From: an uncultured cyanobacterium
Lineage (GTDB): Bacteria > Cyanobacteriota > Cyanobacteriia > Cyanobacteriales > Cyanobacteriaceae
DNA length: 64,000 nt
Reading direction: 5' to 3'
Assembly: GCA_963710605.1 (NCBI GenBank)
Contig: CAVQBA010000004.1
Location: forward strand, 1,344,001 to 1,408,000
Shown here: piece after piece, positions 1 to 64,000 of the stretch
How the letters are laid out: each line of letters starts with the position of its first letter
How positions within the stretch are numbered: the first letter of the stretch is position 1
Translations under genes and position numbers: made by a program
The notes under the pieces: generated by a model
Database searches by the model: none
Told to the model about the DNA's origin: nothing
What the model saw: only the letters and a program-made list of their open reading frames with translations

Positions 1-57
1 TCTTACTCATTACTATGCAACTAATATTTGAAGAGATAATAATAGATTAATTAACAT

Positions 58-89
58 AAAAAAAGAAGGTAACTATGGCTTACCTTCTA
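58..89 (-). terminator. Rho-independent terminator of the psb35-like gene
   Basis: Minus strand AGAAGGTAA-gccatag-TTACCTTCT followed by a T run. Confidence 0.65.
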
Positions 90-138
90 ACTATTGTGTA
101 ATGTTGTAGTATTTATTGTTTAAGTAAAATTTGTCTAA

Positions 139-363
139 TTAATTATTCCTCGCTGTATCCTGAGGGTCAAAATAGTACGCAGGCACTCTTACTAAGTAAT
201 TAGTCTTATTACCTGTAAAAGTTCTTGCTAATAGATCAAAAGCACTAGAATTCCAATTACGTTCGTGAATTGTCTTCGTTTGCTCTCCTCTAAAGTATGC
301 TTGTGTACCGATTGCAGAAACTGCTAACCAGCCAATTATGAATAAAGAAATTAATAATAGCAT
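139..363 (-). CDS. psb35: Small single-TM protein, photosystem II assembly factor Psb35-like
   Basis: One N-terminal TM helix then IGTQAYFRGEQxKxIHERNW, recalled as the Psb35 family motif; ATG at 363 preferred over TTG at 372. Confidence 0.65.
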   Translation of the reverse strand: MLLLISLFIIGWLAVSAIGTQAYFRGEQTKTIHERNWNSSAFDLLARTFTGNKTNYLVRVPAYYFDPQDTARNN

Positions 364-596
364 TAAGTTCAAACTCCTTGTTTTGTTTGACTACTACTTA
401 AGATTAACAGTTGTAAACTTTTGTTACAAGTACTTGACACGCCTAAAATAGATGGTTAATACCACTTGACTAAAATGCAAATATATGATGGAGTAATTCT
501 CAGACTAATAATTAACGATCGATTATTTTTGCTTATTACTTAAGTCCGAAGGGCTTTGGTAAGGTATATTAAAAAAGTTATCTCAACCATATAACT

Positions 597-1364
597 ATGA
601 AATTAATCCAACTAGTTTCTTTATCATCACTATTTTGTCTTAGTGCAAGTATAATTTCACCAATTTATGCTCAGACAAGTACAACCGAAACTAATATTAG
701 TCAACAACAATTAGATCCCGAAGATAGATCTAAACAAAGTAAAAATTTATTAGTAGAAAGAAAAGCCATTCAGGCTTCTGAACTATTCTTTAATCAGAAT
801 TTTTTCAGATTCAAGCAAATGATTCATCCTGATATTCGTAATGAAGTTACGATCGAATTATTAAAACAAGAATATTCAGAAATAGTTTCAACTACTGGTG
901 CTTTTAAAAGAATTAAAGGGATTCAAGTTATTGATTCATTAGATACTGATATTGCAATTATAACGATACAGTTTGCTAATTTAACCGAAGATTGGACAAT
1001 TATTTTTGATGAGAAACAACAGATGTTAGGAACGGATTTTCTTGTTTCTCGTGGTATTAACGAGATTGCCCTAGAATTTATCGAGTCTTTGTCTGAAGGT
1101 AAATACGATTATGCTAGATCTTATTTACATCCTTTTTTGAAAGAACAAGTTTTTCCTCAAGATGTAAAATCAACATGGCAAAAAATGGAACAACAATACG
1201 GCAAATATCAAAAAATCGTTGATAGTAATATTCGAGTTGGTTCGTCTTTAGAAAAAGTTGATTTAGTTTTTGTCGATGTCGAATTTGGTAATGAAATTCA
1301 CAATATCTTATTTTCTTTCGATTGTAATAAAAAAATTACTAATGTAGATATATTTCAAAATTAA
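597..1364 (+). CDS. Exported protein with two DUF3887-like repeats
   Basis: Signal peptide; two similar halves (HPDIRNEV..L..EY..I...G.F / HPFLKEQV....W..M...YG.Y). Confidence 0.65.
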   Translation: MKLIQLVSLSSLFCLSASIISPIYAQTSTTETNISQQQLDPEDRSKQSKNLLVERKAIQASELFFNQNFFRFKQMIHPDIRNEVTIELLKQEYSEIVSTTGAFKRIKGIQVIDSLDTDIAIITIQFANLTEDWTIIFDEKQQMLGTDFLVSRGINEIALEFIESLSEGKYDYARSYLHPFLKEQVFPQDVKSTWQKMEQQYGKYQKIVDSNIRVGSSLEKVDLVFVDVEFGNEIHNILFSFDCNKKITNVDIFQN

Positions 1365-1555
1365 AGCTAATTACTAAAAGTAAGTAAAACCCCGTTAGTT
1401 GATTATTAATCTAATTACGGGAAGTTAATCTAAATGAGTAATTGTGTAGTGTAGATATTATTTATCAACAAAAAAAACAAAGACTTGTTTTCCTTAATTA
1501 ACGGAAAAAAGCAACTCTCAATTCTCTTACTGAACAACTCTCAATTCTTTATTCT

Positions 1556-2893
1556 ATGTCTTACGATTGGCTTGGATTATTAATGTTTGTCGGTGCATTA
1601 ATATTTTTATCGATTGGCTATCCTGTTGCTTTTTCTTTAGGAGGTGTTGCCCTAATTTTTGCCATTATCGGTAATATTTTGGGTATTTTTGAGCCAATTT
1701 TTTTTATGGCAATGCCTTCACGTATTTTTGGCATCATGTCTAACTATACCTTGCTAGCAATTCCTTATTTTATTTTTCTCGGCTCGATGTTAGAAACCAC
1801 AGGGATAGCCGAAAAACTTCTAGAAACAATGGGAATCCTTTTTGGTAGAGTTAGAGGTGGTTTGGCTTTAGCCGTTGTCATCGTTGGTGGATTACTCGCC
1901 GCTACCACAGGGGTTGTCGCCGCAACTGTCGTCGCAATGGGTATGATTTCTTTACCTATTATGCTTCGGTATGGTTATAACAAACAGTTAGCTACAGGTG
2001 TCATCGCCGCTAGTGGTACTTTGGGGCAAATCATACCTCCTAGTGTCGTGTTAGTTGTTTTAGCTGACCAATTAGGTATTCCTGTTGGAGACTTGTTTAT
2101 TGGCTCATTAATACCGGGATTGATGATGGCGGGTATTTTTTGTCTTCATGTTTTAATTGTGGCATGGCTAAAACCAGATGTTGCTCCTGCTTTACCTTTA
2201 GAAGTGAGAAATATCAAAGGTAAACAATTATGGGTTAGAGTCGCTAAAGCGATGATTCCTCCTTTATTATTGATTATGTTAGTTTTAGGGAGTATTTTCT
2301 TCGGTATTGCAACCCCTACAGAAGCAGGTGCGATTGGTTCTCTTGGTACAATTATATTGGCTGGTTTTAATGGTAATTTATCATGGCAAACATTACGTAA
2401 GGCTTGTTTAGCTACCATGACGATTACGACGATGGTAATCTTTATTTTATTAGGTTCGACGGCTTTTAGTTTAGTTTTTAAAGGTATTGGAGGCGATTGA
2501 TTTATTGCCGATATCTTAATTAATCTACCCGGTGGTCAATGGGGTTTTTTATTAGTTAATATGGTTTTAATTTTCTTTTTAGGCTTCTTTATTGACTTTT
2601 TTGAAATTGCTTTTATCGTCATTCCTGTTTTTGCTCCTGTAGCGGAAACTTTAGGTATCGATTTATTATGGTATGGAGTGATATTAGGTGCTAATTTGCA
2701 AACTTCTTTCCTTACTCCTCCTTTTGGTTTTGCATTATTTTATTTACGAGGTGTTGCACCAAAAGAAGTTAAAACTGAAGATATTTATAAAGGGGTAATA
2801 CCTTTTATTTTACTTCAATTGTTTGTTTTGCTTCTCATCATCGTTTTTCCCGCTTTAGTCAATTTTCTTCCTTCGTTATCGAGTAATTTTTAA
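1556..2893 (+). pseudogene. dctM: TRAP transporter large permease (DctM) interrupted by one in-frame TGA at 2498-2500
   Basis: Motifs LLAIPYF, GTLGQIIPPS, ATPTEA, SFLTPPFG; ORFs 1556..2500 and 2561..2893 share a frame and the 20 codons between them are open (FIADILINLPGGQWGFLLVN); may be a sequencing error. Confidence 0.85.
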
Positions 2894-2925
2894 TTAATTT
2901 ACCCTTTATCTTTCGTTATTAATTG

Positions 2926-3123
2926 TTAATTATTATTTGATTTAGGAAGATAGTTTTTGATTGAAGGCAAAAAATCATTAAGATTATTTTCGTAATTAGA
3001 AGCTAAAGCTAAACTTGCACCACCTAAAATATAAAAAGGAAGAGGGATAAAAAAGCTTTTTAACCAAATAATAAATTGTACTGAGACGAATAAAATAGCA
3101 ATACTCACTAGTAATACTCTCAT
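2926..3123 (-). CDS. Small cyanobacterial membrane protein, function unknown
   Basis: Two hydrophobic segments ending PLPFYILGGASLALASNY. Confidence 0.6.
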   Translation of the reverse strand: MRVLLVSIAILFVSVQFIIWLKSFFIPLPFYILGGASLALASNYENNLNDFLPSIKNYLPKSNNN

Positions 3124-3655
3124 TTGAATAACTCCATTAACATTAGCAAATAATAATCAAGATTGAAAAAAATTTAATTAATTAATACTATCATAGGCTA
3201 AACAATTAACAAGGATGATTAAGAAGAGGCTTTTGTCCTTTACTTTTTTAGTCGATGTAAATAATATTTTATCGATCGTATCCGTATTAAAATCAATCTA
3301 ACTTTTTACATTGAAAAAAATCTATTTCGTAATTGGTGACATTATCTATTGATTTGAAAACAAAGATTTGAAAACTCTTTTCGTGTAGTTAAACCGAGTT
3401 AAATCATCTTCACTTTTCAAACCATTATCTTTAATACAATTATTATTCATTGCATCATTAGCAACATTTTGTTGCCGAAGAAAAAATTTGATTCCTTCAG
3501 CCTAAAGTTATTATTGTTAAAAACAAACTCGCTGAGGATAGGTAAATTTATTACTCCTTAAACGTAATTACTCTAAGCAAAATAATTCGCTCAAAAATTT
3601 GAGTATCTATTTATATGTAGATACGATCGATTATTCTTGTCGTAGCTACCTAATT

Positions 3656-4270
3656 TTACTTATTTAAACGACAAACACCGAGCAAAATACCTTGTACTTC
3701 TACATGCTCAGGAGCGGCTGTAATCGGTTCATATTTAGCATTAGAAGGTTTTAGAGTAACTTGCTCTGGGCTAAAATAAATTCTTTTTAAAGTAGTGCCA
3801 CTACCTTCTACTCTAGCGGCTACAATATCTCCATCTTTTGTTTGTTGGATAGAAGTAATTTGTTGCATGACTACATAATCACCCTCGGTGATATGATCTT
3901 CAATCATACTATCTCCAATTACTTGTAAAGTATAACAATCGGGAAGATTGAAAAAAGTCCCAAAATCAATTTTTTCTTGCTCATCACGAAAAGGTTCAAC
4001 TAAACCACCTGCGGTTATTTTACCTAATAAAGGTATTCCTTCACCATGAGGCTTTAAAATTTTAAGAGTACGTGCTTGTCCTTCTGTCCAATCAATATAC
4101 CCCTTATTACGCATTTTTTCCAAACGACTTTGAATTGGTGCAGGAGAGCGTAGTTTCATCGCTTTCATCATCTCTCGAATTGAGGGTGAATGCCTATTTG
4201 TATTAATATACTGTATCAGCCAGTCATACAATTCTTTTTGGACGGGTGTTAAACTTTCCATAATTTTCAT
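3656..4270 (-). CDS. lexA: SOS repressor LexA
   Basis: N-terminal wHTH (SPSIREM), Ala-Gly cleavage site (ITAGG), catalytic Ser (GDSM) and Lys (TLKR) all present. Confidence 0.95.
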   Translation of the reverse strand: MKIMESLTPVQKELYDWLIQYINTNRHSPSIREMMKAMKLRSPAPIQSRLEKMRNKGYIDWTEGQARTLKILKPHGEGIPLLGKITAGGLVEPFRDEQEKIDFGTFFNLPDCYTLQVIGDSMIEDHITEGDYVVMQQITSIQQTKDGDIVAARVEGSGTTLKRIYFSPEQVTLKPSNAKYEPITAAPEHVEVQGILLGVCRLNK

Positions 4271-4313
4271 TTTCTTTCCTTTAATTCTTGGTTTTATTTA
4301 TTCTAACTTATTT

Positions 4314-4329
4314 TAGTACAAACGTCCTA
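4314..4329. promoter_or_regulatory. Cyanobacterial LexA box upstream of lexA
   Basis: TAGTAC-AAAC-GTCCTA, close to the AGTAC-N4-GTWCT cyanobacterial SOS box, ~45 bp before the lexA start. Confidence 0.65.
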
Positions 4330-4594
4330 AATAAATTAAGATATTTGTAGTTTTTATTAACAAATGATAATAACAATGTCTTAATTACATGATGGTATAA
4401 GACTCTGACAAAATTGATGATTATACTTAAAGTTACTGATTAAAAATAAGTATTTGTTAAAAAACTTTTACTTTTTTTAGTTTAAGTTAATAAAGTTTCT
4501 CAAATCAGAAAAATTATTACATAATACTTTTTTTCTCACCTCTTTATAATCATTTGTAACTACTTTACTAATATAAAGATACTTTATTTTACAG

Positions 4595-5920
4595 CTAATA
4601 ATTACTTTTTAGGATAATTTTTCCCTGTTTATTACGAGGTATCTTCTTAATTGGATACCATTTTTTAGGTATTTTATGTTTACTAATAGTTTCATTTAAT
4701 TTACTTTTTATTTGTTCGATCGTAATTAAGTCGTTTTTCGGTGTATAAAAAGCGATAATAATTTGTCCCCAATAACGATCGTTTTCGCCCGTCACATAAA
4801 CATCCTCAACCAATTGAGTTTGAAAAATTGCTTTTTCTACTTCTAAAGGATAAACATTCTCGCCACCTGTAATAATGACATGACTCTTTCTACCTAAAAC
4901 GTGTAAATTTTGTTGCTTGTCAAAATAGCCAATGTCATCAGTAATAAATATTTGGTTAATTTGTCTTTGAGGATAATAACCTTGGAATAAGGACTTAGAT
5001 TTAATTTTGATTATACCTTCACCTTCACATTCTGAAGTAATTAATACTTGAGCATGAGGCAGAATTTCACCACTACTATAATTATTAGTAGATAGTTTTT
5101 CAGATTTGAGTAAACTAATCCCCGAAGCGGTTTCTGTCATTCCGTAAGTTAAGGCAATAGGTATCTTGTATTTTTGAGCTAAAATTATTTGTTGAAGATG
5201 AATAGCCGCACCACCGACCAAAATTGTTTTAAATTTAGTTAGTAATAAAGGATTTTTGTCTAAAAAAAATTGTAGTTGAGTTGGCACAAAAGAAATAAAA
5301 TAGTCTTGATAATTATCATTGATTAATAGATTATTTTTCAACTCCTGAAACGAAGTAACGATTAGTTTTCCTTGACTAAGTAAACTACGAATAATCGGCA
5401 GTAAACCACTAACATGATACAAAGGCAAGCATGAATAAAAATTCAGAGGTATTTGACCAAAAAAGTGGTAAAAACCTTGAGCTGAAGCGGTTAAAGTTTG
5501 CCATGTATGAATTGCAAATTTAATTTTACCTGATGTGCCTCCTGTGGGTATCATAATTCCTGTAAAGCTAGGAGAATTATTTTTATCTTCATTCAAGCTA
5601 AATTGATACTCTAGTTTACCAAAGATAAGATCGGCAATCACTATTTGCTCTATTTGTTGCCATTCGTATTTTTTCCAATCAGGATTAATTAAAAATAAAC
5701 AAGCTTGATTGATTACACTTGCAAAAAAAGCAGGTAAAAATCGATCGATTTCTTTCTCAATTAAAAAAACGATCGGTATTCGATTATGTTTTTGTTTGTA
5801 TTGATTAATTTGTGTTTGATAATTATTAAATAATTGCCAAAAACTATTCTCACTAACATTAGCTAAATTACCTGAATTTATACTAAATTCTAATAAAGAT
5901 AAAATATTCTCTATCATCAA
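4595..5920 (-). CDS. menE: O-succinylbenzoate-CoA ligase
   Basis: Adenylate-forming motifs TGGTSGKIK, PLYHVSG, TYGMTET, TDDIG, ITGGENVYP, C-terminal GK. Confidence 0.85.
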   Translation of the reverse strand: MMIENILSLLEFSINSGNLANVSENSFWQLFNNYQTQINQYKQKHNRIPIVFLIEKEIDRFLPAFFASVINQACLFLINPDWKKYEWQQIEQIVIADLIFGKLEYQFSLNEDKNNSPSFTGIMIPTGGTSGKIKFAIHTWQTLTASAQGFYHFFGQIPLNFYSCLPLYHVSGLLPIIRSLLSQGKLIVTSFQELKNNLLINDNYQDYFISFVPTQLQFFLDKNPLLLTKFKTILVGGAAIHLQQIILAQKYKIPIALTYGMTETASGISLLKSEKLSTNNYSSGEILPHAQVLITSECEGEGIIKIKSKSLFQGYYPQRQINQIFITDDIGYFDKQQNLHVLGRKSHVIITGGENVYPLEVEKAIFQTQLVEDVYVTGENDRYWGQIIIAFYTPKNDLITIEQIKSKLNETISKHKIPKKWYPIKKIPRNKQGKIILKSNY

Positions 5921-6004
5921 ATATACCTATCTAATAATCACAATTCTCGTAGTCTTAACTTTGTTCATAGAATATAACAATTATTAATTATTAATTATTA
6001 ATTA

Positions 6005-6886
6005 TTAATTAGTATCTAATGCTTTAACATAATCGATCGCCGCTTCTAATTTAGAAGGATAAGACAAAGCAAATTCTTCAAACCAAAAACCCTCGTCCGA
6101 TAAGGGGTCTAAGGTTTTCAACCAAGTTTGAGCTTTGGAAGTTAGTTGTTTTATTTGTCTTTGTTTATTTAATTCTTCTTGTCGAATATCATCTAAATTG
6201 TGATTAGTTTTTTGAGCTTGAACAGTTTTAGTTTTACGTTCAGTATGTTTGAGTATCTGTTTAATAGAATTATCAACGATCGAGGGGACTTGTGAATCTG
6301 ATTTTAAAGATTTTTTTTGCTGTTTAAATTTATTTTCAATTTCAGATAACGATGAAGATGATGCGACATTCCCTAAATTAGAAGCAGTTTGTTTTTGTTT
6401 ATTTTGTTTAAATTTATTTTCGATTTCAGATAACGATGAAGATGATGCGATATTCTCTGAATTAGAAGTAGTTTGTTTTTGTTTATTTTGTTTAAACTTA
6501 TTTTCGATTTCAGATAACGATGAAGATGATGCGATATTTCCTGAATTAGAAGTAGTTTCTTTTTGTTTATTTTGTTTAAATTTATTTTCAATTTCAGATA
6601 ACGATGAAGATGGTGTTACATTCTCTGAATTAGAAGTAGTTTGATTTGATTGATAGTTATTAGTTAATTCGCTAAATAAATCATCAGTTTGTACAGGTTT
6701 AGTTGGCTTTTTTTTCTCTGTTTCTAATCGGGAAAAATAAGCATCGATATTATTTTTATTAGAATTCATCACAGAAGAATTATTTATTGAGTTAGAATTA
6801 GAAGTAGGTTGTTGATTATTTAATTTTTTTTGTTTTTCCTGATGTTCATTAACTACTTGTTCAAGAAAATCATCAATATTACCCAT
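6005..6886 (-). CDS. Slr1339-family (salt stress-associated) protein with internal tandem repeats
   Basis: C-terminus AQTWLKTLDPLSDEGFWFEEFALSYPSKLEAAIDY; start MGNIDDFL at 6886 preferred. Confidence 0.7.
   Translation of the reverse strand: MGNIDDFLEQVVNEHQEKQKKLNNQQPTSNSNSINNSSVMNSNKNNIDAYFSRLETEKKKPTKPVQTDDLFSELTNNYQSNQTTSNSENVTPSSSLSEIENKFKQNKQKETTSNSGNIASSSSLSEIENKFKQNKQKQTTSNSENIASSSSLSEIENKFKQNKQKQTASNLGNVASSSSLSEIENKFKQQKKSLKSDSQVPSIVDNSIKQILKHTERKTKTVQAQKTNHNLDDIRQEELNKQRQIKQLTSKAQTWLKTLDPLSDEGFWFEEFALSYPSKLEAAIDYVKALDTN
6321..6641. repeat. About four tandem copies of an 84-bp coding repeat (28 aa)
   Basis: TTCAGATAACGATGAAGATG at 6341, 6425, 6509 and 6593; encodes SSSLSEIENKFKQNKQK.T.SN..N.A. 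Confidence 0.95.
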
Positions 6887-6971
6887 GACAATAATAGTAA
6901 TAGTATCTAGCGTGAACGATCGAACAGTGAACAGATTAAGAGTCAAAAATTAATCTTCTGACAATCCTGTC

Positions 6972-8311
6972 GTGAACTACCCCACCCTATAGAGGGATGG
7001 GGCTTCTAACTTCATTGGGGATTGCGTCTGACAAAACCGAAATTTTACCAGTCCGTCTTACATCCTCTCCATTAGCAGTATCGCTGGTTCCCAACGATAA
7101 TATCCGTAAGGCTTCATTTCTGATGTTTATTGATGCGTTTATGTCACGATCATGGTTAGTTTGACAATGTTCACAAGTCCAACTTCTAATATCAAGTGGT
7201 AAACTTCCCACTTGGTTTAGACAGACATTACAAGTCTTCGAACTTGGGAAAAATCTACCAACTTCGATGTAAGTTTTTCCGTCATTTTCCGACTTGTATT
7301 TAAGCATTGTACAGAACATTCCCCACCCACAATCACTAATAGCTTTAGCTAAATTGTGGTTTCTCACCATGCCTTTGACATTAAGATTTTCTACAGCAAT
7401 AACTTGGTTTTCGTTGACTATCTTACGGGATAGTTTGTGCAAAAAATCCTCACGACAGCGAGAGATTCTCGAGTGGACTTTGGCTACTTTATTTTTCGCT
7501 TTTTGTCTGGTTTTACTCCCTTTTTGTTGACGAGAAAGCTTTTGTTGTTTACGCTTCAAGTTTCGTCTGTGCTTAGCAAAATGCCTAGGATTATCATATT
7601 TTGAATTGTTAGACGTTACACAAAAATGAGTTAACCCTAAATCAATTCCTATTGCCTTACCATCAGTTGATGATTTTCTACCTTCAAAACCATCGTCAAC
7701 TAAGACACAAGCGTAATACTTACCATCGGGATTTTTTGAAATGGTAACTGTCTTAATAGTCCCTTCAAAATCTCGATGACGAACACAATAAACTAAACCA
7801 ACTTTTCCAGGTAATTTGAGATAATCAACTTCAAATTTGACATTAGCAGGATAACTAATTGATTGCCTACCATGTTTTGATTTGAACCTGGGAAATCTAG
7901 CTCGTTTATCAAAGAAGTTTTTGTAAGCAGTTGATAGGTTTAAGGCAACAACCTGTAAGCACTGGGAATAAGCGTCAGTCAACCAAGGATATTCTTTTTT
8001 AAGTCTTGGTAGTAATCCTTGGATTACTTTTCTACTTAGTCCTTTTCCTGTTGCTTTATAAGTTTCTTGGCACAAATTCAGGCTATAATTCCAATACCAT
8101 CTACAACATCCGAAGCTTTTGGCTAGGGCTATTTCTTGCTCGGTATTTGGATAGATTCTGTATTTGTACGCTTTATACATTATCGGGATTAGATAACGAT
8201 CGATAAAAGTATAGCACAACATTCTAGAATGTTGAGGCTTCGCCGCTTTTTTGTTAGTCGGGCATTCATCCCTAACCTGTAGAGGATAAGGGAATTGTGC
8301 CCGACATTTCG
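6972..8311 (-). mobile_element. IS200/IS605-family element, tnpB-only (IS1341-like)
   Basis: Left-end hairpin GTCGGGCA..CCT-CTAC-AGG..TGCCCGAC (8257-8305) preceded by TTAA; right-end hairpin CCCCATCCCT-CTAT-AGGGTGGGG then GTAGTTCAC ending at 6972; no tnpA. Confidence 0.85.
6987..8180 (-). CDS. tnpB: RNA-guided endonuclease TnpB
   Basis: KAYKYRIYP N-terminus, RuvC residues GIDLG / AVENL / DRDINAS, Zn finger CNVC..CEHC; start MYKAYKY at 8180. Confidence 0.95.
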   Translation of the reverse strand: MYKAYKYRIYPNTEQEIALAKSFGCCRWYWNYSLNLCQETYKATGKGLSRKVIQGLLPRLKKEYPWLTDAYSQCLQVVALNLSTAYKNFFDKRARFPRFKSKHGRQSISYPANVKFEVDYLKLPGKVGLVYCVRHRDFEGTIKTVTISKNPDGKYYACVLVDDGFEGRKSSTDGKAIGIDLGLTHFCVTSNNSKYDNPRHFAKHRRNLKRKQQKLSRQQKGSKTRQKAKNKVAKVHSRISRCREDFLHKLSRKIVNENQVIAVENLNVKGMVRNHNLAKAISDCGWGMFCTMLKYKSENDGKTYIEVGRFFPSSKTCNVCLNQVGSLPLDIRSWTCEHCQTNHDRDINASINIRNEALRILSLGTSDTANGEDVRRTGKISVLSDAIPNEVRSPIPL

Positions 8312-8567
8312 TTAAAATAATTAATTACCAACTATTGTCTAAATGACCACAAGTCTTATGACAGTCGTATTTAGCATAAATCTTGTTTTTGTTTTATTAT
8401 GACATAAATTTTGGCATTCATTTTAACGATCGCTTTTACCGATAAATAAAATAAAGAGTAGATTCTGAGAAAATTATTGAGGATGCGAATCTAGACAAGA
8501 TACAATAGTTTTAGGCTTTCTTTACTCAATAACTATAAATATAGTTTGTCATTAAAATTAGAATTAT

Positions 8568-8609
8568 GTTAAGTTTAGTTAAGAAGCAATTGTTAATTTA
8601 CGTAAACAA
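8568..8609 (+). promoter_or_regulatory. Two HLR1-like (RpaB) direct-repeat pairs upstream of ftsH2
   Basis: GTTAAGTT-TA-GTTAAGAA and GTTAATTT-AC-GTAAACAA, octamer pairs spaced by 2 nt. Confidence 0.5.
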
Positions 8610-8764
8610 ACGATTATAGACAAAAATAAACGATCGTCAAAATGAAGCCCTACTCAAGATAAAGTCTTGAAGGGAGTTAGCAAATATCTTAGCAAACAGA
8701 TAATTAAGCGAACACAGACGCTCATAAATTAAATTTGTTTTATTAATAAATAAAAAGAAAAAAT

Positions 8765-10648
8765 ATGAAATCATCTTGGCGAACAGCCTTATTGTGGGCA
8801 GTACCACTTTTAGTAGTTGGATTTTTCATCTGGCAAGGAAGTTTTGCGAGTAATGTAACTCCTAGCAATAACAATACAGCTAGTACTCGTATGACTTATG
8901 GTCGATTTTTAGAGTATCTAGATAAAGGTAGAGTCGGTAGTGTTGATTTATACGAAAATGGACGTACCGCAATCGTTGAAGCGATCAATCCAGAATTAGG
9001 TCAAGTACAAAGATTAAGAGTTGATTTACCCGGTGCTTCACCTGAATTAATCAGTAAATTAAGAGCCGCTGATGTTAACTTCGACACTCACCCAATGCGT
9101 AGCGAAGGTGCTGTTTGGGGTATCTTAGGCAACTTAGTCTTCCCAGTCTTACTTATCGCCTCTTTATTCTTCCTCTTCCGTCGCTCTAGCAATATGCCAG
9201 GTGGCCCGGGGCAAGCAATGAATTTTGGTAAATCCAAAGCACGTTTCATGATGGAAGCCAAAACAGGTATCATGTTCGATGATGTTGCCGGTATTGATGA
9301 AGCTAAAGAAGAATTAGAAGAAGTTGTTACCTTCCTTAAGCAACCTGAAAAATTCACCGCAGTTGGTGCCAGAATCCCTAAAGGTGTCTTGTTAGTCGGT
9401 CCTCCCGGAACTGGTAAAACATTACTAGCTAAAGCGATCGCTGGTGAAGCTGGTGTTCCTTTTTTCAGTATCTCTGGTTCTGAATTTGTTGAGATGTTTG
9501 TCGGTGTTGGTGCATCTCGTGTCCGTGACTTATTTAAAAAAGCGAAAGAAAACGCTCCTTGTTTAATCTTCATCGATGAGATTGACGCAGTAGGGCGTCA
9601 ACGTGGTGCAGGTATTGGTGGTGGTAATGATGAAAGAGAACAAACCCTAAACCAATTACTCACCGAAATGGATGGTTTTGAAGGTAATACAGGTATTATC
9701 GTCATCGCCGCTACTAACCGTGCAGATGTACTTGATAGTGCGTTGATGCGTCCCGGACGTTTCGATCGTCAAGTAATGGTCGATCCACCCGATCTTAAAG
9801 GTCGTGTTGGTGTCTTAGAAGTACACGCTCGTAACAAGAAAATTTCCTCTGATATTTCCATCGAAACTATTGCTCGTCGTACCCCCGGATTTAGTGGTGC
9901 AGATTTAGCTAACTTACTCAACGAAGCGGCTATTTTAACTGCTCGTCGTCGTAAATCCGAAATTACCATGCTCGAAATTGATGCGGCAATCGATCGTGTT
10001 ATCGCTGGTATGGAAGGTACTCCTTTAGTCGATAGCAAAAGTAAACGTCTAATTGCTTATCATGAAGTTGGTCACGCAATCATCGGTACATTACTAAAAG
10101 ACCACGATCCCGTGCAAAAAGTAACCTTAATTCCTCGCGGACAAGCACAAGGGCTTACTTGGTTTACTCCTAACGAAGAACAAGGTTTGACAACTAAAGC
10201 TCAGTTAATGGCAAGAATTGCTGGAGCGATGGGCGGACGTGCGGCTGAAGAAGAGATTTTCGGTCATGATGAAGTAACCACGGGTGCGGGTGGAGATTTA
10301 CAACAAGTTACAGGAATGGCACGTCAGATGGTAACTCGTTTTGGGATGAGTGATATGGGACCGATGTCTTTAGAAGGGCAAGGCGGAGAAGTATTCCTCG
10401 GTGGCGGTGCGATGAATCGTGCTGAATATTCAGAAGAAAGTGCTTCTCGTATTGATGCTCAAGTGCAAGAAATTGCTGAGCATGGTCATCAATTAGCTCG
10501 TACAATCGTCCGTGAAAACCGTCAAGTAATCGATCGTTTAGTTGATCTATTAATTGAAAAAGAAACAATGGATGGTGAAGAATTCCGTCAGATTGTAGCT
10601 GAATATACTGAAGTTCCTGAAAAAGAACAATTTGCACCTCAGTTTTAA
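8765..10648 (+). CDS. ftsH2: ATP-dependent zinc metalloprotease FtsH, PSII-repair FtsH2 type
   Basis: Walker [12 protein letters not shown] region, HEVGH zinc motif; N-terminus [19 protein letters not shown] typical of FtsH2. Confidence 0.92.
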
Positions 10649-10913
10649 ATAATCAGAGTAAGGACTAAACTCCTTCTTTCTACACCATATACATATAGCA
10701 AGTAATCAATTTGCTTTTGAGGTTCAACTACCCCCAGATGTCCTCATTTACTCGGTTACTGCTATATATTACACAAGAGGTAAGATTAGTCTTGCCTCTT
10801 TTTTTAGGTAAAATTAATAGTACAATAATTATTTCCCTATTTTCAATAAAATCAACTTATTTTGACCAGAATAGATTACTCCTAATATATAGTTCTTAAA
10901 AAGACATAAATCT

Positions 10914-11405
10914 ATGAAAATAAACACCAACAAAGAATTAACATTTAATTGGGAAAAATATTGGCAATATTGTGAATCAGTAAGCCAAAGTATAAAACAA
11001 ACTGGTAAATCTTATACCCAAATAATTGCGATCGCTCGTGGTGGATTTTATTTAGGAGATTATCTTTCTCGGCGTTTACAAATTCCTTTATCAGTCATCA
11101 CCGCTAGTAGCTATAACCCCAATAATCAACAACAAGAATTATTATTAGGAAAACTATCATATATTCATCCGCCCAATGGTCATATATTATTAGTCGATGA
11201 TTTGCTTGATACTGGTAAGACGATGGTTGCTGTCAAAAAACAATTAGAGGATGATTGGAATATCCAAATAGACACCGCCGTAATTTGGCAAAAGATAAAA
11301 TGCCAGTGTAAAGCTGATTATTATTATTCTGTCACACCTGATGAACCTTGGATTGTGCAACCTTTTGAACGTGTAGAAAACGATCGTCAAACAATCGAAA
11401 ACTGA
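10914..11405 (+). CDS. Type I phosphoribosyltransferase (purine salvage-like)
   Basis: IARGG loop, PRPP motif LLVDDLLDTGKT, C-terminal WIVQPFE. Confidence 0.85.
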   Translation: MKINTNKELTFNWEKYWQYCESVSQSIKQTGKSYTQIIAIARGGFYLGDYLSRRLQIPLSVITASSYNPNNQQQELLLGKLSYIHPPNGHILLVDDLLDTGKTMVAVKKQLEDDWNIQIDTAVIWQKIKCQCKADYYYSVTPDEPWIVQPFERVENDRQTIEN

Positions 11406-11574
11406 TAATCTTCCGATTTAAAAGAATTAAGTTTTTTATTTATTCAAGTTCTATTTTAAAGAGCCTACTCAAACCTGTGCCAATCAAATAAATTGAGTTA
11501 AATAGGGTTGAAGTCTCAATAGATTGACTATTAAGTTTATCTACATCTGTACATCTTCGCCACAGGCTTTAATT

Positions 11575-11607
11575 CCCCTCCTTTTAAAGGAGGGGCTAGG
11601 GGTGGTT
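11575..11607. repeat. Short dispersed palindromic repeat, copy 1
   Basis: CCCCTCCTTT-T-AAAGGAGGGG-CTAGGGGTGGTT; related copies at 11787, 20555 and 56941. Confidence 0.75.
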
Positions 11608-11786
11608 TATTCTCGTTCGCCCAAAATAGCTATCTGCTCAAAATAAATAGCTATCTGCTATTACTACATACATACAATACGATCGATCGAGAGTGGTTAT
11701 ATTTTCTTTTTACTAAAGCGAAAAAAACGGCTAAATTTACTGCTATTTCTTAGTTATAGAAATTCCAAAAATAAGACATGAAACAG

Positions 11787-11818
11787 CCCTGCTTTTAAAG
11801 GAGGGATTAGGGGTGGTT
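11787..11818. repeat. Short dispersed palindromic repeat, copy 2
   Basis: CCCTGCTTTTAAAGGAGGGATTAGGGGTGGTT. Confidence 0.7.
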
Positions 11819-11851
11819 CTCGATTTCAACTAACTCATTCTCAATTCTCAA

Positions 11852-13330
11852 TTACTCTTCAGGTACCCAGACTGAAACCGAACCAGCTAGACAGGAAAAC
11901 TCTGCCCAACCATTCTCGTCAGTGACGATTTTATCAGTAATGTGTCCAGTCAGATCGATATAAGTTTGCTTAGGTTGACCAACTTCCATTGATTTTGTAC
12001 CTTCATCGCCATTACTGAGAATAACAGCCATTCCCCCTGAATGCTCTTCATCCCCCAGTCTTGTCCAACCAATGACATTACCATGATCAAAATAATCATA
12101 TTGCTCACCAAAGGCATAATTCTGACGGGCAGACAAAAACTTGTCAATTATCCATTTATGTTCAGCAATCCAAATTTCGTAATCTCCGCCATCGCTTCCT
12201 TTATCCTTATAATTAGCACCATAATAGTCAGCGTAAAAAATACAAGGATAACCATCTCGACGTAATAAAATCAGAGCATAAGCCAACGGTTTAAACCAAG
12301 CCTCAACTACAGATTCAAGTGCTTGTAGCGGTTGAGAATCATGATTATCAACTAAGGTTACTGCCAAAGAAGGTTCTTGTTGAACTAGAGTACCATCAAA
12401 AATAGTACGCATATCATAATCATTACCTACATTACTAGCCTCGCTGAAATTGTAGTGTAAAGGAGCATCAAATAAAGCAATATCTCCTCTTGTTATTTCC
12501 ACAAAATGAAGTAAGGCATCTAAATGATTAGACCAATATTCACCTACAGCGAAAATTTGTTTACCGGCATACTCACGGACATGATTTAACCAATCAGGAA
12601 AAAATCCAGCTTTAACGTGTTTAACTGCATCGAAACGAAAACCATCAACATTAGTAGTATCCATATACCATTCACCCCAATAATTTAGTTCGCCTCGTAC
12701 TTCGGGGTGTTCCATATCCAAATCGCAACCCATGAGGTAAGCAAAAGAACCTTTTTCTAAATCTACTTGCTCGTCAAATCTTTTATCTTTGAATAGATAG
12801 ATAGCATCAGCATCTCCATCATAAACATTATAATCAACTGCATCAAAATGCCACCAATGCCATTCTAACGAAGAATATTTACCATCACGCCCAGGAAAAG
12901 TAAAATGTGTCCAAACTTTAACTGTTTGTTGTTCGCCGATCGCTTCGTGACGGTTATCCGGACTCATTGGTGTTGCTTCAACTTCTTCTTCTAAATCTCC
13001 ACCAAGTTTATGGTTTAAAACCACATCGGCATAAACATGAATACCCGACTCTTGAGCTTTTTTAATCGCATCTACATATTCTTGTTTTGTACCGTATTTA
13101 GTTCTGACAGAACCTTTTTGGTCAAATTCACCTAAATCAAACATATCATAAACGCCATAACCGACATCATAACCTCCTGCTGTTCCTTTGTAAGCAGGAG
13201 GTAACCAAACAGATGTAATTCCTACTTTGGCTAAATCCTCAGCATTTTGGGCTAATTCATTCCACAGATTACCATCAGGTTCGGTGTACCAATGGAAATA
13301 CTGCATCATAACACCATTAAATTCAGACAT
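11852..13330 (-). CDS. amyA: Cytoplasmic alpha-amylase (GH13, AmyA type)
   Basis: DVVLNH, GFRFDAVKH, GEYW, VDNHD conserved regions; no signal peptide. Confidence 0.92.
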   Translation of the reverse strand: MSEFNGVMMQYFHWYTEPDGNLWNELAQNAEDLAKVGITSVWLPPAYKGTAGGYDVGYGVYDMFDLGEFDQKGSVRTKYGTKQEYVDAIKKAQESGIHVYADVVLNHKLGGDLEEEVEATPMSPDNRHEAIGEQQTVKVWTHFTFPGRDGKYSSLEWHWWHFDAVDYNVYDGDADAIYLFKDKRFDEQVDLEKGSFAYLMGCDLDMEHPEVRGELNYWGEWYMDTTNVDGFRFDAVKHVKAGFFPDWLNHVREYAGKQIFAVGEYWSNHLDALLHFVEITRGDIALFDAPLHYNFSEASNVGNDYDMRTIFDGTLVQQEPSLAVTLVDNHDSQPLQALESVVEAWFKPLAYALILLRRDGYPCIFYADYYGANYKDKGSDGGDYEIWIAEHKWIIDKFLSARQNYAFGEQYDYFDHGNVIGWTRLGDEEHSGGMAVILSNGDEGTKSMEVGQPKQTYIDLTGHITDKIVTDENGWAEFSCLAGSVSVWVPEE

Positions 13331-13656
13331 CTTTAAATCGCTCCATTAAAAACTAATAAATTATAGTTCAGACAAATTGCAAAAATCAGTCCCCACAAGA
13401 AATGGAAAATGGCGATCGTCTGGGAGTTACAACCCAAAATACCGTTTAGTTTTCTTGTTGATTAGCTGTAATATTAACATTTGTAAAATTATCATTTAAT
13501 CATCCTTTAGACATAGATGATAATTGACCATTGATAATGGACAATTGACAATAAATTTGTTAGGTTAAGTTTTTTGTTATTGGCGTAAGTATAGCAGTAG
13601 CCATAACAGTTAGGACAAATATAAAAGCTCAAACTATTAACATATAAGCATTAAAC

Positions 13657-13690
13657 CTTTGCCCCTTGCCCCTTGCCCTTTGCCCTTTGC
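13657..13690. repeat. Heptamer short tandem repeat (TTGCCCY)n
   Basis: ctttgccccttgccccttgccctttgccctttgc. Confidence 0.8.
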
Positions 13691-13759
13691 TATATTTTGA
13701 ATAATATTTCAAGCAAATCAGTAAAATAACCTTTGCCCTTTTGACCAAAAAAGGGTGTT

Positions 13760-14134
13760 TTAGACAAGACTACTTTTTTCTTTGATTTTTATTTCTTCCT
13801 TTAATTCTTGGTTGAGGAAATAGTTTAAAAATGTTCTAATCGCCGCTAAAACACCTAATCGAGCTAAAAATTCTAAATCAGGTGCGATCGTTGTTTCCAA
13901 AATATCAGCCCCTAATTGTAATTCTAAAGCGATCGATAACCACAAACCAAATTTGAGTCTCGCTTCAATAAAAGGAAAATTAGTACTACGGCGACGTAGT
14001 TTAATCTTGATGGCTAATTCGATTGTTTTGATTAAACCCATCATCACACAAAGTGCAGAGGCAAACTCTAAAATTATTTGTAAAAATACAACTATATTAC
14101 TTAATAAATGTTCTAAACTTTCGATCAATTCCAT
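13760..14134 (-). CDS. DUF1622 membrane protein
   Basis: RLKFGLWLSIALELQLGADILETTIAP...AIRTFLNYFL; start MELIES at 14134 preferred. Confidence 0.85.
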   Translation of the reverse strand: MELIESLEHLLSNIVVFLQIILEFASALCVMMGLIKTIELAIKIKLRRRSTNFPFIEARLKFGLWLSIALELQLGADILETTIAPDLEFLARLGVLAAIRTFLNYFLNQELKEEIKIKEKSSLV

Positions 14135-14186
14135 AATGCGTGTTATCTTACACAATAGATAATTTTTGATCACATATATGATCACT

Positions 14187-15255
14187 ATGACTACTTTAAA
14201 ACAATTACAACAACAATCCGAAGCAGTTTTTTTAGCTGAAGAAAATACACCCCTTACTTTTAATCAAGATGCTGATATCATCGACTATGATGGTGAAAAG
14301 CTAGTTTTGTGCGATCGTAGTAACTGGGGCATACTTAGCCTCACAAAAGAAGATAGAGCGAGATTTTTACATAACCAAAGCACTAATGATATTGAAGCCT
14401 TAAAAACAGGAAATGGATGCGAGACAGTATTTGTTAATTCTACAGGTAGAAATATAGATTTAGCCACAGCTTACATTCAAGATACACAAATATTGTTAAT
14501 GGTATCTCCTGAGCAAAATAAACATTTGTTTGATTGGATGGATAGATATATTTTTCCTTTTGATAAAGTTGCACTACAAGATTTAACAAGTGAATATGCG
14601 ATTTTTACCCTTATTGGCGATCGAAGTAAAGAAAGTTTGTCACAATGGTTGGATGAAGATTGGCTTAACAACGCACCTGAATATAATCATCAGATAATTA
14701 AAATTGAAGATATTGAAGTTATCGTTACCGTTGGTTGTGGTTTGAAATTGACAGGTTATAACTTAATTATTCCTCAAGCCCAAGCAGATATTATCTGGCA
14801 AAAATTAGTCGAAAAAAACCCAATTTTAATAGGTAGTCAAGGATATGAATATTTAAGAATACAGCAAGGAAGACCAAAACCAGAAGCGGAATTAACCCAA
14901 GATTATAATCCTTTAGAAAGCGGTTTATGGGATGCTATTTCTTTCGAGAAAGGTTGTTATATTGGGCAAGAAACGATCGCTCGTTTGAATACTTATAAAG
15001 GCGTAAAACAAAGATTGTGGGGAATTAAATTAGCTCAGAGCGATCGATTTAGAAACCGATAACATAATTACTCTTGATGGTGAAAAAGTCGGTAAAATAA
15101 CCAGTTATTACCAAACAGATAACAATCAAAATTTAGCTTTAGGTTATATTCGTACCAAAGCAGGTGGAGAAGGTTTAACTGTAAAGGTAGGTAATACTGA
15201 AGCTGAGGTTGTTTCTCTTCCTTTTATTACTCATGAATATTATGGTGGTGAATAG
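14187..15255 (+). CDS. ygfZ: YgfZ/GcvT-like folate-binding protein, +1 frameshift near 15039
   Basis: KGCYIGQE signature; removing one base in CAG-A-GCGATCG continues the frame (IDLETDNIITLDGEKVGKITS..LGYIRTKAGG) to TAG at 15253-15255. Confidence 0.88.
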
Positions 15256-15269
15256 TAGTAAAATTAATG

Positions 15270-15289
15270 ATATAGTAAATTTACTATAT
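15270..15289. promoter_or_regulatory. Perfect 20-bp palindrome, probable TA operator
   Basis: ATATAGTAAATTTACTATAT directly upstream of the toxin gene. Confidence 0.65.
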
Positions 15290-15295
15290 TTTTAG

Positions 15296-15676
15296 TTGAG
15301 AGTCTTAAAATTGAATGAGTTAGACTTACCTGTTATTCGTCCTCTAATTTGGTTAGGAAATAGTAAAAAGAATGTGATTGTTTTTCCTGATGAGGTGAAA
15401 AAATTGCTCGGCGATGAATTACAATTAATTCAATTTGGAGGTATGCCTAAAGATGCAAAACCATTTAAAGGAATTGGTAGTGGAGTTGTTGAGATTGCCA
15501 TTAAATATGATAAAGAAGCTTATCGTTGCATACAGGCATTACAATTAGGGAAAAAAATATATATTCTTCACGCTTTTCATAAAAAATCAAAACAAGGTAT
15601 AAAAACTTCAAAACAAGACATAGATTTAATTAAAAAACGCTATCAAGAAGCATTGGAGTTAGCTAAAAATGATTAA
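15296..15676 (+). CDS. RelE/ParE-superfamily (Gp49/HigB-like) toxin
   Basis: KPFKGIGSGVVEI, AYR, YILHAFHKKSKQGIKT; toxin first, overlapping the antitoxin start. Confidence 0.85.
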   Translation: MRVLKLNELDLPVIRPLIWLGNSKKNVIVFPDEVKKLLGDELQLIQFGGMPKDAKPFKGIGSGVVEIAIKYDKEAYRCIQALQLGKKIYILHAFHKKSKQGIKTSKQDIDLIKKRYQEALELAKND

Positions 15677-16001
15677 TCATCAAGAAATAGAATTTGAACA
15701 AGGAAGCACTAACGTTTTTGCTGACTTAGGTTTGCACGAAGCAGAAGAACTTTATACTAGATCTCAAATTGGCTTTCATATTTATCAAGTATTAAAAAAG
15801 AAACAATTAAAACAAAAAGAAATCGCATCTTTGTTAGGTATTTCTCAACCAGATGTTTCTCATTTAATGAACGGACATTTTAGTCGTTTTACAACTGATA
15901 AATTACTAGATTTTTTGAAACGTCTTAATCTGAAAGTGACGATCGAAATTAGTCCTCATCAAAATGGTGAAGCTTATCAACAAATTGCTTTTGTTAGTTA
16001 A
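15669..16001 (+). CDS. XRE-family HTH antitoxin (HigA-like)
   Basis: GSTNVFADLG, HTH QKEIASLLGISQPDVSHL, FTTDKL. Confidence 0.85.
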   Translation: MINHQEIEFEQGSTNVFADLGLHEAEELYTRSQIGFHIYQVLKKKQLKQKEIASLLGISQPDVSHLMNGHFSRFTTDKLLDFLKRLNLKVTIEISPHQNGEAYQQIAFVS

Positions 16002-16050
16002 ACTTTTAATCACTTTAACTGTCAATTATAGATTGTCCATTAGATTTGTG

Positions 16051-16977
16051 TTATTCAAAATTTCTGAGTTGCTTTGTCGTGAGGGTTGAAACCCTCATTT
16101 TAGCGTTTATATTCTCAGATAACTGTTGAATAAACTCCTTTGTTTTTCTTGGTAGATAAGAGTGAGCAACATAAACAGCATGGACAGGATAACTTTTCAA
16201 AGCATAATTTGGCAAAATTTTACTCACTTCTCCTTTTTCTAGGGCTTCTTGAAAAAGCCACATCGGTCCTAAATGAATACCCAAACCGTTTTTGACTAAC
16301 GCTAAAATTGCATTCACGCTATTGACGGTAATATTACTTTGCATCTTCAAATATGAAAATTTACTTCCATCAGCAAATTCGAGATCGCTTTTAGCCTGAG
16401 TAGGTGAATAGAAAATAAAGTTATAATTTACTAAATCCTCTGGCGTTTTAGGTGTACCAAAGTTTTTTAAATAAGTATTACTAGCTACAAGCACTCTGGG
16501 TACGTTACCAACTTTTTGAGCAATTAGATTAGATTTTGATAGTTTACCAATCCTAACTGCAACATCTATATTTTTCTCAACTAAGTTCATGAAACTACTT
16601 CCTAATAATAACTCAGCCGAAAGTTCAGGAGAATTGTTAAGCATTTCTTGTACTACAGGAACTACAAATTTAGCACCAAAATCAACAGGTGCACTTATTC
16701 TAAGTTTTCCTCGTAGTGTGGTAACTCCACTGGTTATTTCTTCTTCTAAAGCTATTTCTTCATCAAGTAATCTGCGTAAGCCTTGATAGTATTTTTTACC
16801 AAGCTCTGTCGGATGGGTTTGGCGTGTCGATTGATGAAGTAATTTTACATTAAGACGTTTTTCTAATGTGGCTATCTTACGGCTAACAGATGAAGGCTCA
16901 ACGTGCATTTGTTCTGCCGCTTTTTTAAAACTCCCTGCTTCAACTACTTGAATAAATAATTTTTGAAGACTATACAT
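16051..16977 (-). CDS. LysR-family transcriptional regulator (CrgA-like)
   Basis: GSFKKAA..SSVSRKIATLEKRL HTH; GKLRISAP; DVAVRIG. Confidence 0.92.
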   Translation of the reverse strand: MYSLQKLFIQVVEAGSFKKAAEQMHVEPSSVSRKIATLEKRLNVKLLHQSTRQTHPTELGKKYYQGLRRLLDEEIALEEEITSGVTTLRGKLRISAPVDFGAKFVVPVVQEMLNNSPELSAELLLGSSFMNLVEKNIDVAVRIGKLSKSNLIAQKVGNVPRVLVASNTYLKNFGTPKTPEDLVNYNFIFYSPTQAKSDLEFADGSKFSYLKMQSNITVNSVNAILALVKNGLGIHLGPMWLFQEALEKGEVSKILPNYALKSYPVHAVYVAHSYLPRKTKEFIQQLSENINAKMRVSTLTTKQLRNFE

Positions 16978-16985
16978 ATCTATTT

Positions 16986-17002
16986 ATTGCTGATAACGCA
17001 AT
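16986..17002. promoter_or_regulatory. LysR T-N11-A recognition site
   Basis: ATTGC-N7-GCAAT dyad between the divergent lysR and SDR genes. Confidence 0.6.
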
Positions 17003-17125
17003 TTATAATTGCATTTTATCCTACTACCCTTATTTTTATCAATTAGTTAAAATATTTGAGCAGGTGGAATTACGGACTGAAAAACAGGCTAGTCATTGCA
17101 TGAAAATTTTAATCCTCAAAAAACT

Positions 17126-17881
17126 ATGTCCAAAAATGATTTAACCGATAAGATTGTTCTTGTTACAGGTGGTGCGAAAAATCTAGGAGGACTTATTAGT
17201 CTAGAGTTTGCTAGTAAAGGAGCAAAGATAGTTGTTCATTACCATAGTAAGACCACACAAAAGGATGCAGAAGCTACAGTAAAAGCTATTCAACAATTAG
17301 GTAATAAAGCTTTTGCTATCCAAAGTGATTTAACCAAAATAGATAATATTACTGCTTTATTTGAGCAAACTAAAGAACGATTTGGTGGAATAGATATTTT
17401 AGTTAATACGGTAGGCAAAGTATTACGTAAACCGATCGTTGATACTACCGAAGCTGAATTTGATTTTATGTTCGATGTTAATGCTAAAACTGCTTATTTT
17501 TTGATCAAAGAAGCAGGGAAACATCTTAATGATAATGGCAAGATAATTACGATCGTCACATCTTTATTAGCGGCATTTACAGATGGTTACTCAACTTATG
17601 CGGGTGCAAAAGCTCCAGTAGAAGACTTCACCCGTGCGGCGGCAAAAGAGCTTGCCAATAGAGGGATTTCGGTTACTGCGATCGCTCCAGGACCAATGGA
17701 TACACCTTTTTTCTATGGAGAAGAAACACCAGAGAGGGTCGAATTTCATAAATCACAAGCAATGGGTAATCAATTGACTCAAATTGAAGATATAGTTCCG
17801 ATTGTCAGATTTTTAGCCACAGAAGGTTGGTGGATAACTGGTCAAACAATCTTCGCTAATGGGGGTTATACCACAAGATAA
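17126..17881 (+). CDS. Short-chain dehydrogenase/reductase
   Basis: TGGAKNLG, YAGAK, APGPMDT, ITGQTIFANGG; ATG at 17126 preferred. Confidence 0.9.
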   Translation: MSKNDLTDKIVLVTGGAKNLGGLISLEFASKGAKIVVHYHSKTTQKDAEATVKAIQQLGNKAFAIQSDLTKIDNITALFEQTKERFGGIDILVNTVGKVLRKPIVDTTEAEFDFMFDVNAKTAYFLIKEAGKHLNDNGKIITIVTSLLAAFTDGYSTYAGAKAPVEDFTRAAAKELANRGISVTAIAPGPMDTPFFYGEETPERVEFHKSQAMGNQLTQIEDIVPIVRFLATEGWWITGQTIFANGGYTTR

Positions 17882-18108
17882 ATCAATAATTAATAATTAA
17901 TAATTACCTCTGGCATGAAAAGAAGAGGATTGACTAATTATGTACATTTTTATTTTTTATCCTCAACCAAGGGCAAGTTTTGAACCACAATTTTTCGGTA
18001 ATAAAAAATAATATCAAGGTAATTAAATTTTTAGACAAAAGCAAATTTTTGTATCTTGATTAGGTCTGATCAAAATTTCAATACTAATATTATAGGAGTA
18101 GTTAATTA

Positions 18109-18513
18109 ATGAACTTTATTCAAATGAAAACATTTAATTCAATTATGTTTTTTAGTTTGCTTTGGAGTGGAATAGGGTTTGCCCCTTTCGTCGCAAATGC
18201 TAGTTCACGGATAGAATCAAATAATCTTTTGAGTCGGCATCAAAGAGTGGACAAAACTTTTGAATGTGGTGGCAAATTTACAGTCTCGATCGAGGAAAAT
18301 GCTTCTGGCTATTCTTACACAGCCGTTAACGTTCGTGGTGATGATCTTGTTATCGATGGTGGAACATCTCACACAGGTCGTAATTACGCAATCATCTATG
18401 TATTTTCTTACGAAGGTACAGAGTACATATTAGAAGATTACGGAACTAAAAAAGCCGATTTGAGCATAGCAACTTATCCTCAAAAGCCAGTAACCTACCG
18501 TTGCGTCGAATAA
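18109..18513 (+). CDS. Small exported hypothetical protein
   Basis: RBS AGGAG, signal peptide (ANA cleavage), beta-rich body with two Cys (FEC..YRC). Confidence 0.7.
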   Translation: MNFIQMKTFNSIMFFSLLWSGIGFAPFVANASSRIESNNLLSRHQRVDKTFECGGKFTVSIEENASGYSYTAVNVRGDDLVIDGGTSHTGRNYAIIYVFSYEGTEYILEDYGTKKADLSIATYPQKPVTYRCVE

Positions 18514-18702
18514 AATACTTGTAGTTGGTTAGGTTACAAAAAATGAAGACTAAAAACACCTAATCTGATAACTCAATCAATCGGGCGATCGACTATATTA
18601 ACGTTGTCTTAGTGTAACAGTAACTAACAAAGCCAATTATACCAAAATAGATCGAGATAAGTAATTCATTGACGATTGTTAGTTTTTTTAAGGAGGTTAG
18701 TG

Positions 18703-20448
18703 ATGAAAATAAGTAGTAATTTAAAGTTGAGATTAAGATGTCGTTCTCAATGGTTGAGCTTAGTGATGACATTTTTCTTTGCTCTAGTCATCAGCTTGAT
18801 TATTGGTCAACCTAGTTGGGCTGTGTTTCCACTCCCCCAAGGTTTGGGTACAGACAATACTGTCACTTTACCGAATGGAGTAACTCGCTACGGCAATATT
18901 GAAGCGACGACCGTCGAATCTCCTTTAAGCAATAAAACCTTATTTACGATCGCTTCGGCGACGGTTAAAGATCGTACCTCCCCTGGCGATCGAATAGCTG
19001 TAGAGCTTAGAGCCGCCGCAATACGGGATAAACTTTTGCTTCTCATTGGTCGTCCGATGGACCCTCAAACCTTAGTTTTTGAAGTATCTACTTTACGCAA
19101 TTCTCCAGTTATCGACGTTCGAGATGCCAAATTTCCTCAACCTTTAATTATCGCAACTATCACCGAATACGATTCTACCTACACTGGTTTACCAGTAGAT
19201 GAACTAGCAACACAATGGCGTGATACTCTAGAAAATGATCTTCGTAGCGGTTTGGTAGATCTGCCACTGAGTGCACAGCGAATAAGTACGATCGTTACAG
19301 GTTTAATAATTTTATCGGCGATCGCACTCATCCTCAAGTTTGTGATTTCTCGCCGTCAAAAACAGCTTTTAAGCAAAAAAGAAGCAATTACTGCTCAAGT
19401 AGAGAGTTCGATCGCTACTAAAGAATTTTCAACCGAGGATAGTCCAGAAGTTATCCATCAACAGGTTGAGCAAAAACAAGCTAAACTCTTACAAGAAAGA
19501 GAGAAAACCTCGACTCTAGATCGTCAGCTTTCAGCCCTTAGCTTCATCCAATGGCTATTGTTTTGGCTTGTCATTCTAGCCTGGTATAGTGGAGTTGCTT
19601 GGGTGGGTTGGGTATCTCCTTACATACTGCTCAATTCTCCTATCGGTGAACCCCTCAGAGTTGTTGTTGACTTATTATCAGTCTGGTTTTTAGTTAGTCT
19701 TGCGATTCAAATTAGCCGTCGTTTTATTGACTACTTGGCTACTGAGCGAGAAGGGCTAGATTTAGGAGATTTGATTGCCTTAGGAGGAGATCATGAGCGT
19801 CGTCATCTGCGTGCTACAACTATTGCTGGGGCTTTAAAAGGTTTAATTACTATTGTGTTAGTTATAATTGGTATCTTATTAGCACTGCGTTCTCTAGAAA
19901 TCTCTACTGCGTCATTGGTTGCTATCACCAGTGTTGCAGGTCTGGCAATTACGTTTGGCTCACAAAACTTAGTTAAAGACTTAGTCAATGGCTTTTTTAT
20001 CTTAGCTGAAGATCAATATGCAGTTGGCGATGTAATTAATGTGGGTAATTCCGCAGGTTTGGTCGAAAACCTTAATCTACGGGTTACTCAGCTACGTAGT
20101 GATAATGGTGAGTTGGTTACAATTCCTAACAGCAGTATTACCCAAGTTAAAAATTTAACCCGTAACTGGTCGAGGGTATCATTCAACATTAACATAGCTT
20201 ACGAAACTGACCCCGATACAGCGATCGAAGTACTTAAAAAAGTAGCTCAAACTTTTTATCACGACCCCCAATGGCACAGTGCAATGTTATCTGAACCGAA
20301 AGTACTAGGTCTCGATAGTGTTTCTAAAAGTGGTATATCGATCACTATCTTGATTCAAACCGAACCAGCACAACAATGGGCAGTGGGGCGTGAATTACGT
20401 CTGCGTGTTCGTCGTATTTTGGCAGAACATGAAATAGATATTGCCTAA
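18703..20448 (+). CDS. Large MscS-family mechanosensitive channel
   Basis: FGSQNLVKDLVNG, DQYAVGD, LRVTQLRS..IPNS; RBS AGGAGG before ATG 18703. Confidence 0.88.
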   Translation: MKISSNLKLRLRCRSQWLSLVMTFFFALVISLIIGQPSWAVFPLPQGLGTDNTVTLPNGVTRYGNIEATTVESPLSNKTLFTIASATVKDRTSPGDRIAVELRAAAIRDKLLLLIGRPMDPQTLVFEVSTLRNSPVIDVRDAKFPQPLIIATITEYDSTYTGLPVDELATQWRDTLENDLRSGLVDLPLSAQRISTIVTGLIILSAIALILKFVISRRQKQLLSKKEAITAQVESSIATKEFSTEDSPEVIHQQVEQKQAKLLQEREKTSTLDRQLSALSFIQWLLFWLVILAWYSGVAWVGWVSPYILLNSPIGEPLRVVVDLLSVWFLVSLAIQISRRFIDYLATEREGLDLGDLIALGGDHERRHLRATTIAGALKGLITIVLVIIGILLALRSLEISTASLVAITSVAGLAITFGSQNLVKDLVNGFFILAEDQYAVGDVINVGNSAGLVENLNLRVTQLRSDNGELVTIPNSSITQVKNLTRNWSRVSFNINIAYETDPDTAIEVLKKVAQTFYHDPQWHSAMLSEPKVLGLDSVSKSGISITILIQTEPAQQWAVGRELRLRVRRILAEHEIDIA

Positions 20449-20554
20449 GCTTTTGTAGCAAAAAAGGGCAAAGGAATGATTGCCCAGATGTAAACATTTT
20501 AGGAATACTTAATATCTTAACTAACTCATTCTCTGCTATGTCAAGTTGATCTGA

Positions 20555-20590
20555 CCTCACCCCCAACCCCTCTCCTACTAAGAGAGGGGA
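20555..20590. repeat. Short dispersed palindromic repeat, related copy
   Basis: CCTCACCCCCAACCCCTCTCC-tacta-AGAGAGGGG between convergent genes. Confidence 0.6.
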
Positions 20591-20714
20591 GTTATAATCA
20601 GAAAACTTATAGTGATCACTTCTGGTATTTTTATGATTTAGCAATCACCTAAGTCATATTTTTATCACTATTTAATTAAAATTGCTAGAATTCTTAATTC
20701 TCCATTCTCCATTC

Positions 20715-22046
20715 TCAATTCTCAATTATTCTTATGCCCATCAAGGTTTTAATTGCCTCTACATTTTCTTTAATTTTGGGATGCTCTAGAATTTGATTGA
20801 CATAATCTTGAGTGGCTAAAATGGCTAAATAACGAGCAGGTGGGTAGTTAACTTTTTGGTCGCCATCTTTGGCGATACCTTCCTCACAATCAAAAAAATC
20901 TATTCCATGTCTAATTTTACGATAAGGTACAGTACAAGAGCTAATTGTACCTACTCCCATGAAATATCCTGAAGTCAAAAGATTTTTGTCTTTACTACCA
21001 ATAAATTTGGGTAATAATTGTCCTGCTTTGTCTGATTTGGCGGCTGCTATTTTATAGGCTAGTTGACGAAATTCACTATTGTTTTCATATTCTTGTTGAT
21101 AATTAAGTGATTTTTTATCTTTATATCGATCGATTTTGACAGGAAAACTATCATCGGATTGAAATTGAATATACAAATCTAAAATTTCGGCATCAGTTAT
21201 TTCTGGTGAAATATACATATCCGCAGGAGGATTGGAAATTATTTGTCTTCCTAAACGAGTATCTATTTCTTCGGTGAAACCTAATTCCACCCAATTAGTG
21301 TGAGCATAAAAATCTTGTAAGGTATGTAAAGCCGCTCCTAAAAAATAACGAGCTTCTTGCCCATTTGGCTTATCGTTACTTAGAATATCAACTATACGCT
21401 TTTTAAGATCGATTAAACGAATCGAGCCGTCATGAAATTGCTCGTTACTAAAATGAATACAAGATACAGTAAATTCAGCACTGAGTAAAAAAGATTCACC
21501 CATATCCATGTGTTTATTACTATCACCTATTTCAATAATTGCTTTTTGAGTAAATTGTAATTGATTAGTTTCGTTTTCTAATTCTTTTTTTTCTTCAATA
21601 ACGATCGCTTCTAAGGCTTCTGTTGTCATACTTAAATGACCTTCATAATTAGGATAAAAAGCAATCAAATCAGGTGTTTTTTGAAGTTCTCCTAAGTTTT
21701 TTTTAAGAATATTTTTTTTGATAATTTTGTTATATTTTATTTCTTTTTTAGTAGCTATTTTTTCTTTATTTGAATTTTTTTCTTTTGAATAATAATCTAC
21801 TAACCAGCTATATCGATAACAATAACGATCGTCATATTTAGACAAATATTCCTTTGATAAATTAATTTTAGGTGATGATTGCTTGGTAGAATCATTAAGT
21901 TGTTCTGTATTTTGAGCATTAACTAAAGGAGAAAATAAATTAGAATAATGACGATCGGTAATTGTATTCTGTGCTGATAAATTTAAAGTTAATATTGGTA
22001 TTAGTATTAAACTGATAACTAAAATGGAAATATACTTAAACAACAT
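20715..22046 (-). CDS. Secreted protein with HET-C/VWA7-like zinc-binding domain
   Basis: Signal peptide; H..MT..AL, IHFSNE, LGAALHTLQDFYAHTNWVELG, LTSGYF, RHG, GIAKD. Confidence 0.7.
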   Translation of the reverse strand: MLFKYISILVISLILIPILTLNLSAQNTITDRHYSNLFSPLVNAQNTEQLNDSTKQSSPKINLSKEYLSKYDDRYCYRYSWLVDYYSKEKNSNKEKIATKKEIKYNKIIKKNILKKNLGELQKTPDLIAFYPNYEGHLSMTTEALEAIVIEEKKELENETNQLQFTQKAIIEIGDSNKHMDMGESFLLSAEFTVSCIHFSNEQFHDGSIRLIDLKKRIVDILSNDKPNGQEARYFLGAALHTLQDFYAHTNWVELGFTEEIDTRLGRQIISNPPADMYISPEITDAEILDLYIQFQSDDSFPVKIDRYKDKKSLNYQQEYENNSEFRQLAYKIAAAKSDKAGQLLPKFIGSKDKNLLTSGYFMGVGTISSCTVPYRKIRHGIDFFDCEEGIAKDGDQKVNYPPARYLAILATQDYVNQILEHPKIKENVEAIKTLMGIRIIEN

Positions 22047-22275
22047 TGAAAATAAATAATAATGATTACTAATTTATTTATACCCACCCTTAAAAAATTT
22101 TTTTAGTGAATATAATTTTAGTTTTAATAAAGTTAATTAATAGTAAATATAATTAATAATTTGAAAATATATAAAAATATCAGTTATCAAATTCTATCAG
22201 TAAATTAGCTAGATTGATAATTTTAATTCTTGTTATTCAGAAATAGTTATGAACGATCGACTATTGACAATCTAA

Positions 22276-23157
22276 TTATTTGGATTCATTGGTTGGAGAA
22301 TCATCACTAAACTTTTCTTGATCATAATAGTAAAGGGTACGAATAGGATAAGGAATCGTAATTGAGGCTTGATCAAAAGCATCTTTTATATCTAAAATTG
22401 CTTCAGTTTGAATGTTTCTAACTATTTTTTGCTGGGGGGAAGTCCAATAACGCACCACAAAATCGATCGAACTATCACCAAAATTAACTAAATCTATTTC
22501 AGGTTGAGGATGAGACAAAACACCATCAAGATTACTAACTACTTTAGCCAATAACGATCGAGCTTCTCTTAAAGGAGTATTATAATCGACACCCACCGCT
22601 AAATCTGTTCGTCTGCGAGTAAAACCTGTTCTTACTTGTACCGAATTAGTAAAAAGATTAGAATTAGGAATTAGGATTTTTTCACCTTGATAAGTACGTA
22701 TAGTAGTTGTTCTCACATCAATTTGTTCGACAAACCCTTCATTACCATCAATAACTATTTCATCATCAATACTAAAAGGTTCTTGTAATAAAATTAAAAT
22801 ACCAGCCAGAAAATTTTTAAATATATCTTGAAATGCAAAACCGATCGCTACAGTACTTAATCCTAAAGCACCGACAACATTACCTAAACTTAAACCAGGG
22901 AAAGCCAAAACACAAGCGATAAAAAAACCTATCACCCACGTAGTAACATAAGCACCTTTAGCAAACAGAATTTGTAAAGATTTGCTTTTAACAGTTCGAC
23001 GAGCTACTTTTTCAGCAATTTGTTGACTTTTGTTAGCTACTGAGCGGGTAATTAAAATCGCCACAAACCCCGCAAAAAAACCGGGTATTACTTTAATAAA
23101 GTCAGTAATTAGTTCTCGAATACTACTTATAATTGCTTCAATAAATTGTTTGAACAT
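22276..23157 (-). CDS. mscS: Small MscS-family mechanosensitive channel
   Basis: AIGFAFQDIFKNFLAG, IDVRTT, IPNS, FGDSSID, IPYP. Confidence 0.9.
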   Translation of the reverse strand: MFKQFIEAIISSIRELITDFIKVIPGFFAGFVAILITRSVANKSQQIAEKVARRTVKSKSLQILFAKGAYVTTWVIGFFIACVLAFPGLSLGNVVGALGLSTVAIGFAFQDIFKNFLAGILILLQEPFSIDDEIVIDGNEGFVEQIDVRTTTIRTYQGEKILIPNSNLFTNSVQVRTGFTRRRTDLAVGVDYNTPLREARSLLAKVVSNLDGVLSHPQPEIDLVNFGDSSIDFVVRYWTSPQQKIVRNIQTEAILDIKDAFDQASITIPYPIRTLYYYDQEKFSDDSPTNESK

Positions 23158-23221
23158 TATTATTTATTAATCCTAATTTAATCAACATAGAAAAAATTTA
23201 TTCTTATTCATCAATAATCAA

Positions 23222-25504
23222 TTATTGAACAAGCATTTTTAAAACAGGGCAAGGTTTTTTATCATCTCTGAGTAAAGATTCATTTTTATAATCAGCGAAG
23301 AAACTCCATCGCCAAGGAGCTTTTTTTGCCGCTGACATCCATAATAACTTTTTCGCTCTAGTCATAGCTACATATAATAGTCGATATTCTTCCGCTTGTT
23401 TATTTTCACTCGCTATCAAAGATGCTGAGGTGACGCTGAGTAATTCAAATTGATCATTGTTTTGCTCGTACTGTTGATGAAGAGCATTTCTAATTTGAGT
23501 CCGAATTATATCGGCAAAATTATTTTCACCTAAAAACTTACGGCTTTGAGGCACATATGGTGTACTGTCCCCGGGTAAAACATCTTCATGCAAAAATGGT
23601 AAAAAAACATAATCCCACTCTAAACCCTTAGCTTTGTGCATTGTCATGATTGTTACTTGCCCTGACAATGTATAAGCGTCTTCATTTTCAGTTTCAACTC
23701 CTGTAAATTTTTCTTCAGTGATAATTTGTTGTAAGGTACTGATAATATTTACGATCGAATATTGACCATTAATCTGTTTTTGAATCCTTTCACTAAGTTT
23801 TTGAGCCGTGGCTAATTCTGATTCTTGATATTTTAAAACTTGAGCAAAAAAAGTAATTAGATGATAAGCAGGTAATTCAAAACGAGCGTTGATTAGCTGT
23901 AAACAATATTCTTGTGCTTGTTTAACATAGTCTGGTTGCTCTGATTCTAAAACGCTGGGGTAGAGAAATTTTTCAGGGTAAATACTTAAGGCGTTGACAT
24001 CTTGAGCTGTAATTAATTCTTTAGCTTGTAAAGTTTGTAAAGCATTTTTCAGATATTGAGGTGAGTGTGGTTGATAGATAAATTGCAACAAAGACAATAT
24101 CTGTTGGGGTAAATGACGATGATTATGAGATTCGTTGACTAATTTGAGGTTAATACCATACTCTAGCTTTAAATGCTCTAAATATTGATAAACAAATGTT
24201 CCTTGTTTATTTTCTCTGACTAAAATCGCAAAATTAGCTTGAGGGTTAGTTAAATGCAAATCAAGAATTCTATTACTAATAAGGGTGGTAGTTTGATAAA
24301 TATCGGAGGGAAAATAAATTTCGACTCCTTCACCTTCAGGTTGTGGATTCACCTCAACTTCATTATCAATGGGGCTAATTGGTTCAATAAATTGTGTTGT
24401 AAAAGGAGGATTAATCGATAAATGAGGGGCTATTTGTTGATTAACCCAAAGGAGAGTTTGATTTGCTGTGGTGATGATATTAGGAGTGCTTCTCCTTGCC
24501 TGAGTCATGGTTTGATATTGTTTATTTTTAGCACAAAGTTGAGTAAATTGCTGAAAATAAAGGGGATCTGAAGCGGTAAAAGTTGAATTAATTGCTTGGT
24601 TGGGATCGCCTACCCTAACTAGGTTTGGCTCTGGTTGCCCCGATTTAGTGGCGAGTATTTCTAATAATTTTCCTTGTAATAAAGAAGAGTCTTGTGCTTC
24701 GTCTTCAAAAACAGCAAAGGTTTCTGATTGCCATAACAGACGAACTTCTTCATTTTCTAGCACTTTTAAGCCGCCTAAAATTAAATCGTCATAATCAATT
24801 AAGTTACGAGTTTTCATTAGTTTTTGGTATTCTTGATACAACCCAGCGGCAATTTGTAGTAAGGGATAATCTGCTTGTGGCGATCGTTTTGCTAGATTTT
24901 CAATCTCATTGACACTCAGACAAGAACTTTTAGCTACACTAATAACTTGATAGGCAAGATTTGGTAAAACTTCTGTGGTTAGAGCTAATTGACGGCGTAA
25001 AACTTCGCTTTGTTCGTTATCAAATTTTTGTTTACCTTGAATTAATAAGTCAAAATAATCGGGTTGTGATTCTACCCAAAGTGCGATCGTTTCTTTAATT
25101 AAATTACTGTTAGTGTTAAGTTCGACTAAAGTACTAGTTTCTAAATTCAACCCCGAAAATTGCGGATGACGATTGGCAATATTTAAAGCTAATCCATGAA
25201 TTGTTTGCACAGTAAAACCAATAGGTGGTAAAGATAGTTGTTTTAACCTTTGTTGAATTTTCTGTTTGATACTCGCAGTTGCTGAGCGGGTATAAGTGAC
25301 AACTACTAATTGCTTTTGTGGGTGTAATTTTTCACGGGCAATTGTGATGGCACTAGCGATCGCTAAACTATGAGATTTTCCTGCCCCCGGTACTGCTGAA
25401 ATCGCCATCCGACCACTTTTCCATTGGGCTAATTCTTTTTGCCCTGGGAGTAATTGACTAATCAAATCAGTAATTTGTTGGTTGAGACAATCAGCATCAT
25501 TCAT
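23222..25504 (-). CDS. UvrD/REP-family ATP-dependent helicase
   Basis: AVPGAGKS, DEAQD, VGDPNQAI, TMHKAKGLEW, RLLYVAMTRAK. Confidence 0.92.
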   Translation of the reverse strand: MNDADCLNQQITDLISQLLPGQKELAQWKSGRMAISAVPGAGKSHSLAIASAITIAREKLHPQKQLVVVTYTRSATASIKQKIQQRLKQLSLPPIGFTVQTIHGLALNIANRHPQFSGLNLETSTLVELNTNSNLIKETIALWVESQPDYFDLLIQGKQKFDNEQSEVLRRQLALTTEVLPNLAYQVISVAKSSCLSVNEIENLAKRSPQADYPLLQIAAGLYQEYQKLMKTRNLIDYDDLILGGLKVLENEEVRLLWQSETFAVFEDEAQDSSLLQGKLLEILATKSGQPEPNLVRVGDPNQAINSTFTASDPLYFQQFTQLCAKNKQYQTMTQARRSTPNIITTANQTLLWVNQQIAPHLSINPPFTTQFIEPISPIDNEVEVNPQPEGEGVEIYFPSDIYQTTTLISNRILDLHLTNPQANFAILVRENKQGTFVYQYLEHLKLEYGINLKLVNESHNHRHLPQQILSLLQFIYQPHSPQYLKNALQTLQAKELITAQDVNALSIYPEKFLYPSVLESEQPDYVKQAQEYCLQLINARFELPAYHLITFFAQVLKYQESELATAQKLSERIQKQINGQYSIVNIISTLQQIITEEKFTGVETENEDAYTLSGQVTIMTMHKAKGLEWDYVFLPFLHEDVLPGDSTPYVPQSRKFLGENNFADIIRTQIRNALHQQYEQNNDQFELLSVTSASLIASENKQAEEYRLLYVAMTRAKKLLWMSAAKKAPWRWSFFADYKNESLLRDDKKPCPVLKMLVQ

Positions 25505-25718
25505 GAATTGATAATTGATAATTGATAATTAATAATTAAATATAGTTATTGATAGTTGGCTTTTAGGTTTTAGGTTTTAAGTTATTCCTTGAATAGAGAA
25601 TGCTTGAGTGAGAGAATGGAAAATGTAGGAGTAACATAATAGAGAATAGCTAACAGCTAAAAATAACAACTTTTAACTTTTAACTTTTAACTTTTAACTG
25701 CTAAGGCTTTTAACTAAT

Positions 25719-26186
25719 TTAATTCCACAATACTCGAACTAAACGTACAGCTAACCAAACTAATAAAGCATAAACACCAATAGCAACAATAGTCGTAATT
25801 TCAAAAACGGCAGTTTCATTAATTTGAGGATTATTAAACAAATCAGTAAAAGGATTAACAAAAACAGCAGATAGGTCTAAAATGAAACTGGCAACAATAT
25901 TATCAGGATTGGCTCCTAAGATACGTAAAAGAAAGCGTAATGATAACAAAATCATTAATGCTCCACCTAGATAATAAATTGTCTGTATCACACGAGAAAT
26001 TTTTTCTTGATGCTGAGCTTTAGCTAATCTTTTTTCTTCTTGCTCTAAACGTAACAATTCGTTTTGTTCATTTTTTCTTTGTTTCTGTAATCTTTGTTGC
26101 TCTATATCTTCACGTGTTTGATCAGAATTACTGCGATATTCACGATCGAGATTATCTTTATCATTCGGATTATAAGGATTTGTCAT
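25719..26186 (-). CDS. YggT-family membrane protein
   Basis: LRFLLRILGANPDN..F..LS..FVNPF after a charged coiled-coil N-terminus. Confidence 0.75.
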   Translation of the reverse strand: MTNPYNPNDKDNLDREYRSNSDQTREDIEQQRLQKQRKNEQNELLRLEQEEKRLAKAQHQEKISRVIQTIYYLGGALMILLSLRFLLRILGANPDNIVASFILDLSAVFVNPFTDLFNNPQINETAVFEITTIVAIGVYALLVWLAVRLVRVLWN

Positions 26187-26306
26187 CGGTTTTAATTGAC
26201 TTTATTTCAAGTTTAAAATTAATCTATAGTTTATATCCTAATTTATTATTCATTCTCAATTATTAACTTTTTACTCGTATATTTGTACTAATTATATCGT
26301 AAAATT

Positions 26307-26621
26307 ATGGAATCGATCGTTGACTTAATTATGACGAAAGAGAATTTGTTTGCTATTTCTCTTTTTCCCTATCTGGGATTTTTATGGTTTTTAACCAATT
26401 CTAAAAAAGCACCAAAATTAGCTGTAATTGGCTTTTACGTTTTACTCTTATTTGTCGGTATCACTATCCCCGCAGGGCTTTACGCTGAAAAACATTATGG
26501 TACAAGTTTAGCTAATGTAGATTGGTTACACGGAGGGGCAGAATTTTTCCTCACTTTATCAAATATCTTAGTTGTCTTAGGATTTCGTCAGGTAGTTATG
26601 GCTAAAGAAAAAGGCGAGTAG
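26307..26621 (+). CDS. DUF3593 membrane protein
   Basis: LFAISLFPYLGFL, LANVDWLHGGAEFFLTLSN. Confidence 0.85.
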   Translation: MESIVDLIMTKENLFAISLFPYLGFLWFLTNSKKAPKLAVIGFYVLLLFVGITIPAGLYAEKHYGTSLANVDWLHGGAEFFLTLSNILVVLGFRQVVMAKEKGE

Positions 26622-26807
26622 TAAAGCAGATACAGCGAACAATGATTAATTATCAACTATTTAAATTCGTAATTGATTATTACTTAATTTTTAATTGTTA
26701 ATCATTAAGTAGTACTATATAATACTTAGGAATTTAGTTTTGCTGATGTAAATAAACTAAAATAAGATCATAACTGTGGACTAATTCTTTATCTCAAAGA
26801 CTAATTT

Positions 26808-27368
26808 ATGAATATAGAAAAAATTGTTGATCAGGCATTACATGCTGGTTATTTAACCCCGTCAATGGAAGCAGAAGTAGCTAGATTATGTGAAGCAACG
26901 AGCGAACTTTCACCAGAAGAATATAAAGCCTTAGATAAATTAATGGGTGCTTTATTAACAGGGGAAATAGTTGCCACACCTAAAAAACAATTTATTAATG
27001 TGATGGAAGAATTAGTTCTCGCTGAAGTGATTTCTCGTGTTGCTGAAATCGAAACAAGCAGTTATTCTTTACTAGATGTAGGAGATATCGCTGCCTACGC
27101 ACTCAATCGCTTACCTCCTTTATATGCTACAACCGAAGAAGGAGCTAATTTTCAGAAACAAAAGGCAAAAGAAGAATTACAAAGTCTAATTAATAAACAA
27201 GTAAATTCAGCAGTATCTTTGTATCTCGATCGACCTGATTTTTATCCTGAAAGACAAGCAATTAGCAAATCTGATGTTAATCATAATGTTTTTGAGCAAG
27301 TAAACAGACTCTTGCAATCTCAAGCAACTCTTTTTGAAGGCGAAAACGAATCAATATCAAACGACTAA
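26808..27368 (+). CDS. ComFB-domain protein (CdgR-like cyclic dinucleotide receptor)
   Basis: FINVMEELV...DIAAYALNRLPPLYAT ComFB motif; N-terminus IVDQALHAGYLTPSMEAEV. Confidence 0.82.
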   Translation: MNIEKIVDQALHAGYLTPSMEAEVARLCEATSELSPEEYKALDKLMGALLTGEIVATPKKQFINVMEELVLAEVISRVAEIETSSYSLLDVGDIAAYALNRLPPLYATTEEGANFQKQKAKEELQSLINKQVNSAVSLYLDRPDFYPERQAISKSDVNHNVFEQVNRLLQSQATLFEGENESISND

Positions 27369-27462
27369 TAGTTAATTAGGAAATTAAGAAGGATAAATAA
27401 CAATTAACTTTTAACTTTTATTTAATTCTTAACTTATATCTGTATTTAGGTGTGCCGAAGTA

Positions 27463-27498
27463 TTCTCAATTCTCAATTCTCAATTCTCAATTCTCAAT
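27463..27498. repeat. Heptamer short tandem repeat (TTCTCAA)n
   Basis: About five copies just before the ATPase start. Confidence 0.85.
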
Positions 27499-27507
27499 TA
27501 TTTACCT

Positions 27508-29862
27508 ATGGCTTTATTAAGTGCAAAAAAAAAGACTACTAATAGTAAAGCAGAAGTAGTCGATTCCATTATTCTTGATATCGAAGGGATGAAATGTGCC
27601 GCCTGTGTTAATGCGGTTGAAAAACAGATTAAAAAACAAAATGGTGTAGTTACCGCTAATGTCAATCTGATTACGTGTATCGCATCAGTAGAATATCAAG
27701 CTGATTTAATTAATCCTCAAGTTTTAGCTGATAAATTAACGACAGTTGGTTTTGACACCCAAGTTAGAAAAACTGAACAAACTTATCAACAGCAACAGCT
27801 TAAAATTCAAGCAAAAAGAATAGAGCAAGAAAAAAAACAACAATATGAATTAATCACCGCAGGTGTTTTATTATTATTTTCTAGTATCGGACATCTTCAT
27901 CATTTAGGTTTTCATTATCATAATTTTTTAACTAACATTTGGTTTCATTGGACGTTAGCCACTTTAGCCTTAATTATTCCGGGTAGAGAAATTATCCTTA
28001 ATGGTTGGCAAGGTTTATGGCATCGAAAACCGAATATGAATAGTTTAGTCGGTTTAGGAACAGTTGCCGCTTATTTGACTAGTTGTTTGGCTTTAATTAA
28101 TCCTCAATTAGGTTGGGAATGCTTTTTTGATGAGCCGGTGATGTTACTCGGTTTTATTTTTTTAGGTAGAGTATTAGAAGCTAAAGCTAAAAACAAAGCA
28201 ATCAATTCTTTAGAAACATTATTAAAATTACGTCCTCAATTTGCTCGTTTAGTAGGTAAAAAAAACACCTCAGAAGATGAAGGAATAAAAATTCCCGCCC
28301 TTCAAGTCAAACCAAATGAGTGGATTAGAGTTTTAGCAGGAGAGCAATTTCCTGTTGATGGTCAAATTGTGGCAGGAGAAACCACAGTTGATGAGTCTTT
28401 CTTGACAGGAGAATCTATCCCCATAATTAAAAAAACAGAAGATAAAGTTTGTGCTGGTACAATTAATCAAGAACAAATGGTAATTGTCGAAACCACAAAT
28501 TCAGGTAGCAAAACAAGATTAGGACAAATCATTGCTACAGTTGAATCAGCTCAAACTGCTCAAGCACCTGTACAAAAATTAGCTGATCTAGTTTCGGGTT
28601 ACTTTGCCTATATTATTATCTCGATTTCTTTATTAACTTTGTGTTTTTGGTATTTTATCGGTACACAAATTTGGTTAGATATTATACCTACTTTAGGTAC
28701 TAGTAAAATTATTCTGAGTATCAAGTTAGCGATCGATGTTTTGGTAATAGCCTGCCCTTGTGCTTTAGGTTTAGCCACACCTACTGCTATTCTTGTCGGG
28801 ACTAGTTTAGGTGCAGAAAATGGTTTACTAATTAAAGGAGGAGATGTACTCGAGCAGGCGAAAAATTTAAAGACAATTGTTTTTGATAAAACAGGCACTC
28901 TTACTCAAGGTTATCCTCAAATTACGCAAATAATTAGTTGTCAACCTCAAGTTTATTCTCCACAACAACTATTAACCATTGCCGCTAGTTTAGAAATTGT
29001 GGCACTTCATCCTCTAGCTGAAGCTATCCTCACCGAAGCTAAAAAACAAAATTTAACTCTTTATGGTACTGATAAACTTACTAATCATACAGCTCGAGGT
29101 GTTAAAGGGATTATTCCTCCTGAGAATCAATTTTTATATTTAGGTAATCAATCATGGTTAGCTGAAAATGGGATTACGATCGATTCATCAATACAAGAAA
29201 AAATAGAGGATTATACTCAGCAAGGTCAAACCGTTGTCTATCTAGCTAAAAACGATCGTCTAATCGGTTATTTTCTTTTAAACGATACCCTCCGAGAAGC
29301 GGCACTAAGTACTGTAACTGAGCTTAAAAATAGAGGTTTGAAAGTGATTATGATGAGTGGAGATAAAACTAATGTAGCAAAATATATTGCTCAAAAATTA
29401 GGTATTACTGATTATTATGGTGAAGTTAGCCCTCAAGAAAAATCAGATTTGATCAAACAAATTCAACAACAATACCCTCAGCAAATTGTCGCCATGGTTG
29501 GTGATGGAATTAATGACGCACCTGCTATGACTACCGCAGGATTTGCTATTGCCATGCCTCAATCAGCTCAAATTGCAATTCAATCAGCCGATATTGTTCT
29601 CACACGAGGCAATCTTCAAGATTTAATCACCGCTATTGATTTAAGTGCTGACACTTTAACTAAAATCAAACAAAATTTGTTTTGGGCATTAAGTTACAAT
29701 CTAATCGCTATACCTGTAGCGGCGGGAATTTTATTACCTAGCTTTGGTTTACTTCTTAGCCCTGCTGTTTCTGGGGCTTTTATGGCTTGTAGTTCTATTT
29801 TCGTCATTACTAATTCTTTATTCTTAAAAAGAAAAAAATATCAATCGATAATTGACAATTGA
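27508..29862 (+). CDS. ctaA: Cu-transporting P1B-type ATPase (CtaA-like)
   Basis: HMA GMKCAAC, TGES, CPC, DKTGT, HP, GDGIND, YN and M..SS Cu(I) ligands. Confidence 0.85.
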   Translation: MALLSAKKKTTNSKAEVVDSIILDIEGMKCAACVNAVEKQIKKQNGVVTANVNLITCIASVEYQADLINPQVLADKLTTVGFDTQVRKTEQTYQQQQLKIQAKRIEQEKKQQYELITAGVLLLFSSIGHLHHLGFHYHNFLTNIWFHWTLATLALIIPGREIILNGWQGLWHRKPNMNSLVGLGTVAAYLTSCLALINPQLGWECFFDEPVMLLGFIFLGRVLEAKAKNKAINSLETLLKLRPQFARLVGKKNTSEDEGIKIPALQVKPNEWIRVLAGEQFPVDGQIVAGETTVDESFLTGESIPIIKKTEDKVCAGTINQEQMVIVETTNSGSKTRLGQIIATVESAQTAQAPVQKLADLVSGYFAYIIISISLLTLCFWYFIGTQIWLDIIPTLGTSKIILSIKLAIDVLVIACPCALGLATPTAILVGTSLGAENGLLIKGGDVLEQAKNLKTIVFDKTGTLTQGYPQITQIISCQPQVYSPQQLLTIAASLEIVALHPLAEAILTEAKKQNLTLYGTDKLTNHTARGVKGIIPPENQFLYLGNQSWLAENGITIDSSIQEKIEDYTQQGQTVVYLAKNDRLIGYFLLNDTLREAALSTVTELKNRGLKVIMMSGDKTNVAKYIAQKLGITDYYGEVSPQEKSDLIKQIQQQYPQQIVAMVGDGINDAPAMTTAGFAIAMPQSAQIAIQSADIVLTRGNLQDLITAIDLSADTLTKIKQNLFWALSYNLIAIPVAAGILLPSFGLLLSPAVSGAFMACSSIFVITNSLFLKRKKYQSIIDN

Positions 29863-29940
29863 TAATTGACAATTGACAATTAAGAATTTAACTCTTGCCT
29901 CTTGCCTCTTTTTACTCATTACTCATTACTTATTACTCAT
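29845..29940. repeat. Cluster of heptamer tandem repeats (TTGAYAA)n, (TTGCCTC)n, (TTACTCA)n
   Basis: Read directly from the sequence at the ATPase 3' end. Confidence 0.8.
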
Positions 29941-30083
29941 ACGTACGTACTTTATCAAAACAAAATAAAAATTGTATAATAACTAATGTATCTTGTAATA
30001 AAAATAACAAATACTTAGAAGATAATAATTCCAATTAATTGATCAACAATTAATCAAACTAAAATTCTTAGTGAAACAGACTC

Positions 30084-30539
30084 ATGACTACACTTCTAAC
30101 AATGAAAAAAAATCTTGTCCAACCCCATAAAGCCCACATTATAATCGTGGAAGATGATAAAGGTAAAAGAGAGATTTTATTGCGTAAAAGTGTTTATACG
30201 ATCGGTCGTTCACAACAATGTAATATTAAGATTAATTCAGCGTTCGTCTCCCGTTATCACGCAACTATCTTAAGAGAATTTGATTCTCAAGGCTATGTTA
30301 ATTACAAAATTGTCGATGGAGATGGGCAAGCAAAGTTTAGTGTTAATGGGATTTTAGTTAATGGTAAAAAAGTAGCTAATCAGCTTTTAAAACACGGAGA
30401 TAAAGTTGTTTTTGGACCACAAGTATCGATCGTTTATCAGCATTGTCAAAGAGATATATTCCCTTCTTTACCGCCAGATGATCCTTTTGATATTACTTTG
30501 ATTGATCCTGCTATGATGATTGGGGAATTAGATGATTAA
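30084..30539 (+). CDS. Stand-alone FHA-domain protein
   Basis: IGR, SRYHA, SVNG, LKHGD pThr-binding signature; acidic tail DDPFDITLID. Confidence 0.9.
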   Translation: MTTLLTMKKNLVQPHKAHIIIVEDDKGKREILLRKSVYTIGRSQQCNIKINSAFVSRYHATILREFDSQGYVNYKIVDGDGQAKFSVNGILVNGKKVANQLLKHGDKVVFGPQVSIVYQHCQRDIFPSLPPDDPFDITLIDPAMMIGELDD

Positions 30540-30683
30540 AAAAATACGTAGCATTCTATTTGTCAACTGGGGATAAAGTTTTTACTAAACTTAGATAAAA
30601 TACCCGAAAATAATTATGTTACGATGTAAGCGATTAGTTATAATTCCAAAAAGCTAGAACAAATTATCTTTAGATTAATCTCT

Positions 30684-31863
30684 ATGATCGCATCGTCAGA
30701 CATTATTGCAAGTATTGCCGATGATTTAAATCGTTTACAAGAAAAAAAAAGAGCCAAAAAATTAGTTTTTTATATTAGTCAGAGATACTGGGAGTCTGAT
30801 TACTCTTTTGTTGAGAGTCATTCGTTTGAATCATTACTTAATAACATACATCAAACCAATCCGACTTTAGAAGATTTAAAAGCACTACTTTATCAAGCAG
30901 TTAATACTCTCAACAACAAAACTGTTTATACTAAAATTGCTCAATATATTTTCAAGCGGATGTCACCGTTGTATGTAGAAGTGGCTGAAGATAATCAAGG
31001 TCAAGGTAATGAATTAGAAACACAAATAATCGATCGTATTAGTGAAAATATACAATACCACGAAGAAGCATCGAGAATTAAAAAACTAATTTTTGCCGCT
31101 TGCAAACAATATTGGGAAAATGACAGTGATGTTATTGAAATGTATGATTTTAAGGAATTACTTTTAGAATTGTATGAGCTATATCCTAATCAGAAAAGAT
31201 TGAAAAAAGCCTTATACAAAATAGTTGCAAGTATCAATCGTCAAAATTTTTATTCTTTTATCGCCGATGCAATTATTAATGAGTTAACTTATCTTTATAA
31301 TCATGAAGTTAGAGAAATTCGAGCAGAAGAAGATAGCACTGCATTGATTAGAGCGAAAAGAAGAAAAAGCCCGATTTTAGATACAGATGAATCTACCTCA
31401 ATTAGAATTAATACCCAAAACCAGCAGGTTGATTTAGACGAAGATGATACACAAATTAGTATTAGCGAAGCAGGAGAAGAAAGTTTATCGATCAAGTTAG
31501 GTACAGATGTTATGCCTAGTACTGTACCTGAAGGACAAGTTATACCTTGGTTAAAAGTTGATAGTTTGTTTGACTTAAAGCAAGAGATAATGCAATATAC
31601 TAATCCTTTAAAAGCTAAAATTATCTTGTTTTATACTGTTTATCAAATTGATCCTTATGAACAACATTGGGCTGTAGTTAGAACTTGTAGTTTAGATGAT
31701 CTACTAATTAAACTTTTTCAACAATATGGCAAAAATATAGAAACGATTCGAAACTGAGCTATCTAAAATAGCTAATTATCAAATAGAAACTTTAGAAATA
31801 GAAGAAAACGCTCAAGTTGTTAGTGCTTTAACTGAGAGTATTAAACGTTTTTACAAAAAATAA
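30684..31863 (+). CDS. Hypothetical protein with three ~85-aa helical repeats, +1 frameshift near 31747
   Basis: Repeats RAKKLVFY..RYWESD / RIKKLIFA..QYWEND / KAKIILFY; removing a T in ACGATTCGAA extends the frame to TAA at 31861-31863. Confidence 0.75.
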
Positions 31864-31894
31864 ATCAATCTTTAAATATTTGGCTCAAGATAAA

Positions 31895-32888
31895 ATGGAA
31901 ATTAATCAATTTATAGAAGAGTTTAATTCTGGGAAAGTTGATTTTACCCGAATAATGTTACCCGGAATCGATTTGACAGGAACTGATTTAATTGGTGTTA
32001 TATTTAGTGAAGCTAATTTACAAAAAGCTAACTTAACTTTTTGTTATTTAAATCGTGCCAAATTCGATCGAGCTAATCTAGTCGAAACAGATTTTAGTGG
32101 TACAAATCTTAACCAAGCTAGTTTTTGTAATGCCAACTTACATCGTTGTGACTTTCATGGTGCAATGTTACAAAGAAGTGATTTAAGAGGTGTTGATTTG
32201 ACTTTAGCAAATTTATTAGATGCTAATTTGATCGAAGTTGATTTGCGTTATGCTGATTCTTAGTAATGCTAATTTGAAAGGCTCTTGTTTAAGAGGTGCA
32301 AATATGCGTCGTGAAAAACGTTCTAAACCAACTAGCCTAAAAGGTACTAATTTAGACAAAGCAGATTTAAGAAATGCCGATCTTCAAGGTGCTGATTTAA
32401 GAGGGGCTAGTTTAGTCGGTGCTAATTTAGTTGAAGCAAATTTGCGTGGTGCTGATTTGACGGGTTCGGATTTGACTCAAGCCAATCTTAAAAATTCTTT
32501 TCTCACTGAAGTTCAATGTCAAGGTGCTAAATTTATTGGTGCTAATTTAGCAAATGCTAGGCTAGAAAGAACTATATTAACTGATGCTGATTTGACTCAA
32601 GCAAATTTAGAAAGTGCGACAATGCCTGATGCTAATTTAATTAGGGCTAATTTAATTCAAGCCAATCTTTCTTTTGCTCGTCTTAATCGTGCGGATTTAA
32701 CCCGTGCTAATCTTTACGGAGCAATTATGCGTAATACTTCTTTGTTAGAGGTATTTTTTGCTCGGACTAATTTAACTTCGGCTGATTTAACTAATGCTAA
32801 TTTAATTGGTGCTGACTTAACTAGTGCTAATCTGAGTAATGTTAATTTTGAAGGGGCGATTATGCCTGATGGGCAAGTTTATCACTAA
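31895..32888 (+). CDS. Pentapeptide-repeat protein, +1 frameshift near 32257
   Basis: A(D/N)Lxx repeats in both ORF halves; GCTGATTCTTAGT to GCTGATCTTAGT restores ADLSNANL. Confidence 0.88.
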
Positions 32889-32950
32889 ATTCATCTGAGG
32901 ATTAAATAGAGATTATCAAAGATAAAAGATGAAGGAGTAACTATTAACTA

Positions 32951-35119
32951 TCAAATATCGATCGTGTTTCGTTTACTGATAAAAGCTAATAATTCTTTTT
33001 CTGTTAATGATTTACTGATTAACCAGCCTTGAATAATATCACATTCTAAATATTCGAGCATTTGTCTTTGATTTTCAGTTTCTACTCCTTCAGCAACTAC
33101 AAGCATATTATAACTTTGAGCGATCGTAATAATGGCACTAACCAAAGCTTTGTCTTGAACATTAAAAGCTAAATCATCAACAAAAGATTTATCAATTTTG
33201 ATATATTTAAAAGGAAATTTTTTGAGATAACTAAACGAAGAATAACCTGTACCAAAATCATCAATTGAAAAACGAACTCCGATCAAAGATAATTCACTGA
33301 TTATTGATTCGGCAAGCTCAGAATTTTCGATTAAAAGACTTTCAGTTATCTCTAACTCTAAATATTGAGGTGGAAATTGAGTTTTATGCAAAATATCTTT
33401 GACAAGATCAACAAATTCACGAGTTTGAAATTGTTTCATCGAGACATTTACTGCCAAATTTAAAGCTGGATAACCTGAATCGAGCCATTTTTTGGCTTGA
33501 AAACAAGCTTTCTCTAATACCCAAGTACCGATAGGAATAATCAAACCAGTTTCTTCAGCGATCGGGATAAACTTATTTGGCGAAATAAAACCCATACCTG
33601 AACGATTCCACCTTAGTAAAACTTCAACTCCCATAATCTGATTTGTCTTCAGATTTAATTTAGGTTGAAAATTCAGCAATAATTCTTGATTATCAAGAGC
33701 AGAATAAAGACTATGTTCTAATTCAAATAATAATGCTTGTTCTGGATTAAGTTGAGTTACATAAAACTGATAATTATTTTTCCCCATTTGCTTAATTTTG
33801 GATAAAGCAATATCAGCAAATTTAACCAATTGTTTTTCTTCTAAACTATTATCAGGATAAATAGAGATACCGATACTACAACTAATATGAATTGTATGTT
33901 GAGCAATTAAGAATGGTTTTTTCAGACTATTTAAGATTCGATTAGCGATCGTTGCCGCCATTTTTGAACTATCATTTAATTTCAATAGATGCTCATCATT
34001 ATTATCAAGTAAATCTAATTCTAAAGGTGCAATTAAGACAAATTCATCTCCTCCCCAACGAGCAAGAAATGATTGTTTTGGAAGTACTGAAATTAGTCGA
34101 TAGGCAAAACATTCTAATAATTTATCTCCGAATGTATGACTTAAAGTATCATTAATATTTTTAAATCGATCGATATCAATAAACAAAACAGCTAAAGTTT
34201 TCTCAGCTTTTTTTCTTTCTTGTAAAGATTTTTGTAATTGATCGTAAAAGTAATTACGATTAGGAATACCAGTTAAAGAATCATGAAATGCTTGATATTG
34301 TAACTTTGCTTCTGTTTTTTTTCTCAGGGTAATATCAAAAATATAACTTCTAATTACTTTTTGTTTGGATAAATAATGAATATATTGCTCATAAAACTTA
34401 TCTTGATAATGAATCTCTCTAATTAGTAATTCACCGTTTGATTTACCACAATTAGCCGTCAAAGAAGATAGTAAACAATTGTCTTTTGATAAAGGTTGCG
34501 TTAATAATTGAGAAAAACATAATTTTGCCGAAGGATTAGAGTACGTAATATTGCCATTGAAATCAAACTCAATAATTGGATTAGGTGATAATTCAGGAAA
34601 AGAAGCTAAATGTTCTACATCTTGCGTTTTCAGTTTTTCAACTAGGTTTTCTTCCGAGATTATTAAAGTGTCTTGTATTCTTTCAGTTGTTTTGTTACTA
34701 TTTTGAGACGAATTAAGAGTAACTTTTGAGGATAAAACTGAATTTGATTTTAATGAATTAAGAGCATTTTTTTTGTATTTATAAATAGCTTGATTTTCTT
34801 GATCACCAAAATAGACTACATCTCCGTCTTCTAATTGATGGCTACTAATTTTTTGACCGTTGACTATTGTTCCATTTTGACTTGCTTGTTTTTCTAAATT
34901 ACCATCAATTAAAACATAAAAAGAATCTCCTGTGGGTAATACTTTTTTAATTAAAGTAGCATGATGTCTAGAAACAGCACTAGAACGTAATTTTATTTCA
35001 CAATCAACACTACGCCCGATCGTGTACATATGTTGCGTTAAAGTAATGGTTAGCTGTAATTGTGAATCATTTAGAAATAAAATTAATAAGTGATTGTTCT
35101 GATTAATTAGCGAATTCAT
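32951..35119 (-). CDS. FHA-PAS-GGDEF-EAL protein, both catalytic domains apparently intact
   Basis: FHA GR/SRHH/SQNG; DSLTG, IDIDRFK, RWGGDEF; EVL, DDFGTGYSS, KID, EGVE. Confidence 0.92.
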   Translation of the reverse strand: MNSLINQNNHLLILFLNDSQLQLTITLTQHMYTIGRSVDCEIKLRSSAVSRHHATLIKKVLPTGDSFYVLIDGNLEKQASQNGTIVNGQKISSHQLEDGDVVYFGDQENQAIYKYKKNALNSLKSNSVLSSKVTLNSSQNSNKTTERIQDTLIISEENLVEKLKTQDVEHLASFPELSPNPIIEFDFNGNITYSNPSAKLCFSQLLTQPLSKDNCLLSSLTANCGKSNGELLIREIHYQDKFYEQYIHYLSKQKVIRSYIFDITLRKKTEAKLQYQAFHDSLTGIPNRNYFYDQLQKSLQERKKAEKTLAVLFIDIDRFKNINDTLSHTFGDKLLECFAYRLISVLPKQSFLARWGGDEFVLIAPLELDLLDNNDEHLLKLNDSSKMAATIANRILNSLKKPFLIAQHTIHISCSIGISIYPDNSLEEKQLVKFADIALSKIKQMGKNNYQFYVTQLNPEQALLFELEHSLYSALDNQELLLNFQPKLNLKTNQIMGVEVLLRWNRSGMGFISPNKFIPIAEETGLIIPIGTWVLEKACFQAKKWLDSGYPALNLAVNVSMKQFQTREFVDLVKDILHKTQFPPQYLELEITESLLIENSELAESIISELSLIGVRFSIDDFGTGYSSFSYLKKFPFKYIKIDKSFVDDLAFNVQDKALVSAIITIAQSYNMLVVAEGVETENQRQMLEYLECDIIQGWLISKSLTEKELLAFISKRNTIDI

Positions 35120-35290
35120 TTGATCAATTGGTTGGCTAATGTCTGCTAAATAGAATCTAATTATTTTTGTTTTTTTAAAATTGTAGTATTGATAGTAGTT
35201 TAAATCATAGAAGTTTTCTAATCAAAACTAAATAACATAATTAAATTAGATCTAAAAATAAAAAATAAATTACTTTTATCTATTTTAATT

Positions 35291-37867
35291 TTAAAGACTA
35301 TAATCAGAATTAACCACAAAATTAATAATTTCATTTTCTGGTAAAGGAGTTGTCAACCAATTACCTTGTATTTGTGGGCATCCTAATTCTAAAAGTTCAT
35401 CTACCTCAATTTGTTTTTCTACCCCTTCAGCGATGACTCTTAATTGAAAACTTTGAGCAATACTGACAATGGCATTAACTAAAGCTTTATCTTGTGAGTT
35501 TGAACTAATCTCATTAATAACTGGACGATCGATTTTCACAGTCGAAAATTGGAATTGTTTTAAATAACCAAATGATGACACACCTGTACCAAAATCATCT
35601 AAAGCAATTCTGACACCTAAATTTTGAATCAGCTTTAAATTTTTTTGACTAAAAGGTAAATCTAAAGCAATCGTTTTTTCAGTTATTTCTAATTCTAATA
35701 AATGCGGATTGAGTTGTGTGTTTGTTAAAATATTTTGGAGCATATTAACAAAGTTAGGTTGTCGAAACTGAACCGCAGAGATGTTAATACAAATTGGTTG
35801 ATCGGTTAAATTGTTATTTTGCCATAATTTTCTTTTTTCACAAGCATTTTGAATTACCCACTCACCAATAGAGACAATCAAACCTGTTTCCTCAGCAAGA
35901 GGAATAAATTGCTCAGGGCTGATAATCCCTAACTCAGGATGTTGCCAACGAATAAGTGCCTCAATTCCTGTAATTTTATTTTCTTGAACTGCAACTTGTG
36001 GTTGATAAAATAAAGAAAACTCTTTTCTTTCTAAAGCATGAGCCAGAAGTTTTTCCATTCTCAACAAACGAGTTGTTTGCTCTTGTAATTTAGCTGAAGC
36101 AAACCGATAGTTGTTACTTCCTGCTTTTTGACTTTGAATTAGGGCATTTTGAGCTTCTTTAACCAAAATATCAATTGTTGTTTCTTGTTTATTTTGTAAA
36201 GCAATACCGATACTAACTTTAGTCTGTACTTTTATGTTATCAAGAAAAAAGGGTTGTTTAAGAGATTCAAGCATTCTGTCACAAACTCGTCCGACATCCT
36301 TACTATGTTTAATTTGAGGTAAAAGACAACTAAATTGAGATAATTCCCAATGACAAATAGTATCTCCTAAACGTAAACAAGCTCTTAAGCGTTTAGCGAA
36401 ACCTGCTAAAATTTTGGATTGAGCTATATAGTCTAAAACACCATCTTCTTGTTCTAAAACTTGTATTTCTAGAAATAATAAACAAAGAAACTCTTGATTA
36501 CGAAAACTATTAGCGATCGCTAATTTTAGTTGTTCAATTAATAATTGACGATTAGGTAATCCTGTTTGTAAATCATAAAATCCTTCTTCTTGGATATAAG
36601 TTTCTTGGTAATTGTCTTTTTGTCGAGGACGAACAATAATTGAAAGCAAACTTTGATTACCCGAATTAATATAACCAATACTCGATTCAAGTTCCAGAAT
36701 TAATTTATTTTGACATTGATAGCCAAATTGTTTTAAAACATAACTATTACGTGCAGAAGCTGATTCCACGATCGAATTTATTTCTTGATCTAATCTTTCA
36801 GGTGTTAGATTAATTAAATCATAGAACTTAAGCGATCGTATTTGCTTAACCGTATAACCTAATAAATTACTCAACGCTAAATTAGTTTGTGTAATAGTTT
36901 TAGTTTTAGTATCGACAACTAAAATAGCCTCTTGAGTTTGATTAAGTAAATAATCATATTTACTATCACTTTGATCTAAAATATTGTGATTAGAAGGTTG
37001 AGTTTGATTTTTCGCTTGTTCAAAAACATAACTTCTAATTAATTTTTGTTCCGATAAATAATAAATATATTGTTCAAAAACCGTATTTTTAAACTTAACT
37101 TCTCTAAAAAACAATTTGCGAGAACGACCATTAGTCTTAGTGTTTTTGACTAAACTAAATAACAAAGGATGATTTAGTGAAGTATTACTTTTTTGTAACT
37201 CAGGAAAAAATTTGATCGCACTAGGATTAAGATAAGTTATTTTACCTTGCCATTCTAATTCAATAATCGGGTTTGGAGCTTGTTCAGGAAAAGACGCTAG
37301 TTTTTCTAAAGATGAATTACCACTACTAAATTCACTAGAAGATGATAATTCCCAATTTGGTTCAGAAACAACGATCGAATCTGTTGAATTGTAAACAGTC
37401 TTTTTCGCCGTATTTTTAGGTTTAATCGTATCTTCTTCCGAATCAGGTGTTTTTTGAAAATCTCCTGATTGTAACAAAGCAATATCTTCAACTTTGTCTA
37501 AAATATAATAACTAGCTTGTATCTCAAATCCAAAACGGATTATATCTTCGTGTTTTAATTCCTGAACTAAACACCTTTTATCGTTAATATAAATACCATT
37601 AGTACTACGATTACCTTGCAAATCACCATCTAGTAACCAATAAGAATAAGAACGATTTTGAGTGTCAGTACGACGTAATAAAGTACCATGAAAGCGAGAT
37701 ACTTTCTTCGATTCTAAAATAATTTTGTTACGACGGTCTCTACCAAGAGAATAATTGGCTTCTTCTAAAACAATTGTTTTACGAGAATTTTCGTCTTCGA
37801 TTATCAAAACATGATTAAGCGAATTATAGTTTCCGTATAAAGTTGATTTGAAATAGTCGCTGTCCAT
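35291..37867 (-). CDS. FHA-PAS-PAS-degenerate GGDEF-EAL phosphodiesterase
   Basis: FHA GR/SRFH/STNG; GGDEF replaced by ELSQF with RLGD I-site; EAL, DDFGTG, KID, EGVE intact. Confidence 0.9.
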   Translation of the reverse strand: MDSDYFKSTLYGNYNSLNHVLIIEDENSRKTIVLEEANYSLGRDRRNKIILESKKVSRFHGTLLRRTDTQNRSYSYWLLDGDLQGNRSTNGIYINDKRCLVQELKHEDIIRFGFEIQASYYILDKVEDIALLQSGDFQKTPDSEEDTIKPKNTAKKTVYNSTDSIVVSEPNWELSSSSEFSSGNSSLEKLASFPEQAPNPIIELEWQGKITYLNPSAIKFFPELQKSNTSLNHPLLFSLVKNTKTNGRSRKLFFREVKFKNTVFEQYIYYLSEQKLIRSYVFEQAKNQTQPSNHNILDQSDSKYDYLLNQTQEAILVVDTKTKTITQTNLALSNLLGYTVKQIRSLKFYDLINLTPERLDQEINSIVESASARNSYVLKQFGYQCQNKLILELESSIGYINSGNQSLLSIIVRPRQKDNYQETYIQEEGFYDLQTGLPNRQLLIEQLKLAIANSFRNQEFLCLLFLEIQVLEQEDGVLDYIAQSKILAGFAKRLRACLRLGDTICHWELSQFSCLLPQIKHSKDVGRVCDRMLESLKQPFFLDNIKVQTKVSIGIALQNKQETTIDILVKEAQNALIQSQKAGSNNYRFASAKLQEQTTRLLRMEKLLAHALERKEFSLFYQPQVAVQENKITGIEALIRWQHPELGIISPEQFIPLAEETGLIVSIGEWVIQNACEKRKLWQNNNLTDQPICINISAVQFRQPNFVNMLQNILTNTQLNPHLLELEITEKTIALDLPFSQKNLKLIQNLGVRIALDDFGTGVSSFGYLKQFQFSTVKIDRPVINEISSNSQDKALVNAIVSIAQSFQLRVIAEGVEKQIEVDELLELGCPQIQGNWLTTPLPENEIINFVVNSDYSL

Positions 37868-38115
37868 AAAACTTCAAAAATAAAATAACCTTACTTATTA
37901 TCTTGTGCGGGTCAAAAAAAACTGTTTATATCACAATGGTAAAACACCATTATCACCAATAAGCCAAATTAGTTATATTTTTTGGTAAATTAGTTAATAA
38001 TACTTGATTAATTTAACTTTAAACAAAACTAATCTTGTTTTATCAATAACTAAGTTAAATATTTTGAATAATAATTGACCAAAATAAAAATGATTTGATT
38101 ATATACAGGAAATAA

Positions 38116-40596
38116 TTAATCAAAAGTCTGATTATTTGATTTTTGTAAAAAAATACTCATTTCTTTACTAGCTAATGGACGACTAAATAAATTACCTTGT
38201 ATTTGCGTACATCCTAACCGTCTTAAAATATCCATCTGTTCTACTTTCTCAACTCCGACAGCAATCAAACGAATATTGTATCCTTCACATAAAGTAGCAA
38301 TACTACTGACTAAAGTTTGAATTTTAGGATCTATATCAACTTTTCCTGTTATATTCGGACTAATTTTAACTGTATCAAAAGCAACTTTTTGTAAATGAGT
38401 TAAAGCACAGTTACCTGAACCAAAACTATCTAGACATAGTTTAACTTTTAATGCCGATAACTGTTCTAAAGTTTTGTATGCCATATCGGTATTTTTAGCA
38501 AAACAAGTTTCCGTAAATTCTAATTCTAATAGCTCTGGGGGTAAACCTGTTTGTTCTAGTATTTTGTTAACTGAAGCCACAAAATTTGGTTGAGAAAACT
38601 GTCTAGTAGAAATATTAATCCCGATCGGAAAGTAGTTATTTTGGTCTTGAAACCATTTCTGCATTTGTAATGTTGCTGTTTGTAAAATCCAAATACCTAA
38701 AGGAAGCATAAAATCAGATTCTTCAGTTAAACGCAAAAAATGTTTGGGTGTCACTTTACCTAATTCTGGATGATTCCATCGTAATAAAGCTTCTAAGCCA
38801 GTAAAACCACGGGTACTACTATCTATTTGTGGCTGATAGCAAAGAAAAAATTGTTGTTCTCTAAAAGCGTTACTAATTAAAGTTTCTAGTTTTAATAAAC
38901 TGGCAGTTTTGGGCGTAAGACTAAATCCTGTTACACCATACTTATGATGGTTATTACCTGCTTTACTTTGCTCTAAAGAATATAAACTACTTTTAATGAG
39001 TAATGAGCTATTTTCTGCATCAATAGGATAAATAAATACAGCCATATGAGTTTTTAACTCAACTTGACTTTGTTTAGATTGTCTTTCTAAATATGGAGTT
39101 AGGGTAGCAAATATTTTTTTAGCAACTTTAGCTGTATCTTTTGGCCCAGTTATACGAGTGAACAAAATCATAAATTGATTATTTGTCCATCGAGCTAACA
39201 AATTTTCTTTTTGCAGACAAGATTGAATTATTTGTTTGATGTTTTGAATCAATTCTTGATTATTTTTTAATTCTTCACTCTGGTTAAAATGTTGTAAATT
39301 GTCTATTTCGATCGCAATCAAACCCATGAGATAATGAAAATTTTGAGCTTTAGCTATGGCTATTTCTAACTGCTCTTGAAATAATTTTTGGTTAGGTAGA
39401 TTAGTTTCTTGATCATGATACATCAAATAATCTTTAAAATCTTGTTGTTCATAAATCTGAACATTACGAACTACAAAACAGAAAATATCTTTATTTTGAT
39501 AACTCGTCAAACTTATGCTTGTTTCTAGGTTAATCAAAGAAGCATCCGAACAACGAAATAAATATTTACCTACATAATCTTCTTTAGTTTCTAATACCCG
39601 ATTTAAATCATGATTAATACTAGTCAAATCGCTAGCTAAAACATTATAGACACTCAAACTAGTAACTTGTGATTGAGAATATCCCAAAATTTCAAGTAAA
39701 GTTTCATTCGCTTCAATTATTCTTCTATTACTAGCATAAGCTAAAAAAATACCTTCAGATGTCTGTCTAATAATTGCTTGATAACGAGCTTGTGCTTCTC
39801 TTAATTGAGCCTCTACTTGTTTTCTTTTCGTAAAATCAAAAATGTAGCTTCTAATGACTTTTCTTTCTGAAAGATAATGAACATATTGCTCAAAAATTTC
39901 TGTACCTATTTTGATTTCTCTTAAAAAGAGATTACCTTGTCTATTACTATCTTCTGATAACAACCCGATTAATATAGGATGTTTTAATTTATCTTCATAA
40001 ATAGTATCAAACTTTAAACTAGCCGCCGGATTAACATAAGTTAGATTACCATCCCAATCTAACTCAATAATCGGATTAGGACTTAATTCGGGAAATGAGG
40101 CTAAACGGATTAATTCTTGTTGTTCTTCAGTATTTTTGTCTTCATCTGCTTTAGTAATAAGTGTATCAGTAGATTGACTATTTAAAGTTACACGAGAAGC
40201 CGAAATTTTTTCTAATCCTTCAGGATTAAATAAATCAATTCCTGAATCTGTACTAATTATGTAATAACTTGCTTTAGCTTCATTCGCAAATAAAATTGTG
40301 TCGCCGTGTTTTAAATCATGAGTTGAGTATGATTTGCCATTAATTGACAATCCATTAGTACTTCTGTTTCCTTTTAAATCACCATCAATAATCTGATATG
40401 AAAATTCCCCTTGTGTTTCTTCTTCTGTTTGACGAATCAAACTAGCGTGAGTGCGAGAAACTTGATAGTCATAAATCACAATAGGATTGTTAGAGTCTCG
40501 TCCAATTGTATAATTACTTTCTTCTAAAGAAATTATTCTTCTTCCTTTTCGATCTTCTATAACGAATATATGACGAAATTCTTGCACTTGATTCAT
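38116..40596 (-). CDS. FHA-PAS-PAS-GGDEF-EAL protein, both catalytic domains degenerate
   Basis: FHA GR/SRTH/STNG; GGDEF replaced by TNNQF; EAL present but DSFGSG, KIS and VGVE. Confidence 0.88.
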   Translation of the reverse strand: MNQVQEFRHIFVIEDRKGRRIISLEESNYTIGRDSNNPIVIYDYQVSRTHASLIRQTEEETQGEFSYQIIDGDLKGNRSTNGLSINGKSYSTHDLKHGDTILFANEAKASYYIISTDSGIDLFNPEGLEKISASRVTLNSQSTDTLITKADEDKNTEEQQELIRLASFPELSPNPIIELDWDGNLTYVNPAASLKFDTIYEDKLKHPILIGLLSEDSNRQGNLFLREIKIGTEIFEQYVHYLSERKVIRSYIFDFTKRKQVEAQLREAQARYQAIIRQTSEGIFLAYASNRRIIEANETLLEILGYSQSQVTSLSVYNVLASDLTSINHDLNRVLETKEDYVGKYLFRCSDASLINLETSISLTSYQNKDIFCFVVRNVQIYEQQDFKDYLMYHDQETNLPNQKLFQEQLEIAIAKAQNFHYLMGLIAIEIDNLQHFNQSEELKNNQELIQNIKQIIQSCLQKENLLARWTNNQFMILFTRITGPKDTAKVAKKIFATLTPYLERQSKQSQVELKTHMAVFIYPIDAENSSLLIKSSLYSLEQSKAGNNHHKYGVTGFSLTPKTASLLKLETLISNAFREQQFFLCYQPQIDSSTRGFTGLEALLRWNHPELGKVTPKHFLRLTEESDFMLPLGIWILQTATLQMQKWFQDQNNYFPIGINISTRQFSQPNFVASVNKILEQTGLPPELLELEFTETCFAKNTDMAYKTLEQLSALKVKLCLDSFGSGNCALTHLQKVAFDTVKISPNITGKVDIDPKIQTLVSSIATLCEGYNIRLIAVGVEKVEQMDILRRLGCTQIQGNLFSRPLASKEMSIFLQKSNNQTFD

Positions 40597-40752
40597 CTAT
40601 ATAACACCCAAAGTAATTCATTCAAAGTAAGAAATTCTAATATCCAAACTGATATTAATAATTAATATTCATTATAATACTTGGTCAGAACAAACTTTGA
40701 TACTTAATTTGAGTATAATAAAGCAGAAAAATGAAAAAGATTAGGGTCAAGA

Positions 40753-42291
40753 ATGACTGGTTTAGCTTTATTAAGTGTTTCTGATAAAACTGGTATTGTC
40801 GAGTTAGCTAAGGTACTAGTAACAGAATTTAATTTTCAGATTGTGAGTAGTGGCGGTACGGCAAAAACGTTACAAAATGCGGGTATTCCTGTCATGAAAG
40901 TAGGTGAGTACACAGGTTCTCCAGAGATTTTAGACGGCAGAGTAAAAACGCTACACCCTCGTATCCATGGAGGTATATTGGCTCGATTAGAATTAGATTC
41001 TCATCAACAAGATTTGAGTGATAATGATATTACTCCTTTTGATTTAGTGGTGGTAAATCTTTATCCTTTTGAGAAAACAGTCGCCAATCCTGATTGTACT
41101 TTAGAAGAAGCGATCGAGAAAATTGATATCGGTGGTCCAACGATGGTACGTGCGAGTGCAAAAAATTACGCTCATGTTACTATATTAACAAACCCTAACA
41201 ATTACTCAGACTATTTAACTCAGTTACGAAATAATGAGGGTAAAACCTCGATCGAGTTTCGTCAAAAAATGTCAGCACAAGCATTTGCGATGACGGCAAT
41301 TTATGATCAAGCCATTTGTCGTTATTTTGCCCAGACAAACCCTGATACATCCGATTATTATGGTATCGGAGGGAAAAAGATTGCGACTTTACGTTATGGC
41401 GAAAACCCTCATCAACAAGCAAGTTGGTATCAAAATGGTAACATAGCCACAGGTTGGACTTCGGCTGAGCAGTTACAAGGAAAAGAACTTAGTTATAATA
41501 ATTTAGTTGATTTAGAAGCGGCTAGAAGAATCGTTTGTGAATTTCCCGCAGACGAACCAGCGGCGGTGGTAATTAAACATACTAACCCTTGTGGTATCGC
41601 TGTGGGTAAAACGTTGATTGAAGCCTATACAAAGGCTTATGAAGCAGATTCGATGTCGGCATTCGGTGGTATTGTTGCTTTAAATCGATCGATCGATGTA
41701 CCGACAGCAGAGGCGATGAGTAAAATCTTTTTAGAATGTATTATTGCTCCTGATTGCAGTGAGGAAGCTAAGGCTGTATTGGCGAAAAAATCGAAGTTAC
41801 GGGTATTGATTTTGCCTGATTTACATTCTGCTACTCAAGATAACATTAAAGCGATCGCTGGTGGCTTTTTAGTCCAAGGAAATGATACTCAAATAGAGTT
41901 ACCTGAAAGTTGGGATATTGTGACTGAGAAAAAACCGACAGACACTGAATTAGCTGAGTTGTTATTTGCCTGGAAAACCGTTAAACACGTTAAATCAAAT
42001 GCGATCGCTATTACTAAAAATCGGACGACTTTAGGTATTGGTGCAGGACAAATGAATCGTGTCGGGGCGGTAAAAATTGCTCTAGCACAAGCAGGAGAGA
42101 AAGCTACGGGTGCATTTTTAGCTAGTGATGCGTTTTTTCCTTTTGATGATTCTGTACGTACTGCAGCCGTTGCTGGTATTACTGCTATCATTCAACCAGG
42201 TGGTTCGATTAGGGATAAAGATTCGATTAAAGCGGCTAATGAATTAGGTTTAGTGATGGTATTTACCAAAGTGCGTCACTTTTTACACTAA
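40753..42291 (+). CDS. purH: Bifunctional AICAR transformylase/IMP cyclohydrolase
   Basis: ALLSVSDKTG, GRVKTLHP, IDIGGP, LRYGENPHQ, KHTNPCG, ASDAFFPF, RHFLH. Confidence 0.97.
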   Translation: MTGLALLSVSDKTGIVELAKVLVTEFNFQIVSSGGTAKTLQNAGIPVMKVGEYTGSPEILDGRVKTLHPRIHGGILARLELDSHQQDLSDNDITPFDLVVVNLYPFEKTVANPDCTLEEAIEKIDIGGPTMVRASAKNYAHVTILTNPNNYSDYLTQLRNNEGKTSIEFRQKMSAQAFAMTAIYDQAICRYFAQTNPDTSDYYGIGGKKIATLRYGENPHQQASWYQNGNIATGWTSAEQLQGKELSYNNLVDLEAARRIVCEFPADEPAAVVIKHTNPCGIAVGKTLIEAYTKAYEADSMSAFGGIVALNRSIDVPTAEAMSKIFLECIIAPDCSEEAKAVLAKKSKLRVLILPDLHSATQDNIKAIAGGFLVQGNDTQIELPESWDIVTEKKPTDTELAELLFAWKTVKHVKSNAIAITKNRTTLGIGAGQMNRVGAVKIALAQAGEKATGAFLASDAFFPFDDSVRTAAVAGITAIIQPGGSIRDKDSIKAANELGLVMVFTKVRHFLH

Positions 42292-42313
42292 GACGTTATA
42301 TAGTCTTCAAATT

Positions 42314-42343
42314 GTAGGTTGGGTTAAGGCAACTAAACCCAAC
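42314..42343 (+). repeat. REP-like GTAG-prefixed hairpin
   Basis: GTAG-GTTGGGTT-loop-AACCCAAC right after purH. Confidence 0.55.
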
Positions 42344-42448
42344 AAAGCATCGATCAGGATTTGAAGGATTTAAGGATGGACAGGATTTCGTGGATAATTA
42401 GGGTTTGTTGTGAAAAAAAAGCGAGATCGTATAATTTAGATAATAAAG

Positions 42449-42721
42449 ATGAAAAAAAATTTTTATTTTGAGTTTATTGATGAATCTTCTCAAAACGCAA
42501 TTTCATTTGAGTATGATAATGATATAGATGAAGAAATGGAAGTGATAATAGAAAACCGAACACCTATTTTATACGCTAATCGCCAAGGATTATTAGCTTT
42601 AGCTAAAATTTTAATTAAAATAGCAATTTGTAATTATAAAGATGGATTTCATCTTCATTTAAGGAAAGATTTTGATGCAGATAAACCAGAGACAATGCTT
42701 TGTATATTGAAAGATAAGTAA
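42449..42721 (+). CDS. Putative polymorphic-toxin immunity protein (Imm32-like)
   Basis: Acidic 90 aa with ANRQGLLALAKILI..A....GFHLHL pattern; family recalled, not searched. Confidence 0.55.
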   Translation: MKKNFYFEFIDESSQNAISFEYDNDIDEEMEVIIENRTPILYANRQGLLALAKILIKIAICNYKDGFHLHLRKDFDADKPETMLCILKDK

Positions 42722-43187
42722 ATAAATAAATAAGCTAAAAATAATTTTAACGTTATAATAATTAGGAAAAGATAATTGATCAATTTTTACAATTAATATA
42801 AGATTATAACGATCGTTTTAAAGTATATTTTTAGTAATAGTATTTGGTATTACAATTATTCTTAAATCAATAGACTATAGTTGATTACAATCCACCTTAA
42901 ATTTGATCATTTAAGGCTGACAAAACACGTTCAATGAATTGAACTAAAACAATAACTAATAAGTATAATAGACAAAACAACACTATTATAATATCAGTAA
43001 AAATATTGATGTAGAAAAACCCGATACAATAGGTTATATAATCGTTTCGGATAATAAAATAATCAGATAATAAGCTATATTTTGATTTAAGTTTAATTTA
43101 TTAAACGGATTCTATTAGCCTTGCAATGATAGTTCAAGGCGGGCAATAAGTAAATCGATATTTTTTTGATTAGTTATTAGTTATCTT

Positions 43188-44555
43188 TTAATAGCTTTGA
43201 GTGAAATATAAATCAAGAGATAAATCAAATTCTTTAGTAGCAATTGACGAATTATTAATATTAATCGATCGGACAAATTCTCGTAAATAAAACCGTTTTT
43301 CTTGCTCGGATAAATCGTACCAAAATTGTTCTAAAGATAAAGTTTTAGCGATCGTTTCTAAATTGTTTGGAGGTAACCCGACTAACTTTGTTTTCAACTG
43401 CGATACTTGTGTTTGTAACTGATAATTTCTTAATTGTGCTGTTTGCTCATCTAATATTTGTGTTTTCACTAAATTATTCAAACTATCAATAATATCTATT
43501 TTTTGCTTGATTTGCTGTTGAATACCTTGCTTTATTAATTCAATATCAGGAATTTGATTATTAGTTTCAATTAGTTTAAATTGCTGACAAATACTAGTTA
43601 TAACAGCGTTAAGCACTTGCTCATAGTCGATCGATTTACAACTTTTTTCTTGCTGACAATTAGTCGAAGTTAAGTATAAATATTTTTGCTTTTTATATTT
43701 TTGTGTTACCGAAGTAATTTTAAAATTAGACTGGCATTTACTACATTTAACCAAACCAGCTAAACAATAATTAGCTGAAGCACTACGAGGTTTAACTCGG
43801 CTATGACTTTTTAAAATTCGTTTAATTTGAGCCGCTTCTTCCCGACTAATAATCGGGGTATGAGTATCACAAATAATTTGCTGATTTTTGTAACGTAAAT
43901 CTCCTTGATAAACAGGATTAGTTAACCAATAATTAGCAGTAGAAACCACAATTTTTTTTTTATATTTAGTTGCCAAAAAACGGACACAATCTCTTACTGA
44001 AGCATATAACAAAAAACGCTCAAAAAAAGCACGTGCGATCGGTGCAGTTGCTTTATCAATTAGATAAGATTCTTTTCCCCTAACATAACCATAAGGTGCT
44101 TTACCCGGTGGTGGTAAAACTTTAAGACGATTTTGAGCATGAGATATTTTGAGCTTTCTTCGCTGATAAATTTGCTCAATATCTAACCATAATTGATTGT
44201 ATTCTGCTTTGGTTTGCTCATCAGTAATTGCCTTAAATTTACTAGTGCTATAGTCTTGATTAAGAGCAATTATTTCAACGTTTAACTGCTCAATAATTTT
44301 AATATTTTCAATGACTTGTGCTAACTTATTTCCTAACTCAAATAAATTGAAGATTAATAAATAATCTATCGGTTGTGTTTGAATATCATTAATTAATTGA
44401 TGTAGCTGTTGCCTATCACCAATATCTTGATATATCTTATCTATTTCCCAACCCCAAATAGAAGCATCTAACACTTTATCTAAAATAGGCTCGACATAAG
44501 TATAAGCAACGATAGAGAATTGAGAATTGAGAGTTGAGAATTGAGAATTATTCAC
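43188..44555 (-). CDS. Large serine recombinase-family protein lacking the catalytic Ser motif
   Basis: GKAPYGY, WLTNPVYQG, HTPIIS, LAGLVKCSKC Zn ribbon, coiled coil; YTYVEP where YxRxS is expected. Confidence 0.8.
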   Translation of the reverse strand: MNNSQFSTLNSQFSIVAYTYVEPILDKVLDASIWGWEIDKIYQDIGDRQQLHQLINDIQTQPIDYLLIFNLFELGNKLAQVIENIKIIEQLNVEIIALNQDYSTSKFKAITDEQTKAEYNQLWLDIEQIYQRRKLKISHAQNRLKVLPPPGKAPYGYVRGKESYLIDKATAPIARAFFERFLLYASVRDCVRFLATKYKKKIVVSTANYWLTNPVYQGDLRYKNQQIICDTHTPIISREEAAQIKRILKSHSRVKPRSASANYCLAGLVKCSKCQSNFKITSVTQKYKKQKYLYLTSTNCQQEKSCKSIDYEQVLNAVITSICQQFKLIETNNQIPDIELIKQGIQQQIKQKIDIIDSLNNLVKTQILDEQTAQLRNYQLQTQVSQLKTKLVGLPPNNLETIAKTLSLEQFWYDLSEQEKRFYLREFVRSININNSSIATKEFDLSLDLYFTQSY

Positions 44556-44720
44556 ACCTGATACTGCTAATGCCCGATAGTCTTAATTTGTTTCTATTAT
44601 CTAGATTCGATCGTAGTTATACCACTATAAAGGTTCGGTTATCTTGCTTCAAACTGTACTATTTTAGTCGATTAATTAAGTTATGATGTACTTAGTTGTT
44701 TAGCCGAGCTAATTAAATAC

Positions 44721-45035
44721 ATGAAATTTAGTCTTCAATCATTATACGGTTGGTATCGTGAGCAGATTCGTAATCCTAAATATCGTCCTTGGATGATTCT
44801 GGGTACTATCGCTTATATTGTTAGTCCTATTGATATATCTCCCGATTTTATTCCTTTTATCGGTCAAGTTGATGATTTCTTATTATTATCTATTTTACTC
44901 ACCGAAGTATCTCAGATGGTATTAACAGGCTACAAAGACAAAAAAGGACAATCTTCAGAAGGTGTATCACAAGCACCAGAAACATCTAAAGTTACCACTG
45001 ACACGATCGAAGTTGATGCAGTTTCAGTCGAATAA
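44721..45035 (+). CDS. YkvA/DUF1232 family protein
   Basis: YIVSPIDISPDFIPFIGQVDD. Confidence 0.88.
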   Translation: MKFSLQSLYGWYREQIRNPKYRPWMILGTIAYIVSPIDISPDFIPFIGQVDDFLLLSILLTEVSQMVLTGYKDKKGQSSEGVSQAPETSKVTTDTIEVDAVSVE

Positions 45036-45094
45036 ATACTGTTTTAATTTCTCTGCATACAGTTTGGCTAATCGACAACTAAACGATTCATCAG

Positions 45095-45832
45095 CTATGA
45101 ATCAAGTTCTAATTTAACTTGTGTTTCGGTTTGTTCATTTAGCCATTTACTGAATAATTCATCTAATAATCTTCTTCTGAGATTTTCATCCAAGGGTGCA
45201 GTAATATATTTTTCTAAACGTAAAATTACCACCCATTCTCCTATTCTCATTGGAGGTAAAACTTGTCTTGGTGGAGAAGTTTTTAGTTTTTCGGCAATTA
45301 GAGGGTGAGGTACATTTAACTCTACAGGACCTATTAATCCGCCCGTTTCGGCTTCTGAGCCTAATGAGTATTGCCGTGCTAATTGATCAAAATCTGCTTC
45401 CCCTTCACTAATACGAAAATAAAACTCTTGAGCTTGTCCGGGGCTTTTAGTTCTAATTAAAGAGTAAACTATTTTGTCTAATTGTTCTTTTCTACTTAGA
45501 TAATAAGTTTCTATTTGTTTTCCCCATATTTCCTCTTTATATTTCTCTAATTTGACACTTCTTAAAATTCTTTGTAGTAATTGCGTTTCGGTTAAATAGT
45601 TTTTAGCTAACCATGCTTGTAATTGTTCAGGTTGCTGAGGGTTTAGTTGCATCTGCCAGAAAAATTGTTGTTGAGCTTGTGCTGTTTCTTCTGGTGTACA
45701 TTCAATGTGAGCGATCGCTTTTTCGATAATAATATCTTTGGCTAAAGACAAAATCATTTGCTTTTGAGCTAAAAGCGGAAAAATATTCTCTGGTGTAACA
45801 GTAAAATCAGCAATTTGTAAACGAGGACTCAT
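45095..45832 (-). CDS. PpiC/parvulin-type peptidyl-prolyl isomerase
   Basis: YSLIR, FDQLARQYSLGSEAETGGLIGP, WVILRLE. Confidence 0.85.
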   Translation of the reverse strand: MSPRLQIADFTVTPENIFPLLAQKQMILSLAKDIIIEKAIAHIECTPEETAQAQQQFFWQMQLNPQQPEQLQAWLAKNYLTETQLLQRILRSVKLEKYKEEIWGKQIETYYLSRKEQLDKIVYSLIRTKSPGQAQEFYFRISEGEADFDQLARQYSLGSEAETGGLIGPVELNVPHPLIAEKLKTSPPRQVLPPMRIGEWVVILRLEKYITAPLDENLRRRLLDELFSKWLNEQTETQVKLELDS

Positions 45833-46064
45833 ATAACAAAAAATTAATTAGTAAAAAAACAACCTAGTAAAAATACTATAACAAGCAAGGCAAATTATAC
45901 ACCCATAAGATTCAGAATTGACAATTGACAATTGACAATTGACAATTAAAAAAAAGTAAAAAGCACCTAATACACTCGTGTAACAAAAGCTAATCGCTAA
46001 TCTTTAATCGCTAAAAGTTTGAATACTTCCCTATAAACGATGAACTATATCTAATTTTTGCACC

Positions 46065-46101
46065 AAAAAAACCCGCCGTGGAAATTTAGGCGAGCTTTTT
46101 T
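46065..46101. terminator. Rho-independent, possibly bidirectional terminator
   Basis: AAAAAA-CCCGCC-loop-GGCGAG-C-TTTTTT. Confidence 0.6.
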
Positions 46102-46631
46102 GATTTTAATAGTGAATTTAAGTTGAAAATTGATTAAAAATTAATTCTTACTAATTGTGGACAATTCTTAACTCATCTATCCCTTTTTAATATCTCAACT
46201 TTTACAGTTATAGATTAGATTACCGTGAAAATATTAATTACAATTAGAAAACGTCGAACAAAACAAAATCTAAAAAATATTGAGAAACTCGATCGTACTT
46301 TCACACAAATCAATTCAGGTTTAGACTAATAAGATTTTAAACAGTGACCAGAGACGAAGGTATAAACTCTAATCCTTTTTTCAATGCAAAGATTTTTAAC
46401 TCTTTGTTTTATACCCTATAGCAAATCAGTTTAATTGGTCTTTTTTATTTTGTCTAGAATTATGTTCCCATATGTAACTTTAATTAAGATTTCTTTATGT
46501 TTGTTTACGAAGCATTTAATTAATTTAAAATTGTCAATTGTCAATTGTCAATTATCAATTGTTGAGTTGTATTCATAGATAAGGAGTGTCAAAATAGAGA
46601 TATATTTATTTGCAATATTTAAAAATTAATT

Positions 46632-48095
46632 ATGTTTGATGCTCTATCAGAACGTTTAGAAGATACATGGAAAAAGCTACGTGGTCAAGGTAAAATTTCG
46701 GATTCTAATGTCAAAGAAGCAGTAAAAGAAGTAAGAAAAGCACTTTTAGAAGCAGACGTTAACTTTGATGTAGTCAAAAGTTTTGTTGCTGAAATCGAAA
46801 AAAAAGCTCTCGGTGCGCAAGTTATTTCAGGAGTTAATCCTCAACAACAATTTATCAAAATAGTTAGTGATGAATTAATTAACGTGATGGGAGAGAGTAA
46901 TGTACCTCTTGCTAACGCTGACAAACCACCGACAGTAGTTTTAATGGCTGGTTTGCAAGGTGCGGGTAAAACAACCGCTACTGCTAAACTCGCTCTTTAT
47001 CTACGTAAACAAAATCGTAGCTGTTTGATGGTGGCAACCGACGTATATCGTCCTGCGGCGATCGATCAATTGAAGACTCTAGGGGAGCAAATATCCATCC
47101 CTGTGTTTGAATTAGGTACAGATGCTAACCCAGTTGAAATTGCTCGTCAAGGTTTAGAAAAAGCGAAAACAGACAACATCGATACCGTCATTATTGATAC
47201 CGCAGGTCGGTTACAAATAGATGACAACATGATGGATGAGTTAGCCCAGATTAAAAAATCAGTAAAACCTGATGATACTCTTTTAGTCGTTGACTCAATG
47301 ATTGGGCAAGAAGCCGCTAATTTAACCCGTAGTTTCCATGAGAAAATAGGAATTACAGGAGCGATTTTAACCAAAATGGATGGTGATAGTCGTGGTGGTG
47401 CGGCGTTATCGATTCGGACGATTTCGGGGCAACCGATTAAGTTTGTCGGGGTAGGTGAAAAAGTAGAAGCACTTGAGCCTTTTTATCCTGAAAGAATGGC
47501 ATCTCGTATTTTAAATATGGGTGATATTGTCACATTAGTAGAAAAAGCTCAAGAAGAGTTAGATATTGCTGATGTTGAGAAGATGCAAAACAAAATAATG
47601 GAGGCTCAATTTGACTTTAATGATTTTATCAAACAAATGCGTCTATTAAAAAATATGGGTTCATTTGCTGGGGTGATGAAGTTAATTCCAGGGATGAATA
47701 AAATGGGTGCAGGGCAATTAGAGCAAGGAGAAGCTCAATTAAAACGAACTGAATCAATGATTGGTTCGATGACTAAAGAAGAAAAAAGTGATCCTCAATT
47801 ACTCGCTCAATCTCCTAGTCGTCGTCGTCGGGTAGCAAAAGGCTCTGGTTATCAAGAAAAAGATATTTCTCGTTTAGTTAGTGATTTTACCAGAATGCGA
47901 TCGATGATGCAACAGATGAGTATGGGCGGTGGTATGCCCGGTATGCCCGGTATGGGTGGCATGGGTGGTATGCCCGATATGAGTAGCTTAGGCGGTATGT
48001 TTGGTGGTGGCAATCGCCCCGGCTTCCGTAATCAACCAGGTAAAAAGAAAAAAGCGAAAAAAGCTAAGAAGAAAAGAGGTTTTGCTGATTTATAA
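46632..48095 (+). CDS. ffh: Signal recognition particle protein Ffh
   Basis: GLQGAGKTT, DTAGR, TKMDG, RILNMGD, Met-rich M domain. Confidence 0.97.
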   Translation: MFDALSERLEDTWKKLRGQGKISDSNVKEAVKEVRKALLEADVNFDVVKSFVAEIEKKALGAQVISGVNPQQQFIKIVSDELINVMGESNVPLANADKPPTVVLMAGLQGAGKTTATAKLALYLRKQNRSCLMVATDVYRPAAIDQLKTLGEQISIPVFELGTDANPVEIARQGLEKAKTDNIDTVIIDTAGRLQIDDNMMDELAQIKKSVKPDDTLLVVDSMIGQEAANLTRSFHEKIGITGAILTKMDGDSRGGAALSIRTISGQPIKFVGVGEKVEALEPFYPERMASRILNMGDIVTLVEKAQEELDIADVEKMQNKIMEAQFDFNDFIKQMRLLKNMGSFAGVMKLIPGMNKMGAGQLEQGEAQLKRTESMIGSMTKEEKSDPQLLAQSPSRRRRVAKGSGYQEKDISRLVSDFTRMRSMMQQMSMGGGMPGMPGMGGMGGMPDMSSLGGMFGGGNRPGFRNQPGKKKKAKKAKKKRGFADL

Positions 48096-48250
48096 ATTCA
48101 TTTAGTTTTCATGATTTGCACGATTATAATTATTTGATAATTTGATGGTGACAAATTTATGAGCGATTAGAGGGTGTAAACTTTACACCCCTAAATTAAA
48201 TCGTGGGATGGGTATTGTTTACCGCAATTATCAACTTTTAACTTTTAACT

Positions 48251-48670
48251 ATGACGACTAATTTATCCCATAAAAAAATCGGCGTTGCTGTCATTGTCAA
48301 TCACCGAGAAGAAATTTTAATTGACAAAAGATTACCTACAGGAGTAATGGCAAATTTATGGGAGTTTCCCGGTGGCAAGATAGAAGCGAATGAAAGTGTA
48401 ACTGATTGTGTTAGAAGAGAAATTTTAGAGGAGTTGGGTGTAACAGTAAAAATCGATCGACATTTGATTGATATTACTCATAACTATCCTCAATTTCAAG
48501 TTACTTTATACGTTTATCTATGCCATATAATCGAAGGAAAACCTCAACCAATAGAGTGTGCCGAGATTAAATGGGTGAAGGTATCGCAATTAAACACCTT
48601 TACTTTTCCTGAGGCGAATCAAGCGATTATTACGGCTTTGGAAAAAACAGACTTAAAAATTACTTTTTAA
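48251..48670 (+). CDS. mutT: 8-oxo-dGTP diphosphatase MutT
   Basis: Nudix box WEFPGGKIEANE....VRREILEELG; FPEAN. Confidence 0.88.
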   Translation: MTTNLSHKKIGVAVIVNHREEILIDKRLPTGVMANLWEFPGGKIEANESVTDCVRREILEELGVTVKIDRHLIDITHNYPQFQVTLYVYLCHIIEGKPQPIECAEIKWVKVSQLNTFTFPEANQAIITALEKTDLKITF

Positions 48671-48833
48671 AAATTAGCTTCATCTCAATTGTAGAGACAA
48701 CATAAATGTCTTTGATTTACATCTAATTGCTTAAAATTAACCAAAAAAAAGCAGAGAATAAATCTCTGATAAAAAAACAAACAATTATCGACAAATTCTT
48801 TATTGACCTTATTGAAATAGTTTCAATAAAACG

Positions 48834-48986
48834 TTATTTAAGGTAGTAATTTTTTTCAGCTTCTAACTGAGCAACTAAAGCATTTTGACCTTTTGCTCTA
48901 GCTACTTGTAAACGATGTTCTAAGGTTTTTAAAACATTTTGATTATGAACAGTTTGAGCTTTTTTATTCGATTGTAATTTAATCAT
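48834..48986 (-). CDS. pirA: PirA-like 50-aa PII-interacting regulator of arginine synthesis (not in the ORF track)
   Basis: MIKLQSNKKAQTVHNQNVLKTLEHRLQVARAKGQNALVAQLEAEKNYYLK matches the recalled Ssr0692 pattern H..N....LEHRL.VAR..G...L..QLEAE; RBS AAGGA. Confidence 0.85.
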   Translation of the reverse strand: MIKLQSNKKAQTVHNQNVLKTLEHRLQVARAKGQNALVAQLEAEKNYYLK

Positions 48987-49105
48987 TTTTTTCCTTGTAA
49001 TTATAAAATAACTAGATATTTATTGGTTATATTAAATAACGTTAATTTTTCGATAACTGCTTGACAGCTCAAATTATTTAGTTATTATTTTCAACCATTA
49101 TTTTT

Positions 49106-49210
49106 TTAACTAATAGATGAATGGTGACGATTACTAATCATTAATAAACGCCCTTTTCTATCAGTAAAAACATAGTTACTAATTAGTTTGGGGAAGTTTT
49201 GATTGTTCAT
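49106..49210 (-). CDS. 34-aa peptide ORF directly behind the glutamine riboswitch (not in the ORF track)
   Basis: GAGG RBS then MNNQNFPKLISNYVFTDRKGRLLMISNRHHSSIS; RLLM..RHH weakly recalls the GS-inactivating-factor core RALMMRHH. Confidence 0.5.
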   Translation of the reverse strand: MNNQNFPKLISNYVFTDRKGRLLMISNRHHSSIS

Positions 49211-49249
49211 AATGTCGCCTCTTCTAATTCTTGATGATTTTAGATACGA

Positions 49250-49312
49250 GACGCGTTCCTTCAGAAGATTTAATTACTTCTTACTTCCGTCTGTTTAAAA
49301 CAGATGAACGTT
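49250..49312 (-). ncRNA. Class I glutamine riboswitch (glnA motif)
   Basis: CGUUC-A-UCUGUU(UUA)AACAGA-C-GGAAGUA-AGAAG..CUUCU-GAAG-GAACG-CG: P1 CGUUC/GAACG, P2, and P3 with AGUA/GAA E-loop. Confidence 0.88.
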
Positions 49313-49576
49313 TTAAGATACAAATCTAGTATATCTTGAAAGTATCTTATTTGACAACTAAAAATAATTTTTTCTAAACTTTGAGATAATTAATTCAAAT
49401 CAATTTTCAAAAATAATCCACAGTTAAAAACGAATGATTAATGATGAGAAATAAGTGATTGATAGAGTTTGAGACAGATTTATCTATTTGGTAAATGTTA
49501 GTTGAGATATTACGTAACTATCTAGTTTTCACTTCATGAAACTTAATAGTTGATGTTAAAGATAAAGCTTTTGGTT

Positions 49577-50369
49577 TTATTCGTAAAAAGCTATTTTAGA
49601 CCATCGATCGATTATTTGAATTAATTTATTTTCAGTAATTAATCTTATCTTTTTTTTACCTTGAGTAACTTTACTTCTTTCCATTATCTCAACTAAAGAC
49701 AGCAAATGGCTTTTTCTTCCTTTCTTCACGAATAAATTTAACGACTTTATCTAATTCTTTATTAGTAATTCCTGCTATTTGTAAAGGCGAAACAAGTTTT
49801 TCTATTTCTAAAGTATTAAATGCTGTTAATAAATCTAATTTTGTAGGTAACTGCTCATTTAATGATTGCTTATTATCTACAGCTAATTGTTTATTAATTT
49901 GTTCAATTTGAGCTTTTAATTGTTTAATTTTATTCTCGAAATCTTGCTGATAATTTTCGATATACTGATTAAATCTATTTTCTAGGTTATCTATTCTACT
50001 ATCTTTATCCTTATTAGTTTCTACAGCTTCTTTTGGGGCGACGGTAGTAACAGTTTTTGTCTCATTATCATGCAATAAATTTAGTTGCTGACTAATCAAA
50101 TCATTTTCTTTTTTATTAACAATAAAAGCCCTAATCGTTTCAAATTCATCATCAAATTCCCATGCTTTTAAAGCCCCATAAAATTGAAAACTACCTTCAA
50201 CCAATTCGTATCTTTCCAAACTGGTTTCTTCAACAACAAGAGGTTGCACAATACCATCTAACTGTAAAATTAATTGAGCTAACTTTTCTAAATCTTCCTC
50301 GGCAAAATTCGATCGAGGTATTTTAGATGTTATTTTATCAATGTCAACTAAAGATGTTTTAAAACTCAT
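49577..50369 (-). CDS. Atypical ParB N-terminal-domain protein with coiled coil, +1 frameshift near 49702
   Basis: LEKLAQLILQLDGIVQPLVV..YELVEG; GxxR replaced by GSFQ; shifted frame continues SLVEIMERSKV..IIDRWSKIAFYE to the stop at 49577. Confidence 0.7.
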
Positions 50370-50440
50370 AACTAATCTCTATTTTATCTATTATGTGATA
50401 GCCAAATTTAAAATCTAGGAAAACCAAAAATAATAATTGA

Positions 50441-51836
50441 TTATTCGCCTATTTTCTCTTTTAATTCTAAAGATAAAGCCTCAAACTCAGCGGCTGCCAT
50501 TGAGTCTGGTTTAAATTCAAAAATTGACTTTGGCTCAGGAATTTCTAAATTATCAATTAAAATAAAGTTATCTAAAGCTTTAGCTAAATCATCTCTTTCA
50601 TAAATGCTAGTTTCAAATAACGGCAAATTATATCTTTGGGTGATGACTTTTCTTCTTTTAGGTAAAGTATATTGACAAAATTTAGCATTACTGGAAATTT
50701 TACTGGGCAATACACCTAAGACTTTGATAGGGGCAAAACCAAAGGCATCTTTATCATCGTTGACTTCCTCAATAAAACTTTTGACATTTTTTAATCCTTC
50801 ATTAGCAAATGGCTTCAAGTCAGAAGGAATAATTAAATAATCAGCACTAATCATTGCTATTTTGGCGTATAAGTTTAAAGAAGGAGGAGTGTCGATGAAG
50901 ACATAATCATAATCATTTTCTACCTCTGCCAATTTATATTTTAATCTAGTTCTAGATGCGGCAATATCAACTAAATTTCTTTCTTCGTACATTATAGTTA
51001 ATATGGGCAGGAATTGCATCAATATTATCTTGACTGTAACTGGTTTTACGAGCAACTTCTTTGATTGAATATTTTTTACTTGATTTAATCAAATGAAAGA
51101 CATTAGAGTCTTTTAAATCATCATCAATTTCGTCGGTAAATTTGGCTAAACCAACGGCAAATGTAGTATTAGCTTGACTATCTAAGTCAACAATTAAAAT
51201 TTTAGCACCTTGATGGGCTAAGGCGGCGGCTAAGTTAATAACCGTGGTAGTTTTACCTACGCCTCCTTTGTTATGATATACCGCAATTACTTTCATTTTT
51301 TTGGCTTTATTTAATGATTGAGAAGAAATTTGTGCTGAAGTAGATTTTTCCATTTCTGGAGATTTTTCTAGTAGTTTATCATTATTAGCGATCGATTTAA
51401 TTTGTGTTATTAACGTTTCTTTACCAACAATTTTTTGTAGTTTAGGTAAGTATTGATTAATATTTTTACTGTCGTCTTCTAATAGAAGATAGATATTTTC
51501 TTTTTGTAATTTATAAAGTCTAATTTCTTTACCATTAGTGATTAATCCATATTTGACTTTAAGTGTTTTTAAGTATCTTCTAAATTTAGGAATATGTACA
51601 TCTAAATTTTCACGAGGATGTTTAGCTTCGATAATAACATAGGCATTTCTTCTTATTTTCAATGGTATTTTATCTAACCCTAAAGGGATTAAAAGAAAAT
51701 CTAGACGAATATTTTTATATCTTACTTCTTGATACCAATCGGCGTAATTATATCCTAATAAAGGTAATAAAAAACGAACGATAAATTTGCTTTCTACTTC
51801 TTTTTCGTTACGACACCAATGAGGGGAAAATTTCAC
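50441..51836 (-). CDS. HsdR_N-like PD-(D/E)xK nuclease domain fused to ParA ATPase, +1 frameshift near 50996
   Basis: N-term NEKEVE..QEV..RLDF..IEAK..ITNG; KGGVGKTT, DLDSQAN, DTPPS; removing one base gives IPAHINLMYEE and one 464-aa ORF. Confidence 0.85.
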
Positions 51837-51962
51837 AATAATTTGATTCTCCTTTTTTTGATTAGCTATCCATAATTAATCATAAATTTATTTCTTCAAC
51901 AAATTAAAATATAACCCCAACAGCCAACAACTAATACCTATTTAGAAGTTTATGATAGCTAA

Positions 51963-52511
51963 TTATCGATCGATGGTAATTTTTTGCGGAGAGATAACTA
52001 TATAAACAGGGTGATTTTGTATTTGTATAACTTTATTACTAATTAAAGAAATATTACCAATTTTAGCTAATTGGGTAGGTAATTTTTTAAATTCGGATTT
52101 AGTGGCTTTTAATATTTTTGGTGGAGAATCTAAAGGTAAACCCAAAATATCTGGCTGTGTCTCATTTGTGAATAAAAGCAAATGCTGAGCGGTTAAATCG
52201 GTATTTATTTCGCTGTTTGAATTATCTGTGATATATTTATTAAAATTAATTTCACTAAGATTTGGCTTAGACTGATTATAAATAGATCGATCGATATCAA
52301 CTACTACTATTGTTTTTTCTTTATATTTTGTAGTTATTAGCTGTGGTTGAGTTGGCTCAATGATATGTTGCTGATTATCGGTAATAATAATTTTAATCGT
52401 CTCTTGTAACGGCCAAGCAAACCACATTTGTTGAAGTTGAAAAGTAATAACTTTATAAGTTTTTGGAGCTTGTAATTGTTGCTTTCTACGAGTTCTAAAA
52501 GATGTTTTCAT
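51963..52511 (-). CDS. CheW-like coupling protein
   Basis: VITFQL...FAWPL, VVVD, LGLPLDSPP; directly downstream of cheA. Confidence 0.7.
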   Translation of the reverse strand: MKTSFRTRRKQQLQAPKTYKVITFQLQQMWFAWPLQETIKIIITDNQQHIIEPTQPQLITTKYKEKTIVVVDIDRSIYNQSKPNLSEINFNKYITDNSNSEINTDLTAQHLLLFTNETQPDILGLPLDSPPKILKATKSEFKKLPTQLAKIGNISLISNKVIQIQNHPVYIVISPQKITIDR

Positions 52512-52543
52512 TTTGAATAAAGATATATTATAATCAAAGAAAG

Positions 52544-55519
52544 TTAATTACTAATATATTGACTAAATGACTGTTTAATGCTATCACCATTGGGCAACTT
52601 AATCATTGAAGCGATCGTTTGTAGTAATTCTTGTTCTTGAAAAGGTTTAGAAAAATAAGCCTCAGCACCTAAGTTAGCCGCCATTTTACGATGTTTTTCT
52701 CCACTTCTTGAAGTTAACATCATCACTGGTATTGTGGCTAAAAGAGGATGGTTTTTCACATTAGCTAAAAATCCAAATCCATCCAAACGAGGCATTTCTA
52801 CATCACAAATAACCGCTTGGATATTGATACCTGATTGTAGTTTTTCTAAAGCTTCTTGTCCATCTTTTGCTTCTTCGACTAAATAGTTATGTCTTTCTAA
52901 GGTTAAAGCTAAAAATCTTCTGACATTAATCGAATCATCAACAATCATAATTGTCTGTTGACGATAATCAGAGAAAATAAAATCTAATTTATTTTTTTCA
53001 ACACTATTATCCTTAATTAAAGTATTAGAAGTACTTTGGTGTGTCTCGATAGCATTAATTAATTGTAAGGTATCAATTAAAGGTACAATTCGACCATCAC
53101 CTAAAATTGTACATCCAGATAAACCTTTTGGTAGAGGAAGATAATTTGCCACTTGTCTAATCGTAACCTCTTGCTCGCTCCAATATCGATCGACTTTTAA
53201 GGCAATTAAATCATCACCTTTTTCAATCATTAACATTGTTGGTTGATTAATTAAAGCAACCGCATCAGTTTCTAACCGAGGTGTAAGATAATTAAATTGA
53301 AAATATTGCTCTAACTTTAGTAATCTAATCTGCTCATTTTCCCAATCAATAAAATCTTTTCCATCTTGAGTAATAATCGATTCTGTTTCTAGCAATTCAA
53401 CCTCAGAAACTAAACTACTAGGCACAGCCAATAACATTTGATTCACTTCAACTAATAAAACTTTAATTATCGATAAAGTAGATGGTACAGTGAGGGTAAA
53501 AGTTGTACCTATACCTAATTTTGTTTCTACTTTTACTTGACCATCCAATTCTTCTACGTTTGTTTTAACCACATCCATACCCACTCCTCTACCAGATAAA
53601 TCAGTAACTTGATTAGAAGTACTAAATCCCGGTTCAAAAATTAAATCTAGTAATTCTTTTTCGGTAAAGTGTTCTAAATCATTATCATCTAATCCCATGT
53701 TTTTAACTTTATTAATTATCTTATTTAAATCTATTCCTTTACCATCATCTGTTATCGTAATTACTGTCTGATTACCGAGATAATTTGCTCCTATTTCAAT
53801 CGTGCCTTCAATCGGTTTACCTTGCATTTTTCTGACCGTTGGTATCTCTATTCCGTGGTCAAATGCGTTTCTAAATAGATGTAATAAAGGATCATTTAAT
53901 TGATCAATTACTTTTTTTTCGACTAAAATATTACCACCTTTAATCTTAAAATTTATTTTTTTACCATATTCTATTTCCATCTGTCTTAATGCACGGGGAA
54001 ATTTTTGTAATAAGTCAGAAAAGGGACGCATAGTAACTTCAGTTATACTTTTGTACATCTTTGTACTTGTCCGTTTTAAGTTTCTTTGGATTTTTTCAGT
54101 ATCAGTTAAATAGATATTCAAATCATTTTTTAATTCCTGAATTTGGACAATATTTTCCATCATTTCACCTGCGAAAATATGGAGGTTATTGTATTTATCC
54201 ATTTCTAAGGAATCAAAAGAAGAGTCATCTACCGATAAGTTATTAGTTAGATATTTATTAGAGCTAATATTATTAGTTGAGTATTGTAAAGATGGTCGAG
54301 AAACTTGATCGTAAAGTGTTCTTAATTGAAAGTTATTTTTCTCAAGACTATTTAATTTATCACTTAAAATTATCATTGAGTTTCTCATGTTTTTAAGTTG
54401 TAAATCTAAGCCATTTTTTTCGATATTTAATTCACTAAATAATACTTCTAACTCTTCGATATTTTTTGCTGATACACGTATTTTTCGCTCTTGATTGACT
54501 ACTTTTATTGGTTGTTGACTAGTTACAACTTCAGTTTCATTATCAAAAATTTGATCAGTTTCTAGTAATGGTGTTGTCTCATCAATTATTTGTTGATTTA
54601 AATTAGTAAAATCATCTATCTCCGTTGTGATGGTAGATAATTCAACCTCTGGAGACATCGATATAGAGATATCGGGAATATCAATCGATTCTTCGCTTAA
54701 TAATGAATCGAAAGTAGGTACAGCTATATTTGATTTAGTTGATGGAGTCAGGATTAATTTTGTGGGTAATAGTTGTGTTTGTTTTGATAAGACTAATGCT
54801 TGCGATCGTCTTAATTGTTTTAAGGCAGATTGAATGATAAGCTCAGATGAATCGGGTTGTTGTTGTAGAGTTGATTCGATCGAATCACAAAGTTGAGCTA
54901 CCGCCGACAAATCAATCATTTGTGCTAAACCCGACAAATCAACTAAAAAATCACTCAATTGCTCACTTAAACTAGAATCTTTTTGCTCAGATAAATTTTC
55001 TAAGCGATTTAAATTTTCTTCAACTTCAGTCTCAAATAAAAATAAACTCATATCGGTTTCATCCATCTGAGTATTTTGAGCTAAAAGAGTCTCTTCGTCT
55101 TCAGGGTTAAAATCACCTAAATTTTGATGCAGATGTGATAAAATAGGCTCTATTCTAGCTTCAACTTTCGTTAAATCAACTGCTTGTTTTGGTTTTTGAC
55201 TATAATCATTAACTAACTGATTCAAACAATCAACACTACCTAAAAATAGACTTTCTGCTTGATCATTAACAGAAACTTTACCAATTTTGAGAATTTTAAA
55301 AAAGTCTTCTAATCGATGGGCATAGTGACTCAATTTTTGATATTCCATTAATGCCGCACCACCTTTAAGTGAATGTGCTGCCCTTAATATATTATCGATA
55401 TTTTTTGGTTGTAATGAGTCATGAGCAATACCCAATAATCCTGACTCCATAACTTCTAGGTAGCCTTGGGCTTCTTCTAAAAATTGCATCTGGATTGCTT
55501 GTTTTTTTGGGTCATTCAT
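52544..55519 (-). CDS. cheA: Hybrid CheA-like kinase (Hpt-HATPase-CheW-REC)
   Basis: AAHSLKG, RNAFDHG, DDGKG, GFST..SGRGVGMDVV, REC VDDS / CDVEMP / TSR / SKP. Confidence 0.93.
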   Translation of the reverse strand: MNDPKKQAIQMQFLEEAQGYLEVMESGLLGIAHDSLQPKNIDNILRAAHSLKGGAALMEYQKLSHYAHRLEDFFKILKIGKVSVNDQAESLFLGSVDCLNQLVNDYSQKPKQAVDLTKVEARIEPILSHLHQNLGDFNPEDEETLLAQNTQMDETDMSLFLFETEVEENLNRLENLSEQKDSSLSEQLSDFLVDLSGLAQMIDLSAVAQLCDSIESTLQQQPDSSELIIQSALKQLRRSQALVLSKQTQLLPTKLILTPSTKSNIAVPTFDSLLSEESIDIPDISISMSPEVELSTITTEIDDFTNLNQQIIDETTPLLETDQIFDNETEVVTSQQPIKVVNQERKIRVSAKNIEELEVLFSELNIEKNGLDLQLKNMRNSMIILSDKLNSLEKNNFQLRTLYDQVSRPSLQYSTNNISSNKYLTNNLSVDDSSFDSLEMDKYNNLHIFAGEMMENIVQIQELKNDLNIYLTDTEKIQRNLKRTSTKMYKSITEVTMRPFSDLLQKFPRALRQMEIEYGKKINFKIKGGNILVEKKVIDQLNDPLLHLFRNAFDHGIEIPTVRKMQGKPIEGTIEIGANYLGNQTVITITDDGKGIDLNKIINKVKNMGLDDNDLEHFTEKELLDLIFEPGFSTSNQVTDLSGRGVGMDVVKTNVEELDGQVKVETKLGIGTTFTLTVPSTLSIIKVLLVEVNQMLLAVPSSLVSEVELLETESIITQDGKDFIDWENEQIRLLKLEQYFQFNYLTPRLETDAVALINQPTMLMIEKGDDLIALKVDRYWSEQEVTIRQVANYLPLPKGLSGCTILGDGRIVPLIDTLQLINAIETHQSTSNTLIKDNSVEKNKLDFIFSDYRQQTIMIVDDSINVRRFLALTLERHNYLVEEAKDGQEALEKLQSGINIQAVICDVEMPRLDGFGFLANVKNHPLLATIPVMMLTSRSGEKHRKMAANLGAEAYFSKPFQEQELLQTIASMIKLPNGDSIKQSFSQYISN

Positions 55520-55653
55520 GACTATTTTTTGCTCCTTAATAAATTTTAAGATATTATTTCATATTATGTCATGGTTTATTTCAAGTTATATATAACTCGA
55601 TCGTCGATGACAATAATTAATTATCAATTTTCAACTGAAACAATTAAATCTTA

Positions 55654-56880
55654 ATGCTCAAAAGTGATTTATTAATTTATCGTTATAGTGGTAATACGAT
55701 CGTCCCTAAAAAGTTACCGTTATTAGCTATCAATATCGATTTAGCGATCGAAATAATTAATTGTTTTCATCAGCATATTGGTAAAACCCAAGCCCAATTA
55801 GATACAGCATTACAAGAAATAGAAGGGGATAGACCAGATTATAGACTACAAAGGGGACTTGTACACATATTAAGAAATAGTTTTTGCACTTTTGAGATTG
55901 TTAGCCCGATTTCTCCTTCATTATTAAGAGAAAAAGTTTTTGCCAGTGCGGCATCGATACCTAATGTACCTGAAAACAGAAATAAGACAATAGAAACGAT
56001 CGCTTTTGATTTAAGTAAGGAATTAGAAAAGGACGTTTTACCTCATCATATCTTACAAGGATTATACGCAGATTTACAAGAGAATAGAATTTTAACCGAA
56101 TTTGATGAGCCTACACCAGAAACATTGATTCATCGTTACAATCTATCTCAAGTGCAAGGATTATTTTATCGTGCTAGTCATCTTATCATCCATGCTCATC
56201 GTAATGACCCAGGAGAATATAAATTATTATTTCGTTATTTAAAATTATTTCAACTCATATCTTATATTGAAGGAGATGCTGATACTGGTTTTACGATTAC
56301 AATCGATGGTCCTACTAGTTTATTTAAAGCTAGTACTCGTTATGGTTTAGCATTAGCCAAGATGATTCCTGCATTGTTACACGTCAACAAATGGAAACTA
56401 GAAGCTCAACTTAAACTAAAAGATGCTTATAGTAAAAAAGAAAAATTGCTCTCATATCACCTTGATGATGGTTGTGGTTTAGTTAGTCATTATCAAAACG
56501 ATGCTACTTATGATAGTATGCTCGAACGATCGTTTGCTACCCGTTGGGAGAAACTAAAAACCGAATGGAAACTAGAAAGAGAAGTTGATTTAATTCCTTT
56601 ACCTGGTAGCGTTATGATTCCCGATTTTCGGTTAGTGCATCCAGATGGGCGTAGTTTTTTACTGGAAATAATTGGCTTTTGGCATCCTCAATATCTACAG
56701 AAAAAATTTTATCAGGTAAGCAAATCTGAAAATACTGATTTGATTTTAGCCGTGTCAGAAAGATTGAATTTAGAAAAAGCAGGGGTTAATTTTAACCAAT
56801 TACCGAATCATCTAATTTGGTTTAAAAACAAACTGTCTCCTAATGATGTGTTGAAAATTTTAGATAGTACAAATAATTAA
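55654..56880 (+). CDS. DUF790 family predicted restriction-fold nuclease
   Basis: RYNLSQVQG, IDGPTSLF..TRYG, YDSMLE, IPDF, LEIIGFW..YLQKK. Confidence 0.85.
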   Translation: MLKSDLLIYRYSGNTIVPKKLPLLAINIDLAIEIINCFHQHIGKTQAQLDTALQEIEGDRPDYRLQRGLVHILRNSFCTFEIVSPISPSLLREKVFASAASIPNVPENRNKTIETIAFDLSKELEKDVLPHHILQGLYADLQENRILTEFDEPTPETLIHRYNLSQVQGLFYRASHLIIHAHRNDPGEYKLLFRYLKLFQLISYIEGDADTGFTITIDGPTSLFKASTRYGLALAKMIPALLHVNKWKLEAQLKLKDAYSKKEKLLSYHLDDGCGLVSHYQNDATYDSMLERSFATRWEKLKTEWKLEREVDLIPLPGSVMIPDFRLVHPDGRSFLLEIIGFWHPQYLQKKFYQVSKSENTDLILAVSERLNLEKAGVNFNQLPNHLIWFKNKLSPNDVLKILDSTNN

Positions 56881-56940
56881 TCGCTTTAGGCATCAAATAG
56901 CAATTATTATTATTGTGATGTATAAACTAATTCTTATAAA

Positions 56941-56971
56941 TCCCCCTAAATCCCCCTTTGAAAGGGGGACT
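56941..56971. repeat. Short dispersed palindromic repeat
   Basis: TCCCCCTAAA-TCCCCCTTT-G-AAAGGGGGA. Confidence 0.7.
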
Positions 56972-57117
56972 TACAAATTGTAAATGTAACTCATAATGAT
57001 GGTAAATGCTATATATCTATCTAAATACTTTTAAGACGAAAACGATCGCTTTCTAATTTACTCTAGAATGTAAATGAACACAAAAGAACAAAATATATTT
57101 TCTTAAAAGTACAAAAA

Positions 57118-57360
57118 ATGTCTAAGACTGTAACTATTCGTTTAGACGAAGATAAATACGAACTATTTAAAAAATTTGCTCAGATGGATAACAGAGCAAT
57201 TTCTAATTTTATTGAAACAGCTACTTCTAGATACATTGAACAAATAGGCTATGTCGATGAATTTGAGATGGAGGAAATCAATGATAATCAAGAATTACAA
57301 GAATCATTAAAAAAAGGAAGTGAAGATGTAAAAAATAATAGGAGACGTTTGGTTGACTAA
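57118..57360 (+). CDS. Ribbon-helix-helix antitoxin
   Basis: KTVTIRLD...DNRAISNFIE with acidic C-terminus; overlaps the toxin start. Confidence 0.85.
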   Translation: MSKTVTIRLDEDKYELFKKFAQMDNRAISNFIETATSRYIEQIGYVDEFEMEEINDNQELQESLKKGSEDVKNNRRRLVD

Positions 57361-57631
57361 TTATCAGGTTTTTATTACTGAAGAATACGATAAGCAATTT
57401 AGTAAAATCAATAAAAACGATCGAATTTTAATTGAAAAGAAAATGACAGAATCTGTAATTGTGCAATTAAAATCTGAGCCATTTTTTGGAACTCAAATTA
57501 AAAAATTGAAAAATTACCAGCCTCCTACTTGGCGTTATCGTATTGATAAATACAGAGTTTTTTATACGATCGATAATGAAGCCAAAGAAGTTAATATCCT
57601 GACTATTTCTCATCGAAAAGATGCTTATTAA
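57353..57631 (+). CDS. RelE/ParE-family toxin
   Basis: IKKLK..WRYRIDKYRVFY..I.HRKDAY. Confidence 0.88.
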   Translation: MTNYQVFITEEYDKQFSKINKNDRILIEKKMTESVIVQLKSEPFFGTQIKKLKNYQPPTWRYRIDKYRVFYTIDNEAKEVNILTISHRKDAY

Positions 57632-57829
57632 ATTAGTAGAATACTATTCTTGATATTTAAGTTTTACTGTGCATAAACTTTATGATTAGTTTGATTAACC
57701 ACTCTGGGTATAAATTGACAAGACTCATAGGTATTGTTCGTATTTTTTCAACTAAAATCAAATAGTTTTTATGTATTATAATACGATCGAGAATAATTAC
57801 ATACTGATTCAAGTAAAAAGAAAATCTCA

Positions 57830-58662
57830 ATGAATCAACCACAAGATAAGCAACAAGAGTTAAAATTACAAGCTATTCTCAACGAAGCAAGTAACGCTGA
57901 GACATCACCAGAGCGTTTAATTGAAATTTATAATGATAATTCGCCATGTTATTACGAAAATCGAATAAAGTATTATGATAGTCGTAATGAAGCAATCGAT
58001 ATTAGAGAAGCATTAACCCTCAATCCAAATACTCCATTAGAAATATTAAAAATATTGGGAAGAGAATTTCCCAATAAGTTACTTAATAATCCTGTTTTAG
58101 ATTTATATTTTGTTAGTAATCCCGAACTTTTACCTGAGATATTACCTTATATTTTAGAATTGCCTCAATGTCTAAAAAAATATGTTTTTTATGCTTTAAA
58201 TAATTTGTTATATCGGCTAAAAGTAATTTGTCATCATCCCCAATTATGGAATCAATGGAGAGAAAAAAATCTTGAGCAAGAAATTGTGCTGAGTAGTCTT
58301 CCAAGATATTATCAAGATTGGGATGAGCCTTTATATTTACAAAACTATGATTTGACAGATATTAATCTTCAAGGTGTTTGCTTAACGTATGGTCATTTAA
58401 GAAACATTAATTTGAAAGGTGCGAATTTGACAGGAGCAAATCTTGAAGGAACAAAATTAGAAAATGTCAATTTAGAAGATGCTAACTTAACTGACACGAA
58501 TTTAAGATATGTAGTATTCTTAAAAGTGACATTAAATGATAATACTTTAATAGCGGACAAATGGCGATTAGTTTCAGAAATACAAAATAATTCTCAGACA
58601 CAAAAAGATTTAAGATGTATAGATTTAAGTGAAGCTAATTTATCAAAAGTTGATTTAAATGG
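57830..58662 (+). CDS. Leucine-rich-variant plus pentapeptide-repeat protein, truncated at the junction
   Basis: LNPNTPLEIL, LLNNP, WNQWR, A(N/D)L repeats; the last ~15 ORF residues (PRLDGPPSPP..) come from foreign DNA. Confidence 0.75.
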
Positions 58663-58760
58663 GCCTCGCCTAGATGGCCCTCCATCTCCGCCTCGAGCGC
58701 TTTTTCGATGACGTTCTTCAACATAGGGGCGAACGCGCCGCCCTTGCCGAAAAGGTTCTT
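58662..58760 (-). pseudogene. IS256-family transposase N-terminal fragment
   Basis: Minus strand reads KNLFGKGGAFAPMLKNVIEKALEAEMEGHLGE, the ALxxEMxxHLG pattern of IS256 transposases. Confidence 0.75.
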
Positions 58761-58797
58761 TGGACTTACAACAAAAAAGTGGACCAATAGTTAAAGG

Positions 58798-59715
58798 TCA
58801 CGCGGCTATTTTTTGATTAGACATTTCATTTTTAAATTCCTCTATTGTTTTATACCCCAAAGTAGAGTGTATTCTCCTTCTATTATACCATGTCTCTATC
58901 CATTGGAATATTGACAGTTCGGCCTGAGATCGATGGTCATAATCATGTTTATAGGTCCATTCTACCTTTAAGCTTTTGAAAAAAGATTCGGCCATGGCGT
59001 TGTCCCAGCAGTTTCCCTTCCGGCTCATACTTTGTTTGACCGCCCCGTGTTGTTCCAGGATGGCGGTGAACCGGTTGCCGGCATACTGGGACCCCCTGTC
59101 CGAATGGAATATAAGTTCTTCGGTAACGGTATTCGACATTATCGCCATTCTCCAAGCAGGTATAATGGTGTCCTCGCTGCTTAAGGTCTCGCCCATCGAC
59201 CAACCTATTACCTTTCTGTTGAACAGGTCGATGATCACCGTCAAATACATCCAACCTTCCTTTGTCCGTATATAGGTGATATCCGATACCCGTACACGGT
59301 TCTCGCTTGAGACCGTAAAATTACGTTCCAGTATATTGGGCGCGACGGGGTACTTATGATTACTATCGGTGGTGCTTATAAACCTGCGCTTTCTTCGGGC
59401 GAACAGGTTATCGGCGGCCATCAATCTGGCAACCCTGGGTCTTGACACTTCATATCCCCTTTTCAGCAGCTCGGCCCTTAGCCTTGGCGCCCCGTAGCTT
59501 TCGAAGCTTTCCCTGAATACTTCACGGATCTCGCGCGTGATCGCCTCGTTGGCCAACGACCTGCTTGACGGTCTTGCGGCCAGCCAATCATAGTATCCGC
59601 TTCTGCTTACCTTGAACATTTTGCACATCTTCCAGATAGGAAATCTAAATTTATGGTGCTTTATAAACCTATATTTTTCCCGTCTCTCTAGGAGAAGATG
59701 GCTATTGCCTTTTTT
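58798..59715 (-). CDS. IS3 OrfB DDE transposase, reached by -1 frameshift
   Basis: SDITY, HSDRG, GNCWDNAMAESFF; the -1 frame is open from the A6G site (..REKYRFIKHH..MCKMF). Confidence 0.9.
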   Translation of the reverse strand, partial: KKGNSHLLLERREKYRFIKHHKFRFPIWKMCKMFKVSRSGYYDWLAARPSSRSLANEAITREIREVFRESFESYGAPRLRAELLKRGYEVSRPRVARLMAADNLFARRKRRFISTTDSNHKYPVAPNILERNFTVSSENRVRVSDITYIRTKEGWMYLTVIIDLFNRKVIGWSMGETLSSEDTIIPAWRMAIMSNTVTEELIFHSDRGSQYAGNRFTAILEQHGAVKQSMSRKGNCWDNAMAESFFKSLKVEWTYKHDYDHRSQAELSIFQWIETWYNRRRIHSTLGYKTIEEFKNEMSNQKIAA

Positions 59716-59975
59716 AAAATATCCCTTTCCAGTTCTGCGACCCGAAGCTTTTTCCTTAGCTCTACGATTTCCCTCTGACTATCGGTCAACTTAGGGATTC
59801 CCTTCCCGGGAAAGCCGTTTTCGCCGTATTCCTTGGATTCCTTGCGCCAACGACCAAGTACCGAACGCGATATGTCCAGCTCTTGGCATACATCAACGAT
59901 ACTACCACGGGCATAGGTCAGTTCCACGGCCTTTTGCTTGAATTCGACGGAATAACTTCTTAATTCTCTTTTCAT
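59688..59975 (-). CDS. IS3 OrfA (HTH)
   Basis: YSVEFKQKAV, LGRWRK, ERDILKKA. Confidence 0.9.
   Translation of the reverse strand: MKRELRSYSVEFKQKAVELTYARGSIVDVCQELDISRSVLGRWRKESKEYGENGFPGKGIPKLTDSQREIVELRKKLRVAELERDILKKAIAIFS
59709..59715 (-). other. Programmed -1 frameshift slippery site A-AAA-AAG
   Basis: TTA AAA AAG near the end of orfA, the usual IS3 arrangement. Confidence 0.8.
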
Positions 59976-60193
59976 TTTACAAAATTAGTTCAAACAACCT
60001 AATGACTCTTAACTTAGTGTCCGCTCAAATGTAGTAACTCCAGTCGGGGTCCGGGAATTTTTCAGTAAAGTCGAATAGGGACATGCTCATGAATCTTTGC
60101 TCCATGTTCTTGATGTTTGTTTCTGCGAATTAACTACTTTTATTGATATTGGTTAACTGCCTTAGTCAATTATAAGATTAATCTTTATTTGAC

Positions 60194-61108
60194 ATGATAA
60201 CACATTTAAAACTTACTATCCGAATAGTTTTATTCGGTCTGTTCCTCGGAAATGCCATGGTGGCTCAAGCCCAGGTCGAACTAGCACTTTGGCCTGATGG
60301 CATCCCCAATAATCCTGTTAAATATAAAGAAGAGAAAATTCGCACCGAAGCCGTATTAAGTAGTTCCCTATCCGGAAAGAGCAATATTTTACGTCAAGTC
60401 TCTGAACCAACATATACCCTTTATAGACCTGAAAAGGGCACCGCAAACGGAGTCGCCATTGTCGTTTGCCCTGGTGGTGGTTTTGAAGAATTATGGATTG
60501 ATCGAGAGGGAACGGACTTCGCGATGTGGTTGACAACAAAAGGTTTCACAGCAATGGTATTAAAGTATAGAACCTACAATAGCAATGCCGAAGGATTTTC
60601 ACTTGAAAGGGACGTGTTCAATGGAGAAGTGTATGCCGATGCAAAACAGGCAATCAATATTTTAAGAATTAGGGCAGATGAATTGGGGATAGATAAAAAC
60701 AAAGTGGGAATCAGCGGTTTCTCCTCTGGCGGTGCTTTATCGCTTTTTGCCGCTTTGGAGGCTTTTGAGGATAATCTTCCATCGTATGCCAAATATCAGG
60801 AAAGTACGTTGCCAGATTTTGCCTGCTTCATCTATGGCTCCGTATGGGATGTATTTTTTGAAAAGATAGCATCCAACAAAGAAATCCCTCCAATGTTTTT
60901 GGTGAATGGGGGTGAAGATACCGGGACAACTCCTGATAGGTGTATCAAATTGTATAGTGCGTTGTTGGCGAAGAAAGTGCCAACTGAACTGCACATCTAC
61001 GCCACGGGGGAACACGGATTTGATTCGGGAATAGAAAGAGGAATCAGCGTTGCGACTTGGCGCGACAGTTTTGTGAATTGGTTAAAGGATATGAAAATAT
61101 TGGAGTAA
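60194..61108 (+). CDS. Exported alpha/beta hydrolase (carbohydrate esterase-like)
   Basis: Signal peptide, CPGGG oxyanion loop, GFSSG nucleophile, GGED, GEHGF. Confidence 0.88.
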   Translation: MITHLKLTIRIVLFGLFLGNAMVAQAQVELALWPDGIPNNPVKYKEEKIRTEAVLSSSLSGKSNILRQVSEPTYTLYRPEKGTANGVAIVVCPGGGFEELWIDREGTDFAMWLTTKGFTAMVLKYRTYNSNAEGFSLERDVFNGEVYADAKQAINILRIRADELGIDKNKVGISGFSSGGALSLFAALEAFEDNLPSYAKYQESTLPDFACFIYGSVWDVFFEKIASNKEIPPMFLVNGGEDTGTTPDRCIKLYSALLAKKVPTELHIYATGEHGFDSGIERGISVATWRDSFVNWLKDMKILE

Positions 61109-61218
61109 AAGACGTTCTCTGCCTTGACATTTGCCTGCTCCCATGCCAATGGTCAACGCTGAAAGTTTTTAAAACCTTAGGATCTGTCCTGAAATAAGGT
61201 GCCTGTTTATACTGGTCC

Positions 61219-62058
61219 TTATTCAAATACCGAATCTGAATCTTTTGTAGGGCCTTCAAATTTTCTTAAATAAACGAACATACCCTTGGATGCTTTTTCT
61301 TTTGCAAACGCTTCCCTAGTCATTTCTGGATTTATTTGGCTATAATGACATTTGATTGAACTAAAGGCCTTGTCTAGGTCTTGTTCGGTATAGGAAACTT
61401 TGGTTCTTAAATAGGTGCTAGCTTGCCCCCTGAGTATCTTGCTTTCAGCCTTGTCAATGTTTTCGGTAGGCGTACCGTAAAAAAATAGGGACATTTGCTT
61501 CTCCCAGTCTTTGCTTAAAAAAACCTGCGTAATGGATGCACCTACTAGCCTATGGTCCATGTGCGTAGAACCACCATCCGGACCCCATGTGATTAGAACG
61601 TCCGGCTGTACTTTTGTAACAATGTCATAAAGTTCTTTTATCATAGCCTGGGCGTGTGGCACATGCCCGTCATAGCCTTCACCTGATTTTAATTGGTCAT
61701 GATAGTTTAAGTGGGTCAGTTCTGCCCCCAATTTTTCTGCGGCGCATTTCATCTCTTCTTTCCTTGTGGCTACAAGGGTTTCCCCGGCTTCGTGATCATG
61801 ATAATCGTTCGTGCCCAACCTTCCATCGGTAACGATTACCAAATGTACTTTGGCACCTTCCCGAATATACTTGGCCAATATCGGAGACACCGTACTTTCA
61901 TCGTCTGGATGCGCAAATACACCTAAAATGACCTTACCTTCATAAGGTTTCTGACTGCGTACTTCGTTGGTTTGCAAAAGGATGATGACCGATAGGCTAT
62001 ATAGAATCATCGAGCCGATATCCTTTATAAAAGAACAGTTAAAAATTTTCATAGTCAT
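61219..62058 (-). CDS. PIG-L family N-deacetylase
   Basis: AHPDDE and HMDH motifs; signal-peptide-like N-terminus. Confidence 0.9.
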   Translation of the reverse strand: MTMKIFNCSFIKDIGSMILYSLSVIILLQTNEVRSQKPYEGKVILGVFAHPDDESTVSPILAKYIREGAKVHLVIVTDGRLGTNDYHDHEAGETLVATRKEEMKCAAEKLGAELTHLNYHDQLKSGEGYDGHVPHAQAMIKELYDIVTKVQPDVLITWGPDGGSTHMDHRLVGASITQVFLSKDWEKQMSLFFYGTPTENIDKAESKILRGQASTYLRTKVSYTEQDLDKAFSSIKCHYSQINPEMTREAFAKEKASKGMFVYLRKFEGPTKDSDSVFE

Positions 62059-62278
62059 TTGCGTTAAATTTGAAAAAGCTTTGATATAGAAATGAATGCA
62101 TTATGGTTTTCATCTAAAGATAGCAAATGACACTTCATTTCGATCAATAATTCACTGTAAACCTTTACAATGAGATTTTCTCATTTTATGGGCTAAACGA
62201 CATATGAACTCATGTAGTTTTCAATTTATCAGGTAGTCTTTGACTTGGTTCACAAATCGTATCATGCTCTTGATAGGT

Positions 62279-63417
62279 TCACAGTTTTATATAGATACGG
62301 TTTTTATCCATCCACCAACCGAGGCACCAGCACAGGAGCATAAAGACGATGCCTGTTATAAAGGCCCCGAAACTACCCGGGAATATATTTTGAAAAATAA
62401 CTTCACTGGCCCATTCGAAGGCGTCCTTGCCATTGCCGACGGGAATGGTGCGCAGGGAGATGTAAAACAGTTCGGAGAATAGATAGATAACCAGCGGATT
62501 TTTTCCGAAGATATCGAAGAAACGCACCCCGAAACGCTGCTTCTTAATTTCTATGAAATAGATAAGAACGCCCATCACCAAGAGGTCTATTCCGATGGTG
62601 TAGAGAGAAAAGGACTCGTCCATAATTTCTTTCCGATAGGAAAGATCAAATCCCACCCTAAGGCCAAGACGGTCAAAAGCCCCCCGGCAATCATCAATTT
62701 GGCAATGCCTTCAAAAGATTTTCCCTTTCGCTGTATAAAGGTACCCGCCATATAGCCCCCTACGACGTTCACTACGGCAGGTAAGGTGCTTAATATACCC
62801 TCTGGGTCAAAGGGTATGACATCGCCTTTATAAATATGGCCGTCCCCCAGTATATATAGATCGAGTATGGTGCCGGTATTGGTTGCCATGGCCAGTTCTT
62901 CCCCCGGTACACCGAACAAATAGAGTAGGGCCCAATATCCCAATAAAATCAGGGCAGATAGGATCAGCACCTTCTTTTCCGAGAGGTAGAAGAGAAGTAC
63001 GGCGGCGATAAAATAGCAAAGGGCAATGCGTTGCAGAACGCCCATTATACGGGTTTCTGAAAAGGGTTTTGGCGCCCATCCGTCCGTCGTTTGCTCGAAA
63101 AAAGGAAACCAATACATCAAGTACCCGCATAAAAATATCAAGGCGGTTCGTTTGAGCACTTTTTTCCAAAATATAGTAGTTTCTGCCCCCCGTAATTTGC
63201 CCATCGAAAAGCTCATGGCGTTGCCCATGGCAAAAAGAAAGGAAGGGAACACCAGGTCGGCCAAGGTAAAACCGAACCATTGGGCATGTACCAAATATGG
63301 GTACATTTCGGCTCCCGTACCGGGGGAGTTCACGAAAATCATGAGACAAATGGTCATGCCCCGGAAAACATCCAGAGATAAGAATCGGTTTTGTTTTCGG
63401 ATTTTACTATCCTTCAT
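62279..63417 (-). CDS. HGSNAT/DUF5009-like membrane acyltransferase, 1-bp deletion near 62610
   Basis: SLDVFRG, LADLVFPSFLF, GVLQRIA, FDPEG, KKLWTS then frameshift to LYTIGID..GKNPL. Confidence 0.85.
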
Positions 63418-63733
63418 TTTCTCAGTATTGGGGCTTGAGAGGAACCGAGCGGTTTAAAAATCGATTATTTAAACTATCCCTCAAATATATGATAATAATA
63501 AGCTAAGAAATCCACTTAGTTTGCGAAAATCCTGGCCTTGGGCTTTGTGGAAGCCGTTTGGTAACTGCAAATGAGCCTACCAATTCAGAAATAACACAAT
63601 AGTGCTCAAAACACTTTTGCTGGTATGTAGGACATGAAAATTATAGAAGACTGTAAATCACTTATGCCGAAAACTTTATTTGTTCTTCGGAAGGGCACGA
63701 AAAAGGTTTTTTTTTACCATAATTCGTGAGACT

Positions 63734-63766
63734 AAAAAAGCCCTGACTTTAGCATCAGGGCATTTT
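63734..63766 (-). terminator. Rho-independent terminator
   Basis: Minus strand GCCCTGA-loop-TCAGGGC-TTTTTT. Confidence 0.7.
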
Positions 63767-63791
63767 CATAGGCATTATTTTCCCAACCTCC

Positions 63792-64000
63792 TCAATTGGG
63801 TGCGATGTTTCCGTCTGCATTGTTGACGAAGGTATTGTTGGTATCCGTCAAGCTATTTCCGCCCTGTACAAAATCAATTCCCCAGGAGCCGCTGTCTTTA
63901 ATAGTACTATTCTCTAGGTTCAACGCCCCTTGGCAATGGATGACGATATTGCCCTGTCCCCCTGCATTGTACATCTGGCTGGCACCCCCTCCCGGATATT
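63792..64000 (-). CDS. C-terminal end of a probable parallel beta-helix protein (partial)
   Basis: Frame open to the window edge; LENSTIKDSGSWGI, NNTFVNN. Confidence 0.55.
   Translation of the reverse strand, partial: YPGGGASQMYNAGGQGNIVIHCQGALNLENSTIKDSGSWGIDFVQGGNSLTDTNNTFVNNADGNIAPN

Follow-up and report, generated by a model that had tools for sequence, protein, structure and literature searches.

A conserved tandem array of three FHA-(PAS)-GGDEF-EAL paralogues with graded loss of catalytic motifs in an uncultured cyanobacterium

Three adjacent genes of an uncultured member of the Cyanobacteriaceae form an anciently triplicated, conserved tandem array. They encode cytoplasmic c-di-GMP signalling proteins of the cyanobacterial FHA-(PAS)-GGDEF-EAL family, probably a set of related, phosphorylation-responsive proteins predicted to make, break or merely sense c-di-GMP. 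The best overall explanation, to which we assign a probability of roughly 0.6, is a conserved tandem FHA-c-di-GMP array that combines an enzyme, an I-site-bearing phosphodiesterase and a non-catalytic member under a Ser/Thr-phosphorylation input.

The open reading frame list of the window (the whole 64,000-nucleotide stretch analysed) contains exactly three co-oriented minus-strand frames of this type, of 722, 858 and 826 aa. In order of transcription they are named C (P0003, 38116..40596, 826 aa), B (P0002, 35291..37867, 858 aa) and A (P0001, 32951..35119, 722 aa), and were identified by ORF list and Pfam and, for C, translation. The C-B spacer is 248 bp (37868..38115) and the B-A spacer 171 bp (35120..35290). 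In a scan of both spacers the minus strand showed nothing terminator-like; promoter-like sites in the C-B spacer were fewer than in shuffled sequences, which makes the scan uninformative on promoters. All three proteins consist of an FHA domain, a disordered linker, a divergent PAS-like module, a GGDEF domain and an EAL domain. By Pfam, B and C have a second, canonical PAS domain, and A has the PAS-like module only. FHA, GGDEF and EAL pass Pfam curated cut-offs in all three proteins and match well past chance level, with E values for A, B and C of 3.9e-15, 8.4e-13 and 3.7e-13 (FHA), 1.4e-40, 7e-23 and 1.2e-21 (GGDEF), and 1.4e-70, 2.5e-67 and 1.6e-60 (EAL).

The original prediction, made from sequence alone, described the genes as paralogues sharing an FHA domain and two further conserved blocks. 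Both blocks and all domains of the common plan are indeed present in A, B and C. The blocks are not separate elements, but opposite ends of one divergent PAS-like domain. Pfam PAS models hit this module in 18 of 21 members, always with sub-threshold scores. In C (39811..40107, minus strand, ~residues 164-262) the module was delimited from sub-threshold PAS_8/PAS matches, the AF2 model and Foldseek. It is modelled with a pLDDT of 78.4 (79.7 for the whole protein), its best Foldseek matches are all PAS/LOV/PYP structures, and it is predicted to take a PAS/LOV-type fold.

Gene A has the motifs of an intact enzyme. Its FHA domain (residues 32-105, Pfam) is followed by a predicted active diguanylate cyclase domain (GGDEF, 33773..34291, residues 277-449) and a predicted active phosphodiesterase domain (EAL, 33011..33712, residues 470-703), both called from Pfam and the motif table. 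The alignment shows an intact GG[DE]EF signature, lacking an I-site, and every EAL signature residue. All cyclase and phosphodiesterase residues are present in the motif table for 13/13 A orthologues. Cyclase activity is not assured, since a lineage-specific 15-residue insertion lies right behind the GGDEF signature strand.

Gene B encodes an FHA domain (residues 39-113), a canonical PAS domain (residues 303-420), a degenerate GGDEF domain (36110..36577, residues 431-586) and an EAL domain that is predicted to be active, with complete signature residues (35348..36046, residues 608-840). An RxxD I-site lies upstream of the degenerate signature at the canonical five-residue spacing. The GGDEF signature is lost in all 17 B orthologues, with 14 different strings at its position, and the RxxD is invariant (17/17). 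EAL signature residues are retained in 16/17.

Gene C is degenerate in both domains. Downstream of its FHA domain (40288..40512, residues 29-103, PF00498, pocket residues present) and PAS-like module, it encodes a canonical PAS domain (39457..39789, ~residues 270-380; PAS_8 1.3e-11, PAS 6.7e-9, PAS_9 8.6e-8), a degenerate GGDEF domain (38956..39420, residues 393-547) and a degenerate EAL domain (38176..38877, residues 574-807). The GGDEF domain is without the GG[DE]EF signature. Among C orthologues the signature is gone in 16/16 and the catalytic-base Glu in 15/16; an RxxD is present in 15/16, the window's own C being the exception. Residue-by-residue comparison with an active EAL structure showed substitutions at the catalytic-base Glu and at the second of the two loop-6 Asp residues, and retention of the EAL Glu/Arg, Asn, ExxE, Lys and Gln. 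Only within the window's family was the EAL domain of C seen to be fully degenerate. EAL domains without the catalytic-base Glu are counted as inactive in the methods of PMC12900916.

All motif strings quoted in the original prediction are present in the alignment, and the stepwise loss of catalysis that it described is real. The division of motif states among A, B and C is conserved lineage-wide, and the dead domains of B and C are under purifying selection. By domain, dN/dS is 0.04-0.16 in C (GGDEF 0.16, EAL 0.084), 0.07-0.16 in B (GGDEF 0.11, EAL 0.16) and 0.17-0.24 in A, ratios that are rough since dS is 0.7-1.4 and near saturation. These values contradict decay. That B and C are functionless duplication relics on their way to becoming pseudogenes is therefore hardly credible, even though their catalytic motifs are gone and single genomes carry stop-interrupted members (A of G013, C of G019) or a 547-aa form with a large in-frame deletion. 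Most genomes retain full-length open frames, every C and B domain is more constrained than intact A, and the RxxD of B stays invariant beside a drifting signature. Motif-based calls can fail, as cyclase activity is reported in PMC12900916 for GNDEF and GGDQF domains. Conserved, selected graded loss makes an enzyme, an I-site-bearing phosphodiesterase and a non-catalytic member a reasonable reading of the three genes.

The triplication is old, as A, B and C share just 33-36% identity, compared with 44-66% among orthologues (53-66% for C within the family). Each forms a clade with starred support inside the family; deep nodes of the tree are unstarred. The triplet recurs, as a survey of synteny showed: C, B and A are adjacent and unbroken in 10 of 19 further genomes of the family and partial in four more, with one member interrupted in two and cut or fragmentary in two. 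Outside the family, C-B-A was found in L013, a genome from a different family, and in L029, a MAG of the Prochloraceae; Gomphosphaeria (L028) has a C-B pair. Adjacency is not obligatory, since C and B occupy separate loci in one genus (G004, G009, G012), and one complete genome (G014) has an in-frame C::A fusion at the locus and no B.

These arrangements bear on a rival, rather unlikely reading in which the proteins are independent sensors, each with its own PAS/FHA signals and targets, held together by tandem duplication and perhaps a common promoter, with neither a heteromer nor a division of labour in one pathway. The ~0.4 Mb between C and B in G004 and G009 fits this reading, as do the lack of any other conserved neighbour of the array and the presence of three more family members elsewhere in the same genome. 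In Crocosphaera arrays, moreover, the catalytic motifs of all three members are almost completely retained, so an array alone does not imply an enzyme plus pseudo-enzymes. Independence is harder to reconcile with a C-B-A order shared by another family and by genera at 51-66% orthologue identity, with a complementary and conserved pattern of degeneracy, and with the C::A fusion. All members also have the same FHA reader and linker Thr, so cross-recognition would be possible.

The original prediction further proposed gating by phosphothreonine, a proposal that conserved residues of the FHA domain and linker support. The phosphothreonine-pocket residues (Gly-Arg, Ser-Arg-x-His, Asn-Gly), with roles as described for DgcB in PMC6733907, are present in 46/46 sequences. 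One linker column is Thr in 44/46 aligned A, B and C sequences: Thr151 in A and Thr145 in C (codon 40162..40164, minus strand). Thr145 is a candidate phospho-acceptor and FHA ligand from the alignment, the AF2 model, where linker residues 125-167 have pLDDT <50, and a phospho-site in Slr1103 of Synechocystis sp. PCC 6803. Thr145 is followed by two aliphatic residues; its +3 residue is non-hydrophobic, unlike the DgcB ligand. The Slr1103 phosphopeptide, listed in PMC4379935 Supplementary Table 4 and found in vivo, begins Ser146-Thr147 followed by two Ile. Localisation was to Ser in one event (0.98) and Thr in the other (0.97), and the phosphopeptide increased under nitrogen starvation (PMC4379935). 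The same residues lie at 146-149, between FHA and PAS-like module, in a homologue from Synechocystis sp. LKSZ1, and the Slr1103 site was equated with the linker motif through this homologue and residue numbering rather than direct alignment. The kinase part of the proposal fared less well at the locus, with no kinase or phosphatase gene in the window or conserved beside the array; the genome as a whole has 18 Pkinase, 2 PP2C_2 and 3 SpoIIE matches.

It is improbable that the FHA domains act independently of phosphorylation, by constitutive dimerisation or docking, with a structural or docking role for the linker Thr and regulation of PAS type only. DgcB FHA domains, as reported in PMC6733907, dimerise constitutively and also bind the unphosphorylated tail, the locus has no linked kinase, and the window's B carries Ser in the conserved linker column and a Thr two positions earlier. 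Set against this, the phosphothreonine pocket is complete in every sequence, a structural role for Thr is unlikely in a disordered stretch, and the matching Synechocystis motif carries phosphate in vivo, at a level that rises under nitrogen starvation (PMC4379935).

In the preferred reading, a phosphorylation-gated array with divided functions, A would be the catalytic member, either bifunctional or dominated by phosphodiesterase activity as in Anabaena CdgSH. B would be a phosphodiesterase whose dead GGDEF domain persists as a c-di-GMP-binding I-site regulator, and C a non-catalytic protein that binds c-di-GMP or serves as an adaptor by way of its EAL-like domain, with a possible contribution from the I-site in most relatives. 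A Hanks-type kinase would act on the conserved linker Thr as Ser/Thr-phosphorylation input. An FHA domain, either in that protein or in one of its paralogues, would read the phosphothreonine, as happens with the phosphothreonine tail of Bdellovibrio DgcB, and reading may shift oligomeric state and thereby enzyme output. A second input of unspecified nature may come from the PAS-like and PAS domains.

The predicted link between Ser/Thr kinase signalling and c-di-GMP is not new: FHA-to-c-di-GMP coupling is already known from DgcB (PMC6733907) and CdgSH (PMC8682488), and a tandem trio is already catalogued in Synechocystis (PMC10124867). Table 1 of that review lists Slr1102, Slr1103 and Slr1104 of Synechocystis sp. 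PCC 6803 as consecutively numbered same-strand genes, with architectures FHA-PAS-PAS-GGDEF*-EAL, FHA-X-GGDEF*-EAL and FHA-X-GGDEF-EAL. A fourth gene, Sll1895 (FHA-PAS-GGDEF*-EAL), lies elsewhere, and according to the review these genes have no known function (PMC10124867). The trio was compared with the array by listed architecture, lengths and homologues, and its N-termini, with FHA and PAS-like domains, are of one family with those of the array. Its lengths (853/706/613 aa, against 826/858/722 for the array) fit the Crocosphaera arrays. In a quick tree the ~610-aa class is joined by B alone (SH-aLRT 94), and A does not come out as sister of the ~700-aa class; with this grouping and unstarred deep nodes, one-to-one orthology is not established.

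DgcB of Bdellovibrio bacteriovorus, an FHA-GGDEF enzyme of solved structure, is switched on by its phosphothreonine tail (PMC6733907). As proposed for the array, a consensus-pocket FHA domain controls a c-di-GMP enzyme by binding a phosphothreonine that precedes aliphatic residues and belongs to a disordered stretch of the enzyme itself; DgcB also has an RxxD I-site (PMC6733907). DgcB differs in lacking PAS and EAL domains, in being a single gene of a proteobacterial predator, and in having its phosphothreonine on an N-terminal tail; the candidate Thr of the array is C-terminal to FHA. CdgSH of Anabaena sp. PCC 7120 (FHA-PAS-GAF-GGDEF-EAL) has all catalytic residues and is bifunctional in vitro with dominant phosphodiesterase activity (PMC8682488). 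By analogy it may be the best functional model for A, although a GAF domain is also present and CdgSH is encoded by a single gene.

Dead GGDEF or EAL domains are retained as c-di-GMP-binding modules in PelD/PopA-type I-site receptors, LapD and FimX. The GGDEF domain of B and the EAL domain of C resemble such degenerate receptor domains, with putative c-di-GMP binding. The EAL domain of C is nearer to the active EALs of MucR and MorA (E ~1e-45) than to FimX (7.5e-11), and NCBIfam LapD scores of the array proteins are far under cut-off. In Thermosynechococcus, three c-di-GMP proteins, SesA, SesB and SesC, cooperate. They are a cyclase, a phosphodiesterase with a degenerate GGDEF domain and a bifunctional enzyme (architectures in PMC10124867 Table 2). 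Both sets comprise three cyanobacterial c-di-GMP proteins, but the Ses proteins have light-sensing GAF inputs in place of FHA and are not tandem paralogues. The further family members in the window's genome lie at C4:992514-995045, C4:381424-383568 and C7:339102-340931.

Three adjacent, co-oriented genes on the minus strand of the window, transcribed in the order C, B, A, each encode FHA, GGDEF and EAL domains. Gene C (38116-40596) encodes a protein of 826 aa (P0003), gene B (35291-37867) one of 858 aa (P0002), and gene A (32951-35119) one of 722 aa (P0001). All three domains score far above the Pfam cut-offs in each protein, with 56.5, 49.0 and 50.1 bits for the FHA domains (PF00498) of A, B and C against a cut-off of 20.7, and a canonical PAS domain was matched by Pfam in B and C only. 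Domain coordinates were derived by arithmetic from the Pfam ranges. The proteins are 33-36% identical to one another. No NCBIfam equivalog was found for any of them; models of named GGDEF-EAL enzymes, among them DibA, DosP and the Tlr1612 family, matched below cut-off only. The window has a G+C content of 33% and belongs to contig C4 of a 3.93-Mb genome in seven contigs. A promoter and terminator scan of 32500-41000 returned fewer promoter-like sites than shuffled sequence and no minus-strand terminator in the 248-bp C-B and 171-bp B-A spacers, and is uninformative for DNA this rich in AT.

The original prediction of a triplet of co-oriented FHA-...-GGDEF-EAL genes is confirmed by these open reading frames and their Pfam matches, and a synteny survey found the order C-B-A kept both inside and outside the family. 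A search with C over 40 relatives recovered full-length relatives in 40 of 41 genomes, the window's own included. Twenty loci were fetched, their ORFs were classified by BLAST, and 19 other genomes of the same family were tabulated. C-B-A genes are adjacent, in order and uninterrupted in 10 of the 19 (G002, G003, G006, G007, G008, G010, G011, G015, G017 and G018). Two more carry the array with one member split by a stop (A in G013, C in G019), and G016 has C and B, followed by an FHA that begins just before the contig end. C and B lie at separate loci in G004, G009 and G012, all of one genus, where an FHA-less GGDEF-EAL gene adjoins C. G014 carries a C::A fusion, G001 (window's genus, 67% complete) has a fragmentary array, and the contigs of G005 are too short to judge. 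Outside the family, C-B-A occurs at L013, from another family of the order, and at a Prochloraceae MAG locus (L029), and C-B occurs in Gomphosphaeria (L028). A related-locus scan with P0003 alone returned nothing; an alignment query returned 34 loci. Named loci with 53-66% identity to C come from Geminocystis and Cyanobacterium spp., and the window's organism belongs with this group. No other gene is conserved beside the array; purH adjoins it in 4 of 20 loci. No conserved kinase neighbour was found within the loci compared.

The fusion in G014, a complete genome, is a 1240-aa open frame (L018:8546-12268) that joins C residues 1-673 in frame to A residues 149-720, and the B gene is missing from the locus. 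It is either a fusion of the Rosetta-stone type or an in-frame deletion accident.

Catalytic motifs were compared in an alignment of 46 sequences (13 A, 17 B and 16 C), comprising all uninterrupted orthologues of loci L001-L019 and the window. In the window's A no EAL signature residue is missing, and the GGDEF domain has both GG[DE]EF and the metal- and guanine-binding residues ahead of it, without an RxxD I-site; all catalytic motifs are present and RxxD is absent in 13/13 A sequences. The RxxD inhibitory site is not needed for cyclase activity. In the window's B the signature is degenerate and the residues ahead of it are lost; RxxD stands exactly five residues before the signature position, and the EAL signature residues are complete. 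Among B orthologues the signature is gone in 17/17, with 14 different five-residue strings at that position, and R-x-G-D is present in 17/17; the EAL signature residues are complete in 16/17, with a variable loop 6. C of the window has a degenerate signature, no RxxD, no second loop-6 Asp, and Val in place of the catalytic-base Glu. Residue-by-residue alignment of its EAL domain to a solved active EAL gave identical replacements. The signature is gone in 16/16 C orthologues, and RxxD is present in 15/16, the window's own C being the exception. Both the catalytic-base Glu and the second loop-6 Asp are replaced in 15/16, the exception being L013 outside the family. Signature and EAL are still intact in the C orthologue of Gomphosphaeria, so motif loss was stepwise along the lineage.

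By its motifs, A is a predicted active diguanylate cyclase and B and C are not. EAL domains were judged on the EAL Glu, Arg, Asn, ExxE, the loop-6 double Asp, Lys, the catalytic-base Glu and Gln. On these residues A (13/13) and the window's B (as 16/17 orthologues) are predicted active phosphodiesterases. EAL domains without the catalytic-base Glu were scored inactive in one published classification, in which GGDEF signatures that are only mildly altered may remain active (PMC12900916). Since that Glu is replaced in C, C should not be filed as a phosphodiesterase.

Two length variants touch these domains. Within A (33773-34291), a 15-residue insertion immediately follows the GG[DE]EF strand; it is missing in 10 of the 12 other A orthologues and shorter in the remaining two. 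A 547-aa form of C without residues 235-510 occurs in a sister species (G001, L020:4617-6260) and as a separate database entry (P0042). The deleted residues comprise the end of the PAS-like module, the PAS domain and the degenerate GGDEF, and the FHA domain, the linker Thr and the degenerate EAL are retained. This form and the lost RxxD of the window's C jointly suggest that the GGDEF-like domain of C is dispensable in the window's genus.

Selection was estimated as Nei-Gojobori dN/dS from same-genus sequences of seven loci, with 12-21 usable pairs per domain. The ratios, which are rough because dS is 0.7-1.4, are 0.05 (FHA), 0.04 (PAS-like), 0.16 (GGDEF) and 0.08 (EAL) for C, 0.07, 0.07, 0.11 and 0.16 for the same domains of B, and 0.17-0.24 over the four folded domains of A. 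Rough as the ratios are, they exclude neutral decay. A quick maximum-likelihood tree of 49 family members separates A, B and C into clades of their own, with starred support for each inside the family; B and C are sisters (SH-aLRT 91). Deep nodes of this tree are unstarred, and only B pairs with the class of ~610-aa proteins. The predicted motif gradient (both domains intact at 32951; a dead GGDEF with RxxD and an intact EAL at 35291; both domains degenerate at 38116) agrees with the three-way alignment. As far as conserved sequence and selection go, the accompanying reading of an enzyme, an I-site-bearing phosphodiesterase and a non-catalytic member is supported.

Two sequence blocks previously noticed as shared by the three proteins are the start and end of a single module of ~100 residues, which sits between FHA and the next domain. 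Of 21 members scanned, 18 match Pfam PAS_8 and PAS in this module, only below threshold (best E 6.4e-4), and a module profile searched against PDB sequences gave a best E of only 0.11. AlphaFold2, given a 21-row alignment, produced a model (pLDDT 78.4) in which two strands are followed by helices and then three strands. Foldseek with this model returned 34 matches at E<=0.001, and every match listed is a PAS, LOV or PYP domain. By its modelled five-stranded fold the module is a PAS domain. A profile search among longer proteins found it in 2375 of 8000 scored at E<=1e-5. The top-scoring carriers are ~575-aa proteins with a SpoIIE/PP2C phosphatase domain, along with histidine kinases, and these phosphatase and kinase carriers, from other organisms, have two or three copies in tandem (e.g. 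P0125, P0135 and P0179). The module is thus found well beyond the FHA-GGDEF-EAL family, as a widespread sensor module barely detected by Pfam PAS models. Within the window's genome it is restricted to five FHA-GGDEF proteins.

All 46 aligned A, B and C sequences retain the FHA pocket residues (Gly-Arg, Ser-Arg-x-His and Asn-Gly), and phosphothreonine-binding roles are described for the equivalent residues of DgcB (PMC6733907). The linker between FHA and the PAS-like module is poorly conserved, and residues 125-167 have pLDDT under 50 in a full-length model of C (pLDDT 79.7 overall). One linker Thr (Thr145 in C, Thr151 in A), followed by two aliphatic residues, is present in 44 of the 46 sequences. 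One A orthologue has Ile at this position, and the window's B has Ser, with a Thr two residues upstream. Thr was found in 121 of 122 N-termini of a redundant set. The DgcB ligand is similarly described as a Thr, with Ser-Ile-Val after it and the +3 residue lodged in a pocket (PMC6733907). Complex prediction for the FHA domain of C (1-120) with its own unphosphorylated linker (124-170), run without controls, scored 0.00 in two runs and counts neither for nor against binding.

A phosphopeptide of Synechocystis Slr1103 listed in Supplementary Table 4 of PMC4379935 starts at Ser146-Thr147, followed by two Ile. One event places its phosphate on Ser (localisation 0.98), another on Thr (0.97). For the Thr event, all four ratios of N-starved versus control cells (M/L, H/L) lie between 2 and 5; for the Ser event, three of four do, and the other is 0.34 in experiment 2 (PMC4379935). 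The same source gives pThr424 in Slr1102 and pSer60 in Slr1103. In a homologue from Synechocystis sp. LKSZ1 (P0236), positions 146-149, which fall between FHA and the PAS-like module, carry the four residues that begin the Slr1103 phosphopeptide. They align to the conserved Thr column within one residue, and the Slr1103 site was compared with the window's proteins through this homologue rather than by direct alignment.

The window's genome has 18 Pkinase, 2 PP2C_2 and 3 SpoIIE matches, none of them inside the window. Phospho-gating of the trio, as originally proposed, is plausible and has indirect support in vivo. Every member has an FHA reader and, a few dozen residues downstream in a disordered tether, a conserved Thr that could be phosphorylated. 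In one scheme, to which we give roughly one chance in five, a Ser/Thr kinase could thereby make the paralogues bind head-to-tether in a switchable hetero-oligomer, with C and B, as c-di-GMP-sensing and non-catalytic members, setting the cyclase/phosphodiesterase balance of A. If true, c-di-GMP signalling would here run through a complex that a kinase assembles and that has feedback built in, and the stepwise motif loss and natural C::A fusion would be evolutionary traces of the complex.

FHA is described as a recurrent partner domain of c-di-GMP proteins (PMC3747582). Like the window's trio, Slr1102-1104 of Synechocystis sp. PCC 6803 are products of three consecutive, same-strand FHA-...-GGDEF-EAL genes (PMC10124867), with lengths of 853, 706 and 613 aa (PMC4379935) compared with 826, 858 and 722 aa. 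Tandem FHA-GGDEF-EAL trios of ~855, 700 and 610 aa were found at seven Crocosphaera-group loci (L036, L038, L039, L040, L042, L045 and L053), and the Slr1102-1104 lengths fit these. Unlike the window's trio, the Crocosphaera-group trios have nearly all catalytic motifs intact. The window's trio is an array related to the Slr1102-1104/Crocosphaera type but differently composed. In our literature search slr1102-1104 were named in one review only, whose text states that most of the proteins it tabulates have no known function (PMC10124867). The search found Sll1895 mentioned in three papers, none of them functional. Searching FHA-GGDEF-EAL as a term returned only a Microcystis paper, which reports one such protein in 23 of 24 genomes (PMC7063779), and Geminocystis with GGDEF returned nothing. 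CdgSH of Anabaena (FHA-PAS-GAF-GGDEF-EAL) is described as bifunctional with dominant phosphodiesterase activity (PMC8682488), and DgcB as showing FHA gating of a cyclase (PMC6733907). In DgcB, FHA is joined directly to GGDEF and the pThr tail is N-terminal, whereas the window's proteins have PAS-like, PAS and EAL domains between or after these two and carry the candidate Thr on the C-terminal side of FHA. The window's proteins are not DgcB-type members, though they may work similarly. With its distinctive degeneracy pattern, the trio joins an already catalogued, functionally uncharacterised kind.

Cyanobacteria have many c-di-GMP proteins whose inputs are unknown. We know of no cyanobacterial FHA-GGDEF-EAL protein with a tested phospho-input. 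The trio offers a natural dissection of three old paralogues with a common reader domain and a conserved, probably phosphorylated tether, in which A would retain both activities, B the phosphodiesterase and I-site, and C neither. The predictions that such a set makes for enzyme assays, for binding of c-di-GMP and for Thr and FHA mutants are clear and cheap to check. The expected gain is mechanistic detail inside a known theme and no new principle.

Elsewhere in the window's genome are an 843-aa family member with all motifs intact (C4:992514-995045), a 714-aa member with both domains very degenerate (C4:381424-383568), and a 609-aa member with the PAS-like module and no EAL (C7:339102-340931). 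The last lies ~4-6 kb from two Hanks-type kinase genes (C7:333168-335397). In the window, P0004 (30084-30539, plus strand) is a 151-aa FHA-only protein; its FHA shares 36-46% identity with the FHA domains of the trio. The adjoining P0005 (30684-31757, plus strand) has 357 aa, internal repeats of ~80 residues and no Pfam match. P0004 occurs in 19/19 and P0005 in 17/19 family genomes, mutually adjacent only in G017, G019 and the window's genome (G000). They were rejected as conserved partners of the array because they lie far from it in the other genomes: the distance is 170 kb in G017, and in G004, G006 and G010 the coordinates are unrelated. A glutamine riboswitch (49250-49312, minus strand; RF01739, 57.7 bits against a gathering score of 35) is the only Rfam match in the window. 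Just beyond purH are a 90-aa protein with an Imm32 immunity-protein match (42449-42721, plus strand) and a 455-aa large serine recombinase (43188-44555, minus strand), a pair that may be a small remnant of a mobile element or conflict system next to the array.

Follow-up and report, generated by a model that had tools for sequence, protein, structure and literature searches.

A conserved glutamine riboswitch, IF7-like factor and pirA unit with a decayed inhibitor gene in an uncultured cyanobacterium

To our knowledge, glutamine sensing by RNA in cyanobacteria has so far been tied to one output, the inactivation of GS by IF17. PirA is tied to NtcA and to the sRNA NsiR4. The locus described here lies within a 64,000-nucleotide stretch of DNA from an uncultured cyanobacterium (hereafter the window), and it is a conserved unit with a decayed inhibitor gene. 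A close described counterpart is the leader of gifB (sll1515, encoding IF17) in Synechocystis sp. PCC 6803 (PMC6212724). There, too, the mRNA of a GS inactivating factor begins with an RF01739 aptamer whose 3' tail pairs with the ribosome-binding site, and the promoter is of the NtcA-repressed kind. In the gifB model of Klahn 2018 (PMC6212724), glutamine binding melts this inhibitory pairing. IF17 contains a DUF4278 domain, which is missing from the short IF7-like peptide that serves as the factor in the window's family. Furthermore, in contrast to gifB, pirA follows in the window's unit, and the window's factor gene is degenerate.

The factor itself is closer to IF7/IF7A (gifA). The peptide of related genomes matches the IF7A model and carries three arginines, 13 and 7 residues apart, in the arrangement ARLLM...NRQ.SML.R. 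However, the relatives score below the cut-off (36 vs 70 bits) and are shorter than IF7A (profile length 66), and the copy in the window does not match the model at all. According to PMC9196836, control of gifA in Synechocystis is exerted by the sRNA NsiR4 and not by a riboswitch, whereas the factor locus of the window sits behind one.

For PirA, the reference is the Synechocystis protein (Bolay 2021, PMC8092223), which binds PII in an ADP-dependent manner and whose known route of action is competition with NAGK for PII. The 50-aa product encoded in the window passes the PirA equivalog model, and PII is present in the genome. The gene context differs: Synechocystis pirA is a solitary gene that has a start of its own and two NtcA sites (PMC8092223), whereas in the window a riboswitch-led ORF precedes the pirA copy (pirA2), which lacks such a box. 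The window's genome also differs from Synechocystis in holding a second, boxed stand-alone copy, and in that NAGK was not found. A last point of comparison is a set of DUF4278-PirA fusions, in which a PirA domain also lies under a type-1 glutamine riboswitch; there it forms the C-terminal part of the directly gated ORF, whereas in the window it is a separate downstream gene.

Layout of the locus and its control region

All parts of the unit are encoded on the minus strand, between a plus-strand mutT gene and a parB-like gene. In the order of transcription, with the flanking genes first and last, the features are:

from 49577, minus strand: parB-like gene, flanking the locus
49357-49352, minus strand: -35-like hexamer TTGTCA (promoter scan)
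49355-49342, minus strand: NtcA-type box GTCAAATAAGATAC, overlapping the -35 hexamer (GT-N10-AC match)
49328-49333, minus strand: -10 hexamer TATACT (promoter scan), aligned with TATATT in relatives
49250-49312, minus strand: glutamine riboswitch aptamer, type 1 (glnA RNA, RF01739; cmscan against Rfam)
49216-49253, minus strand: predicted expression platform hairpin (minimum-free-energy fold of 49320-49195)
49106-49210, minus strand: 34-codon ORF with ATG start, 40 nt past the aptamer end
49067-49105, minus strand: remnant of the factor 3' end, out of frame, with a second stop (DNA alignment with relatives)
48987-49105, minus strand: 119-nt spacer between the 34-codon ORF and pirA2 (promoter, box and terminator scans)
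48996-48992, minus strand: Shine-Dalgarno AAGGA of pirA2 (read from the sequence)
48834-48986, minus strand: pirA2, the switch-linked PirA copy, 50 aa (NF050139 equivalog match)
48742-48768, minus strand: intrinsic-terminator-like hairpin CAGAGAtttatTCTCTG with T run, closing the unit (terminator scan)
48251-48670, plus strand: mutT, flanking the locus

The first-pass annotation had placed a glnA-type aptamer, a 34-codon ORF about 40 nt after it and a 50-aa PirA-like ORF about 120 nt further on in a gap of the ORF track. This description holds throughout: the gap between mutT and the parB-like gene measures ∼0.9 kb, the 34-codon ORF begins exactly 40 nt past the aptamer, pirA2 begins 119 nt past the stop of that ORF, and every quoted distance is correct. 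The aptamer scores 57.7 bits with RF01739 against a gathering score of 35 (E 4.2e-10, cmscan of the whole 64-kb window), spans the full model (positions 1-53 of 53) and matches every strongly conserved core position. RF01739 is the sole Rfam family above its gathering score in the whole 64-kb window, and this aptamer is the single RF01739 copy in the genome (3.93 Mb, 7 contigs). The pirA2 product reaches 66.3 bits with NF050139 against a cut-off of 50 (E 1.7e-18), its residues 3-47 covering profile positions 4-48. The terminator-like site after pirA2, called at 48768-48752, is the only one within 48600-49700.

Upstream of the aptamer, TTGTCA-18-TATACT matches the promoter consensus at 10 of 12 positions, and 16 nt separate the end of this promoter-like site from the aptamer. 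The transcript would start ∼7 nt past the -10 hexamer, roughly 10 nt before the aptamer. The NtcA-type box ends 8 nt before the -10 hexamer, which places its centre near -28. A site centred at -28.5 is described as repressive for Anabaena gifA in PMC6316151, and by that account the candidate box would lie in a position counted as repressive. GT-N10-AC is not enriched across the window (132 matches vs 145 expected), so the box counts only through its conserved position: in 14 of 19 loci, the window included, GTC/GTA-N8-TAC precedes the aptamer by 45-47 nt.

Downstream, the predicted platform is formed by CGUCUC (49253-49248), which belongs to the aptamer's 3' tail, and GAGGCG (49221-49216), which lies around the Shine-Dalgarno sequence of the first ORF. 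All aligned relatives keep both arms, CGCCTC and GAGGAGGCG. The minimum-free-energy fold of the leader comprises a three-helix aptamer and this SD-masking hairpin, with a z-score of only -1.75. There is no covariation to count in the hairpin, both arms being nearly invariant, as expected for the partner of a Shine-Dalgarno sequence. The element has the setting of an RF01739 5' leader, with a promoter-like site upstream and a 3' tail complementary to the ribosome-binding site that follows. As predicted from the fold, the platform is translational (SD-masking) and acts directly on the first ORF alone.

A degenerate IF7-like factor gene

In all 18 other switch-bearing genomes of the family, and in one genome of another family (G036), an intact factor ORF of 44-50 codons lies ∼40 nt after the aptamer. 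The core of its product in relatives reads QQARLLMxxxRQRxxNRQASMLxRxxxxVGLQ. One of these peptides matches NF052599 (IF7A) with E 5.4e-9 and 36.2 bits and another with 24.7 bits, under an equivalog cut-off of 70, and this match points to a short IF7-like factor. The 34-codon ORF of the window is, judged by its sequence, a degenerate, truncated orthologue of this short (44-50 aa) GS inactivating factor. Its product has no Pfam or NCBIfam match (NF052599 included, E up to 1), and no match to the IF7A model better than E 0.09 was found in the window's own genome. A profile of the 18 relatives' factors scores the 34-aa product at 8.8-10.3 bits (E 2.4e-5 at 10.3 bits, one target), over RLLMisNR only; the relatives themselves reach 72-99 bits on this profile, which was built from those same peptides.

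At the DNA level, the window still aligns codon for codon with the relatives' factor gene. After N-R, the relatives' Q-R-K-H-N-R-Q-A-S-M-L-E-R corresponds to H-H-S-S-I-S-stop in the window, the stop resulting from CAA>TAA. Past this stop follow one extra base (a frameshift), M-V-E-N and a second stop. The arginine codons within the motif N-R-Q-R-K-H-N-R-Q-A-S-M-L-E-R are replaced by His, Ser and Asn, and the C-terminal motif of the factor occurs in no reading frame at the locus. The window thus retains one of three conserved arginines, that of RLLM, whereas the positions of the second and third read Ser and Asn or fall behind the stops. Each of three conserved arginines is essential for the binding of IF7 to GS according to PMC6316151; equating them with the three arginines of the relatives is the authors' own alignment by spacing (13 and 7 residues). 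Among the hallmarks of an IF7/IF17 factor, the window retains the location, since the ORF occupies the place of its orthologues downstream of an NtcA-type box and a glutamine riboswitch; the family model finds no match, the full set of three arginines is gone, and the GS type I target was not found. The factor gene in the window's genus appears to have lost its function. The "unknown 34-aa peptide" of the first-pass annotation is, on the strength of position, codon-by-codon alignment and profile match, better described as a remnant of an IF7-like factor.

The decay is uneven along the locus. DNA identities between the window and 17 aligned family relatives, followed by those among the other genera, are:

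promoter: 0.71 window to relatives; 0.77 among other genera
aptamer: 0.81 window to relatives; 0.79 among other genera
platform up to the ATG: 0.80 window to relatives; 0.81 among other genera
first ORF, N-terminal part: 0.38 window to relatives; 0.55 among other genera (more diverged than any other genus pair)
GRLLMISNR-coding stretch: 0.73 window to relatives; 0.71 among other genera
factor 3' half: 0.48 window to relatives (highest 0.53); 0.70 among other genera (lowest 0.55)

The model scores follow the same division, with the window's riboswitch (57.7 bits) inside the relatives' range of 53.8-62.5 and pirA2 (66.3 bits) inside the range of 60-68 of the other switch-linked copies. Together, the conservation figures and model scores indicate that the inhibitor gene drifted while the control region and the downstream pirA did not. 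This differential decay is observed in a single lineage, the only other member of the genus (G001, the sister species) having a contig that breaks ∼130 nt before the locus (its parB-like gene lies ∼130 nt from the contig end, and mutT is on another contig).

The same figures bear on whether the 34-aa product might be a functional, novel minimal peptide, with peptide and PirA both glutamine-switched through one leader. The ORF does retain its ATG, Shine-Dalgarno and masking hairpin, the GRLLMISNR stretch is as similar to relatives as these are to each other, and the signs of an operon apply here as they do to the preferred explanation. However, the ORF aligns with a longer conserved gene and ends at the CAA>TAA stop, with stop-containing, out-of-frame remnants behind it. 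Its N-terminal part has diverged beyond any other genus pair, its product has no family match, and one arginine is left of three that are all reported as essential for IF7 (PMC6316151). A functional peptide is accordingly quite improbable.

Assembly quality was considered as a second source of an apparent truncation. The assembly is 84.88% complete, a low value that probably stems from indel errors and not from missing DNA; six-frame searches read through such indel breaks. An indel error splits pgk into two frames inside a conserved motif, and 4 of 30 orthologue hits at ≥60% identity align over <85% of the query in one piece, pgk being the only one of these inspected. In addition, comparison with the sister genome shows a shift in the parB-like gene. 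These observations would allow for a factor gene that is intact in the organism and truncated by sequencing errors, and the frameshift in the stub could indeed be an assembly error. The substitutions and stops cannot: the first stop arose by a base change (CAA>TAA), substitutions have also removed two of the three conserved arginine codons, about half of the positions in the 3' half are unlike the relatives, and the C-terminal motif is found in none of the three frames. Since indel errors cannot yield substitutions, 3' divergence and the loss of a motif from all frames, an artefact is hardly credible as the explanation.

A decayed GS inhibitor raises the matter of its target. GS type I (TIGR00653, cut-off 429) gives a best score of 289 bits in the window's genome and 226 bits in the sister species, compared with >550 bits in all but one of 23 other genomes; in the exception, a contig end cuts the gene to a fragment of 424.7 bits. 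A tblastn search of the window's genome with GlnA from two relatives returns only a 31%-identical gene, which is a GlnT-type enzyme (TIGR03105, 661 bits); GlnN is present. No glnA remnant was found next to pyrH, and the flanking-gene test for deletion of glnA or argB is uninformative because gene order is too scrambled between genera. On balance, glnA is somewhat more apt to be truly absent from the genome than to be present, and the decay of the factor is probably a consequence of the missing GS type I target.

Conservation of the tandem and expression of pirA2

RF01739 is present in 32 of 41 genomes (40 related genomes and the window's own) and in 18 of the 19 other family genomes, the exception being the sister species, whose assembly is 67% complete. 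Genomic neighborhood analysis reveals the order switch, IF7-like ORF, pirA (50-51 codons) in every one of the 19 switch-bearing family genomes (the window's own and 18 others), and also in G036 of the other family, confirming the synteny of riboswitch, ORF and pirA that the first-pass annotation had proposed to look for in relatives. A terminator-like hairpin separates factor gene and pirA in only three of the 19 loci, which belong to a single genus (g2), and is absent from the other 16; within ≤200 nt after pirA, a terminator-like site occurs in 12 of 19 loci. The factor-pirA spacers are up to 230 nt long and not alignable between genera, and no conserved promoter or structure was found in them.

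Metagenomic relatives found with the window's PirA (28 loci) extend this picture. Eight combine the aptamer with an IF7-like ORF (46-56 aa) and pirA, separated by spacers of 13-46 nt (13 nt in five cases); one of the 28 is a fusion gene, and 19 have no aptamer within 700 nt. No close relative of the window's genus was found in this search. Overall, the factor gene and pirA are predicted to be co-transcribed. The suggestion in the first-pass annotation of a single leader for both genes is favoured by comparison with relatives, namely by the tandem in 19 of 19 genomes, the lack of an inter-gene hairpin in 16 of 19 loci, spacers free of GTA-N8-TAC and the short metagenomic spacers. On the other side, the platform would act directly on the first ORF only, and control of pirA through the same leader is a further deduction. 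pirA2 has its own Shine-Dalgarno, 119 nt downstream of the stub, so that glutamine control of PirA would need an extra step.

These data also bear on the alternative that switch and stub are a functionless relic and that pirA2 is expressed from its own promoter in the 119-nt spacer, like Synechocystis pirA, whose start has been mapped and which has NtcA sites according to PMC8092223. Several -10-like words occur in the AT-rich spacer, three g2 loci carry the hairpin between the genes, and a translational platform is in keeping with such a separation. Yet a relic should drift as well, whereas aptamer, platform and promoter are conserved as they are among other genera, against 0.48 for the factor 3' half. 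The spacer at 48987-49105 contains no terminator-like hairpin, no same-strand promoter-like site and no GT-N10-AC box, as judged by scans of which the consensus promoter scan can miss promoters hidden in AT-rich spacers. GT-N10-AC occurs in the factor-pirA spacers of 2 of 19 loci, neither of the GTA..TAC form, and GTA-N8-TAC occurs in none of the 19, in contrast to stand-alone pirA, where GTA-N8-TAC lies 73-119 nt before the ATG in all 14 family copies. In addition, the 13-nt metagenomic spacers are too short to accommodate a promoter for pirA, unless it lay within coding sequence. A relic with an independently expressed pirA2 is on this evidence unlikely.

The preferred explanation starts from a conserved unit of five parts: an NtcA-type operator over the -35 hexamer, a type-1 glutamine riboswitch with an SD-masking platform, an IF7-like gene, pirA and a terminator. 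At low nitrogen, NtcA bound to GTC-N8-TAC would block the promoter. Under nitrogen excess, the unit would be transcribed through to the terminator past pirA, and glutamine bound to the aptamer would free the Shine-Dalgarno of the first ORF. The retention of promoter, aptamer, platform, start codon and pirA suggests that the unit now serves the expression of PirA, with the 34-codon stub most likely having no role beyond that of a glutamine-gated leader ORF. Translation of the stub may stabilise the mRNA or aid translation of pirA (by protection or through the downstream ribosome-binding site). The locus is likely to be one lineage's degenerate version of the conserved riboswitch/IF7-like/pirA unit, in a genome apparently without the known targets of both small proteins. 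That pirA output is under glutamine control here is a serious possibility, though it stops a little short of probable; NtcA repression and an effect of glutamine on PirA output are both deduced from the arrangement of the parts.

The first-pass annotation had not recognised this arrangement as characterised, and no paper describing a factor-pirA unit or a link between riboswitch and PirA was found among the main texts searched. The main text of Bolay 2021 (PMC8092223) makes no mention of synteny, adjacency, co-transcription or paralogs and has the riboswitch in its reference list only. The main text of Klahn 2018 (PMC6212724) mentions neither ssr0692 nor an operon.

PirA, PII and riboswitch-linked PirA domains

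The window's genome encodes PII and NtcA (361 bits) as well as a second, stand-alone pirA (G000:C4:847652-847777) with a GTA-N8-TAC box. The sister species has a single pirA, the orthologue of the stand-alone copy. Structural modeling of a complex of the genome's own PII (three copies), three ADP and PirA2 gives a median score of 0.59 (runs 0.59, 0.66 and 0.59; best of three controls 0.00), to be read against a calibration without ligands in which 51 of 78 solved complexes, but also 2 of 108 mismatched pairs, attained the complex-score mark; those that did so at scores ≤0.60 were only 5 of the 78 solved complexes and all 4 mismatches that passed (of 180). In the predicted complex, partner pLDDT does not fall below 79, and 81% or more of the contacts are shared between runs. 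The model lends weak support to a possible binding of PirA2 to PII.

The partner of the known route is harder to place. A search for argB (TIGR00761, cut-off 151) gives best scores of 35.6 bits in the window's genome and 30.4 bits in the sister species, both from ProB-like genes, as against >288 bits in all 19 other genomes. The only three genes of the amino-acid-kinase family in the window's genome are those for aspartokinase, ProB and PyrH. Both genomes of the genus have argJ and argC, and the window's own also has argH. If the absence of argB is real, the known NAGK route of PirA is unavailable here. Two intact pirA copies persist in the genome even though argB was not found. A missing NAGK bears on the function of PirA in this organism, not on its homology. 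The link from glutamine to PII/NAGK control proposed in the first-pass annotation has to be read against a genome that encodes PII and appears to lack NAGK.

Beyond the family, riboswitches and PirA domains meet repeatedly. In a sample of the class (151 genomes), the riboswitch occurs in 98 genomes and a PirA-like stretch (E up to 1e-8) in 103. By coordinate comparison, the aptamer lies directly upstream, on the same strand, of an ORF with a PirA domain in at least 23 genomes and at least 25 loci. At least 22 of the loci behind the switch are single ORFs of ∼125-160 aa. All ten of the single ORFs examined combine an N-terminal DUF4278 (PF14105, 41-79 bits) with a C-terminal PirA (NF050139, 45.5-65.6 bits); eight of the ten reach the NF050139 cut-off, and none matches IF7A. 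A further genome (G134) has the switch followed by a 67-aa DUF4278 ORF and then by an ORF that carries the PirA domain twice. Klahn 2018 (PMC6212724) assigned aptamer-linked DUF4278 ORFs to IF17 or IF17-like, and the literature search found no paper that pairs DUF4278 with PirA. Many riboswitch-led DUF4278 genes formerly taken as IF17-like bear a PirA domain in place of the IF7-like tail.

A wider reading joins these strands. The genus would lack GS type I and NAGK, the switch would have been retained because it now gates PirA via the decayed leader ORF, PirA would have an NAGK-free, PII-dependent job, and, together with the DUF4278-PirA fusions, PirA-type PII binders would form a second arm of the glutamine riboswitch regulon that has gone unrecognised. 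Taken as a whole, this reading is speculative and rather doubtful.

The locus nevertheless amounts to a natural experiment, in which the inhibitor has decayed while switch and pirA were kept, a pattern difficult to account for if the switch had no bearing on PirA. Should the absence of glnA and argB be real, it raises the question of the job of PirA without NAGK. In the window, a copy of pirA is physically linked to a glutamine riboswitch; if the switch does control it, glutamine would feed directly into PII signalling.

The factor-pirA spacer

The spacer between the decayed IF7-like factor gene (34 codons) and the riboswitch-linked pirA holds a strong promoter-like site (11/12) on the strand opposite to the unit:

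49061-49088, plus strand, promoter-like site TTGACA-16-TATTAT

The site is directed into the decayed factor gene and the glutamine aptamer, and antisense transcription could start from it. As the factor-pirA spacers of relatives cannot be aligned with this one, the site is not a conserved feature. At the related locus L013 (genome G010), the spacer measures 230 nt; a 25-nt unit (CAAGGTTTGCGTCCAGTAACAAAC-like), repeated in tandem about five times, accounts for the extra length.

Broken reading frames and nitrogen genes

Two genes of the window are split:

49577-50369, minus strand, parB-like gene, which differs from that of the sister genome by a shift of one base near 49689-49729
50441-51836, minus strand, parA-like ATPase gene, as two ORFs overlapping at 50967-51055

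Each split may reflect an indel error of the assembly or a genuine pseudogene. Elsewhere in the same genome (G000), pgk (C4:1111629-1112823) is frameshifted within its conserved WNGPMGVFE region, a sign that the assembly contains indel errors; such errors are probably the explanation of the genome's 84.88% completeness figure. Searches of both whole genomes of the genus, G000 and its sister species G001, found neither canonical glnA (GS type I) nor argB (NAGK), genes present in every or nearly every other genome covered by the search. G000 has argJ, argC, GlnN, a GlnT-type GS, PII and NtcA.

Stand-alone pirA and DUF4278 genes

Most genomes of the family carry stand-alone and switch-linked pirA copies together, and most also carry a DUF4278-PirA-like gene of ~140 aa, which is absent from G000 and G001. 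Among the stand-alone genes of G000 are:

C4:847652-847777, second pirA (L002; 70.2 bits)
C7:65146-65319, 61-aa ORF (L082), the sole DUF4278 gene of this genome

A perfect GTA-N8-TAC box lies 93 nt upstream of the ATG of the stand-alone pirA, and a box of the same form (GTAATAATTGATAC) lies shortly upstream of the 61-aa ORF, which has no riboswitch.

Riboswitch-led DUF4278-PirA genes

A different layout occurs at G134:C27:37150-38150 (locus L127): behind the switch come a 67-aa DUF4278 ORF and next a 105-aa ORF with two PirA-like domains in tandem.

Riboswitch-led DUF4278 genes were earlier read as IF17-like (PMC6212724). None of the ten ORFs fetched (L121-L126, L128-L130 and L067, from genomes G063, G065, G048, G149, G074, G096, G078, G132, G049 and G036) matched IF7A, and both DUF4278 and PirA were present in all ten; 12 further riboswitch-led loci are known from coordinates only. 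The ORFs directly 3' of these type-1 glutamine riboswitches are 126-149 aa long, with DUF4278 at the N-terminus and the PirA domain at the C-terminus.
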